In this document: piece after piece, positions 1-64,000 of the stretch
Position numbering within the stretch: the first letter of the stretch is position 1
How the letters are laid out: the number at the start of each line of letters is the position of its first letter
Origin: Eledone cirrhosa
Lineage: Eukaryota
Length of the DNA: 64,000 bases
Assembly (NCBI GenBank): GCA_964016885.1
Contig: OZ024746.1
Span: forward strand, 1,922,001 to 1,986,000
Direction of reading: 5' to 3'
Program-made: the position numbers and the translations under genes
Notes under the pieces: generated by a model
The model's input: the letters and a program-made list of their open reading frames with translations, nothing else
Told to the model about the DNA's origin: nothing
Databases searched by the model: none

Positions 1-56
1 ATACATCACTATATACATCATTGTATACATCACTATATACATCACTATATACATCA
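1..56. repeat. 12-bp minisatellite (atacatcactat/atacatcattgt), left part, interrupted by an RTE insertion
   Basis: Tandem 12-mers; the same array resumes at 1196. Confidence 0.95.
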
Positions 57-1166
57 GAAAACAGAACCCAGATCCCCTCAGGGAAATGGCCTTGCTCAGT
101 ATGTAGGAAAGGTGTAGGTAGGAACTCCATTCTCTGCCCCAAATGCAAACAATGGGTACACAAGAGATGTAGCGGGATCTCAGGAAGCTTAATTAAGAAT
201 GTAGGATTCACATGCAGCAGCTGTGCTGAAACAGCAAGCAAACAGCCACAGGAAACAAGTACCACCAATCTCTGGGAGGGCCCTGTAGAAACAGTAGACA
301 GCTTCTGCTACCTAGGTGACCGAATTAGCAACGGAGGTGGGTGCTCAGAAAGTACAATAACTAGGGTAAGAACGGGATGGAAGAAGTTTAGGGAACTACT
401 ACCACTGCTAGCTGCAAAAGGCTTCTCCCTCAGAATGAAAGGCAGACTGTATGATGCGTGTATCCGAACAGCGATGTTGCATGGTAGTGAGACCTGGGCG
501 CTGAAGGTGGAAGACTTACGTAGATTAGAGAGAAACAAAGCCTGCATGCTCCGATGGATGTGTAACAGTAATATACGTGAACGACAAAGCATAAAGGAAT
601 TGAGAGAGAGACTGAGCATAAGAGGAATCAAATGCTGCGTGCAGGAGAGGCGGTTACGCTGGTATGGACATGTGATGCGTATGAAGGATGACAGCTGCAT
701 AAAAAGGTGCAGAGCACTAGAAGTTGATGGAAACCGCGGAGTGGGGAGACCCAAGATGACTTGGGATGAGGTGATAAAAGCCGACCTTACCCAACTACAC
801 CTCTCAAAGTCAATGACACACGACCGTGACTTCTGGCGTCACACAGTAATACAGGGTACCCGACCTCCCATGGGTACATGCTGAAGCATATAAACAATAT
901 GCCCCCCCCCCCCCACCGCAAGGTGGTCGTGGAGGTGCCACGGCAAAAAAGCACCCAGCCCACACTGTAAAGTGGACGTGTAGGCGCCACGAAAAAGCAC
1001 CCAGCACTCACTGTAAATGAGGTTGGTGTTAGGAAGGGCATCCAGCTGTAGAAATCAAGCCAGATCAGTTCCTGTATGAGCAAGGCATGGTCAGCCGACC
1101 AGACACTGCCCACAACAGGACAACCCGTCTAACCCATGCTAGCGTGGAAGAACGGACGTAAAACGG

Positions 1167-1197
<31 letters not shown>
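57..1197 (+). mobile_element. 5'-truncated RTE-clade LINE: ORF C-terminus, 3' UTR and (GAT)n tail
   Basis: ORF to 884 has a Cys-rich KWPCSVCRKGVG..C..C..WVHKRC..C..C finger, VDSFCYLG, LHGSETW, RRLRWYGHVMRM and GRPK.TW motifs typical of RTE C-termini; (gat)n tail at 1167-1197; near-identical inverted copy at 51246-51854. Confidence 0.92.
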
Positions 1198-1506
1198 ACA
1201 TCATTGTATACATCACTATATACATCATTGTATACATCACTATATACATCACTATATACATCACTATATACATCATTGTATACATCACTATATACATCAC
1301 TATATACATCACTATATACATCATTGTATACATCACTATATACATCATTGTATACATCACTATATACATCACTGTATACATCACTATATACATCACTATA
1401 TACATCACTATATACATCATTGTATACATCACTATATACATCACTATATACATCATTGTATACATCACTATATACATCATTGTATACATCACTATATACA
1501 TCACTA
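1196..1506. repeat. 12-bp minisatellite, right part
   Basis: About 26 tandem units; explains the YTSL/HHYI ORFs. Confidence 0.95.
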
Positions 1507-1607
1507 CAATTAGACTTCTATTGTTTTCTCTCTCACTTTTTCTATTCAACTTACACAGGCTCGAGAAAGAAGATATTAAAACAATAGTGATGAAATAAAT
1601 TTGGATT

Positions 1608-2824
1608 ATAATAATAATAATAATAATAATAATGAAATTATTGTGTAAAGTGCTCAGGTGCACTACAACTCATCAAAGGTGCATGTATAGTACATAGAAT
1701 AATATACAAATGTCAGGGAAGTGAATAGTGTTTGAGTCATGATATACATGTGTGTATGTGTATGGAGGGGGTACATTAGGTGTAGTGTTGGCGAGTCTCG
1801 GGAAGCATGGAGGTTTTAAAAGATGCAGTGTCTCGACAGCTAACAACTAATGCAGGGAGTTTGTTCCATGCTTCAGCAGCTCTGAGTGTGAAAATATATT
1901 TCTGAATGTCATGGGAACTGTGCTGTTTTCTGACTTTGTGGACATGTCCACGTGTGTTAGACACATGGCAATCAAAAAGGTACTCAGGGTTGTTGTTGGC
2001 AAGATGGTTAACAATTTTGTGGGTGTTTACCAAGTCAGTTGCCAGGTGCCGGAGCTTCAATGTATCCATGCCCAGGGAAGCAAGGCCTTCAGAGTATGGT
2101 AGATGCCTGATGGAGGGTATTCGCTTGGTTGCACGTCTCTGAACAGTTTCCAGGCTGTCAATGTTCTGAGCAAGATAGGGGTTCCAGACTGGTGATGCAA
2201 ATTCTAAGTGTGGCCGCACCATAGCCATGTACAGCCTTAAATAGATAGCTGGAGAGCAGCTGACAAAGGTCTTGCTGAGTGATGCTAAGACACCCTCGGC
2301 CTTTTTGACAATTTTAGAGACGTGCTTCGTCCAACACAAATCGCTGCTGACTGTAATGCCCAGGTCACGTTCACAAGAAGACTTCTTGATATTAGTGCTA
2401 TGGAGGGAGTATGTGGACGCTGGGTTTTTATTCCCAAAATGCATGGTGGTGTACTTGTCCACAGCCAGCTTGTTGCCAGTCCGTGATCCATTGCTGCATT
2501 GTGTCCAGGTCAGACTGCAAGCAAGATCTATAGTGTTCAGGATCTGACCTTTTTATCTCAAGGTACAGCTTGATGTCATCTGCGTTCTTTAGTACTGTGG
2601 CATTCTTTAAGTTGGCATCTATGTCATTAATATAGGCCACAAACAAAAGGGGGCCCAAGAACAGATCCCTGTGGTACACCAGATGACATCTCATATGGTG
2701 AGGAATGCTGTCCCAGAACCATGACTACCTCTCTTCGACTGAGAATGAAGGACTTCAACCAGTTAAAAAGATCATCCTTCACACCCATTACAGAGTTTTG
2801 CCATAAGCCTTTTGTGTGGCACAG
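1608..2824 (-). mobile_element. 5'-truncated, frameshifted CR1-clade LINE (reverse transcriptase C-terminal half) with (ATT)n tail
   Basis: Minus-strand translation gives VPHKRL, SGVPQGSVLG, GPLLFVAYINDI, NADD (degenerate F/YADD), RPHLEFASPVWNP, ETVQRRATK and TRGH; tail at 1608-1633. Confidence 0.9.
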
Positions 2825-2920
2825 AATTATTATATTATCTTAAATTTCCTTCCTAAAATGAAACTAAAGTTTGATTATTTTAAAAACAAAACATCTGTTT
2901 ATTATTTAAAAGAAAAACAG

Positions 2921-3106
2921 GTCGGTGGATTGGCAGTATCGGTAGAGGGCCGGACGCCATGCTTTGACGTATAGAGTTACGGCCTTTGCTATTCTGAGTT
3001 CAAATCTCACCGAGGTTAACTTTGCCATTCATCCTTACTTGGTCGATAAAATAAAGTACCAGTAATGTATTGGGTATTTACTGGCCTTGTGCCAAAAGTA
3101 GAAACA
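2921..3106 (+). mobile_element. Full-length tRNA-derived SINE (family S1) with 20-bp TSD
   Basis: A box TGGCAGTATCGG, B box GAGTTCAAATC, core TCATCCTT..GGTCGATAAAATAAAGTACCAG; TSD attatttaaaagaaaaacag at 2901-2920 and 3107-3126. Confidence 0.9.
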
Positions 3107-3750
3107 ATTATTTAAAAGAAAAACAGTTTTAGAATTATTTAGAAGAAAAACTAAATTAAATAAATTTTAAATTGTAAATTATAATTTATTGGCCTCACAT
3201 AATTCATAAAAATTACATTTTATTAAATTATTCATGTAAATTTTAAATGCATAAATCTTTTGACAATTTTAATAAAGTATTCAAAGAAAATATAAATATT
3301 TATGTATTTGATACCAGCAAAGGTTAACGGGTCTTTTTAAAATTCATGTTTTATACATCTAAATTTTCTCTTTCAAAAGAGACTAAAGTAGGAACTTATT
3401 AAAACGTTTAAAGTAGTGTATATAGTATACATAATAATACAAAATTCCTCAGAATGTAAGGGGAAAAGAATACCAGGATAAGTCAAGCCCAGTGTTAAGT
3501 AAGGTTTTCAATTTCTAAATAGCTCCTTTCATTTGCTTCTTTTTAGGTTTGCAAGTATTTATCATTGAGCTTAGAGTCAGTTCACACTTCAGTTTTTTTA
3601 CTCCAAACTTCATTAAAGATTGAAATATACATATTTTTTCTTTATAAATTCATAGTTGTTTTAATAACTAATTAGTGGCCCAAATAAAATGTATTTATTT
3701 TATATTTATTTACATCTTATTCTATAAATCAGAGGTGGGGGGGACCTACA

Positions 3751-3880
3751 GCCTTCTATGCCATTCTGTGAGGCCTCCTATGCCATTCTATGTGGCCTCC
3801 TATACCATTCTGTGAGGCCTCCTATGCCATTCTATGTGGCCTCCTATACCATTGTGTGAGGCCTCCTATGTCATTGTGTG
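3751..3880. repeat. ~22-bp minisatellite (gcctcctatgccattctgtgag), about 6 units
   Basis: Visible tandem units. Confidence 0.85.
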
Positions 3881-5523
3881 CAACATTTTGAAAGAATAAA
3901 AAATTTCCAACAAATTTTTAATATGTTTTTATCTCTTATTATGTTAATTTAAACCATAATATTTTAAATACCAAAATGTAAAAGAAAATTCATTGAAATA
4001 ATCCACACTGACAGCCAGCCAGAATTTAATAATTAGTAGATCGTTGGGGTCATTTCAACATTTTATATGCTCATGTTTTAGTTCTAATGTGATTCCAGAC
4101 TGTACATTAAATTCCTGCTTTTTTAAGAATATATAGTTATGGCTTCTTGACTGCAGCCTTATTATATTTCAAGGTTCCTTACCTCCGGTATAAATGGTTG
4201 AAAAGTGAGACGGGATTACGAAGGAAGTGTATTTTAATGATTATACAATGAAAATTTAGAGTTAGTAAAAATCTTTCATTGGGTTGGAATAAAGTTTTGT
4301 TTAAAAAACCAGCATATCTACTACAACAGTCATGTTATGTACATTAAATATTACTGATAGATATCCAACAATGGACTACATTAATTGCAGAGAAATCTGA
4401 TAGTTTATACAGCAAATTAATTACTGAACCAGTGTTCTCCCTTAAAGAAAACATTGAAACTAATCCAATATCTTGTTTTTATTGGTTTTGGAAACAAACA
4501 TGAGATATCATATTTGTTACAACAAAAATTGTTGCCTTTAAACCGATATATAACAATATTGTTAAACTATTTTTAGTCTTATATTAAAACTAGGATCAGA
4601 AAGAATGTTGGCCCATTACATAGACCAGTGATGTAGACCTTGTGTGTTGCAGGAATTATTAAGTCTACTGATATTTTTTAATATTTAGGAAATTAAAATA
4701 GCTATTTAATTAATTATATAGTTACATCATCATCATGAACTACATATTCTCTTTTCAAATGTATCTGAAACTTTAAGTAACATGTTGACAAGATTCTACA
4801 ACCTAAATATAAAATATTTATCAGTATTTTCTCTATATACTATTTTCATAAAATTAATTGCTGGTGGCAGGATAAAATATAGCCAATCCACAGTGAAGTG
4901 GTTGGTGATAGGAAGAATACCAAGCCAGAAAACTTCTGCCAAAGAACCATGACTAGCTCAACATACACTACTAACAAAAAAATGTGAATAGAGGACTAAC
5001 ACTCACCATGTTAGCGCTGCGCATGGTTGTGGGGGTAACTAGCCTAGCCAAGTGTGAGAACCTCGCAATCATCAAGCAATCACACATTCCTTTTCAGATA
5101 CAGAGAGCAGTTATCAAAAGATGGACCAACCACCAAGAGACTACCCTCCCCCAATACTTTAAGGTAACCTAATTCAGGGCAGCCACTGACAACTGATAGT
5201 ACACTAAAAGGTAGATTGGGTAAAATTATAGAGAAGCAGAGACTAGTTGACGTGGACTTTGTACAAGATGTGAGTTGAAGGAGGTACATCAGCCAGACTC
5301 TTCACAGTGTAGATATTATGATGGTGTAGGTAGAGTAGGCATCTTACTAGAAGTGGAGAGATTAAGTAATTGAGATAGTTATAGTAAATTATAGAATTAT
5401 CAAGCTCAGAATAGCCATAAGCAGCAGTTATCTCAATGAATGCACCACATTCAGGGTTAAGTAAAGAACTGATCACTTACTATTCAGCATTAACTACAGA
5501 TTATCTAACATTTATACAAGTTC

Positions 5524-5700
5524 ACTGGTATGGACATGTGATGCATATGGAAGATGACAACTGTATACAGAAATGCAGAGGCTTCTCAGTTGATGGGATT
5601 TGTGGAAGTAAACTGAAAAAGACTTGGGTGAAGGCTGACCCCAGGAAGCTGAACCTTATGGCAGGGATGACAAAAGTCCTACGATTATTGGCAACTATGT
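5524..5700 (+). mobile_element. Degenerate RTE 3' ORF fragment
   Basis: WYGHVMHMEDDNCIQKCRG resembles the C-terminus of the RTE at 57-884. Confidence 0.75.
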
Positions 5701-7088
5701 AGTAGGATGTGACATACAAACTGTTTATATTTCACTCTTCCATTGTTGCTCCTTAGTAAGTATTCTCATCACTTTTTCCTACATTACTCCCACCTTTTCA
5801 CCTGTCTTTCATCCCGCCACTCTTGTCATACAGCTGTGTCTCATCTTAACTTCCTCTTTTCTCAGTCCTGAACATGGTTGTCTTGGGACTAGGTCCCTTC
5901 TCTCCCCAAGTGCCACTATAAAATGTACACTTTGGTTCTTTAACACCACCTGGCCCTTGGTTACATTTAGTGAGAACCACTGTTGCAAGCATTCAGGCCA
6001 TACTCTGATTTGCAGATACCCTCTCCTTCCCGTCTTGGAAGCCATGAAAAGAATCATAAGCATGACCCTTCTCTCACAGACTAAAAGGTAATAAATTTTA
6101 AAGAATAATAATTTAATTGCCCCCACCCCCCTATATTGAAATAACTTCTTAACACTTTCAAGTGGGTTTAATTATCAGCTGTGCTGCATTCAAAGAAAGA
6201 CTGGGGAGTGCTCACATAGAAAATACTTTATGTATGTAATTCAAAGGATCAGTTCCAATTAACAGGTCACTTAGAAACCTATTTTCCATTCTAGATTGAC
6301 ATGGTTTTGTCCCCAGATTCCAAATCCCAACGTTGATATCTGAAATTGATGGTTTAATTCTAAATAGTAAATAGAGAAGAAGCTGCCCCCACAAAATATA
6401 GCAGAATATTGTTACTATGTTAAAGTAACATAATTATATAACCTTCAATTAATCAATTAGTTTTCCTTGTTTATTATGAGATGAATTTTAAAGACTAATT
6501 CAATTTCCATTAAAATCTCCTAGAAATCAGTAATGGTAACATAAGTTAGTAAAGAGGCAGTTAACTGGTTAGATAGAACATTCACACACAACTAGATGCT
6601 CTACACCTTAACAACAGCCTGTGTTTTTGAAAACAGTAACAATATTGTTACCATCACTATTAATTAAACGTAGCTGTGATGACTGATGAGATAGAAACAA
6701 AATAACAAGAAAAACAAAGTCATTATTGATGCGTGTGTGCATGTGCATGCATGTGTGTTAGTGTAAACACACAGCCTAGATGTGTGGAGTTGCTTGATAA
6801 CCTAAAATCTTTTACTTTCACTTCAAACAAAAAGTCCTTTGAAGAAGTTCCTCTTCAACCTCCCATTGATAGTTTCCTTCTCCCCCTCCCCCAAGTCCAC
6901 TTCTTTTTACTTAATGAATTCCATCCAAACAGAATCTAGTTATGGAGGATATATATAAGGATTGTGTGTGTACTGTCAACACAGTCACATTTTCATTTTG
7001 AAGGAGAGGGGGGGGGGGGTGCAGCAGGAAACTATTAACAAAATAACTAATTCAAAAATATTTCCCAGTAAACAAGAACAGTGTTACT

Positions 7089-7754
7089 TAATGTAAGTAA
7101 AGGGGCTACTGTGGTTGTTAATGGAGGTAAAGGAACTTCTGTGGTTGTTAATGGAGGTAAAGGGGCTACTGTGGTTGTTAATGGAGGTAAAGGGGCTACT
7201 GTGGTTGTTAATGGAGGTAAAGGGGCTACTGTGGTTGTTAATAGAGGTAAAGGAACTACTGTGGTTGTTAATGGAGGTAAAGGGGCTACTGTGGTTGTTA
7301 ATGGAGGTAAAGGGGCTACTGTGGTTGTTAATGGAGGTAAAGGGGCTACTGTGGTTGTTAATGGAGGTAAAGGAACTTCTGTGGTTGTTAATGGAGGTAA
7401 AGGAACTTCTGTGGTTGTTAATGGAGGTAAAGGGGCTACTGTGGTTGTTAATGGAGGTAAAGGGGCTACTGTGGTTGTTAATGGAGGTAAAGGGGCTACT
7501 GTGGTTGTTAATGGAGGTAAAGGGGCTACTGTGGTTGTTAATGGAGGTAAAGGGGCTACTGTGGTTGTTAATAGAGGTAAAGGAACTACTGTGGTTGTTA
7601 ATGGAGGTAAAGGAACTTCTGTGGTTGTTAATGGAGGTAAAGGAACTACTGTGGTTGTTAATGGAGGTAAAGGGGCTACTGTGGTTGTTAATGGAGGTAA
7701 AGGGGCTACTGTGGTTGTTAATGGAGGTAAAGGGGCTACTGTGGTTGTTAATGG
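7089..7754. repeat. 30-bp minisatellite (aggtaaaggggctactgtggttgttaatgg), about 22 units
   Basis: Exact 30-bp period. Confidence 0.97.
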
Positions 7755-9560
7755 ACTACTATTATACAGTATAAGCTGTAACAACTACTATTATACAGTA
7801 TAAGCTGTAACAACTACTATTATACAGTATAAGCTGTAACAACTACTATTATACAGTATAAGCTGTAACTACTACTATTATACAGTATAAGCTGTAACAA
7901 CTACTATTATACAGTATAAGCTGTAACTACTACTATTATACAGTATAAGCAGTAACAACTACTATTATACAGTATAAGCTGTAACAACTACTATTATACA
8001 GTATAAGCTGTAACAACTACTATTATACAGTATAAGCTGTAACAACTACTATTATACAGTATAAGCTGTAACAACTACTATTATACAGTATAAGCTGTAA
8101 CTACTACTATTATACAGTATAAGCAGTAACAACTACTATTATACAGTATAAGCTGTAACAACTATTATACCTGAGTATAAGCTCTAACAACTACTATTAT
8201 ACAGTATAAGCTGTAACAACTACTATTATACAGTATAAGCTGTAACTACTATTATACAGTATAAGCTGTAACAACTACTATTATACAGTATAAGCTGTAA
8301 CAACTACTATTATACAGTATAAGCTATAACAACTACTATTATACAGTATAAGCTGTAACAACTACTATTATACAGTATAAGCTGTAACAACTACTATTAT
8401 ACAGTATAAGCTGTAACTACTATTATACAGTATAAGCTGTAACAACTACTATTATACAGTATAAGCAGTAACAACTATTATACAGTATAAGCTGTAACAA
8501 CTATTATACAGTATAAGCTGTAACAACTACTATTATACAGTATAAGCTGTAACTACTATTATACAGTATAAGCTGTAACTACTATTATACAGTATAAGCT
8601 GTAACTACTATTATACAGTATAAGCAGTAACAACTATTATACAGTATAAGCTGTAACAACTATTATACAGTATAAGCTGTAACAACTATTATACAGTATA
8701 AGCTGTAACAACTATTATACAGTATAAGCTGTAACTACTATTATACAGTATAAGCTGTAACAACTACTATTATACAGTATAAGCTGTAACAACTACTATT
8801 ATACAGTATAAGCTGTAACAACTATTATACAGTATAAGCTGTAACAACTATTATACAGTATAAGCTGTAACAACTACTATTATACAGTATAAGCTGTAAC
8901 TACTATTATACAGTATAAGCTGTAACAACTACTATTATACAGTATAAGCTGTAACAACTACTATTATACAGTATAAGCTGTAACAACTATTATACAGTAT
9001 AAGCTGTAACAACTACTATTATACAGTATAAGCTGTAACTACTATTATACAGTATAAGCTGTAACAACTACTATTATACAGTATAAGCTGTAACAACTAC
9101 TATTATACATTATAAGCTGTAACTACTATTATACAGTATAAGCTGTAACTACTATTATACAGTATAAGCTGTAACTACTATTATACAGTATAAGCTGTAA
9201 CAACTACTATTATACAGTATAAGCTGTAACAACTACTATTATACATTATAAGCTGTAACTACTATTATACAGTATAAGCTGTAACAACTACTATTATACA
9301 GTATAAGCTGTAACAAATACTATTATACAGTATAAGCTGTAACAACTACTATTATACAGTATAAGCTGTAACAACTATTATACAGTATAAGCTGTAACAA
9401 CTACTATTATACAGTATAAGCTGTAACAAATACTATTAATATACATAAGTATAAGCTGTAACAACAACTACTAGCACTACTAAAATACATAGGTGTAAGC
9501 TGTAAATACTACTACAACTACTATTATACATAAATATAAGCTGTAACAACTACTATTATA
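7755..9560. repeat. 26-29-bp minisatellite (actactattatacagtataagctgtaaca), about 60 units
   Basis: Tandem units varying by 3-nt indels; abuts the 30-mer array and decays at the right end. Confidence 0.97.
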
Positions 9561-11748
9561 CATGATGGCTATATTTAAAATGAAATAAAAAATATTGTAA
9601 ACCTTAATTTCATTTGAATATGTGGTTGATGGTTTCTTTTAAAAGCTGTTAAATTTGAATAAATTTGAATATACTAAAACAAAAGGATAAATAAATAAAA
9701 ATTGTAGATATAATAATCAATAGTTAACCGAGTTCAATATTATGGTGGCATTTCAGCTTACCATTGAATATAACTTAATGATATTTCAATATAAATGATA
9801 TGTATATATTGGTAACATTCCAAACTATAAGCATTGATAATACCAATAAAATAGATTTCCCTATTTGGCTCAAAGCCATCTCAAGTGCAATTTGATTAAA
9901 ATCAGCAAATAGAATTTGTTAGCCCTCTTATAATGGCTCTTGTAAAGTAAAAAATATATCAAAAAAATATTAACAACAAATTCAAAATGTTTTGATTCAA
10001 ATATTGAAAAGAATACCAAGCAGTAGTTTAAAATGGAAAAAGAGCACGCTTACCTCGAATTGAAACACACTTTAAACTGAAAAACACTGCTTTAGTAAAA
10101 AGTATCCGCATAGCTAGGGCCAGAGTTGGTAAACAACCAAACAAACGATAATATGCCCTATTAATACAATACATATCTGTGTCCCCTAAAACAAATATTT
10201 ACCCAGCTTCTCAAGATTTTGATTTCCTTCAAAATTCATTTCTCACTTTGATTCATCAACCACATGTAAAATATACTAAAATATATCAAGGGCATTTTTC
10301 CCTCCTGAAATAGGTTTTCAGAAAAGCAAGCCATTGTTAGAGTCATTTTCCAAGTACATATTCAATAAACATTGTATTAAAGAGGAAGAAATACTCCTTG
10401 TATCTTTTGTCACAATTACAAAAAACATTAGATGACATACTAACATTTTTTTTTTAAAAACTAAAAAGAATTTACACAACTAGACAAAACAAAAGTAAAT
10501 TTAAAAACAACCCTCTGAGGTGCGTTTCAGTAAATACACATGGCCAAGCTAAATTCTGTGTCAACAAGTAAAAAGAACAAAAGTGCCGAGATAATTACAG
10601 GCTTGATCTAATTACATATTATTTTGTGAATAACCCTGACATTATTTTCAAACACTACACTAAACAGAAATGCCAGTAGTTTACCCAGTTTTAATTTTTA
10701 ATGACTAATCTTTAAACATTACCTTCTCTAAGAACTTAACAAGTGAATTTATAAATAAATAAAACATTCAAAATATTTCAAGTATGGAAAGAGATTAGGG
10801 TTTTGTAATCGGACAATTATTTAAATTCATTTCTTAATTATAACTTCCAGATAAATAAATCATTTTTAAAGATAAGAAAAATTCAAATGAATTAAAATAA
10901 TGAATGATAGTTGAACACTAAATACATCTTCCACTGCTTATTTCAAACATTAACTTAATATCATGTGAGTTATATTCAGTGATGTACAATAGTTCAGAAA
11001 ACATGAAATAAAAAGAATAAATGACCTTGATCATATTAGAGCAGTGTCTTTCTTCCTACTGTTCACAGTTGTTAGCCCTTGGCCTCTGTTGCTGAGCTGT
11101 CAATCCTTGGTCAAAGTTTCTACTTCATATCTCTTATTCTGTGGACAAGTTCTAAACCAGGACCAACACCAAGGACATCTTGTGTTACACTATGGTGTGT
11201 GCATTATGATGATGATGATGATGATACAGTTGTCACTCTAGTTCCTCACCTACCATTCTCTGAAGCTGAATGATCAATCTATAGTAAAAGTCTCCACTTC
11301 ATATCCTTCATTCTGTCTGTAGACAAGTTCTAAACCAGATCTTGTGCTACACTAAGATGTGTGCCTACTTTTACAGCAGACAGAGCCTTGCAACACCAAT
11401 TATTTTGTTGGCCTTAATGCCAATCCTACTGGACACCTAGACTCAGAGTTTCCAACTCTTATGTTGTGGCTGACTACAATTTTCAGAAGTATTTAAAACA
11501 CTAGAACATCTCCCAGTTTGTACTCATTGTACTCTGTCACTATCATCAAACTGGCCACAAGTGTGGTGGAGTTGTGATATGGCAGTTTGGCCGCTTCAAG
11601 CCCTTCAGCAATTATTTAACCTCCCATTCTATCTGTTCTATTGCAAAGATGGTCATGAATGACCTTTGAGCGTAGATATGCTGAATCAAGGTCAATATGG
11701 ATCTAAAGAGTAACAACAAACAACATACTGAGAGCTGTCCGCTGTACT

Positions 11749-11959
11749 TTAACCCTTTACCATTTACATTAATCTATATATACTATTGTATTTTCATAGT
11801 AAACACTTTACTTCACATAATTATCTCGCATAATATTAAATCTACGAGATTTTGATATTATTTTGAGAACAAGTATAAGCAGCTAGTTATGGCCAGTTTG
11901 AACAGAAAGGGGTGAGAGAATTCTGGCCGGATAGGCCAGTTTAAATGCTAATGGGTTAA
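11749..11959 (+). mobile_element. piggyBac-type non-autonomous MITE, family A
   Basis: TTAA|CCCTTTACCATTT ... AAATGCTAATGGG|TTAA; homologous copies at 21338, 44034 and 63244. Confidence 0.82.
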
Positions 11960-13610
11960 TATTCTTTTCTTTCTGGTAAAATTTAAGTTTCTGTGAAACA
12001 CTAAACTTCAATATTTCAATTCTGTAATTTCACTAACTTTTTATCAGCTATGGTCCTTTTTCATCAGACATGTTCAAAAAAAGAGGGAGCGGAGTTTGGG
12101 TGGGGTTAAGTTGGACAAGTGAGGCATAAGATTGTGTTTAGTAATGAGAAATTCTAACAATAAAAAGGGCAAAAAATAAACAAGTAAAAACAATTCCATA
12201 TACACCCCAAATGATATTTTTTTTATTAAAATCAAATTTCTGAATGAAATCTAACTGTAAAACAATAGTGTAAAGAGCATACCAATGGTGGTGGTGGTGT
12301 GTTTGGGTAATTATTGTGAATAGGGAGAGCTGGGGAGGAGATGCCAAACTTATTTTTTGATAGTTAAGAGGGCAAAGGTAAAAGAAATAAAGTACATGAA
12401 ACCAAAGTAATTTTAATAGAAGTATATAGTGTTTGACAGCCAGACATAAGAGCTAATGGAAATAAAACTAAATTACAAAGACTTACTGAATTGACCCAAC
12501 TAATCTGAGTTAACATAGAAACACAGGTATGTAACTCGGCAGCCAATTCAATATCATATAACAGGACAAAAACAAATGTAAATCTTAAGAAAATAGATAT
12601 CATAAAATCTTAATCTTTAATATCCTATCAGCTTGCAGCTTGGGCATTATCCATCTGTTAGAAAATCTACAGCATTTGCAGCAAAAGAAATATTTTTATA
12701 TTCGAAAATGATGAGAGCGCTGACAAATGTTGGTTAACAGAAGTAATTTTCAGGAAGTGTTATAATGTTGCTAGGAAGGGTGAGGAATTATTAAGATTTG
12801 TTAATCAGAAAGTAGGATTATATTTAAATAGAAGTATATAATTATTTTTTGTTGATATGAGGAAATACTTTCAACATGTATTGTTATGAATGACATGTTT
12901 TGTTGTAATTGAGTAGTCATATATGAACAAAAACATTGCTGTTTTTTATACAGTCTATCTGGGACTACATTATCCAATATATCTTCTTTTTTTATTGATG
13001 GTAGGATGTGGGTAATTTCACTGCCATGTCTAGCAGGTATAATGAATACATACAGGATCCCTAGTTGGCTTCTCTAAGTTTTATTTCTATTGTTCTATCA
13101 CTGTATTTGATTGAATGAGCATTATCATTGTATTTCACTGAATTCATGTTAAATATTATAGAAGTGTTGTACAAATTGAATGACAAAATAAAACTAAATT
13201 TTAACCTATTATATTTATCATTATCATTAGCAAGCCTACATGCTTTCTGATTTTCTGTAGTTTTGAAGTGAGGTTTAACATGTTTAATTTGAAAAACATT
13301 AAAAAGTTAACTGGGAATAAAACATTGTTTAAAGATTTATGTTTTGATTATTTCAGTAAGTACAGGAGGAGATAACACTGGATATGTTTCAGTCTTAATA
13401 TAACCACATCAGCTAAAAATGTGATGAAAGACTCACTAAGTAAATTTATACTGGTTGGTGTAGAAAAATAGAGGAAGTTTTATGAATAAATAGCTAAATA
13501 TATATTTATTCCCTAAACAATTCTATTTCTCACTCTAATTAAACTCTCTTTATTGATGTAAAGGAGAAGGAAATGGTCATATTCACAATAAATAATTCAT
13601 TCAACTGTAT

Positions 13611-14349
13611 TACAGTATTTAGTTGAATATAAGCCAAGGAATAAGTGACCCAAAAAAAATTGATGGTAAAATAGGGACAGGGCTTATATTTAAGGGTCAA
13701 TATTTTGATGATTTTCACCAACTTCAACTTCCACATAAATAAAATACTAAAATATCTGAAGTGATTATTTTACAATGAAACAGTTTTTTCTACATCGCTA
13801 TTGGTGTTATTTATGCATTCCATTGAAAATATTTCCAATACATTTTTATAATTTAAACTCTTTAATACATAAATATCCCATACACATACATGCACGTACA
13901 CACCCACTTTTTTTCTCTGACAATATTTTTCTTTCAATCTGCGTTCTGATTTTATTTTCTTGCCCCCCCCCCCCTTCTTCTCTCTCACTGTCCTCCCCTT
14001 CCTTTTCTACTCTATGAATCCCTATACAAAGATCTCTTATTCAATCTCTTGCTTTCAACTACTCCAGTGAGTGGCCAGAAGTAAACAAAAATTCAAGAAA
14101 CTTGTTGAAACTTTATAAAACAGATGAAATGGTACAAAAAAGTATTACATAATGGAGTTGTGAAACTATATTTTAAACATCAAAATATTAAAACTCCATT
14201 AATATATTTTATACTTATGAGAATTTCAAAACCACGTCATTTAAACAATGTGTTGTTTAGCTACCTTGGCTTATAAACAGGGTTGGAATTTTTGCCCATT
14301 TCTCAGATATTAAATAGTGGGGGTTATATTCAGATGGGCTTACCATAGT
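13611..14349 (+). mobile_element. Non-autonomous Tc1/mariner-superfamily (Tc2/pogo-like) element, family C, degenerate
   Basis: Starts TA|CAGTATTTAGTTGAATATAAGCC; internal homology to 20055-20919 and 23724-24134. Confidence 0.65.
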
Positions 14350-15498
14350 TAATACTTCAGTTCAGGAATAATCAGAAATGGTAGACAACACAACCTATTC
14401 ACTGTCACCCACCCAACCTTCTCTAACATCCTACTACTGTCATGACAATTGTTTCTACTTTTATGAACTGGCTTACTCTATGTCACACCCCACTTAAACA
14501 GACCCAGCTCTCTTTCCTCTGGCATTTATATTGCCTCACTTCCTAGACCCAATTTTAAACATTGCCCTCCCCTTCCCTCAAACACACTCTCTCTCTCTCT
14601 CTCCACACACACACACTGTCTTCAGCATTTCATTCCATCAAGGGAGTCTTTACATGGTTGCTTGACCTACATATAGGAAAAAGATAGGATGGTCATAGTT
14701 GGAATGCCTTTGATCATAGGTCTCCTGGGGGTTAAACTATAATACTGCCAGCCAGCCTAAGACAGTTCATGCTACACAGACTAATAATTTAAGGATATTC
14801 ATATGTAGGTCCCAATCCAAATTTCTCAATTTTGTAGAACAAATTTATATTCTGAAAATGCATTTAATGGATAGGTTAACTGCATAGTTCTTTCTTTCCA
14901 TAACATTTTGGGAGGGTATGGGGAATTTTGAAGCCAAGAAAGAGTTCAGAAAATGTTTTGCTAGAACATATATAAATGCCATCATGTTCAAAGTAAAATC
15001 AAAAGATAAATTTGAATTTAGTGAGGAAATAATCTTGATAACATTAATCTTCATTCTAACCTAATCAGTAAAAACACAAGATGTATCAACATTTAAATTA
15101 TTTTATACTAGACTAACTTCTATTTCTCATATACATAAGAGAAGGCTAATCATATATACAAGCAAATGGACAAACTGATGGGCAGACACACATATACCGA
15201 GAGGCAGATAGGTAGAGGCAGGGAGGTACAGGTAGGGAGGTACAGACATATAGATGGATAAATTCTTAAGTAGGAAGAACAACACAACAGTTCAGTCAAA
15301 GAAGAAACATACTAATTTTAGTCCACACCAACAAAAATATTCAAGAAAGAACCTTCTGCAGTCTCTGTAGTTGGGAAAAATTCCAAATATTTATGAAAAC
15401 AACAGACATTCTAAACAGAAAAGCCAATTTAATATCTCAATCTTATCATGGAAATATATATATCATCTCTATAATCATAACAAATCACCCAGACAGGA

Positions 15499-15960
15499 TT
15501 AACCCTTTAGTTAATATATTTATAATGAAACATGCTGCCTATCATTTTAAATAATAAAGAACTATGACAGACGGTTTTTAGATAAATATAAACACTTTAA
15601 AATAAACAGTTTCATATCATAGAACCAGAGGCAGGTCCAGGCAGTTTGGTATCTTCTTCTTCTTCTTCGGCCGCTTATTCCTGGGAAAAGTCCTCAAACA
15701 CTCCTTCCAGCTGATCCCGTCAGAAGCAATCATCTGCAACTGACCCCTCCAGCCAAGCTCATGGATGTTATCCTGCCGGTTGGTTTTTCCCATAAAATCT
15801 GTTCCGCAATTCTTTCCTGATATATTCTAACCACATGCCCATAGTATCGGAGCTGTGATCTCTCAATTCAGAGAAGTAGCTGCTCTACCTGGAGTGACTC
15901 TCTCATCCCCAAGTTACTCTATTGAGTAATTCCGAAACCCTTTGATATCAAAAGGCTTAA
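15499..15960 (+). mobile_element. piggyBac-type MITE family B carrying a nested RTE fragment
   Basis: TTAACCCTTT start and AAAAGGCTTAA end; the uninterrupted end gcagtttggtatcaaaagggttaa is seen in the copy ending at 36850. Confidence 0.75.
15654..15940 (-). mobile_element. RTE 3' fragment with (GAA)n tail, a separate family
   Basis: Minus translation IERSQLRYYGHVVRI..E.I...L..KPTG; (ttc)n at left; 9-bp TSD tttggtatc / tttgatatc. Confidence 0.8.
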
Positions 15961-16431
15961 TCCACCAGATATAGATTGTTGTCTTGCCAGATGTAATGAA
16001 GCCATCTAGAAGCTTCTGTTGTATTATCAAACCATACTGAAGTAATCAGTACTAACTTCCCTCATCTGAAGATTGCTTCTTGACATGAATAAGAAACAAA
16101 ATGGCCTGATCAAACACATACAATTTTATTCTAGCTTAGGTACTGAGTTCTGTTAAATTTGTCTATAAATTCAATTTTTATGTAGAAATGTTTATAAATA
16201 TAACCTTGTTGTTTTACATAAAAATACACGTGTACACACATACACACATGAGCGCACACATACACACATGTGCACACATGAGCGCACACATTAATGAAAA
16301 AAGGTTTGAGTCTCAGGTTTCTATTCTTCAGACAGAAGTTTTTAAGAACATTAAACATAAGAAACAATTTATTCTCTTGAAGAATATGTGATAATTGTAA
16401 TAGGAAGAATTAGATATTGACTGGAAGATGT

Positions 16432-16623
16432 TGTAGAGGGTGGTTGGTATGGTGGAAGTGGTAGAGGTACTGTAGCAGGGTGGTTGGTAGGGTGGAAGTG
16501 GTAGAGGTACTGTAGCAGGGTGGTTGGTAGGGTGGAAGTGGTAGAGGTACTGTAGCAGGGTGGTTGGTAGGGTGGAAGTGGTAGAGGTACTGTAGAGGGT
16601 GGTTGGTAGGGTGGAAGTGGTAG
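16432..16623. repeat. G-rich 40-bp minisatellite, about 5 units
   Basis: tgtagcagggtggttggtagggtggaagtggtagaggtac in tandem. Confidence 0.92.
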
Positions 16624-16645
16624 TTGAGTGAGTGATTGTCTAGAT

Positions 16646-18026
16646 CACAGATTCTCAACCCATTTAGGCCAAACGCCCCCTTTTGTCCCTCGAACCCCCC
16701 CCCCCCCCCCCCCGCGTCCCTATTTTTCCATTTTTAAATATACTACTGATTTTTATATCAGTAGATTACTAAAAAATTGATTAACAATATTGCAAAGATG
16801 TGTGTATTATCTGATTATGTGTTGTATGTGGTCCTAGATGTGTGTATTATCTGATTATGTGTTGTATGTGGTCCTAGATGTGTGTATTATCTGATTATGT
16901 GTTGTATGTGGTCCTAGATGTGTGTATTATCTGATTATGTGTTGTATGTGGTCCTAGATGTGTGTATTATCTGATTATGTGTTGTATGTGGTCCTAGATG
17001 TGTGTATTACCTGATTATGTGTTGTATGTGGTCCTAGATGTGTGTATTATCTGATTATGTGTTGTATGTGGTCCTAGATGTGTGTATTATCTGATTATGT
17101 GTTGTATGTGGTCCTAGATGTGTGTATTACCTGATTATGTGTTGTATGTGGTCCTAGATGTGTGTATTATCTGATTATGTGTTGTATGTGGTCCTAGATG
17201 TGTGTATTATCTGATTATGTGTTGTATGTGGTCCTAGATGTGTGTATTACCTGATTATGTGTTGTATGTGGTCCTAGATGTGTGTATTATCTGATTATGT
17301 GTTGTATGTGGTCCTAGATGTGTGTATTATCTGATTATGTGTTGTATGTGGTCCTAGATGTGTGTATTATCTGATTATGTGTTGTATGTGGTCCTAGATG
17401 TGTGTATTATCTGATTATGTGTTGTATGTGGTCCTAGATGTGTGTATTATCTGATTATGTGTTGTATGTGGTCCTAGATGTGTGTATTACCTGATTATGT
17501 GTTGTATGTGGTCCTAGATGTGTGTATTATCTGATTATGTGTTGTATGTGGTCCTAGATGTGTGCTACTCGCTTCGGTTTTTTCTTTTCTTTTTTTTTTA
17601 TTTGTAATATTATTTATACAATAGGGAATAAAATAGATCTACATAGTGTTAACTCGTTACGGTTGAGTCAATAATTTCAGACATGAAATACATTGTTATT
17701 GGTGAAGGAAAGATAAGATTCTAACTGGCTGCGCTCAAAGTGTCTTTGATCCAGTTGACTGTGAATTTTTCCATTTTTAGGATCTCAATTACCGATTAGC
17801 GTGTCAATTACCGGACATGCCTGCACACCTGCTCACAGCTGCGGTCAGACTATAGTTATGCTGTCTGCAAGCTCATTCAAATGCATTCCCACTGGCTGTC
17901 TCAAAGACATACAAATATGGCTTATAAAACTTACCAAAATAAAGAGCCTTCCAACACCCCTCCCCCAATTCCAACCCCCCCCCCCTCCCCCTGGAGTTCT
18001 GAAACGCCCCCCGTTGAGAACCTTTG
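16646..18026. mobile_element. Non-autonomous hAT (Charlie-type) DNA transposon
   Basis: Imperfect TIRs CACAGATTCTCAAC / GTTGAGAACCTTTG; perfect 8-bp TSD gtctagat at 16638-16645 and 18027-18034, matching the NTCTAGAN Charlie preference. Confidence 0.88.
16796..17564. repeat. 40-bp minisatellite, about 19 units, inside the hAT element
   Basis: agatgtgtgtattatctgattatgtgttgtatgtggtcct; nearly invariant with one T/C variant. Confidence 0.97.
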
Positions 18027-18354
18027 GTCTAGATCAATAGTTTCCAATCTACTCTCTTGTTTTGCTCACATTTAGTGTTTGACAGGTTCAGATTAATTCA
18101 ACTTCATATTGTGAACTATATAAAACACAAGTGTGCAGTTCTTATACAAGTTAGTGTTTACTGTAGAGTGCTGTAATTGACAGTGTGAAATGGATGAAGT
18201 TGCTTTGTCACTACCAAATTTGGAGCCCACAGTATCATCCCTCACCACAGGGAACAGGTCACAAGTGCAAAAAAAATGTTTAAAAACAAAAGGCATTCAC
18301 CAACTCTTTGGTCTGTATGTTTTAGTTTATATAAATAAATTTGTTGGATTTATA

Positions 18355-18550
18355 CCTGCCTGGTGGCAGGGGGCCCTGGGGTAGATCATGAGAAAGAGGG
18401 CTGGATAACATGCAGTAGCTTGGCTGGTCTCGTTTGGGATCCAGCTGGATCAACTGGAGATAGTTATTTCTAACAGGACCCGCTAGAAAGCATGTGTCTT
18501 AAGGACTGCCCTCATAACCCTTCCAAGAATAAATGGGCAAAGAAGAAGAA
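18355..18550 (+). mobile_element. Degenerate RTE 3' end with (GAA)n tail
   Basis: Resembles the family at 15654-15940; gaagaagaa tail. Confidence 0.55.
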
Positions 18551-19264
18551 TTTACATCTATAATGTCGTATTTAATAAATATGTATATTAAAACATTATA
18601 ATTATAAAACTATAAACCCCCACTTCAAAGATTAATCAAGCTCCACCAGGAGTAGTATTCTGACTAGAGGTCTGCTGCAGTACCCCAGGAGGAAAATACA
18701 GGCCTAAGTAATAAGAAAATCTTTAATACACACATATTACATATACATGAAATACACAGTCTGTGTGCTTGTGAGTGTGTTTTTATAGAATAAACTATAT
18801 ATATATTGTTGAAGTTAAATGATTCATATTGTTTGAAAGATGTTTACCCTGACTGAAGAATAGTTTAGTTTATCTCAGTGGAAAAGTAACTGTAGTGTTA
18901 TCTGGAAGTAGGACAAAATAAGGAAATGAAAGCTGAATGGTCTTGCTTATTACCACAGTTATTTATAGTCGGCAGTATTACTATGTCTTTGCTTTTATTT
19001 ATTTATTTATTTATTTATTAAGATATGGTGTGGGCACGTGGGTGTATGCTTGCTTTATATACATACATGATGGTTGTCTACTCAATAGATGAGCTAACAG
19101 GTTGACTTATACTTGATCATTCCTATGTGAGATCAACAGTGACTTTGAATTGAAAGACTGCAAACTAAATCTGTGTTTTTGGCCTGATGGTTAGGGCTCT
19201 CAAGTGGAAGATCATTAAGTGTTATCAAATGTCTCAGAGCAGCTCTTGTAGACTTTGCCACATA

Positions 19265-19882
19265 AATCACAAGTTACCAGGTCTGTAATAACAAATTGAG
19301 CATAATCTGTTGGTGGGTTGTCTATGTGATTCCTGAGTCCTATTCAGCCACACTCACAGCAAATACACACAAACACAGTTTGTTAAAATTCTGCATTTTT
19401 ATCCAAGCCCATTTCTTCTGCAATCATCCTCACACCTAATCACTGATCTTTCATCATCACCACTCACAGTTCCACATTTTGTTCATTTGTTGACAAGATT
19501 GGCCCTCCAGAATGAGGTTCATCTTCAACACTTTCTCAGCCTTCTTTGAAAGTTTTGTGCTAATTAAAAACCTTATTTCTCAATAGAGTGACATCTCTAT
19601 AAGCTTGTGTTCGAGAATTAAATGTTTCAGTGGCAGATTTGTTAACTTTCACAATAAATTAGATCACGTACTGTTGTTCGATATTTTCCTGCGTCTCAAA
19701 TGTAACAGAAGTTATAAACAGGGCTGTACATAAACAGCAATAACTTCCGACTGACACAATCATATTGAAACAAGTATGTACGTGCAGCCAATGTCATAAC
19801 CAACACATTTATATACATCAACAAGGTGCTGTATTACCATGTCATACATAGGAAAATCAGTACCCTTTGATGACAAACCTCG
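19265..19882 (-). pseudogene. Internally deleted, dead mariner transposase element
   Basis: Minus translation EQQYVI*FIVKVNKSATETF..AY.D..L....VFN*HKTFKEG*ESVEDEPHSG matches the mariner N-terminal HTH region; TDLVTCDL resembles SPDLAPxDF; CGAGGTTTGTC mariner-like end near 19882; several stops. Confidence 0.82.
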
Positions 19883-20054
19883 CGACACACACACAAATAG
19901 GAAGTATACTGTAACTGTGCAAGGTATTAGAAAAAGGTTTACAATGGATCTAAAAAAACACTGTACTTGTAAGCTCTGATAATAATATCATAATAAGTGG
20001 TCAATGTCAATACAACTAGTTTCCTGATTAGTAAAAAGGATGGGTGGTGTTAAT

Positions 20055-20919
20055 TACCGCATCTCCTTTATAAGGTGAGAAATATGTGAACAAAAATTGA
20101 TGGTAAAATGTTTTTCCAATTTTCACCAACTTCAAAATTCTATGTAAATGAAGTGGTAAAATATTTTCACTTTGGAGGTGAACATTACACCAGTTTCACT
20201 TTGGAGGTGGACATTACACCAGTTTCACTTTGGAGGTGGACATTACACCAGTTTCACTTTGGAGGTGGACATTACACCAGTTTCACTTTGGAGGTGGACA
20301 TTACACCAGTTTCACTTTGGAGGTGGACATTACACCAGTTTCACTTTGGAGGTGAATATTACACCAGTTTCACTTTGGAGGTGAATATTACACCAGTTTC
20401 ATTTTGGAGGTGAATATTACACCAGTTTCACTTTGGAGGTGGACATTACACCAGTTTCACTTTGGAGGTGGACATTACACCAGTTTCACTTTGGAGGTGA
20501 ACATTACACTGGTTTCACTTTGGAGGTGAATATTACACTGGTTTCACTTTGGAGGTGAACATTACACCAGTTTCACTTTGGAGGTGAACATTACACAGGT
20601 CTCACTTTCTACGTGAAATTCATATTTTCTGTTGATTTAGAGATGTTTTGAATGAATATGGCCTTCAAAATATAAATTGGTAACATATCATTACATAATG
20701 GAGTTGTGCAAGAAAAACTATATTCTAAACGATACTTAGAACATTTAAAATATCAAAATATTAAAACTTCATTAATATATTCTCCACTCCTGAGAATTTC
20801 AAAGCCACACCATCTAAACAATGTGTTGATTAACTGTCCCGGCTTATAAATGGGGTTTGGATTTTTGCCTATTTCTCAGACATAAAATAGGGTCAACTTA
20901 TATTCAAGTATATATGGTA
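20055..20919 (+). mobile_element. Non-autonomous Tc2/pogo-like element (family C) with internal minisatellite
   Basis: TA|CCGCAT..TATAAG start and CTTATATTCAAGTATATATGG|TA end; homology to the 13.6 kb and 23.7 kb copies. Confidence 0.72.
20165..20608. repeat. 29-bp minisatellite (tttcactttggaggtggacattacaccag), about 15 units
   Basis: 29-bp period with no spacers. Confidence 0.95.
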
Positions 20920-21337
20920 ATTTATAAACTACATGTTTAAAATCAAGCTAATTCAATATAAAAGAAACAAAAAAGTGTGTGTAATAATATACTACTCTTA
21001 CCAACCCTCCCTCCATTCTCTAAATGCCCACACCATTACTTCCCATGGAGCCCTATACAAAATTCTATCCAAATCAACAAACCTCAAAAACAAATTCTTC
21101 CTCTTGTTCTTATACTTATTTCTGTAACCACAAAATAAAACTTGCATGTCATTCCTCTTCCCAACAGAAATCCAAACATTTCATCAACCTTTAACACATT
21201 TTCCAATACCTTCATTTCATGTTCCAATCAATTATTCTACACTAGTTAGAATCTAAACTTTCTCTTTGTATTCAACTCCATTGGAATATTGTCTTCTTTC
21301 ACTGCCATCCTCTTCCTACTCTAACTTCTCACTACCT

Positions 21338-21565
21338 TTAACCCTTTACCATTTACATTACTCTATATATAATATTGTATTTTTGCAGTAAAGGCTTTAT
21401 CTCATATAATTATCGTACATAATATTGAATCTATGAGATTTCAATGTTATTTATTTTGAGAACAATACCTTAATATCAGTATGAGTTGCCAGTTACAGCT
21501 GGTTTGAACAGAAAGAAGTGGGAGAATTCTGGCGGATATAGCTGGTTTAAATGCTAAAGGGTTAA
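21338..21565 (+). mobile_element. piggyBac-type MITE family A
   Basis: TTAACCCTTTACCATTT ... AAATGCTAAAGGGTTAA. Confidence 0.87.
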
Positions 21566-22675
21566 CATATCTACCACAACTCTAGCCCTCCTGTTTGCTC
21601 ACTCTTTCTCACCCAAACTACTTACTGAACTCTCAACGCTACCAGTCCAAGAGCAGCATTGCTCTAGATTAAAGAACAAAAAAGAAATGTTCTCTCTGTA
21701 TATAGTCATCAGTATTTGGTGTCTACTGTATTGCTAACTATTAAACCTTCCAATATTTGAAAGAAATTGTGAAATTTTACATAATAATCATTGAACTTCT
21801 TAACTTAAACAGTTTCTAAGATACCAACTCAGACACTCAAGCAATCAATCAATCAATCAAATAAACTCAATAAAAACAGGTGTTAATTTTGTGTAATTTG
21901 ATATGTTGCAGGTGAGAGAGGTATTGTACTATTTAGCTTCCTTCTAGCAAATACAACACCACATTTATATTTCATTTGTGAGAAATGGTAGTTTTATTTT
22001 TAAATTAAACACTCAATGTTCAAATATTTTTAAATAATCTATTTTTGGTAAATAGAACTCTTTACAAGAATGACAACTATTGCTGGCCAATTTGGTAAGA
22101 TATCGGTACCATGTTGGTGTCCTTGGCAAATTTCCATAAATCCAATCCATTTCTCTCACACTTATAAATAGCTACTATATAAAGATACGCAGTTCAATGC
22201 AGTAAGGTGGTTCATTAGCTTGCTGTGTTGAGCTTAAGACATAAAATATGCAATAGATTAACATTTCTGTCAAAGAACAGAGTGGGAGAAAATACTTTTC
22301 ACATGCATAATGCCAGATTAACTAATACAAGACAGACCTGCAAATACTGGTGATAGGCTCAAAGGTTATGTTGAAAGATGCTGTACAAATCAACAGGCTT
22401 AACCTTGACTAGGTTTTTAAAGTGCATTGCTGATAATTTCTAGATGCGTCACAAAACTAATTTAACCCAAACCTGATTATCCTCATCATCATTTTTTCAT
22501 TCAGTTTTACGAATATTTGTTAATTTATTAATTTTGTGTCACTACCAAATCTTAATGTCTCACATCTGTTTTTAATGTGTTGTTGTCAATGTGAAAAGTT
22601 TGGAAAACTCAAGATTTGTCTAACACTTGTTCTTTCAACACCCTTATGCATACTTGTTCTAGCAGGTAAAACACA

Positions 22676-22860
22676 TTAACCCTTTCATGTCCATATTTCT
22701 AATGAAAATTTGGAAGGATTTATAATACAACTAATTTTCTCATGATTAAGCTGGTGTTTGGAACATAAAGGTTCTTACATAAAATTATGATGGAAGGTCT
22801 TTAGATAAATATAAACACTTTAAAACAAGTAGTTTTGTACTATGAGCAGTGTCAGGCATA
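22676..22860 (+). mobile_element. piggyBac-type MITE family B, right end decayed
   Basis: TTAACCCTTTCAT start; shared body ggttcttacataaaattatgatggaagg. Confidence 0.65.
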
Positions 22861-23643
22861 CTTATATATTAAAAAGAAGCTACATTGAAAATATTTGCTT
22901 TCTATTATCAAATGAAACTGATACAGCCAGTATGAGAGAGATGAAAACCATTGGAATTATACCTGTTTTAATCAATGTTTAAATTATTGTAATCTGATCA
23001 TGCTATGAAAATTCTTTGACACGTTAAAAATAAAATCAACAAGCATAAAAAATATTTGGTTGAGAGAGAGATTATTTGAAATATGAATAGTTTGCTCTAA
23101 ATATCTATGATGTAATTCCTAGCTGTCATCAACTGCCATTTAAAATGTTTATATATTTGGTCCCAGTAGGTATATATTGACAGAAATATCTAACAAATAC
23201 ATTCTTTATTACAATGTTACATACAAATGCTGTAACTTTTTAAGCATTCCAAAAACAAATATGAATAAAATGGAATAAACATACACTTCAAAGCAATAAA
23301 TAGCCCAGATAGGAGTGTACTTTCATGTCCATGATGTTTATGTTTGGTATTAAAAGTTGTACATAGTTTTTACTGTCATATTATAAACAATAGTCTATCT
23401 CACCAACCTAGCAGCTTGGAACAGCAATGTAATTTTGCATTGGTAGAATAACATTTTTAAAGTAAAAATTTTAAACTGAGAAATATCATTTTTAGTTGCT
23501 GACACATAAAAGTAATTTATGGCTGCTTTTCTTTTTTTTCTTCTTCCCCGTGAGTTGTGTATGAATTACTGGTACTAAGTCTTTATAGCCTGATGCTCAT
23601 CCAATTTCCAGCTATGATATCAAGAGATATATCTTTCTGTCTT

Positions 23644-24270
23644 TTAACCCTTTCATTACCATTTTTCTAATGATTTTCAAATAATTTAGAAAATAGAAAT
23701 TTGAAAGTATTTTGCAATATAACTACCATAGATCCTCATATAAAAGCCAAGAAATATGTTCCTTCCTCCCTCTTCTACTCTTTGAATCCCTAGACAAAGT
23801 TCTCTTATTCAATATCATATTTTCAACTACTCCCAGTATGTGAGTGGCTGGAAGAAAAAATTTGAGAAACTTGTTGAAACCTTATAAAATGGATGAAATG
23901 GTAAAAAAGCAATATGTAATGGAGTTGTGAAACAAAAACTATACTCTAAACGACACTTAAAATATTTTAAATATCAAAATATTAAAACTTCAAAAATATA
24001 TTCTCCACTCATGAGAATTTCTAAACATGTGTTGATTAGCTGCCTCGGCTTATAAATGGGGTTTGGATTTTTGCCCATTTCTCAGACATAAAATGGAGAG
24101 GGTGGGGTTAGCTTATATTTGAAGATGTACAGTAATTTTCTCGTTAAGTTGTTTGGAGCTTGACTTAAAGATTCTTTTATAAAATTATGATGGAAGGTTT
24201 TTAGGTAGAAATACTTAAAGATAAGAAGCTCAGTGGCTGAGAACCAGATATGGTTAACTAAATGGGTTAA
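23644..24270 (+). mobile_element. piggyBac-type MITE family B with a nested family C element
   Basis: TTAACCCTTT ... AATGGGTTAA; family B body split at a TA site. Confidence 0.75.
23724..24134 (+). mobile_element. Tc2/pogo-like non-autonomous element (family C), TA TSD
   Basis: aac-TA[...]TA-attttctc compared with the empty site caacTAattttctc in the 22.7 kb MITE copy. Confidence 0.78.
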
Positions 24271-24302
24271 TGTACCCTTCAAATATTGCTATAAATTTGG
24301 CT

Positions 24303-24458
24303 CCATGCTTTGACGCATAGAGTTACGGCCCTTTCTATTCTGAGTTCAAATCCCGCCGAGGTTAACTTTGCCTTTCATCCTTATGGGGTCGATAAAATAA
24401 AGTACCAGTAATACACTGGATAATTGCTGGCCTTGTGCCAAAAAGTAGAAACAATTAT
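24303..24458 (+). mobile_element. 5'-truncated SINE S1
   Basis: B box, core and 3' end match 2921-3106. Confidence 0.88.
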
Positions 24459-25147
24459 CTAAAATACATTTTTTATAGATATTTCTTTTCCAAGGACAAA
24501 ACAACAATATAACTCATAAAAACCACTACAAATTATATCCTAAATAAAACTGAAATAACATTTTGAAATTTGATAATATAATTAAACTCAAAGCTGATTT
24601 CAACCAGATTTCATTTCATGACCACATATTTCAAGAAATGAAAATTAAAAAAATACCATTGATATATTAAGTTGGTTCAGTTTACAGTTGTAGTTATTTC
24701 ACCAAATTTAAAGTGTTAATATCTTCAAGTAAAATCTAAATCTCTTCCAAAAATATTAAGCCATCATGTTGATATTCATCACAGGACTACAAAACCTATT
24801 CCAGTATACCTCTCTGAGACTTTATGACAGAGTGATAATCCAGAATCAAATAATGTAATCCCATCCACATGTAGCAAATATCTTCATTTCATGATAACAT
24901 TTGTAGCACATTAAACTATATTGACAAAACATGAAAAGTACAAAACAGCATTATGACCATATCACACTAACACTGCAATATGTCCACTTATAAACATTTG
25001 AACTGAGAGTTTTTAGATATTTTCTTCTCAATAATTACAGGATACATGGAAGTGTCATTTTAGACATTTAAAAGAACACAAAAACTATACTTCATATTTA
25101 TAATTTATTTCTTAGTGTCAAACTTTTCATCGTGACACGGTCACTAA

Positions 25148-25409
25148 TCTATATATATAAAACTGAGGATGTCTGTCTGTGAGTGTGTGTGAGTTTGAAT
25201 CCCTAAATCTCGAGAAGCACCCAAGCGACTGTTTTCAAACTTTACACATGTAATACTTATGTTTCAGGGAGTGTTCTGAGCAATTTCAAATTTTCAATGC
25301 ACTAGGGACGGCATTAGGCGATTTAGCGATCTCTCTCTATAATTCTTAGTCTTTCTCTTTTTAGATAGATACATACATATAACGTTGCGCCCTTATAATA
25401 TCTGTCTCT

Positions 25410-25481
<72 letters not shown>

Positions 25482-26069
25482 GCGTGTGTGCGTGCGCGCG
25501 CGCGCATGTGAGTTTGAATCCCTAAAACTCGAGAAGTACCCAACCGATTTTTTTAAAACTTTACATGTGTATTACTTATGTTTCAAAATTCAACTTTTTG
25601 ATCCCCTAGGGCCTGCATTAGGTGAAAAACTGCGTTTTTTTTTAGATGTTATGTCACACCGATTTCCTTGAAATTGTAACTATGTATTAGTCAGTCTCTT
25701 CTTCATACCGTGAGCAAAGAAAATCCAACTTTGTTATGGCCTAGGGCCCGCATTAGGTGAAAAACTTCCCTTTTTCAGCTTTTTAGGGCTTTTTGGAGGC
25801 GTTACGTCTAGCCGATTTTCCCGAAATTTAAAGGCATATTATGCACATAAAAAAAATTCCTTTTCTTGATCCCCTAGGGCCCGCATTAGGTGAAAACCTG
25901 CATTTTTCCTGCTTCATCGAGGAAAATCTTAAAGATTATCCAGCCATCAGAGTATTCGGTTTATTTTCTTTACATATTGTCCAGGCATGCAGTTTTTCCA
26001 CGATTAGGTCTGTTGGCGGCCCGCGTTTCAAAATACCTTATCCCATGCAACGCCGGGTACCACTGCTAG
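25148..26069 (+). mobile_element. Non-autonomous Helitron
   Basis: A|TCTATATATATAAAA 5' end, subterminal hairpin CCCATGCAACGCCGGG, CTAG|T 3' end; internal (GT)n and duplicated segments. Confidence 0.88.
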
Positions 26070-27198
26070 TATTTACTAAAATTTTCTTCAACGCAGTAGT
26101 TGTTTTAGTATGAATACACTGTCTCAGGTCAAGTCACTTGCCAGACAAGTCCAACTCCAACATTACAGAATATTAAGAGTTAATGAAGAGCTAGACTTCA
26201 AAACTTAGGTTCCTACTCTACACTCTATAGACATAGCTGTATTTCTACAATAACTAATTACAATAAACAGAGGATATATAAACTAATGATTGTTTCAAGC
26301 ACTCAGATGCCTGAAACACAATGATTACTACATTAACTATACTAACTATAAACCTTCTCACATATAATGAACTAGAGAAACATGTAAAAATCAGAAAATA
26401 ACTAGAATGTTGTTGGGTCTAACATGGCCAGCAAAGAAAACAGAATACTGAGGAAGGTAAGAAAGTAAAACTGGTTAGATAGCTTTGATGAGACATAGGA
26501 TACTGTTTATTTTCACAGCCAGTAACATGTTACTGCTTATCTTGAGTCCATTCTGGTCAATTTCAAAAGACTTTCAACATTTATCACCCTAGCAAGTGTT
26601 TTCTTCTTTCAGTAAACTCATTATTCTAATAAAGTTGTTGTTGTTGGTGTTATGATAACTACACACACAACACAGTTTCTTCTAAATTCTTAGAAATGAA
26701 ATTTTTATTGAACCAAATATGATGTGGTTTTAATTCTTTATATCCTGTACCTCATGAGACAGCATTAGCAAGACATTATTGAAGTACAAAACAGCACCAG
26801 ATGAGAATAGTTAAGTGAAATTAGTTCAGGAAGCTGTTCAATTTGAATTACTAATACACATTAGAGAGAGAAAATCCCAAATGGAGGAGATTCTAAGAGA
26901 GAGTCATAGGTTGTTCTCAAATGGAAAACAAAACTTCATAAGAAGAACCTTAATATTATTTGTTATTATTGACACCAGTCAGCCTATCTAAACTGATCTA
27001 CAATAGCCAATTGGGGAGCAATTAGATGTGTTACTACTTTGATCTGAAAAGGTATTGAACATACTAAAGCAAGTATAGGTGGTAGAGCATCAGAGTTTCT
27101 TTAAAAGGTATAACAGAAAGTATAATAAACTGTGGTCACGTCCATACTGAGGAGATATCAGGAGAATTAAATAACTGTGCCCACATTTAAAATATACC

Positions 27199-27487
27199 TC
27201 TGGCGCCACGCTGTACAGAAGACCCGACTTCCCATGGGTACAAGCCAAAGCTGAAGCATATAGACAAAATGCCCCCACTGCAAAGTGGACGGGTAGGCGC
27301 CACGGGAAAAAAGCACCCAGCACTCACTGTAAATGAGGTTGGTTTTAGGAAGGGCATCCAGGTGTAGAAATCAAGCCAGAATCAGTTCCTGTATGAGCAA
27401 GACAAGGTCAGCCAACTGGACACAACACAGGACAACCCGTCTAACCCATGCTAGCGTGGAAGAACGGACGTAAAACGGTGATGATGA
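27199..27487 (+). mobile_element. RTE 3' end fragment, same family as 57-1197
   Basis: Matches roughly 832-1175 including aacccatgctagcgtggaagaacggacgtaaaacggtgatgatg. Confidence 0.9.
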
Positions 27488-28112
27488 CAATACTTTATAT
27501 ATCAATCCCAGTCTAATGATGAATTAATTAAAAACTTTTGACTAGCAGAATTAATAAATTTAGCTTTGAAAACATCAAGATAATATAGATGAGAAATATG
27601 TTCTATAACATAAATTAACAGAAATGACATTAACGTGCGCCTCATTGCAATATTCTATTTAACCTCACCAAATGATAAGAAATAGTAATTAAGAGTAATA
27701 ATTTGGATATCCTAAAACAACAAAAATGATGATTAGTTATCATAAATCTCATCTCTGTTGCAATTTTAAAGAGCTGTACCCAGTTTAATAAAAATAATAA
27801 AATATTAATGTAGATGTATCTTTCTGTTTACATAGAGAAGACTTCCAAATGAAGAACTAGTTTTCAACATTGTAATGACACATTCCTCATTTTATTTTCT
27901 TATGACATGTAAATAATAATACAAGATGTCTGGAAACAGTTAAGAAACATCAGATATACAGCACCCCCCCCCCTTCAATTTATTATGTACTTTCTTGTAT
28001 CCTTACAATATTAGCAGTAAGTGCTTCTATGTAACACTATTTTTAACAACTCATAACTAATAAGTGTATAAAGCAATTTTTTAAAAAGTGTATATATTCT
28101 GATGATATATAT

Positions 28113-28325
28113 ATCATCATCATCTTCGTTTAACGTCCATTTTCCACGCTAGCATGGGTTAGACGGGAGTTGAGGCAAGGTTGGTCGGGTGAACGTGTCT
28201 CACTCATATAGGACTGTCTAGCAGGTTTTCTACGGCTGGATGCCCTTCCTAACACCAACCACGTTTACAGTGTGGAACTGGGAACTTTTTAACGTGTTAC
28301 ACGGCCACATTACAGTGTGGACTGT
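28113..28325 (-). mobile_element. RTE 3' UTR fragment
   Basis: (atc)n tail plus cgtcc..ttccacgctagcatgggttagacggg and ggatgcccttcctaacaccaacc. Confidence 0.85.
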
Positions 28326-28348
28326 CAGGATAGATTCAGTTAGAAAGT

Positions 28349-28505
28349 GGTTAGACCATTACTCACTACAGTACTCGATACTTGGGATAGTAGAGTGTGA
28401 TTATAATATAAAGAGCCGGGACCTCAACAGCTGAGCTCTTGCTGTCTCTGGAACTTGCTGTTGAAACAGCAAGAGCTCAGCTGTCGGGGTCCCGACTCTT
28501 TATAT
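28349..28505 (-). repeat. (TA)n-adjacent short element: ~100-nt hairpin plus conserved module (family H, copy 1)
   Basis: Inverted arms 28406-28445 and 28466-28505; module cactctactatcccaagtatcgagtact..g..aatggtc shared with 53222 and 54464. Confidence 0.75.
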
Positions 28506-29715
28506 ATATATATATATATATATAGTTCTCTTTTTCTCAATTGAATAAGTTGAGTTCACTCAACAAGACATGCATCCTTGCATTTCTACATGTTACGACT
28601 TCGTTGCAGTATTGCATTTAATAAAAATAAGCCATGCTAGCATGGAAAATGGATGTTAAACGATGATGATGATATAAACTGTGGTTCTAAACAAACTCTA
28701 GTGAACTCACAAGAAAATATGAAAAATCATTAATAAAAAGGATAAAACAGGGGCAGTTGTGTTTTCAATCTAATATTTTTTTTTTTAAAACTGTTCCCCC
28801 ATATGTACACTTTTTAAGGAAATGATATATATAAAAATGTCTTTCCTTTCTTTCTTCCTTCCATTTACATGTTTGTTTCACTATCCAATTCCTTTAGCAT
28901 TTATAACTGACTTTTCTTTATGAAAGAGGAGCACTGTGAGATAATTTCATATTGGGAAATTGTTGTTTTCCTTCCTGTTTCTTACATTTTCATTAAATTA
29001 TTCCCTCAACACCCGGATTTGAGCCTCTCATGTACACAACACAACTGTTATTTTGTCCCTTAAGTTACACTTATTTCAGCTATGTTTCCTCCACTTAGAA
29101 CAACTAAACTAATTACAATTTACAAACGTTTCCTATTGAAACAACTACTTAAGCCATTATCAAAAGTAGCTGTCACTTTTTACATTCAAAATAATGAAAA
29201 CATTTACAACATATATCAATTTCAGTTGAGATGTTCAAACAGCTACTAATCTAACAGTGACTAGATTCATTATTTGATTATTATCAACATTTCTCAAGTC
29301 AGCATGACATATATACATAAGGCTTCTTCTCTAGCACAATACAGATTTAATCACAATCTGCAAATAAAAAAAAAATCATCTGTGCCTGGTATTGACTCAT
29401 AAAAGACAAATGTGAAATGTAAATATATGTGCAATGGGCATGCCTATTTAAGGACAATGAAATGTTTTAAATACACTCTCGACTGGAGAAGTAAAGAAAA
29501 CACCTGACTCCCACCAGTCTCGATGTTAACTTTCACTTAAGTCACAACATATCTATTAACTAATCAAACAAAACCATGGGGCAGATGCTGGAATCAGGGA
29601 ATTGTAGCAGAAATGGCCGTATGAAACAATAACCAAATAGCCACAACTGTAATTATACAATAAATTAATGTGAAAATGTGATTGAAAACTAAAGTGTTAA
29701 TTAATAGGAAATAAT

Positions 29716-29901
29716 TGTTTCTATTTTTGGCACAAGGCCAGCAATTATCCCAGTGCATTACTGGTACTTTATTTTATCGACCCCGTAAGGATGAAAGGCA
29801 TAGTCAACCTCGGCGGGATTTGAACTCAGATCGTAAAGGGACGTAACTATGCTGGAAAGCATGGTGTCCGACCTTCTACCGATACTGCCAATCCACCGCC
29901 C
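29716..29901 (-). mobile_element. Full-length SINE S1 with 15-bp TSD
   Basis: TSD ttaataggaaataat at 29701-29715 and 29902-29916. Confidence 0.9.
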
Positions 29902-31131
29902 TTAATAGGAAATAATGTTTGTTGATGTTATTTTCTGGAACAATCCTAGTTTAGAGGGTACGGTGGTATTTCTATGTCCTGTTTTTGACACGTGGTTCAT
30001 ATTTCTGTATTTTACATTTAGATGCTGGCCTTTATAATGCCAACCATGCAGCCATGACAATAGAAAATTAACTATATCATAGCTAATTAAACTGAGACTA
30101 TATCTTAAAAAAATTGTACATTTTGAATATTTGGGTTAATAGTTCAGATACATAACCACATCAAACTAGACAAATATTAACTATTATTTCTTTATTGCAA
30201 AAGGTAAGAGAACTTATAACTGAACAATAACTAGATTGTATTAAACTTATCTTGTTAGTTATAAAAATCAAATAAAGCTACAATAAAGAACATATTACCA
30301 ATAATATAAGCTACCATTTATTATAGAAATATAAATTACTGTTTTCTTATAGACAACAAACTTTGGATTTGTAGGGCTTACAAAGCATTCATGTTAGTAG
30401 GAACAAATGGAATGCTTGATTTCTTACATAGGCACAACATATGGGATTTATAGGGGAAAAGGAAATAAGAAATTGCAAGGCATTCGTGCTTTCTTCAAGG
30501 AAGTCTTTTTCAAAACTAAATAAATAAAAAATAGCCCCAACAAGGAATTAAAACCATATTACTAACCCAGTTCACTAATATACCATATATCTTCTCTACC
30601 AGATTCACTTACTTTGTATTTATTTTAAATAATGTAAACATTTTATCACAACAAATGAACTTAAACACTAACTTTACATTATACACTTCTCTCACAGTTC
30701 TTTAATTATTTTAGTAATTCCCATCTCCTTTCACCCTTATCTTCAATGTACTTTAAGATATATCTTCTTTAATTCAAAGATTAACAACTTCTTTGGTACA
30801 TGGTAAACATGGAGACAGATCATACAAGTAAAACATTTCAGTATCAAATGTTTGTACTATCATAATTCCAAGTCACAAATGGAGTATCTACACATTTAAA
30901 TAAGACCACCTTATCTGAGCAAATATAACAGAGATTAATACTATTTTCCTGAAATAAATAGCGGTTGTTTGGATAATATATATGCCTTCCAATAAGGGTC
31001 CAACTGGGTCAGATAATAAAGATGTTTATCCTACACTTTAGTTGCTAGCACATTTCTTTATATCTTAACTACCAACACACACGCTAATTATAAGCAAATT
31101 AGTATATCCATTTCAGAATAATACAAGTAAA

Positions 31132-31350
31132 AAAAGGAACGATCGACTTTCGTCAAATCGGACCGAGGGAACAATGTTTCCGTTGGTCTTTCCAATTGCT
31201 AATACTATCTACCGGTCGCAACTCCAGGTAGAAGGAGCAACGTGAAATAAAGTGTCTTGCTCAAGGACATAACGCATCGCCTGATCCAGGAATCAAACTC
31301 ACAACCTTACGATTGCGAATCCAATTCCCTAACCACTCAGCCACACGCCT
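31132..31350 (-). mobile_element. tRNA-derived CORE-SINE with 10-bp TSD
   Basis: Minus strand: A box TGGCTGAGTGG, B box GAGTTTGATTCC, CORE-like GTCCTTGAGCAAGACACTTTA; TSD tacaagtaaa at 31122-31131 and 31351-31360. Confidence 0.85.
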
Positions 31351-31411
31351 TACAAGTAAATGGGTATATACATCGATCCAATACGTGTTTCCTTGAGGTT
31401 GTTTGATGTAC

Positions 31412-31460
31412 ACACCTTCTGATGAAGACCCAACTAGGTCTGAAAATCAATTAAAGGTGT
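31412..31460 (+). ncRNA. Minimal type I hammerhead ribozyme
   Basis: ACACCTT-CTGATGA-AGACC-caacta-GGTCT-GAAA-A-tcaa-T-T-A^AAGGTGT: stem I 7 bp, stem II 5 bp, stem III 2 bp, full catalytic core, UUA triplet. Confidence 0.82.
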
Positions 31461-31512
31461 TTAACATTTTTTTCAATTTACAGGGAAATTCCTATTTTCT
31501 AGTATGTTTACA

Positions 31513-31690
31513 TTGGCAGCAACGGTAGAGTGTCAGACACCATTATGTGCAGCATAGTTATGGCCCTTTACGTTCTAAGTTCAAATCACGCCGAGGTTAG
31601 CTTTGCCTTTCATCCTTACTTGGTCAATAAAAAGTAGCAGTAATGTACTGAGGTAAGTGCTGGCTTTGTACCAACAGTAGAAACAATTAT
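31513..31690 (+). mobile_element. SINE S1, diverged
   Basis: A and B boxes, core and gtagaaacaattat end. Confidence 0.85.
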
Positions 31691-31729
31691 ATATAAAGTT
31701 GTGTCGTATTGACATACAGCGCTTCTTGG

Positions 31730-31965
31730 CCATTTTAAGCCTGGCAGAGTCCATCTCCAAGTCTGAGTAGATTTCTTCCAGAGAGAGATAGAAAGCGAGA
31801 GAGAAGTGAGAAAGAGATATAGAGTACGTATCGACCCCAGTATTAGACTGGTACTTTTCTTTATCAACCTCAAAAGGATGAAAGACAAAGTTGACCTAGG
31901 CAGGATTTGAACTCAGAGAGTCAGAAGGAATACCATAAAGTATCTGACGTAACGACTACCAATTC
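31730..31965 (-). mobile_element. S1-related SINE subfamily with a (GA)-rich 3' part
   Basis: ctggtactt..tttatc.acc...aaggatgaaag.caaagttgacct.ggc.ggatttgaactcag; a related plus-strand copy lies near 52548-52765. Confidence 0.65.
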
Positions 31966-31971
31966 ACCTCC

Positions 31972-32602
31972 TATACACATATATACATACACAATATATA
32001 TACATACATATACACACACAACATATATACATACATACACACACACATTCATATATACATAAATATACATACACACATTCATATATACATACATATACAT
32101 ACACACATTCATATATACATACATATACATACACACATTCATATATACATACATATACATACACACATTCATATATACATACATATACATACACACATAT
32201 ATACATACGTATACACAACATATACGTACACACACACAACATATATACATACATATACACACACAACATATATACATACACACACACATTCATATATACA
32301 TACACACACACATTCATATATACATACATATACATACACACATTCATATATACATACACACATTCATATATACATACATATACATACGTATACACACAAC
32401 ATATACGTACACATACACACACAACATATATACATACATATAAACACACAACATATATACATACACACACACACAACATATATACATACATATACACACA
32501 CAACATATATACATACACAACATATATACATACATACACACAACATATATATATACATACACACACACAACATATATACATACACACATTCATATATACA
32601 TA
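31972..32602. repeat. Cryptic AC/AT satellite (acacacattcatatatacatacatatacat-like)
   Basis: Alternating purine-pyrimidine low complexity with a partial 30-bp period. Confidence 0.92.
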
Positions 32603-33028
32603 CAGGAGAAAATAGCAACAACTTAAGAGCAACCCATCTTCACTAATCATGCATGGCTTGTAAACCTGACAGAACACTTGAATTCAGTTATCCAAAGACC
32701 TGATTTTCAGTGCAAGGGGATTAAAATAAGGAAAAGTGAAAAAGTGTAAAAATGCAGTTTTTTAAATTTTATTTTTGAACTGTGATAACTTCATGATAAG
32801 CAGTTATCATCAAACTGAAACCATGTAAAACTACACATATTCTGAAAGTTCACCTTTTTAACTTTATTGGCAGGTTTTAATCTCATTTTAACCTTATTTA
32901 AGCTAATTTGAGTGACAGTCTATTTCAGAACATTTTGGGGGCGATTTTGAACTGAACCTTGTTGAAGTTGTAGAGAATTTTGAGGATGAAGGTATTTTGG
33001 TACAAAAGAAGCTGTGTGAAATCCTGTG

Positions 33029-33578
33029 TTCAGGACTAACCTCACCTAAATCTCTTCAGGACTAACCTCACCTAAATCTCTTCAGGACTAACCTCACCTA
33101 AATCTCTTCAGGACTAACCTCACCTAAATCTCTTCAGGACTAACCTCACCTAAATCTCTTCAGGACTAACCTCACCTAAATCTCTTCAGGACTAACCTCA
33201 CCTAAATCTCTTCAGGACTAACCTCACCTAAATCTCTTCAGGACTAACCTCACCTAAATCTCTTCAGGACTAACCTCACCTAAATCTCTTCAGGACTAAC
33301 CTCACCTAAATCTCTTCAGGACTAACCTCACCTAAATCTCTTCAGGACTAACCTCACCTAAATCTCTTCAGGACTAACCTCACCTAAATCTCTTCAGGAC
33401 TAACCTCACCTAAATCTCTTCAGGACTAACCTCACCTAAATCTCTTCAGGACTAACCTCACCTAAATCTCTTCAGGACTAACCTCACCTAAATCTCTTCA
33501 GGACTAACCTCACCTAAATCTCTTCAGGACTAACCTCACCTAAATCTCTTCAGGACTAACCTCACCTAAATCTCTTCA
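33029..33578. repeat. 26-bp minisatellite (caggactaacctcacctaaatctctt), about 21 units
   Basis: Exact tandem; no variant units seen. Confidence 0.97.
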
Positions 33579-34008
33579 AATTATCTGCAGTTGAAAAAGT
33601 TGATGTTGAAAGCTAAGTCAACAGCTTTTACCATCTATGATGCTTACAAAAGATTCAAAGATTTTAAATTCAACAAGGACCCATGTTGCAACATGAATTA
33701 CATTGATTTTAGATTCAATAAATACCAAATCAATAATTCAACTAATGAACCCCAAAGTTTCACTCATGGAATATGCAGGTCTGAGATAATGCCAAACAAC
33801 ATCAGCTGGGCTAGAATGCAGTTTTTCAGTGCTGAAAACAATCCTTGCAAAAGACAGGAATTTTTTTTCCTACTTATATTGTAATGTACTATAATAAATT
33901 TTCACAATAGTTACTTTTTAAATTGTTTTGATAACATATCATCAAATATTCAAAACTAAAGTGAACTCCCTAATTTTTATGGATTTATTAATAATAATAA
34001 GGTTAAAA

Positions 34009-34624
34009 TCTATATATATAAAGTTGTAGTTCCTGTCTGTTTGTTTGTTCACAAACTCCTCCTATGGTTTTGGAGATCCCCCCCCCCCCCCCCCCCCACA
34101 TAACCATATATATTCTGAAACTACATTGCTCAGGGTACTTGGATAAGTATATTTCATTTTAATCAAAGAGTTCCCCGGGGGCACAAACCCCTGCTGAAAA
34201 TGTTTTCCCTTCGATTTATATGAAATTTAAACCATAGGTAAATGACAAGATATGATGCTTATTCACAAAATTTCAGCAAACTTCAATAATATTAAGATAC
34301 CCTTATGAGGGTTACATTTTGGAAGCCCATAACTTGAGTATTGGAACTTCTATTATCATGGGGTTTTTCTATCAATTAAACGTAAATCAACAAAAAAAAA
34401 AAGCACCGCTCTTTTATAGTGAAATTCGGCTAATTTAGACATTTTATCTATGGCAAAACATCACTAGAATTATGACAACAAAAATTATTAGTTAATATGC
34501 CTCTACTTTTTTAACATTCTCTCTTTATTTTTTCCCCATAAATTATATCACTGATTTAAAATCAATCATCATTTTCTTACAAAAAGATGTGTGAAACACA
34601 GCAAGGTGCGGGTAATTTGGCTAG
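34009..34624 (+). mobile_element. Non-autonomous Helitron, second family
   Basis: A|TCTATATATATAAAG..CTGTCTGTTTGTTTG 5' end; GCGGGTAATTTGGCTAG|T 3' end with a decayed hairpin. Confidence 0.78.
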
Positions 34625-36249
34625 TGAGTCTATAAAGTTAAAAAATAAGATTAAAATCATGCAATTTTTAAGGTTAAAAAGAATTGCTCCAGTGATAACT
34701 AAACTTAATTCTGCACACTCCAGTTCATCTGTGGGGAATATGTAGATCATTTGCATTCATTTCATTCAACAGACCAGTATCATATCCAATCAGAGATTAC
34801 TTCTCATTCATTTAACACTAGGGCTGAATCCCAACCAGCTCTTAAAAACCCTCAAGGCTTAATGCACATTTACAATGGAACCTTATAGTTTGTAACAGGA
34901 TTTGGTGTCAAGGAGCAAAAGCAGGTGGGAGGGGGACGTTCATACTACATTAATAAAAGTAAAAATGAGGGCTATCAAAATAAACCATAAAGAAGGGAGT
35001 TGGTCAACTCAAATAGTAAGCTTTAATACTTCAAAAACAATAGAGAGACAGACAAGAAGTAAATCATACACTGTATGGCTGTATGGTCATAAAACATTCA
35101 GGTTTAGGTGCAATAAATTGTAGAAAATAAAAGTTAAATGAGAAGGGGAAAGTGTTTTGTCAAGAAAGTAAAAACAGCCCACCTAAATATGTTGTGTTTA
35201 AGATAAGCAACTAAAATAGTGCAGATTGTGTATTAAGAATTTGAATAGTTTAAACTATAGATACATACTTCAAAATGTTATTTAGACAATAAACATAAAT
35301 CTTATGATTTATGTTTATAAGACTTGTTTATAATGACTTATATACTGAAAACAGAAGATAAGTTCTATAGTGTTATGTGGTAGATAGTTGATGATATGTT
35401 GAGGAGAATCATAGTTAATGATGAGTAACAATGGGGGACTTGAAAATTAGTTACAGTACTAAACCCTTCCACATTATTGATTATTTTCAAAATGATTTGA
35501 AAACCAGACTATGTCTAATTCAAAATATGATAACAAAAGGGTTAAAATAGTAGATAAATATCCTCTCTTTTACCTTGTTGCTCACAAAAGTTTGATGTTA
35601 TAAAGAACTGATTAACTACATAATGATTTATTACATTGGTACAAGTCCACAAATGTATAGGGGTATGAAATATCCCATTAAATGGTGTGCTATTTTCCTG
35701 ACTTGCTCTTATTAAGATAAAAGGTAAAGTTGACCTTCTAGATTTGAACTCTGAACATAAAGTAATGTAACTAAATATCCTGAATTATTTTATCTGGTCA
35801 TTTATCAGTCACCAGTCATTATTTATATAATAATGCAAGAGTTAATCAAAATAAAACTATTTCATAAGGAACTTCTGACAATAAAACAAGACTTAATTGA
35901 CTGAAAAAAAAAACATGTCCTTTTATATGATTTTGTTGTATGATATCTAAATATCAGTTTCAAAATAAATATATAAAAATCATATTTCATACAATGACAA
36001 CAGATCAAAATATCTATAGTGAACTTTAAAACCAAACTCCACACAAAGAGTTTTATCTAAAAATATCTACATTATATAGACTTCATAAATCATTGTGTAG
36101 GATACTATTGAAATGAAAAAAAGAGAAGGTATTTATTACAGAAAAAATATGGCAGATGAAAATTGTAGGTATAAATTGATCCAAAAGAGTTTCTGCTTGA
36201 CCTGCTAGAAGTAACAAACCAAATTTACCTCAAATCACACCATACCATC

Positions 36250-36850
36250 TTAACCTATCTGATACCAACTCACCTGAAACTGGCCTTGGTTTATGATACA
36301 ACACTGCCCATTTTAAAGTGTTCATACTTATATTAAAACCTTCCATCATAATTTTATTTTCAAAAATGTCTGTGATGTTCCAAGTATCAACTTAATGAAA
36401 AAATTGTTTTTGTGATTATTTTCCAAATTAATTGAAACATTAGACTATGTAGTCTTTGATTTCCAAAACAAGGAGCTAGTCACAGCTGGAATAATGTTTG
36501 GTCAGTAGATAAACACCATATTAACGTTAACATGAAAGTTTAGCAGTAGTTTTTTTTTTTAAGTTAGTTTGAAAGACATGAAACTTCATGTAAACTTCAC
36601 AAAGTGATATTGCCTTCAGAAATTCTACTGGTAGTACTGAAAGCATCATTACCATATTTTTTAAACTGCCAATCATTTTCAAATAAATTTGAAAATGATT
36701 GAGAATTCTTGTTAAGTCAGTGTTTGGAGCATAATTTAACAAAAGTTCTTACATAAAATTATGCTGAAAGGTTTTTATATATATATATAAACACTTTCAG
36801 TATTGTAGAACCAGAGACAGTTTCAAGCAGTTTGGTATCAAAAGGGTTAA
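36250..36850. mobile_element. Two family B MITE fragments in opposite orientation (about 36250-36440 minus, 36645-36850 plus)
   Basis: ttaacctatctgatacca at left and tggtatcaaaagggttaa at right; shared body. Confidence 0.6.
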
Positions 36851-37257
36851 GAATATGATTGTACAGGATTATGAAAAACGGAAGATAGCTAATGGAAGAA
36901 TATTTAAATTCTAAACTCATGAGTGTGAAGTAATTCTAAAATATAAACATCAATGATTTGGGTCAAAAGACTTGACATATGATATGGCAATGTCTCAAAT
37001 GGAAAGCAAGAACATGTTGCCTAAATTGGCTGAATATCTCCATTACAATCTTCAGTTTTGTCACTTAAGTTGTTTGTTTGACAGACTGTTTGGCTTCTTT
37101 ATAATGTCCCTTCATAGAATACATCATTCCAATTAATTAGCTACTTAAGTGAATCCAGTACACTATTTGTATTGCCAGTACTAGTTACAAAAATCCTGTT
37201 AAGAAATTTTTAGAATAGCATGCTCAATAAAAGATAAGATTTCAATAGGAAAACCAT

Positions 37258-37445
37258 TGGATTGGCAGTATCGGTTGAGGGTCGGACGGTATGCTTTGCA
37301 GCATAGAGTTACGGCCCTTTATGGCCTGAGTTCAAATCCTGCCAGGGTTAACTTTGCCTTTCATCCTTACGGTGTCGATAAAATAAAGTACCAGTAATGT
37401 ACTGGGATAATTGCTGGCCTTGTGCCAAAAGTAGAAACAATTATT
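37258..37445 (+). mobile_element. SINE S1, near full length
   Basis: A box, B box, core and 3' end. Confidence 0.9.
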
Positions 37446-37511
37446 TGAATTAAGCTCATCTTGATCATAATTCTCCAAATCTATTCAATTCTAAGTGAAC
37501 TACTATATAAT

Positions 37512-37624
37512 TGTTTCTACTTTTGGCACAAGGCCAGCAATTACCCCAGTGCATTACTGGTACTTTATTTTATCGACCCCGTAAGGATGAAAGGCAAAGT
37601 TAACCTCGGCGGGATTTGAACTCA
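37512..37624 (-). mobile_element. 5'-truncated SINE S1 with 17-bp TSD
   Basis: TSD gtgaactactatataat at 37495-37511 and 37626-37642. Confidence 0.9.
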
Positions 37625-37938
37625 TGTGAACTACTATATAATAATAAGTGAACCTGAATAGTGAATACAGTAGATTTGGGAGAGAGAAAGACGAATATGG
37701 TTGATACAACAACACAGTATAATGAGGTGTGTTGGGTGAAACTGTGCTGTGAGTTAGAGAAGATCATCTGCAGTAGATAGAAACATAGAAATACTTGGGC
37801 CTCATAGATAAAGTATGAAAGATCAAAAGTTTTTTTAAATCCCCATGTTCAAATGACCCCCCCCCCCCCATGTGTGTGTATGCGCACGCGCCTGTCTGTG
37901 TATTGTTTTCACATCTGCTTTTCCATGCTTGCATGGGT

Positions 37939-38490
37939 TCATCATCATCAACGTTTAACGTCCGTGTTCCACACTTGCATGGGTTTGGACGGGGGTTTTC
38001 CCACTTGAGGCAAGAGTGATTGTCTTGCTCGCATAGGACTATCTGGCGGGTTTTCTACAGCTGGATGCCCTTCCTAACACCAACCACATTTACAGTGTGG
38101 GGCTGGGAGGTTTTTACCGTGTTGCCTACACGGCCACATTACAGCGTGGACTGTGTGTTTTTTGTCGTGACACCTACACGATCTCATTTGTTTCAGCCTG
38201 GATGGTGTGGCACCAACATAACTTTACATTGAAAGGGGTGGTGTGGATGGGGGGGGGGGGGTTGTTAGAGATGCCTACTGACTGTAGTAGGTTTTACTTT
38301 GTATTTAGGTAAGGCGGGTCTTCTCTATTACTGAGTACCGCCAAAGGTCTCGGTCCAGTGACATTGTCTTGGAGAGGTGTAAGCGTGTGAGGTCGGAATT
38401 TATCATGTCGTCCCAGGTTTTTCTGGGTCTGCCTACTCCGTGGCTACCGGCTATCTTTATTGCCCTGCACTTTGTTATACAGCTGTCGGA
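37939..38490 (-). mobile_element. 5'-truncated RTE, sister subfamily
   Basis: DSCITKCRA..GVGRPRKTWDD..DL..LHLSK.M..DRDLWR ORF end at 38305-38490, then 3' UTR and (atc)n tail. Confidence 0.88.
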
Positions 38491-38852
38491 TATATATATA
38501 TATGCACACAACATATTTTTCCGTTATTATTCCACACACTAACAAGAATTCTTAGTACAATACAAACAATGTAAGAGCTAGATGCCTAGATGTGTTTAGC
38601 TCTGAGAAACCCATAGCAAGATATTCATGTTAATATTAGAATTTTCTGAACTATCCAACAAATGGAAGAAGTATTTCAGAGAAAACTGATACGAAACATG
38701 ACATAAATATTTACTCTGTTGAAATATAGTTGGTACATCCATTTTCTTCAGAATGACTCTTGAAAAGAAAGTATCTAGGTTTTGATAGATTCCATCATGA
38801 ACACACTCCAAATAATTCTTCAAAAATATTACTTTTAATGTAGCAAGAGGAA

Positions 38853-40310
38853 ACTAGTATATAGATGATACTAAGTACATATAGATGATACTAACTATAT
38901 ATACATAGCACTAAGTATATATACATGATACTAAGTATATATACATGATACTAAGTATATATACATGATACTAAGTATATATACATGGCACTAAGTATAT
39001 ATACATGATACTAAGTATATATACATGGCACTAAGTATATATACATGATACTAAGTATATATACATGATACTAAGTATATATACATGATACTAAGTATAT
39101 ATACATGGCACTAAGTATATATGATACTAAGAATATATATATATATGATACTAAGAATATATATATATAGTACTAAGTATATATATATAGATATGGTACT
39201 AAGAATATAGATATGGTATAAGTATATAGATATGGTACTATGTATATATATATGGTACTAAGTATATATATAGATATGGTACTAAGTATATATATAGATA
39301 TAGTACTAAGTATATATATATATATGGTACTAAGTATATAGATATATATGGTACTAAGTATATAGATATGGTACTAAGTATATATATATGGTACTAAGAA
39401 TATAGATATGGTACTAAGTATATAGATATGGTACTAAGTATATAGATATGGTACTAAGTATATAGATATGGTACTAAGTATATAGATATGGTATAAGTAT
39501 ATATATATATGGTACTATGCATATATATATGGTACTAAGTATATATATATAGATATGGTACTAAGTATATATATATAGATATGGTACTAAGTATATAGCT
39601 ATAGTACTAAGTATATATATATATGGTACTAAGTATATAGCTATAGTACTAAGTATATATATATATATGGTACTAAGTATATAGATATGGTACTAAGTAT
39701 ATATATATATATGGTACTAAGTATATAGATATATGGTACTAAGAATATAGATATGGTACTAAGTATATAGATATGGTACTAAGTATATAGATATGGTACT
39801 AAGTATATAGATATGGTACTAAGAATATAGATATGGTACTAAGTATATAGATATGGTACTAAGTATATAGATATGGTACTAAGTATATAGATATGGTACT
39901 AAGTATATATATATGGTACTAAGTATATAGATATGGTACTAAGTATATATATATATATGGTACTAAGTATATAGCTATAGTACTAAGTATATAGATATGG
40001 TACTAAGTATATATATATATGGTACTAAGTATATATATATATGGTACTAAGTATATATATATAAGGTACTAAGTATATATATATATGGTACTAAGTATAT
40101 AGATATGGTACTAAGTATATATATATATGGTACTAAGTATATATATATATATGGTACTAAGTATATAGATATGGTACTAAGTATATAGATATATGGTACT
40201 AAGTATATATATATATGGTACTAAGTATATAGATATGGTACTAAGTATATAGATATGGTACTAAGTATATAGATATGGTACTAAGTATATAGATATGGTA
40301 CTAAGTATAT
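38853..40310. repeat. AT-rich ~20-bp satellite (tactaagtatatagatatgg) with variable (TA)n
   Basis: Tandem units; the unit shifts from ..atacatga.. to ..agatatgg.. along the array. Confidence 0.95.
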
Positions 40311-40944
40311 TTTCAAATTACAGGTAAAGATTTACTGGTAAATGTGAAACAACACTATGAACACATTTTCAATAAATATTTTTGTTCTCTATTGGATATA
40401 TACTAAACATGGGGAGATGTGCATACACACATAAATATGAGTGTGTTTGTGTGTGCATAAAACATATGCACATAGGCGTGTGTATATGTGTGTGTGTGTG
40501 CATATAACATACACAAAAAAAATTATTGAAGATTTTTGAACATCAAATTGAAGCACATGTAAAATGTTTTAATCTATGGGGTAGAGAGGGTTAAAATAAT
40601 ATTAAGTTCACTATAATTATCACAATAAAGCTAAAAATATATTAAATAGAAGCGGGAAACCGAGAAGAAAGCAAATGATGTACTAATGTTCATAAAAACC
40701 ATTCAATAGTAAAGAATTATTCATGGACTGCAACACTAGAAGAGTGATTGTTAGAGCTATTTTTATGTACATATGAAACAAAATAAAAAAACTCTAGAGT
40801 AATTTAAAGGTGTTTGAAGATAACTGCAGTAAATGACATTGCAGCAACTTAACAATAGTGACAGTATTGACAAAGAGCAATAATAAACAAAATGTTTTAA
40901 TATAAAAATGTGAGCTAACAAAGGGACTTCAATGTGGTAGAACA

Positions 40945-41100
40945 ACCTGCTAGAAATAGCAACCACCTCCTTCAAATCCAACACCATATGAAAGGCACTT
41001 TAGATAATGTAATCCTAGATAGACCTAAAAAGACAGTATGATAACTGGTGGAATGCCTTTGATCATTGGTCTGTTCAATCAGGGTTAGTTTGAGCTAAAT
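40945..41100 (+). repeat. Old interspersed repeat, probably a SINE 3' part; further copies near 14657, 36195, 52060, 55770 and 59865
   Basis: Recurrent acctgctagaaatagca.cca....cctcaaatc and ggatggtca..g.tggaatgcctttgatca segments. Confidence 0.65.
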
Positions 41101-41202
41101 AGCACCAACAATAACAAATACTGAAGATCACCATATTAATAATGGCTTTAAAAAAGAAAAACATTACTTTGCAAATGGTTAAAAATGTTCCAATCATTTG
41201 AG

Positions 41203-42878
41203 AGACAACAACACCTTCACAATATCTGGTAGAGAACAACAACACCACCATATCTGGTAGACAACAACACCTTCACCATATCTGGTAGACAACAACACCT
41301 TCACAATATCTGGTAGACAACAACACCTTCACCATATCTGGTAGAGAACAACAACACCACCATATCTGGTAGACAACAACACCTTCACCATATCTGGTAG
41401 AGAACAACACCTTCACCATATCTGGTAGAGAACAACAACACCACCATATCTGGTAGACAACAACACCTTCACCATATCTGGTAGACAACAACACCTTCAC
41501 AATATCTGGTAGACAACAACACCTTCACCATATCTGGTAGAGAACAACAACACCACCATATCTGGTAGACAACAACACCTTCACCATATCTGGTAGAGAA
41601 CAACACCTTCACCATATCTGGTAGAGAACAACACCTTCACAATATCTGGTAGAGAACAACAACACCACCATATCTGGTAGACAACAACACCTTCACCATA
41701 TCTGGTAGAGAACAACACCTTCACCATATCTGGTAGACAACAACACCTTCACAATATCTGGTAGAGAACAACAACACCACCATATCTGGTAGACAACAAC
41801 ACCTTCACCATATCTGGTAGACAACAACACCTTCACAATATCTGGTAGACAACAACACCTTCACCATATCTGGTAGAGAACAACACCTTCACCATATCTG
41901 GTAGAGAACAACACCTTCACCATATCTGGTAGAGAACAACACCTTCACCATATCTGGTAGAGAACAACATCTTCACCATATCTGGTAGAGAACAACATCT
42001 TCACCATATCTGGTAGAGAACAACACCTTCACCATATCTGGTAGACAACAACACCTTCACCATATCTGGTAGACAACAACACCTTCACCATATCTGGTAG
42101 ACAACAACATCTTCACCATATCTGGTAGACAACAACACCTTCACCATATCCGGTAGAGAACAACATCTTCACCATATCTGGTAGACAACAACACCTTCAC
42201 CATATCTGGTAGACAACAACATCTTCACCATATCTGGTAGACAACAACATCTTCACCATATCTGGTAGACAACAACACCTTCACCATATCTGGTAGACAA
42301 CAACATCTTCACCATATCTGGTAGACAACAACATCTTCACCATATCTGGTAGAGAACAACATCTTCACCATATCTGGTAGACAACAACATCTTCACCATA
42401 TCTGGTAGAGAACAACATCTTCACCATATCTGGTAGACAACAACATCTTCACCATATCTGGTAGAGAACAACACCTTCACCATATCTGGTAGAGAACAAC
42501 ACCTTCACCATATCTGGTAGAGAACAACACCTTCACCATATCTGGTAGAGAACAACAACACCTTCACCATATCTGGTAGAGAACAACACCTTCACCATAT
42601 CTGGTAGAGAACAACAACACCACCATATCTGGTAGAGAACAACACCTTCACCATATCTGGTAGAGAACAACACCTTCACAATATCTGGTAGAGAACAACA
42701 CCTTCACAATATCTGGTAGAGAACAACAACACCTTCACCATATCTGGTAGAGAACAACACCTTCACAATATCTGGTAGAGAACAACAACACCTTCACCAT
42801 ATCTGGTAGAGAACAACACCTTCACCATATCTGGTAGAGAACAACACCTTCACCATATCTGGTAGAGAACAACAACAC
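41203..42878. repeat. 28-bp minisatellite (gacaacaacaccttcaccatatctggta), about 60 units
   Basis: 28-bp period with several interspersed variant units. Confidence 0.97.
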
Positions 42879-42979
42879 AAGCAATACATCCAAGCAATAC
42901 AACACAAGCAATACATCCAAGCAATACAACACAAGCAATACATCCAAGCAATAAATTACAGTTGGTCAACACCATCATA

Positions 42980-43187
42980 GTATGGTTTCTAATTTAGGCA
43001 CAAGGCCAACAATTTAGGAGGGGGGGTAAAAATCAACCCCAGTGCATTACTGGTACTTTATTTTATCGACCCTATAAGGATGAAAGGCAAAACTAAGCAG
43101 GGTTTGAACTCAGAACATAAAAAGCCATAACCCTATACCACAAAACATGTTGTCCGTCACTCTACTGATTCTGCCAATCCACTGCCC
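42980..43187 (-). mobile_element. SINE S1, diverged
   Basis: Core plus tgccaatccac.gccc 5' end on the minus strand. Confidence 0.85.
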
Positions 43188-43429
43188 TATAAATTAAGTT
43201 AATTTACTCCTCTCAGATCAGGATTATATTGAAATTTCATTGAATCACATATACAGTCTACTCATAAGAAATATTAATGAGGAGGAAGTTAATTTTAATT
43301 CTAAGACAATTTGATTCTCTTGAAATCTCAGAAAGATTCCTTGAGACATTTCATACTAACAAAATTCATCACTTCACAGTCATGTAAATATATTTTGAAA
43401 CATCGTTTCCTTGAATAACTTCTTCCTAC

Positions 43430-43960
43430 TTTGTACTAACAGCCTTCTATTACTAAGTAGTATCCATCAACAGTTTCAACATTCAACCCATTAACTCTAA
43501 TATATACCAAACACAACAGTGTATTGGATGACCTCCAACAATAAAGTTTATCTGATGTATCTAAGTATTCACACCCATTACCACTAACTCCATGCAAAAA
43601 TAAAAATAGATCAAGTGGCTTAACCTTCATCTTTGCAGATGATTGCTAGCTTGCTGAAAACCCCCAACACCATCACCACTTAGGTAGCTTTTAAGTCCAG
43701 CTGCATATTTGTACAGTCTGCAGAAAATGTGACAGACAAAAGATTGGGCTGATTGAGTCAATGAGGTGTCATCTTTATGTAGCCTTTTAAGACCAGAAAT
43801 TGATTTGCAGATTTTTCTCCACACCCATATGTTGTCTCACCTAGTATTAGAGGGATAGTTCTGAATACAGTTGGTCTTTCATGTGATTTTAGATGAATGA
43901 TGTACCCAGAGAGAGCATCAGACGACCACACACTTTACATCTCCAACTCCCTATTTTCTT
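43430..43960 (-). mobile_element. Highly degenerate LINE reverse transcriptase fragment, probably RTE
   Basis: VNGLNVETVDGYYL resembles the E.VD.F.YLG motif; fragmentary. Confidence 0.4.
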
Positions 43961-44033
43961 TTTGATGTGTATGTATACTGTGGCCTATTTGAAGCTGATA
44001 CTTAAGTCTTTCATGGTTGAGACATCTCCAAGT

Positions 44034-44252
44034 TTAACCCTTTAGCATTCAAACCGGCCATATCCAGCCAGAAATGTCTCGCCTCTTTCTGTTCAAACTA
44101 GTTGAAACTGGCCGCTTATACTGATGTTAAGGTATTGTTCTCAAAATAAATAATATCAAAATCTCATAGATTCGATATTATGTGAGATAATTATGTAAGA
44201 TAAAGTGTTTACTACAAAAATACAATGAGTAATGTGAATGCTAAAGAGTTAA
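44034..44252 (-). mobile_element. piggyBac-type MITE family A
   Basis: TTAACCCTTTAGCATT ... AATGCTAAAGAGTTAA; reverse of the 21338 copy. Confidence 0.85.
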
Positions 44253-46025
44253 GTTACATGTTTAAAAAAAAGACTCATATATGTTGGATCAAAACACTGA
44301 AGTGTATTGATGTTGGAAAGCTAAACCAGCCAGATGTACATGAGACTTTCAATAAACGACTTAGTCTTGACTTTACATGAACATGGGAAAACTTCAGAGA
44401 TGAAGCTCAGTTCTATACATAGCTTTCGATGTATCACACTAATATTTGTTATAGTTACTTTTTTAAGCCTAGTGTTTTATTATTCCTCTGTCTAACATAT
44501 TTGTAATTTGTTTTGTATGCTGTGTATAGTCACTGGCATTGTGTCAGCATGCTATTTTTTTTTATTAGCCCCATCATACCTTGTAGTATTGAGGGAGGGA
44601 GGGCTATAATTAACTTACAGGAATATATTTTCATTAGTCTTTTGGCCTTATGTCTACTTACACCTTTTTAAACAGTTTTTCATCTTCTGACAGAAGTACG
44701 GCAGTTGTTTTCTCTGTATTATCTAATTTTTTAATCTAATTAGTATACAAAGCATATGAATAATTTTTTCCCCTTCTAAATACTTGAGTGATGAGAAGGT
44801 AAATGATATAAATGGAGAACCCCCTAGGAAGTTCAGTTTTTTTTTTTTTTTTTTTTTTTATACTTGAGCTTTATGTTGAGGCATGTTAATATATTACACA
44901 GATGGAAACTAATTTGACATTCCTCCAGTAAGGTTTGCTATGTAATAAGAAAAAAAGGCTTTAAGAGTTTGGAGGGGGAGAAACACCTTTAAATAACACT
45001 AGATGGTCAACTTTCTACCTGGTTTTTAACAGGAAAATATGTGTAGGAGAAAAATTAAACTATTTTACTCTATACTTGATATTTTTTCTCTATGTTGTAA
45101 TTATAAAATGATTTATTTTTTAGTATTATAAACCAACAAGATATATTTCCAAGAGATGACATTCTTAAAGTGGTATGTATTCTCTCTCTATTTTTATCTT
45201 ATTTACTGATAGATTTGTGCAATTTGCTATTCTGGAAAGTATGAGCAGGGACTTGGTACATCTGTATCAATGTTAAGTCAACACTTTTAATGATGATAAA
45301 GATTGATTGTGATGTTATCCTGCTCAAATTATTATACATCTGCCTCACCATTAAAAGCAGACTTGGTTATAAAGCCAATAAAACAGATGACATGGTGGCA
45401 TATACATTGGAGTTTTTGTTGATTTTTAAAACTGTGTTTCTAGATTTATGAAGTACCAGTGTTGCTGTAGTGGTAAGTATCTAGCTGCCAAATCTGTGAC
45501 AAGTTTGATTCCTAGTTGAGCCATTCCACTTCACTTGCTGATTTTTGGCTGTAGTGAAAACCCCGAACGAGGGTGGACTTAACCAGACATAAACTGTATG
45601 TTTAGTTGTGGCCCATTTAGGATTATGTAGTTTTCATTTCAAACTTACACAACTCTGTTCTTTCACAATAGTCTTATTCACTTTTACTGTTTTACATTCA
45701 TTTCTTTCAAACTAAGAAAGCATAGGAGTGGTTTTATTCCATCAATACATGTGTGTCTTGATGAAGAAGTACTTCTACAGCTGGATGTCTTGTCTGATAA
45801 CTGGTCAACAATGATTTAGCTATTGGGTCTGTCATCAAGTTTTGCAGACTAAAGTTAGAACGATTGTCACCTATGCTGAGGAGTTATTCGTAAGCCCTGT
45901 AGTAGAAAGGTTTGAAATTCAACTCCCCCCCCCCCCCCATGTCTACTTACACCCTTTTTTTATAAATTGTATTTTATAGTAGTAATGGGTGAAACAATTG
46001 GTGATAGAATAACTGTTTTTATTTT

Positions 46026-46454
46026 TAACCCTTTCGTCACTGTATTTCTAATTAAATACACTTCATTTCAATTAATTCATGAAGAATTTTGTGGGATTTA
46101 GTAAAATTATTTATTTCATTATCATAATACTTTAGGCACAAGGCCAACAATTACCCAGTGCATTACTGGTACTTTATTTTATCGACCCCGTAAGGATGAA
46201 AGGCAAAGTTAACCTAGGCGGGATTTGAACTCAGACCATAAAGGGCCGTAGCTCTATGCTGCAAAGTATGGCATCCGACCCTCTACCGATACTGCCAATC
46301 CACCGCCCCTTTCATTATCATAATAACTTAATGTGAGGTTCTTAGATAAAATTATGTTGGGAGATTTTAATTTAAATTGGAAACATTTAAAATGGGTGAT
46401 TTTTGTTTTATAGAACCAGGGCTGGTTTTGGCCAGGTTGGTAACTGAAGGGTTA
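46026..46454 (+). mobile_element. piggyBac-type MITE family B with a nested SINE
   Basis: TTAACCCTTTCGT ... GAAGGGTTAA; uninterrupted relative at 61192-61429. Confidence 0.8.
46130..46309 (-). mobile_element. SINE S1 with 16-bp TSD
   Basis: TSD tttcattatcataata at 46114-46129 and 46310-46325. Confidence 0.9.
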
Positions 46455-47119
46455 AATTACATTTCAAATATTTACTTCACAAAAAAAAAAAAAAAAAAAA
46501 AAATCCTCCTCAATCCAAGTGTATATTTAGTTTGCATGTGTGTGTGTATTTAGTTTGCATGTGTGTGTGTGGTGTATATTTAGTTTGCATGTGTGTGTCT
46601 GATGTGTGGTGTGTGATATTTTGTTAAATCATTTGTGGTCAGTCAACTTATATTTTAAATATTGACTACTACTAGCTATTCTACTGCTTAGTAATAGAAG
46701 TTGGCTGCAGTTGTTTGATCGTTTCCAGTGATTAAACCAGCACATTATTGTGCTAAAATATCTATCATCATCATATAATATATAATGTTCCTCAAAATAT
46801 TCAGTTTTACACTTGGAATAAAATGAGATTTTATCTGCAGTTCGCTGTAACATTTTAGCATGCTGCTTTCTTTCCCAGTGAGAAAATACATATTATTAGT
46901 GTAATATATTCTTGCTAGCGTAGGTCATACTGCATCACTGAAAACAATATTGGTCATCAGTGTCCATGGATACATTTCGAGCGCTATATTGCTATTGATT
47001 TTCTTTCTGTCATCTCAGCCATATTTATTCCCTAATCAAATTTTCAAAATTTATAAACTAATATTTTGCTTATTTTATTGCAGCCTCAGTGTTAGAAAAT
47101 CTACTTCTTTTACCAAATA

Positions 47120-47551
47120 AATAAGTATTTCTAATTTAGGCACATGGCCAGCAATTTGTGGGGAGGGGCATATCAATCCCATTACTTCATTAACACTTTA
47201 TTTTATCAACCCCAGAAGGATGAAAAGCAAATGTAACCTAACTGTGGCAGGATTTGAACTCAGAACGTAAAGGTCTATAACTAAATGCCACAAAGCATTT
47301 TCTCTAACAATTCTACCTTTCCACCAACCTCTTTTTCTGAATAAATAATGGTTTCTGATTTAGACACAAGGCCAACCATTTTTTTGGGGGAGGGGAAAGT
47401 CAATTAAATCGACCCAGTGCATTACTGCTACTTTATTTTATCGACCCCATAAGGATGAAAGGCACAGCTAACCTCAACATAATTTAAAATTAGAACGTTA
47501 AAGGGCCATAACTCTATGCTGTAAAGCATGTCGATACTGCCAATTTACCAC
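47120..47551 (-). mobile_element. Two tandem S1-type SINEs; the second (47351-47551) has a 20-bp TSD
   Basis: TSD ctttttctgaataaataatg at 47331-47350 and 47552-47571. Confidence 0.82.
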
Positions 47552-47849
47552 CTTTTTCTGAATAAATAATGAAATACATAAATAAAAACACAACAAATAT
47601 ATTTCTTGCTGTGACTATTGATTAGGTCCTGTTAGTATAGGCTATAAATTAAGCAGACTTGTTCAACTGACTAGCATTTGTTTGGATAACATTACAATTA
47701 CATCTTTCAATATTTCACAACATTGTAAACCCTTTTCTTAAATGTCATCAGTTTGCTGGAATTGCAACCAAAAATACATTTATAGATTTTTCTAGGAAGG
47801 TTGATTCTCAAGTAGTGTCCATCAAATATTATAGATTCCTAAGTCTAAA

Positions 47850-48086
47850 GTCTGTCTCAAGCCAGAAGGCTTGTTAGGCCGGTCCTTATCCAGGTTTTGT
47901 GGTGTGAAGTGACCAAGAGTACAAGACTGGACATTACAGGGTTAACCCCGCCAGTTAATTTTCAGCATACTGGAGCAACATGAAGGGTTTTGCTCAAGAA
48001 CACAACATGTAACCCAGTCGAGGAATCGAACCCATGCCATTGTAATCATTGAGTCCAACACCCTTACCACTAGGTCACACTCCTTC
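47850..48086 (-). mobile_element. Diverged CORE-SINE
   Basis: Minus strand: tgacctagtggtaagg A box, ggttcgattcc B box, gttcttgagcaaaac core. Confidence 0.7.
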
Positions 48087-48559
48087 ACGTATAGACTTGA
48101 AGCTTAAAATATTATTGTTAATAGAGCTGAAATGTCTAGAATAATATAACAGCCTCTATCTTCCAACTTCATTAAACATATTTTCATGGAAATTTAACAA
48201 AGAATAAAGGAAATCTGGTGAAAGGCTGAAAATGGCTTTAATGTGTTCCTTGAAGGTTATAAACTAAATATGTTCAATATAAAGGCAGCTGGCATATATA
48301 TTCATGAATATTTATTCATCTATGAATTAATTAGCCAGCTGCACTTCTAAATGTTATGTTATAAGACTGTATATCATTTGATCTATATTGCTAACATATA
48401 TATATATATATATTCTTTGCGCTTTTCCTTTTGTGTTTTTCGTGATGAAGGGCAAATACTGATACTTTGACTGAGTAACTCAACCTATTTCTTTTAAGTG
48501 TGAAACTAATACGACTTTATGTTAATGCATCCGTTTGTTTGTATGTTTTTTGTTTTCTT

Positions 48560-48591
<32 letters not shown>

Positions 48592-51245
48592 TGCATATAC
48601 ATACATACATACATACATACATACATACGTATGTACACACTCACAGGAACACATATGAAGTATAGTTAAAATATATTATTTCTTTTCAATCAATATCTAA
48701 AGTAGAGGAGTATATTTGTTTATATAATAAACAACAGTATGACAACAGCTTGACAAAGTTGATAGGATGTCAGTCTACCTACTTAGGAGTCAATATCTCA
48801 TCTCCAGTAGAGTGTTGTATAAGAGGTAAAAATAATCTTCAATTGCCTAAATTCTTAGGGAAAGAGAATTCGTCAATAAAACCAACAAGAGTTGTTAAAA
48901 TCTGATATTTCATTAGCTTGCAGAACTGAGTTTGAATCCTCTCCATATAAGGGCTTAGAAATGGAAAGAGATAATCACATATGTGTTCTACCTTGAATCG
49001 TGACATGACCTTCTGTCTAATCAAAAGAATCTCATGTTTTATATACAAATAGTCTAAGTATTTGGGACACCTAAATGTTATTTGTCAGAAACAAATTAGT
49101 GGAGTTAAACTCGTTATTTAAGGAAATGAAACAATTGTGTGTTTTCCAAGAACAATAAAAGTGGAATAGAAAATGATCTCCAACTGGAAATGAAAACCAG
49201 AATGTAGATTCTGCTAACCAGGAGATACAATTTCTCTATACCACTCACCATTTAACAATTACTTAGGAAACTTATTTCATTCAATTGGATTAAATACAGA
49301 GCAAAGATAAAGAGAAAATTTGATGTTAAGAAGAAAAAAAAACAATCCTTTGACATTTGAACAATAGTGATGTCACTGCATACAGGTTTATTTATTTATC
49401 TTTTTAATGAAGTGACTTACTAAACAAGACAAGTCCATAGCTATCATTGTTGAAGGAAAATGTCAAATATTGTGCTCTTGGTTTTATTTTCAAATTACTG
49501 CCAATTAATTTGTTTTTTTAAGAGAAATACTTGCTGCATATGGAAGTTGTATAGGTCAAAAGCAGATGGGTGTCTCTTGAAGACCAATCACTAATGAACA
49601 GAAAACTCCATTGTTTAAAATTGATGCAGAAAACACATACACTAATAAAAATAAGCCATTTCCTTTATTTTCTTTAATATTCAGATACTGTTAATTGAAA
49701 CTGTTGACACCTCTTAGAGTTAAGACCTAGATACATGTCTAATATGTATTATAATAGGTCAGAATCAACAGTGTTGAACTGAAATGCTTTGCAGAATTGA
49801 GTTACATCCCTTTATTTTCTTAGTTCAAATCTAAGTCAACCATGCCTTTTATCCTTCCAAGATCAATAAGTATAATTAAAGTATTTGTAATCAATATAAT
49901 CAACTCACAACCCTTGATCTAAAGTGAAACAGCTTGGTGAAGACATATTGAGATATCCTAATTCTATTTCACAAGTAGTTCAGGTGAGATGTAGTTAGGT
50001 GTTGTTTCATGTCAACTTTCATGTGTTCCAGTTAAGCAAGCTGTGCACTTGAAATATTACATGTGATATAATAGCTTCTAATAATGGTTTCTTGGAATTT
50101 ATCAGAAAGAAACAGGATGGTGTGGCATTCATGCCTTTACCAACTACAGTAGTAACATGTAGCAAGTGGGGTGGCTTCAACTATAGAACAAAACTAGGTT
50201 GTAAATTCAGATCCATTAAGAATGTTTATGTATATTCTACAACAAGCACTAATGATTCATCCTATTAACACAGTTAAAATAAATAAAAGATAAGTTACAA
50301 TTCTAACCCTTCAATAAAGAACAGTTGGAAACTGTAGCAATTGCAAAATATCAAAAATAAAAGAAAAACAACTTCCATTAGAAATAATCCAAGGATTTCC
50401 ATGCTAACATAAATTTAAAGATTTTCCCAAACTATACTTGTATGAGCTGTTCAGTTGAGTGTTTCTATGGTTGCACATCTTTTTTATAATGTCAAGTACT
50501 TGGCAGTAGGATTTATTTAGATAGAATGCTATAAGAAAAGCAATGTTTTTTCTAAAGGTAAAAAAAATTACTGTAAACATTGGGAAAAACAAGTTAATAT
50601 ACAAGAGATGCCAATGAGCTGTGAACATAAGGTTTGGTTGAGGTCAATGAATACATTTAGCCACTCCCATGCCTGCCATCGATATACAATCACAACACAG
50701 ACTTGTGCATTGTTCTAGCTGTGTGGTGCAAACACAATACAGCTAAAATCTCAAAATTACTATAAATGCTGATTTCACAGTCACTAATGGTTTTTTTAGT
50801 GATCTAGTATATATTATCACAATCTTAAAAGTGCAACCCATAGACTAGGCTTTCTTTGCAGGGCCAGAAAATACTTAAGTTCTGATTGTTGACAAACTAT
50901 TAAGCAATTGCAACTATATTACAGTTATGTTGCTATACACACAAACATTCTAGATCACATACAAAAGAAGTTAACTTGCTTGTTGGCAAAGACTTGCTAA
51001 GCACCATACTAATGATAGACATACTGTTACTTCTCTCTACTTGTATTGCTACAATAGCTTCTGCTCCTCTCAACTAATACAATATCTACCACCTTCATTC
51101 AAGCCTACCCTACAACTTACCTCATATCAACTGCAAACCTTACACTAAACATTTTGCTCAATCCTGCTTTTATATAACCTTTTATATGACACCAGAGATA
51201 TACTGAGAACAGTTGATACAAGCTTCAGTAAATGTATTAAGGTAT

Positions 51246-51854
51246 TCATCATCATCATCATCATCACCGTTTTACGTCCGTTCTTCCACGCTAGCATGGG
51301 TTAGACGGGTTGTCCTGTTGTGGGCAGTGTCTGGTCGGCTGACCATGCCTTGCTCATACAGGAACTGATCTGGCTTGATTTCTACAGCTGGATGCCCTTC
51401 CTAACACCAACCTCATTTACAGTGAGTGCTGGGTGCTTTTTCGTGGCGCCTACACGTCCACTTTACAGTGTGGGCTGGGTGCTTTTTTGCCGTGGCACCT
51501 CCACGACCACCTTGCGGTGGGGGGAGTGGGGGCATATTGTTTATATGCTTCAGCATGTACCCATGGGAGGTCGGGTACCCTGTATTACTGCGTGACGCCA
51601 GAAGTCACGGTCGTGTGTCATTGTCTTTGAGAGGTGTAGTTGGGTAAGGTCGGCTTTTATCACCTCATCCCAAGTCATCTTGGGTCTCCCCACTCCACGG
51701 TTTCCATCAACTTCTAGTGCTCTGCACCTTTTTATGCAGCTGTCATCCTTCATACGCATCACATGTCCATACCAGCGTAACCGCCTTTCCTGCACGCAGC
51801 ATTTGATTCCTCTTATGCTCAGTCTCTCTCTCAATTCCTTTATGCTTTGTCGTT
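51246..51854 (-). mobile_element. 5'-truncated RTE, near-identical to about 580-1190
   Basis: Same ORF end (…IQGTRPPMGTC*), 3' UTR and (atc)n tail. Confidence 0.93.
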
Positions 51855-53135
51855 GTGGAAGTAAAACAATTCAAAAGGTACCACAACACTTTGACAGCAC
51901 TAGGAAACTAAGAATATTTTAAATATATTATGAATGATGCCAGTCCTGTATAGTCCCTCAAACACTCTACAATAAACTTATTTAAAATAGTTTCACTTCA
52001 TCAGTGACTACACAGTCCACAACTACAGACATCAAATTAGTCAAATAGAGAGGATTTTAAGTGGTTGTTCGGCTTGATACATATAGTAGCCAAATCCCCC
52101 TCAAATCATGTACTACAATCTTATACATGGATACTATAAATCGGAAAATAAGATAAAATGGTCATGAATGTTATTAATCAGAGGTCAGTTAAATCAGGGC
52201 AGATCTGTGACTAAACAAGAGATATAACCACAATAGCCTACAATACTAATCAGAGTAGACAAATAAAAAAGATATACACCAAATATTGTAGCAGCATCAA
52301 TCATCTCTCATCAGCTCTAGGGTTAATTACCACACTACAACAGAGTTCATGTTTTGGCCCACTTCTGCTGAACATAGAACAGACTAGATAATGGAAATGA
52401 TACATGCCAATATGTATAACTTACCTCTAAGCAGCCAAAGAAGAGAAAGAAGTGGAGAGAGAACACAGTCCTTAGAGCATAGGTTAGATGCCTCAGTATT
52501 TGTTTCAGCTCTCTAAATTCAGCCTTTCACCCTCTTGGGGTCAATAATTGGCAGTCATTAAAATGTCAGATAGAATGCATTGCAGTATTCATTCTAACTC
52601 TCTTTGCTCTGAGTTTAAACCCCAGAGGTCAACTCTGCCTTCCATCCTTTCATGGTCAATAAATAAAGTAGCAGGCCAGTACTAGGACCAATTCTTCCTC
52701 TCTATCTCTGTTTTACTTCTCTCTCAATCTTCAATCTTTTCTCTGGAAGAAACTATGTTTAGACCAGGAGAAATGGATTGATAGGGTTGTTAGAAAGTCA
52801 GATAAGATGTTTTGCAGTATATGATATGGTTTATGTGCTCTGAGTTGATGTACTGCTTCCTCCTCTCAGGAGTTACAACCAGCAATGGAAAAAAACAAAC
52901 AAACACTGGAAACAGTTTCCTTGAACTGATCTAATCCTCCCACCCATCATTTAATGCCATTTTCCACGCAAGCATGGGGTCACACAAGACAAGCTAGGTC
53001 GGAGAACCATGTTTTGCTCACACAAAACTGATTTAGGCTTGGTTTCTATGGCTGGATGCCAATGACTTTACAGTGGACAGGGCGCTCGTTGTCGTGGTAC
53101 CAAGATGACCATATACATTCAACACTCTCATATGT

Positions 53136-53298
53136 ATAGGAAAAGAGTGAGGGCCCCCAATGGCTAGGCTCCAGCCATTTCGACCGGAGCTCAGCCATTG
53201 GGGTCCTCACTCTTTTCCTATTACCCACTCTACCACCCTAAGTATTGAGTACTTTGGTGCGTTATGGTCCACCTTGTATCTAACCACACCCTCTTTGT
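53136..53298 (+). repeat. Family H copy 2: 86-nt hairpin plus conserved module, followed by (TA)n
   Basis: ataggaaaagagtgaggg..aatggct / agccattggggtcctcactcttttcctat; module ttacccactctaccaccctaagtattgagtact. Confidence 0.75.
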
Positions 53299-54389
53299 TA
53301 TATATATATATATATATAGTGACAGACAAACTGAGCACTTGACCTCGAGATTACACCTAGTCATTGGACTACTTTTGTGCTATAAGGTCAGCTCGGTCAA
53401 ATAACTTTATTTAAATAACAACTTTATTTAAACCTGCTTCAAATTCATTTTAACTATGACTATATGGAATTACATCTCAACTTCCTTGTCACGCAGTTAC
53501 TGCAGGTTTTCATACTGTGTTCAACCTCCTAACAAATTGTGGAAAGGTAGTTTAATAACAGGAAATTATCTGGTCTATATGTTGAAACTAGGACGTTATT
53601 AGCAGCAATACTAGGCAAATGTCAAATGGTCACACTAAATCATGCTCTTGGGTTGTATTTATCCGCAGCACATCACCAATGTAAACTAATACGAAAATTA
53701 GATAAATACCATGATGACTAGGCTTAACTGTAATTAATCCAAATATGATAACCCAAGCTAATTCTCAAATATACATACACTTAACCTATCTAAACAGTAA
53801 TTCAAATGATAGATATTGTTGCCTTAACATTATATATTTATAAAGATATGGACAGAAATCTAACGAAAGTGTAATAAAGATTATTTTCTAAAGAAAGGCG
53901 GGAGCAAATAAGGCAAATATATGTGAACAAAAAACACCCCAGTTCCATAAAAGGAGAAGATGCAGTTGGCATGGCCAGGAACAATAGAGAATGTTATAAA
54001 TAACAATAAACCTAACTTCCAGATGACTAATAAAAGCTGGCATCACATTTTCCTATCTTATTTATACTTTACATTTTATAATTTTTATAGATGTTGATAA
54101 CGAAATGTTATAAGAAAATATATTATACAACAATCGAATATTGAATAGACATAAGTATTTCATGCCAACAGCTGGATCACAATAGAAACCCATATCTCTC
54201 TATTAATGTGCCTGTAAGGCTGTGTCTGTGTACATATGCACGCATGAGTGTACAAATGGCATGCTAAAGTTTGTTTATTCCTTCGAAAATGGTGATTAAT
54301 TCAATTGTTACTCAGAGTTTCTCACTTTCTGAGTCTGTTGATGCACCATAGATATTTTCTTAACCTTATGTGTTGGTAAAGTTGTGTGC

Positions 54390-54434
<45 letters not shown>

Positions 54435-54437
<3 letters not shown>

Positions 54438-54541
54438 GGGGGGGGGTCCTGAACCTTTTCCTATTACCCACTCTACTACCCTAAGTATCGAGTACTCTGG
54501 TACGTTATGGTCCACCTGGTTCCTTACCTCACTTCCTTCGT
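54435..54541 (+). repeat. Family H copy 3: right hairpin arm remnant plus module, between (TA)n tracts
   Basis: ggggtcct..cttttcctattacccactctactaccctaagtatcgagtactctggtacgttatggtccac. Confidence 0.72.
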
Positions 54542-54702
54542 TATATATATATACATACATACATACATACATACACACGGCGGCAGAGTACTCGATAAAA
54601 TAATTTAAAACATTTTCCAACCTTGTTATTCAGAGAATAACGTTGCCAGTTTTCTCCCTCACCTTTATATAAGTGTGTTCTGTTTCGCTCAATTACTCTT
54701 CA

Positions 54703-54706
<4 letters not shown>

Positions 54707-54779
<73 letters not shown>
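54707..54779. repeat. (GT)n microsatellite
   Basis: Pure dinucleotide tract. Confidence 0.97.
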
Positions 54780-54781
<2 letters not shown>

Positions 54782-54954
54782 AGTGTGTAAGTACCAGTAA
54801 CGTACTGGCGTCGATTTAATTGCTGGCCTTGTGCCTAAATCAGAAAGCATTATTATTAGTAGTAATAATATATATTAAAAGTTTTTTTCATCTCTCTCTC
54901 TCTCTGTGGTGTGTGTAGTGTGTGGTGTGTGTAGTGTGTGTGTGTAGTGTGTGG

Positions 54955-54985
<31 letters not shown>

Positions 54986-56064
54986 TGTGTGTGGTGTGTG
55001 GTGTGTGGAGAATAAACGACAGACACGAGTATCGCCAGAGAGGCTACAAGTGCCATCCAGTTGTATAACAAAAGGAAGAAAAAATACTAAATAAAAAAAA
55101 AACAGTCTAATCATTGGAGCTTTGTTGTGCCAGCGAGGTCTTACTCCCTACTTTTTAATTAGTGTTGTAAATTGTTGACCTTCAACTAACTTCAATTGTT
55201 TACTTCACCTACTTCTTACCAGCTTCCGAAAAAACTGCCAATAATAATAATTGTTTCTACTTTTGGCACTAGGAGAAGCTGATTAAATCGACCCCAGTGT
55301 ATTACTGTTACTTTATTTCCTTCTTCCCCGGCGGCGAATAATAGTAACAGTAATAACAATGATCTGTGTCGTTTGAACAATCCTAATAAAATATACACAC
55401 TTTGCTTTAAATATTGCGTACTTTGTTTTTACCTGTTTTTACCCGAAAGTCTTAAGTTTGTTTAGCAACTCTTTACTGACTTCTTTTATCAACAAACTGA
55501 GACCAGAAAGGTATGTTGAGTAAATTGTCAGCCAATCTCTCTTGTAATGTAAATAATATCTCTCCACCGTTTCTTGGAAGTCCTTATGTATTGAATTAGG
55601 TGAGAGTAAATAGTAGTCAGCTGAACATTTAACAATTTATAACAACTTCACTTAAATGTGAAGAAAAGTAAGAAGAGAAATTTCAAGGCAAGGTAGCCTT
55701 GAATTCAGTTATTTCATTAACTGACAACTACTGTACTTCGAGCAAACGGTGGCGGCCTCGTGTGTGGACGTTAAACCTGCAAAAAATAGCAGCCAAATGT
55801 CCCTCGGCTTAGATTAAGAAACTACACAGTAAAAAGACAAAGTGATCATGGATCTTTTCGATCAGGACCGACCAGGAATTAAACAAAACACCAACCGTAT
55901 TCTATTTGCACGATGAAACTCGGGTTCAATTACGAAGGGATTTGAATTAATCATAACAAATATCCTGAGAAAAACTTGGAGAAAGAAAGTGTATGGCTGT
56001 GTTATTTAATGTGTAAAATGTATAATGTAATTTAAGTATATTACTACGACTACTCTCTCTCATA

Positions 56065-56206
<142 letters not shown>

Positions 56207-56312
56207 ACACACAAACCAAACATGTATGTAAGCGCTTTACACTTCGCATTATTAAGAACAATCAAAATTAATAATGATCTCCAGAAACCGATCAAGGTTT
56301 TCCATTGCTTAC

Positions 56313-58971
56313 CTTTATGTGGTTTCTCATTATCCTCAGCTTTGCCTGAATCCACATCGTGTAAAAATTCCAACGCAGTAGAAAACCTATTCTGTTTACT
56401 AGACCCGGGTTCAAGCTCACGGGGAGAAAACCTATGTTCTATAATAATTCTAGGGGGATCCGTGTGACGACGTTTATCCCTTAACTCAGACAACTGTTGA
56501 GGGTGTATTGAAACAGGAGATTCGCGACCAGTACCCTCATCAATCGACTTATTCGTTCTCCGGGTAATTGTAAAGGTTGGTTTGGAAACCCCACCAGTAA
56601 AACGGTGTTCAATAATAATGTGTGAAGGTTCTTCTGCAATATTAGAGTCAGCAGTAGCACCAGTAGTGGCTGGGTTATTAGATATAGGGACTTCGTCGAT
56701 GTGTAACACTGTAGGGGGTACACTTAAATCAGACTCTTCTCTTTTCTCGTCTTTTAAATTGGATAATCGCTTGTTAATGCTGCCAACACTGTCTGTCAAT
56801 GATAAGGGGCTATCAGTTCTGAAATTAGATGGAATTGGAGAGGATACATGTTCGATTTTTAATTCCAAAGGCTTTTTCTGTGAACTTGGGCTTTGGTGCC
56901 CATCAGGAGGAGTATGTGAATGCCTTGGTACCAGTGGTGGGAGCGGGGGCCGTCGTTGAACGACGATTTCAATCGGTTTGCTCACAGGACTTTCATTTGT
57001 TTCACTATGTGAAGTTGAAACATCTTCAGAAGTTCTTTTAGGATTCTGTATGGCCAAAAACGTAGGGTTCTGAGATATTTCACGAGGTGTACCTTGCAGT
57101 TCATTAACATCGGTCAAAAAACCACTGTTTCTTTTGATTTTGTTAAATAAATAATCCCAATCACTGGCTGATCCACGATTTCGTCGTTCGATTTTTTCCT
57201 GACTTTCAAACTTGGGGAAAAGATCAGCAAACAGATCGCAATTTGAACGTCTGTTAAAATCATCGGCAAAAGCTCGTGATCTTCTCCGCAATTTGAAGTT
57301 AGCAAACTCTCTTTCGAATTCCCTAAAATCTTCGTCATTATCAAAGAAATCTGAAAAGGTATCATTTTTTCCAGAATTTTTCGGTACTGCAATATCTTGC
57401 CTAGTTCCAACAGAACCGTGTTTAACTCTTAATTCAGTCAGCGGAGTGTGTTCTCTAGGACAAACACTATTATCCTGTTGAATATTAATTTTCACAGGAA
57501 TCAAACCTCGCCCTTCACTCTCAGCATCACGCTGTCTATCTTCAGTAAGAAACACTTCGTCTTTATCTTCATTGTCCTCTATCCGACCAAGTCGACCGAA
57601 CACATTGAAGTCACTGCCGAGGTTGGCAAACTCCCGATCGAACTCCTGGAAATTTTCATCACTTTTGAAAAAGTCCATTAACATGTCATGTGAGGCTGGT
57701 GCGTTTCTGGATGACGACGATAAATATTTGAGAGGATGTGAAGAGTTTGATGAAAGTCTTCTTATACTTGTGATTCTGGCTTTATTACTACTATTGCTTG
57801 GCGCCGACGAGGAAGCTATACAGGTGTTATCACGGTGGGGTTGGTTTGATGACGAAGTTGCTGCTGAAGAACGTAAATTCGAAGAAGCAGTTGGTGAAGT
57901 AGTTAGAGGAGCAGGTAAAATATCAGTACCAAAAATTCTATCCGGGTTACGTGTAGAGAAAGTTGCCTCACGTACTTCTAAACAATTCGCATTTTGATCA
58001 TTACAGATATTATTGTTATTTCGTTGGTTCTGATGGTTAATACTGGTTAAAATTGGACTACTTCTCGGATTGTTGCCAAGTCTGTTATTTTTAATAAGTT
58101 CTTCTTCACTATTCACTGGCACTCCACTCTGTGAAGATGCTTGGTAGTCGTAGTCAGATACATTTTCCTGAAGACTTTCTTTCAGGGACTGGAAGTTTTT
58201 TAATTCTTGTTTAAATTCTTCAAAATCCTGTTCGTCCTTAAATACGTAACTTAAATTTCTATAAGTGTTCGAATCATTGAGATCTGTGTATTTCAAATGG
58301 AGAATACTGTTTGGAGAAAATGTCGTCCTGTCACAACTGTTAATCTGAGTATAATAAGCACCACAAGAACTGCTACTTCCAGTATCGACAGTAGAACTAC
58401 CAATTTCATGTACCGGTCGACTGTGCAAGCTACATGGAAAATTCGCTGTACATGCAGCTCCACTCTTTGTATCTATCTCATCATTGACTAACAGTGGACA
58501 GCTTTTAATGGGATTATTTGGAGTGTTTGAGGGGTGAGGATCTGTGTGTTCGGCTACTACATCAAAGTTCTGACTTGACAGAGAGCAAGCATTTTCTTTA
58601 CGTGAATATAGTATATTTTGTTCCACTGGGCTAGACCTTTCACCACACTGTAATCCATAGGAGCAACAACGGTCTGTGGGTGTTTTACTGTTAATCTCAC
58701 TATGACAGTTATTATTACTACAATTAACATCAATAATAGAAGTGTTGTTATAATTATCAACAGCAGTAACAGAATCACAACAGTCACTGCTTGTTATAGT
58801 TTCATTTTTGTTAATACAATTAGCAACTGAGCTGGTAGTAGCATTACAGCCGCAACCATTAGAACTTTTTTTCTTATAATTATTAGTATCTGTATGTTGA
58901 TGATGATGCTTTCTCGTAGGTAACCGAAACTGGTAAGAACGACGGCTAAAATATCCACTATCTTCACCCAT
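56313..58971 (-). CDS. Large coding exon (886 codons + 1 nt) of an uncharacterised, probably disordered Ser/Asn-rich protein; the gene continues in unidentified downstream exons
   Basis: 2.9 kb non-repetitive ORF in AT-rich DNA; ATG in good context (GGGATGG); AAAG|GTAAG donor at 56313/56312, after which the ORF runs into (CA)n; internal protein-level repeats with diverged DNA. Confidence 0.85.
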
Positions 58972-61191
58972 CCCTGTGGGGGTTTTTTTTTTGGTTTTTG
59001 ATTTTTGTTGTTTTTTTGGGCACTACCCAACTTTTAACTCACCTTTGTTAGGTGAGGAGGATTATGTTGCATCTGGTATATTCTCCCGGCGTAAAAGAAG
59101 CAATCCTAAGATGTTGGTAGCAGAACCGACGAAGTAGAAAGCCATAAACTGAAGAAGTAAATAACAGTAGTAAGTGTGATAAGGTTGAGAAAAGTGATAG
59201 TTTGGCATACTGCTGCTTTTCGTTGATGCTGCTGATAATGAGGAGTCTGGGGTAGGAGTTGGTCGGTGACAGGCTTTCCTTTACTTGTTACACTCCTTCA
59301 CTTTTTTTTCTAGGTGATAGCTGCAGCTCTTGGTGAAGTCGTCCATATAAAGGTAAAACGTGTTACCCATTAAAGTTGTTCATGCTGACAGGCGCTGGTT
59401 ATGTTCAACCAAAAGACGATGTTTATATGTATTAAATAATTGTTAAGAAATATGCTTTAAGATATGCTTCCTTGCTGAAAGGTTTATTAGAAACTGCCTA
59501 AAGACAGCATATTTTGATGTATTTTTCGAGGACCAAATAAACATAAAAAATCTCTCCATATGGTGTACCTGTGTAAATGTGAAAACTACGTGACGCAAGA
59601 AAGTGGCAATGGGCTTACTAATAAGTACACGCCATGCGTCTGAATGACTGATTAGTAGATTATTAAAGAGAAGAAAAAAAAAGACAAGTAAAAAAGTTGA
59701 GACTTAAAACCGATTAAATAAACTTAGTGCTTGAGGCAGTAGTATTGAAGTCAGTACGTCAATAGTTGTAGAGTTAAATATACCAACAGGCTTGCCCAGG
59801 CAACTTTCAACAACAGTAGTAGATATATGCTATTCTTATATACTCAGCTGTCAACCAGTCTCTCTACGTGGTCGCTCTACCTATTACAGATAGCAGTCAG
59901 ATCTTTCTCAAATCACACCAAATTATATTTTTAAAAGTAGACAGAGTAATGTGATTGTGTATATCTATACTGTCTGGGGGAAAAAACAGGATGGTCATGG
60001 CTGGAAAGCCTTTGAACACAGCTCCTTCCTGATTACCGGAGGCTAAATAACAACTCTGTTCTCTTTACAAAGGTAACAGATATGTCATCTTAAGAAATCA
60101 AGTCATTTGTGAAATGAAATCATAGATATGGGATTGTAATAATAATAATAAATGTTAGTGCATTATTACAGGTAACTGAATCAGACGACACACCTTCGTA
60201 CTTGATAATATCTCTTATTGAATCAGACAGAAGGCATTATGTAAATTGTGTTTTCTTCTCAACGGAAGTAATACTATCAACATTAAGAAGCTATCGTTAC
60301 ACTCATTATAACCACTTGCACACAAATTTGTAGTTGCGTGGGAGAGAGGCAAATAAAAGCAAGATTTACATACACTCCCAATATGATTATATGAGTTAAT
60401 AATCCCATCAGATCAGGCCTCCTCTCAGCTAATGAGAACATATTTTTCTTTAATTCATTAATGTACTGTATTAATCATGACAAGATTAAGAACGCTTTTC
60501 TAAATTAAACTGGACGCTTTTTTCACTATAAGTGATTTCAATAAAGTATTAAAACTGAAGAAGAAAATTTATCTTCAACAATAATCCAATTTTTTGCAGG
60601 TACAACATAAGTTGAACATCAGCACAGAATTTCTATGCTTTGAATACAACTTTATCATACAAATTCTTTTAATAACCAAAAATCCATCCATCTGGTGAGA
60701 GAGAGAGAGAAATGGAGCTAAGATATTTAAATAAATCTTTAGGAAACCTACAGCAAACATTCTAAATATGGAACAGATCCTTTATCGTTAGTCTATATTT
60801 AAAATACATATAAAAGTTGAAAGTAAATTTTAAAAAAAAAAATTAAGAATCAAAATAGCTTAAGAGGATAAAAAAATGATAAGATCTATGGAAGGTGGAA
60901 TTTGGCAGTGAGCGTCTATCTGTCTCTGAGAGAGAGAGAGAGAGAAGTGGCTGAATTTGTCTTAAGCTTTGTCACGTGGTGAAATAGAGATGTTTTTGAG
61001 CAGATGACTTTAGTGTGGGAGGGAAAAATAACAAAACTAGTTGTTTAACCAACATTTAATGACCACCTTACTATATATAACTTTATCAACTTTGCCATGA
61101 AAGATTAAAAGAAAATGAAACTTTCCCAAGCACTGTGTGTGTGACCCAATTTGATTATTAGAATTGAAAGAGTGAGACAGATTAAGTCCCT

Positions 61192-61429
61192 TTAAAACCT
61201 TTCATGACAACATTTCTAATAAAATACACTCTATTTTAATTAATTAATGAAGAATTTTGAGGGATTTACTAAAATTATTAATTATTTCATTAGTAAGATA
61301 GTAACTTAATGTAAGGTTCTTATATAAAATTATGTTGAAAATTTAAATTTAAATAGAAAGCCTCCAAAATAGGTGGTTTTATTTCATAGAAACAGCTGGT
61401 TTTGGTCTGGTTGGTAACTAAAGGGTTAA
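61192..61429 (+). mobile_element. piggyBac-type MITE family B
   Basis: TTAAAACCTTTCAT ... CTAAAGGGTTAA; colinear with 46026-46454 once the SINE is removed. Confidence 0.78.
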
Positions 61430-62171
61430 TGAGTAAATTATTAAATAACCTGCTTAATGATAAATGTTCAAACTAAAACCATTCCTAAGTATGGCATTAA
61501 GATACCTTCCACTATAAACAATATAACTACATATATGTTTATATATGTAGTATACTGAGTTTAAACTAATCGAAATAGATAATTTATTCTAATTCTTAAT
61601 TTTACTGATAGTTTATCCTGATTATGTATTTTTAAGAGCTTAAGTTTCTCCATCTCAATCTCTCTATATCATATCCATTAATCTCAATAACTATTTTCAA
61701 GACCCACCCAATCCAAACAATGTTTATTCCTTCCTTTTAACAGTTTGAAATATTAATAAGAAGTAAATCCCTCACATTCCAAAGAAGATTCACAGGAATT
61801 TTATACTTTCTTCAAGTATTCATCATTTATCTACAGCTACAATTACCTGTTCATATAATACTGTTACGGCTCACACCTGGAAAGGCTTAGCCCACCTTTA
61901 ATGAAGCTGCATTTCATTGGAGTTTTCATGATTGGACCCCAATTTTTTCATAATTGTTTAATTGAAAAGTTTAGACATTGTGCTAAAACAATTAATCAAC
62001 ATTTATCTCAATACTGAGTCAAATTCTTGACATCTCCAGTTAATATTGCTTCCAACTATTTCTCGTCTCATAACAAATGTCAACATTACATTAAATTCTG
62101 AAATCAAGATATTATTTGCTAAACTACAACCTAGTACCAAACAAAGATATAACAACCTCCCTGGTGATAAT

Positions 62172-62256
62172 TGTTTCTACTTTTGGCACAAGGCCAGCAA
62201 TTACCCAGTGCATTACTGGTACTTTATTTTATCGACCCTGTGAGGATGAAAGGCAA
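62172..62256 (-). mobile_element. 5'-truncated SINE S1
   Basis: 3' half of S1; imperfect TSD tggtgataat / tggtaataat. Confidence 0.85.
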
Positions 62257-62600
62257 TGGTAATAATATCATAAAATGCACCCAGTAAACTCTGTAAAGTA
62301 CAAAATTATATGTAATATACAACCCTTAACCCATCTAATTAAATATTGACTTACCAACCACCTAACCCTTGCTAGCAAGGAAAACGGTTATTAAATGATA
62401 ATAAACATATACATATATATATGAATGTGTATTTAAAAGTGTGTGTGTTGATTTAGCAAAGTAATGCAGATAAGGAAACAAAGCCATGAACTGAAAGGCC
62501 TTAAAGTAAACTTAGCAAAAAGCAGAGTCTTAGTAAGTAGGAAAATAGGCAGGATCATGCTACCAACTAGAAAATGGCCATGTTTAATTTGCAGATAAAG

Positions 62601-62995
62601 TCATCATCATCATCGTTTAACGTCCGTGTTCCACGCTTGCATGGGTTTGGACGGGAGTTTTCCCACTTGAGGCAAGAGTGGTTGTCTTGCTCGCATAGGA
62701 CTGTCTGGCGGGTTTTCTACAGTTGGATGCCCTTCCTAACACCAACCACATTTACAGTGTGGGGCTGGGAGGTTTTTACCGTGTTGCCTACACGGCCACA
62801 TTACAGCGTGGACTGTCTGGCAGGTTTTCTACAGCTGGATGCCCTTCCTAACACCAACCACATTTACAGTGTGGGACTGGGAGGTTTTTACCGTGTTGCC
62901 TACACGGCCACATTACAGCGTGGACTGTGTTTTTTTTTTTTGTCGTGACACCTACACGATCTCATTTGTTTCGGCCTGGATTTTGTGGCACCAAC
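62601..62995 (-). mobile_element. RTE 3' UTR fragment (subfamily of 37939) with an internal ~112-bp tandem duplication
   Basis: Matches 37939-38215; the ggactgtctgg..ttacagcgt segment occurs twice. Confidence 0.85.
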
Positions 62996-63243
62996 AAAAG
63001 TGTATATAGAAACTCTATACAATGCATTCAATGTAAACTTGAAGTGCCCAAGAGATATGGTGGTGTCACAGACAGGCTAACAGAGAAAAGAAGATCTTGT
63101 GTGGCATGGGGGTAAGAGCATCAATGAAATAAACTCTTTCCAAACCTGGGAAGATTACCAGTTTAGAGGATCTAATGCCTTAATCCCCACAGCTATAGTG
63201 CTTCATATAAAAAAGCACAGATCCATCACCAGTTGAAATTTAT

Positions 63244-63449
63244 TTAACCCTTTATCATTTACATTACTCTATATTTACTATTGTATTTTCACAGTAAAGG
63301 CTTTACTTCACATAATTATCTCACATAATATCGAAGCTATGAGATTTTGATGTCATTTATTTTGAGAACAATACTTCAACACCAGTTTGAACAGAAAGAG
63401 GTGAGAGAATTCTGGCCAGGTACGGCTGGTTTAAATGCTAAAGGGTTAA
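63244..63449 (+). mobile_element. piggyBac-type MITE family A
   Basis: TTAACCCTTTATCATTT ... AAATGCTAAAGGGTTAA. Confidence 0.87.
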
Positions 63450-64000
63450 ATATAGTTTAGTAAGAAGCCATCTCCTATGTAATTAAAAACAAAAAATGTC
63501 TGTTCTCAAAACCATCCAACTTTCTATGCTTGGCTTTCAAAACAGCTGTAAAATTATTCCTTCGCCACGTGATACATGTTATTTATAATTGTTTTCTTGA
63601 ATTCATTTATAAATATATATTCTCTTCTCAACAGAAAGAGGAAACTTTTTAGGTAAGCAGCAATAAATAACCGAAGTGAATCCAACAATATGAACCTATT
63701 CTAACAAACACATATTCTATCATCAACCAGTTACAGCAAGACCCCTTTTTCTTTTCGTATGTTGAAATGAGGTAAAGCTATTGCTAGTGTCATGATAAAA
63801 TATACCCAACATACTCTGTAAAGCAGAGGTGCTGGGCCACGATAAAAAGTTCCCAATACATGCTTTAAAGTGACTAGTGTTAGGAAGGATACCACCTGTA
63901 GAAACCAAACTAAAATGGAACATATGTGCAGGACGTGGTTACCTGACTGGTCTACCCTCTGAACATTACAGCTTATCTAACTCATGCAAGCATGGAAAAC

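What the first reader, a model, noticed from the sequence alone, without database searches (positions are those of the whole stretch)
31412..31460. Intact, solitary minimal type I hammerhead ribozyme
Seen in sequence: stem I ACACCTT (31412-18) pairs with AAGGTGT (31454-60), the core is CTGATGA (31419-25), stem II AGACC/GGTCT closes a CAACTA loop, then GAAA (31442-45), a 2-bp stem III and a UUA triplet. Predicted cleavage is after 31453. The stem III region AATCAATT is one change from the palindrome AATCGATT. Established knowledge: minimal hammerheads with a short palindromic stem III occur in Penelope-like element repeats and metazoan non-LTR retrozymes and cleave best as dimers. No second copy and no Penelope ORF is visible in this window. 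Inference: it is either a relic of an unannotated Penelope/retrozyme family or a retained self-cleaving site, antisense to the minus-strand gene.
Basis: partly seen in the sequence, partly recalled or inferred. Interest (0 to 1): 0.75.

Follow-up and report, generated by a model that had tools for sequence, protein, structure and literature searches.

The report
Fossil hammerhead retrozyme with Penelope ends
This is a real hammerhead self-cutting-RNA motif, but it is one decayed copy of an old 356-base repeat scattered through this animal genome, likely pasted by a Penelope-type jumping-gene enzyme, and this copy is predicted to cut poorly or not at all.

Summary
The motif is real: stems and core are as described, and 0 of 300 shuffles gave an equal match. 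It is not solitary. It belongs to an old dispersed 356-bp non-coding repeat (1,253-2,841 search candidates; copies average 84% identity to the family majority), and a degenerate twin lies 430 bp upstream in this window. The unit closes on itself, as in non-LTR retrozymes. Copies are 5'-truncated, often head-to-head, flanked by TA repeats, and end at two sites about 38 nt apart, the Penelope 'tail' footprint. Stems I and II covary across copies. The family's stem III is the palindrome AATCGATT; this copy has the CpG-decayed form, predicted to break dimer pairing. About 29% of copies (10 of 34) keep an intact core, as neutral decay predicts. The copy is split by a SINE and lies antisense in an intron of a RASSF-like gene. 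No autonomous partner was found; cleavage and expression are untested. Earlier scan notes report the same design in younger families of this genome. Verdict: an ordinary relic, a new member of a known kind.

The parts
31412..31460 (+). Type I hammerhead motif: helix I 7 bp, core, helix II 5 bp with CAACUA loop, helix III 2 bp; predicted cut after 31453
   Evidence: covariation across 49 copies
31445..31452 (+). Helix III region AATCAATT, CpG-decayed form of the family palindrome AATCGATT; predicted self-duplex +1.6 vs -6.1 kcal/mol
31403..31411 (+). 5' side of the distal helix I and the UAC bulge; this copy has a 4-nt deletion here relative to the family
31461..31467 (+). 3' side of the distal helix I (TTAACAT here; TTATCAT in 23 of 49 copies)
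30963..31030 (+). Degenerate second hammerhead (unit positions 296-12), core decayed to CCAATAA; joined to unit position 142 at a shared TTTATC
31025..31124 (+). Repeat unit positions 142-249 (79% identity to family majority), upstream of the SINE
31122..31131 (+). Left target-site duplication TACAAGTAAA of the SINE insertion
   Evidence: sequence
31132..31350 (-). High-copy SINE-like repeat inserted into the retrozyme copy; tRNA-like A/B boxes judged by eye (recalled consensus), no tRNA call by ARAGORN
31351..31360 (+). Right target-site duplication TACAAGTAAA
31359..31513 (+). Repeat unit positions 258-356 and 1-60 (87% identity), holding the hammerhead; the family's normal 3' end (146 or 184) is missing
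56313..58971 (-). Large exon of a RASSF-like gene (RA and SARAH domains in homologues); its next exon lies just outside the window's left end, so the finding is intronic and antisense
   Evidence: GT donor visible in the match listed

Best explanation
The motif is the hammerhead of one decayed, SINE-split copy of an old 356-bp non-coding repeat, likely a non-autonomous retrozyme that a Penelope-type reverse transcriptase/endonuclease pasted around the genome, and this copy is predicted to be catalytically weak or dead. Shown: the repeat family, its self-closing 356-bp unit, two preferred 3' ends about 38 nt apart, head-to-head arms, TA flanks, covarying stems and neutral decay. Inferred: master copies were transcribed as tandem RNA; two hammerheads paired through the palindromic helix III and cut out monomers that were ligated into circles; a PLE enzyme nicked AT-rich DNA and began reverse transcription inside the RNA at unit positions about 146 and 184, reading through the cut site on a circle or an uncut tandem transcript. 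After insertion the copy lost its CpG palindrome, its upstream twin and its 3' end.
For: Family: 1,253 and 2,841 first-look candidates; 59 exact matches to a 35-place intact-core pattern, control 0. Closed unit: sequence downstream of the hammerhead recurs upstream, mostly at a period of 345-359 bp; unit 356 bp, 33% GC; 19 segments longer than one unit in 80 unique loci, longest 662 nt. Penelope footprint: 63 of 116 segment 3' ends fall in positions 137-156 or 175-189 (10% of the unit) against 18 of 116 5' ends; 17 head-to-head junctions in 80 loci, 7 of them with one short and one long outer end; many ends run into TA repeats. In 27 fresh loci, 12 ended at 137-156 and 11 at 173-189. PMC11167929 ties a 30-40 bp tail to two internal RT start sites and AT-rich targets. 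Fold selected in the masters: helix I pair 4 is C-G in 27 and U-A in 13, helix II pair 4 is U-A in 20 and C-G in 17 of 49; 0 of 500 shuffles reach the covariation score. Decay: mean identity 83.8%, best 92.9%; intact core in 6 of 21 and 4 of 13 copies, 20-33% expected. Autonomous RT+GIY-YIG PLEs exist in the genome.
Against: No autonomous PLE sharing this unit was found (36 GIY-YIG loci; flanks of 162 segments), but only 150 of 10,596 GIY-YIG candidates were scored. No array longer than about two units was seen, whereas retrozymes are defined as tandem repeats. Circular RNA, cleavage and expression were not observed. The end statistics depend on the queries: those reach to or past the first end site and force ends at or beyond it. 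The covariation is mostly two inherited subfamily changes, and the count of pairs with double changes is not above shuffles (111 of 500). The short-long pattern holds in only 7 of 17 inverted loci.
Confidence: 0.8

Rival explanations
1. The repeat is the pseudo-LTR plus tail of an extinct autonomous Penelope-like element whose ORF-bearing copies I did not sample; the apparent closed unit would come from partial tandems.
For: All end features are those of PLEs; bioRxiv 10.64898/2026.07.22.740005 finds retrozymes homologous to pLTRs; the GIY-YIG search scored 150 of 10,596 candidates.
Against: The sequence after the tail site (184) runs straight into the sequence upstream of the hammerhead, leaving no room for an ORF. 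No family-specific flank was shared among 162 segments; the few shared flanks were other repeats or local duplicates. PLE protein matches in family loci were sparse and not adjacent in a common arrangement.
Confidence: 0.12
2. This particular copy was retained as a working self-cleaving site, acting on an antisense or intronic transcript of the RASSF-like locus.
For: Core and both main stems are intact and all Watson-Crick; only 3 of 21 unselected copies have core plus stems.
Against: An intact core is expected in about a quarter of copies. The palindrome is broken (self-duplex +1.6 kcal/mol; -1.3 with an intact partner), the twin is dead, and the lowest-energy fold pairs the core with helix III (-15.7 vs -8.0 kcal/mol for the hammerhead fold). 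The motif is antisense to the pre-mRNA.
Confidence: 0.04
3. The repeat is a SINE-like element moved by an ordinary LINE, or a dispersed satellite spread at the DNA level, with the hammerhead as a passenger.
For: The genome is rich in LINEs and SINEs; inverted 5' arms also arise by twin priming in LINE insertions (recalled).
Against: No poly(A) or simple-repeat tail of its own; 3' ends lie at two internal sites of a closed unit; short-long end pairs in inverted copies; copies are dispersed over many contigs rather than arrayed.
Confidence: 0.04

Closest known systems
Metazoan non-LTR retrozymes (Cervera and de la Pena 2020, PMC7229834; mussel 350-390 bp repeats, axolotl HHR_Amex2)
   Same: Non-coding unit of 356 bp, low GC, one type I hammerhead per unit, 2-bp helix III with a 4-nt loop, co-occurring PLEs.
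   Different: Dispersed truncated copies of at most about two units instead of long arrays; no young copies; circular RNA not shown here; cephalopods not mentioned in the passages read ('octopus' 0 hits).
Non-LTR retrozymes as non-autonomous PLE derivatives (Li, Clavereau, Pollet 2026, bioRxiv 10.64898/2026.07.22.740005)
   Same: Monomer and dimer relics, proposed PLE mobilisation.
   Different: That work links them by pLTR homology in vertebrates; here the link is the insertion footprint, and no homologous pLTR was found. This locus would fail their 'active' rule (two consecutive intact hammerheads).
EN+ Penelope-like elements: tail and inverted insertions (Frangieh et al. 2024, PMC11167929; Craig et al. 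2021, PMC8557442)
   Same: Two 3' ends 38 nt apart, 5' truncation, inverted partner arms, AT-rich or TA targets, hammerhead upstream of the tail, read-through of the cut site.
   Different: No ORF; the unit closes on itself.
PLE hammerheads, minimal and small-palindromic-helix-III types (Cervera and de la Pena 2014, PMC4209133)
   Same: Short palindromic helix III predicted to need a dimer.
   Different: Not the strict min-HHR, which lacks helix III: this family has helix III and an extended helix I, closer to canonical metazoan type I.

Membership tests
Type I hammerhead ribozyme | Core CUGANGA, GAAA, UH and three helices with helix I open | tested here: met
Type I hammerhead ribozyme | Structure-preserving variation among homologues | tested here: met
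   86.7% of cells paired, covariation score above 500 of 500 shuffles and above slid controls; driven by two pairs
Type I hammerhead ribozyme | Match to an Rfam hammerhead model | tested here: not met
Type I hammerhead ribozyme | Self-cleavage | not testable with these tools
   needs an assay
min-HHR of PLEs (PMC4209133) | No helix III / loop 3 | tested here: not met
   two A-U pairs in 46 of 49 copies each; distal helix I in the family
Metazoan non-LTR retrozyme | Non-coding unit of about 150-450 bp, low GC, one type I hammerhead | tested here: met
   356 bp, 33% GC
Metazoan non-LTR retrozyme | Head-to-tail tandem organisation | tested here: inconclusive
   closed unit and partial dimers up to 662 nt; no longer arrays seen
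Metazoan non-LTR retrozyme | Two consecutive intact hammerheads at the locus (active element) | tested here: not met
   upstream twin degenerate
Metazoan non-LTR retrozyme | Abundant linear and circular monomer RNA | not testable with these tools
   no run on record as RNA; contigs only
Autonomous EN+ PLE | RT plus GIY-YIG ORF between pLTRs | tested here: not met
PLE-type insertion | Optional 30-40 bp tail (two 3' ends) | tested here: met
   family level, ends at about 146 and 184; the window copy has lost its 3' end
PLE-type insertion | Inverted 5'-truncated partner; AT-rich or TA targets | tested here: met
   17 of 80 loci; 13 junctions in 42 further loci
PLE-type insertion | Identified partner PLE sharing terminal sequence | tested here: inconclusive
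   none in 36 loci; most candidates unscored

The most novel reading that the evidence does not exclude
This family is fossil evidence that a Penelope-type reverse transcriptase copies retrozyme RNA circles: it starts inside the circle at two fixed sites 146 and 184 nt past the hammerhead cut and runs through the ligated junction, leaving tail-asymmetric inverted insertions. I found this footprint described for PLEs but not for retrozymes in searches; a PLE as mobiliser is proposed in PMC7229834 and the 2026 preprint.
Probability: 0.45. Interest if true: 0.55.

Novelty: new member of a known kind. Interest (0 to 1): 0.27.

Why it matters
The single motif matters little: it is one of many decaying copies. 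The family adds a cephalopod retrozyme and names two candidate start sites for reverse transcription, which makes the open question of who mobilises animal retrozymes testable in vitro. Younger families noted elsewhere in this genome by the scan (unchecked here) would be better material for that test than this old one.

Tried and rejected
Rfam: no hammerhead match. Pile-up of 5' ends at the cleavage site, which would record in vivo cutting: 5 of 27 within 4 nt in a first set (1.9 expected, p about 0.04, window chosen after looking), but 1 of 27 in a replicate with the window fixed beforehand; rejected. In one search my automatic tally misplaced one locus (L206, 5' end at +23); one search uses corrected offsets. 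Autonomous partner: none in 20 GIY-YIG loci plus 16 long-ORF loci; no shared family flank. A 41-letter exact pattern gave 0 matches. Expression: no RNA holder listed; contigs of four coded runs laid on the locus and two on L027 cannot show level, strand or ends, so no conclusion is drawn. Rod-like circle: the majority unit folds better than shuffles (z -3.8) but a real copy only weakly (z -1.9), about 60% paired; not used. Distal helix I shows no double changes among the commonest pair types, so it rests on complementarity only. Scan notes on scrambled (SGC-type) hammerheads concern a different layout. Rows dropped: 11 of 91 loci as duplicates; 19 of 68 hammerhead copies with gaps; 9 partial of 30 hammerhead matches; 3 of 30 loci as self or duplicates; 18 of 60 loci as already seen.

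Full report
Observation. The motif is in the sequence as described. A descriptor scan found it as the only hammerhead on either strand of the window; 300 dinucleotide shuffles gave 0.023 loose hits on average and none this good. Rfam missed it. The lowest-energy fold of the region keeps helices I and II but pairs the core (UGAU) with the helix III region; the hammerhead fold is 7.7 kcal/mol less stable.

It is a repeat. A search of the 3.0-Gb own genome with 31340-31520 gave 1,253 candidates; the 39 best non-self places were 80-85% identical. A longer copy gave 2,841 candidates. Exact 19-mers over the cut site gave 79 matches with AATCGATT and 27 with the window's AATCAATT, controls 0. Among 59 matches to an intact-core pattern, 36 had CG, 14 CA and 9 TG (my count), the pattern of CpG decay. 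I infer a copy number of the order of a thousand or more; it was not counted.

The unit is closed. Sequence downstream of the hammerhead recurs upstream, mostly at a period of 345-359 bp. A working majority unit of 356 bp and 33% GC, numbered from the cut site, maps all copies. In 80 unique loci (11 of 91 dropped as duplicates) 19 segments exceed one unit, the longest 662 nt; no longer array was seen; mean identity to the majority is 83.8%, best 92.9%.

The ends carry the Penelope footprint. Of 116 segments, 63 3' ends fall at 137-156 or 175-189, against 18 5' ends; many run into TA repeats; 17 head-to-head junctions occur, 7 with one short and one long outer end. Further loci agree (13 junctions in 42 loci; 12 and 11 of 27 ends at the two sites), though those queries force ends at or beyond the first site. 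PMC11167929 (parts 1-2 of 4 read) shows that a PLE protein starts reverse transcription at two internal sites that define a 30-40 bp tail, prefers AT-rich targets and does not need hammerhead cleavage. PMC8557442 (passages) describes the tail and inverted 5'-truncated copies. Most copies here read through the cut site (20 of 27 extend more than 10 nt past it); an apparent excess of 5' ends at the site (5 of 27) failed replication (1 of 27). The template was therefore likely a circle or an uncut tandem RNA; these cannot be told apart here.

The fold was selected in the masters, not in this copy. In 49 gap-free copies (of 68) helix I pair 4 and helix II pair 4 switch between C-G and U-A; cells paired and covariation score exceed all 500 shuffles, while the number of doubly changed pairs does not (111 of 500). 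The family also has a 6-bp distal helix I, a UAC bulge (37 of 49) and a CAA(U/C)UA or CAAUAA loop (41 of 49), like canonical type I motifs with loop contacts (the likeness to the schistosome loops is recalled; PMC6155905 passages, give only the general point). It is thus not the strict min-HHR of PMC4209133 (passages). In copies picked without the hammerhead, the core is intact in 6 of 21 and 4 of 13; core identity is 0.905 against 0.865 and 0.901 in the flanks. An intact core is ordinary survival.

The window copy. It is a decayed partial dimer: a dead hammerhead at 30963-31030, a deletion at a shared TTTATC, unit 142-249, a SINE-like insert between 10-bp duplications (31122-31131, 31351-31360), then unit 258-356 and 1-60 ending at 31513 without the normal 3' end. 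Its helix III cannot form the 8-bp dimer duplex (+1.6 vs -6.1 kcal/mol), and the distal helix I has a 4-nt deletion. The exon at 56313-58971 matches octopod proteins at 60-69% identity that carry RA and SARAH domains; their next exon lies about 150 bp beyond the window's left end and no other exon was found in the window. The motif is antisense in that intron and cannot cut the pre-mRNA.

Partner. The genome holds several PLE families with RT and GIY-YIG ORFs, one of 938 aa; most carry a Cys-rich linker that I recall as Neptune-like. None of 36 loci shares this unit or has a canonical hammerhead, and flanks of 162 family segments share no family-specific sequence. Most GIY-YIG candidates were unscored.

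Literature. PMC7229834 (passages and section 14) defines non-LTR retrozymes and proposes PLEs as mobilisers. The 2026 preprint (parts 1-3 of 5) links them to pLTRs in vertebrates. Searches listed no paper on a cephalopod retrozyme or on a PLE tail in retrozymes; supplements were not seen and may list such families. I reached the tail reading before seeing scan notes that report the same design in younger 310-422 nt families of this genome; those are unchecked and not independent support.

Verdict. A real hammerhead motif in an ordinary fossil copy of a previously unnamed retrozyme family with PLE-type ends. New member of a known kind; interest 0.27.

Noticed in passing
window 31468-31482 (unit positions 13-29): A conserved T-run followed by CAATTTACAG just after the hammerhead looks like a splice acceptor; PLE pLTRs are known to carry introns.
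   Followed up: no
L016, about 330 nt 3' of the family hammerhead: A different hammerhead-like motif (CTGATGA, stem with TAGC loop, G.AACG TTA), probably another PLE-linked family.
   Followed up: no
L112:2809-5622 (-), L113, L117, L119, L120, L123: A PLE family with near-identical long ORFs (938 aa open frame in L112), inverted copies and no canonical hammerhead in the fetched flanks; looks young.
   Followed up: partly
G000:C2:414846585-414846838 and C3:117433026-117433386: An inverted pair with two intact cores, and a probable tandem pair 349 bp apart; the best natural candidates for a dimer cleavage assay.
   Followed up: no
L068-L070 (C2:252.49-252.51 Mb): One inverted insertion repeated three times at about 9.5 kb spacing, a local segmental duplication.
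   Followed up: partly
window 56313-58971 (-): RASSF-like gene with a very large (about 900 aa) N-terminal exon and an intron of more than 56 kb.
   Followed up: partly
window 31514-31920: Two further high-copy SINE-like pieces in opposite orientations directly after the truncated 3' end of the copy (depth).
   Followed up: no
window 308-838, 1776-2724, 5421-5702, 51550-51922: Remnants of non-LTR retrotransposon RT genes, judged by eye from the ORF list.
   Followed up: no
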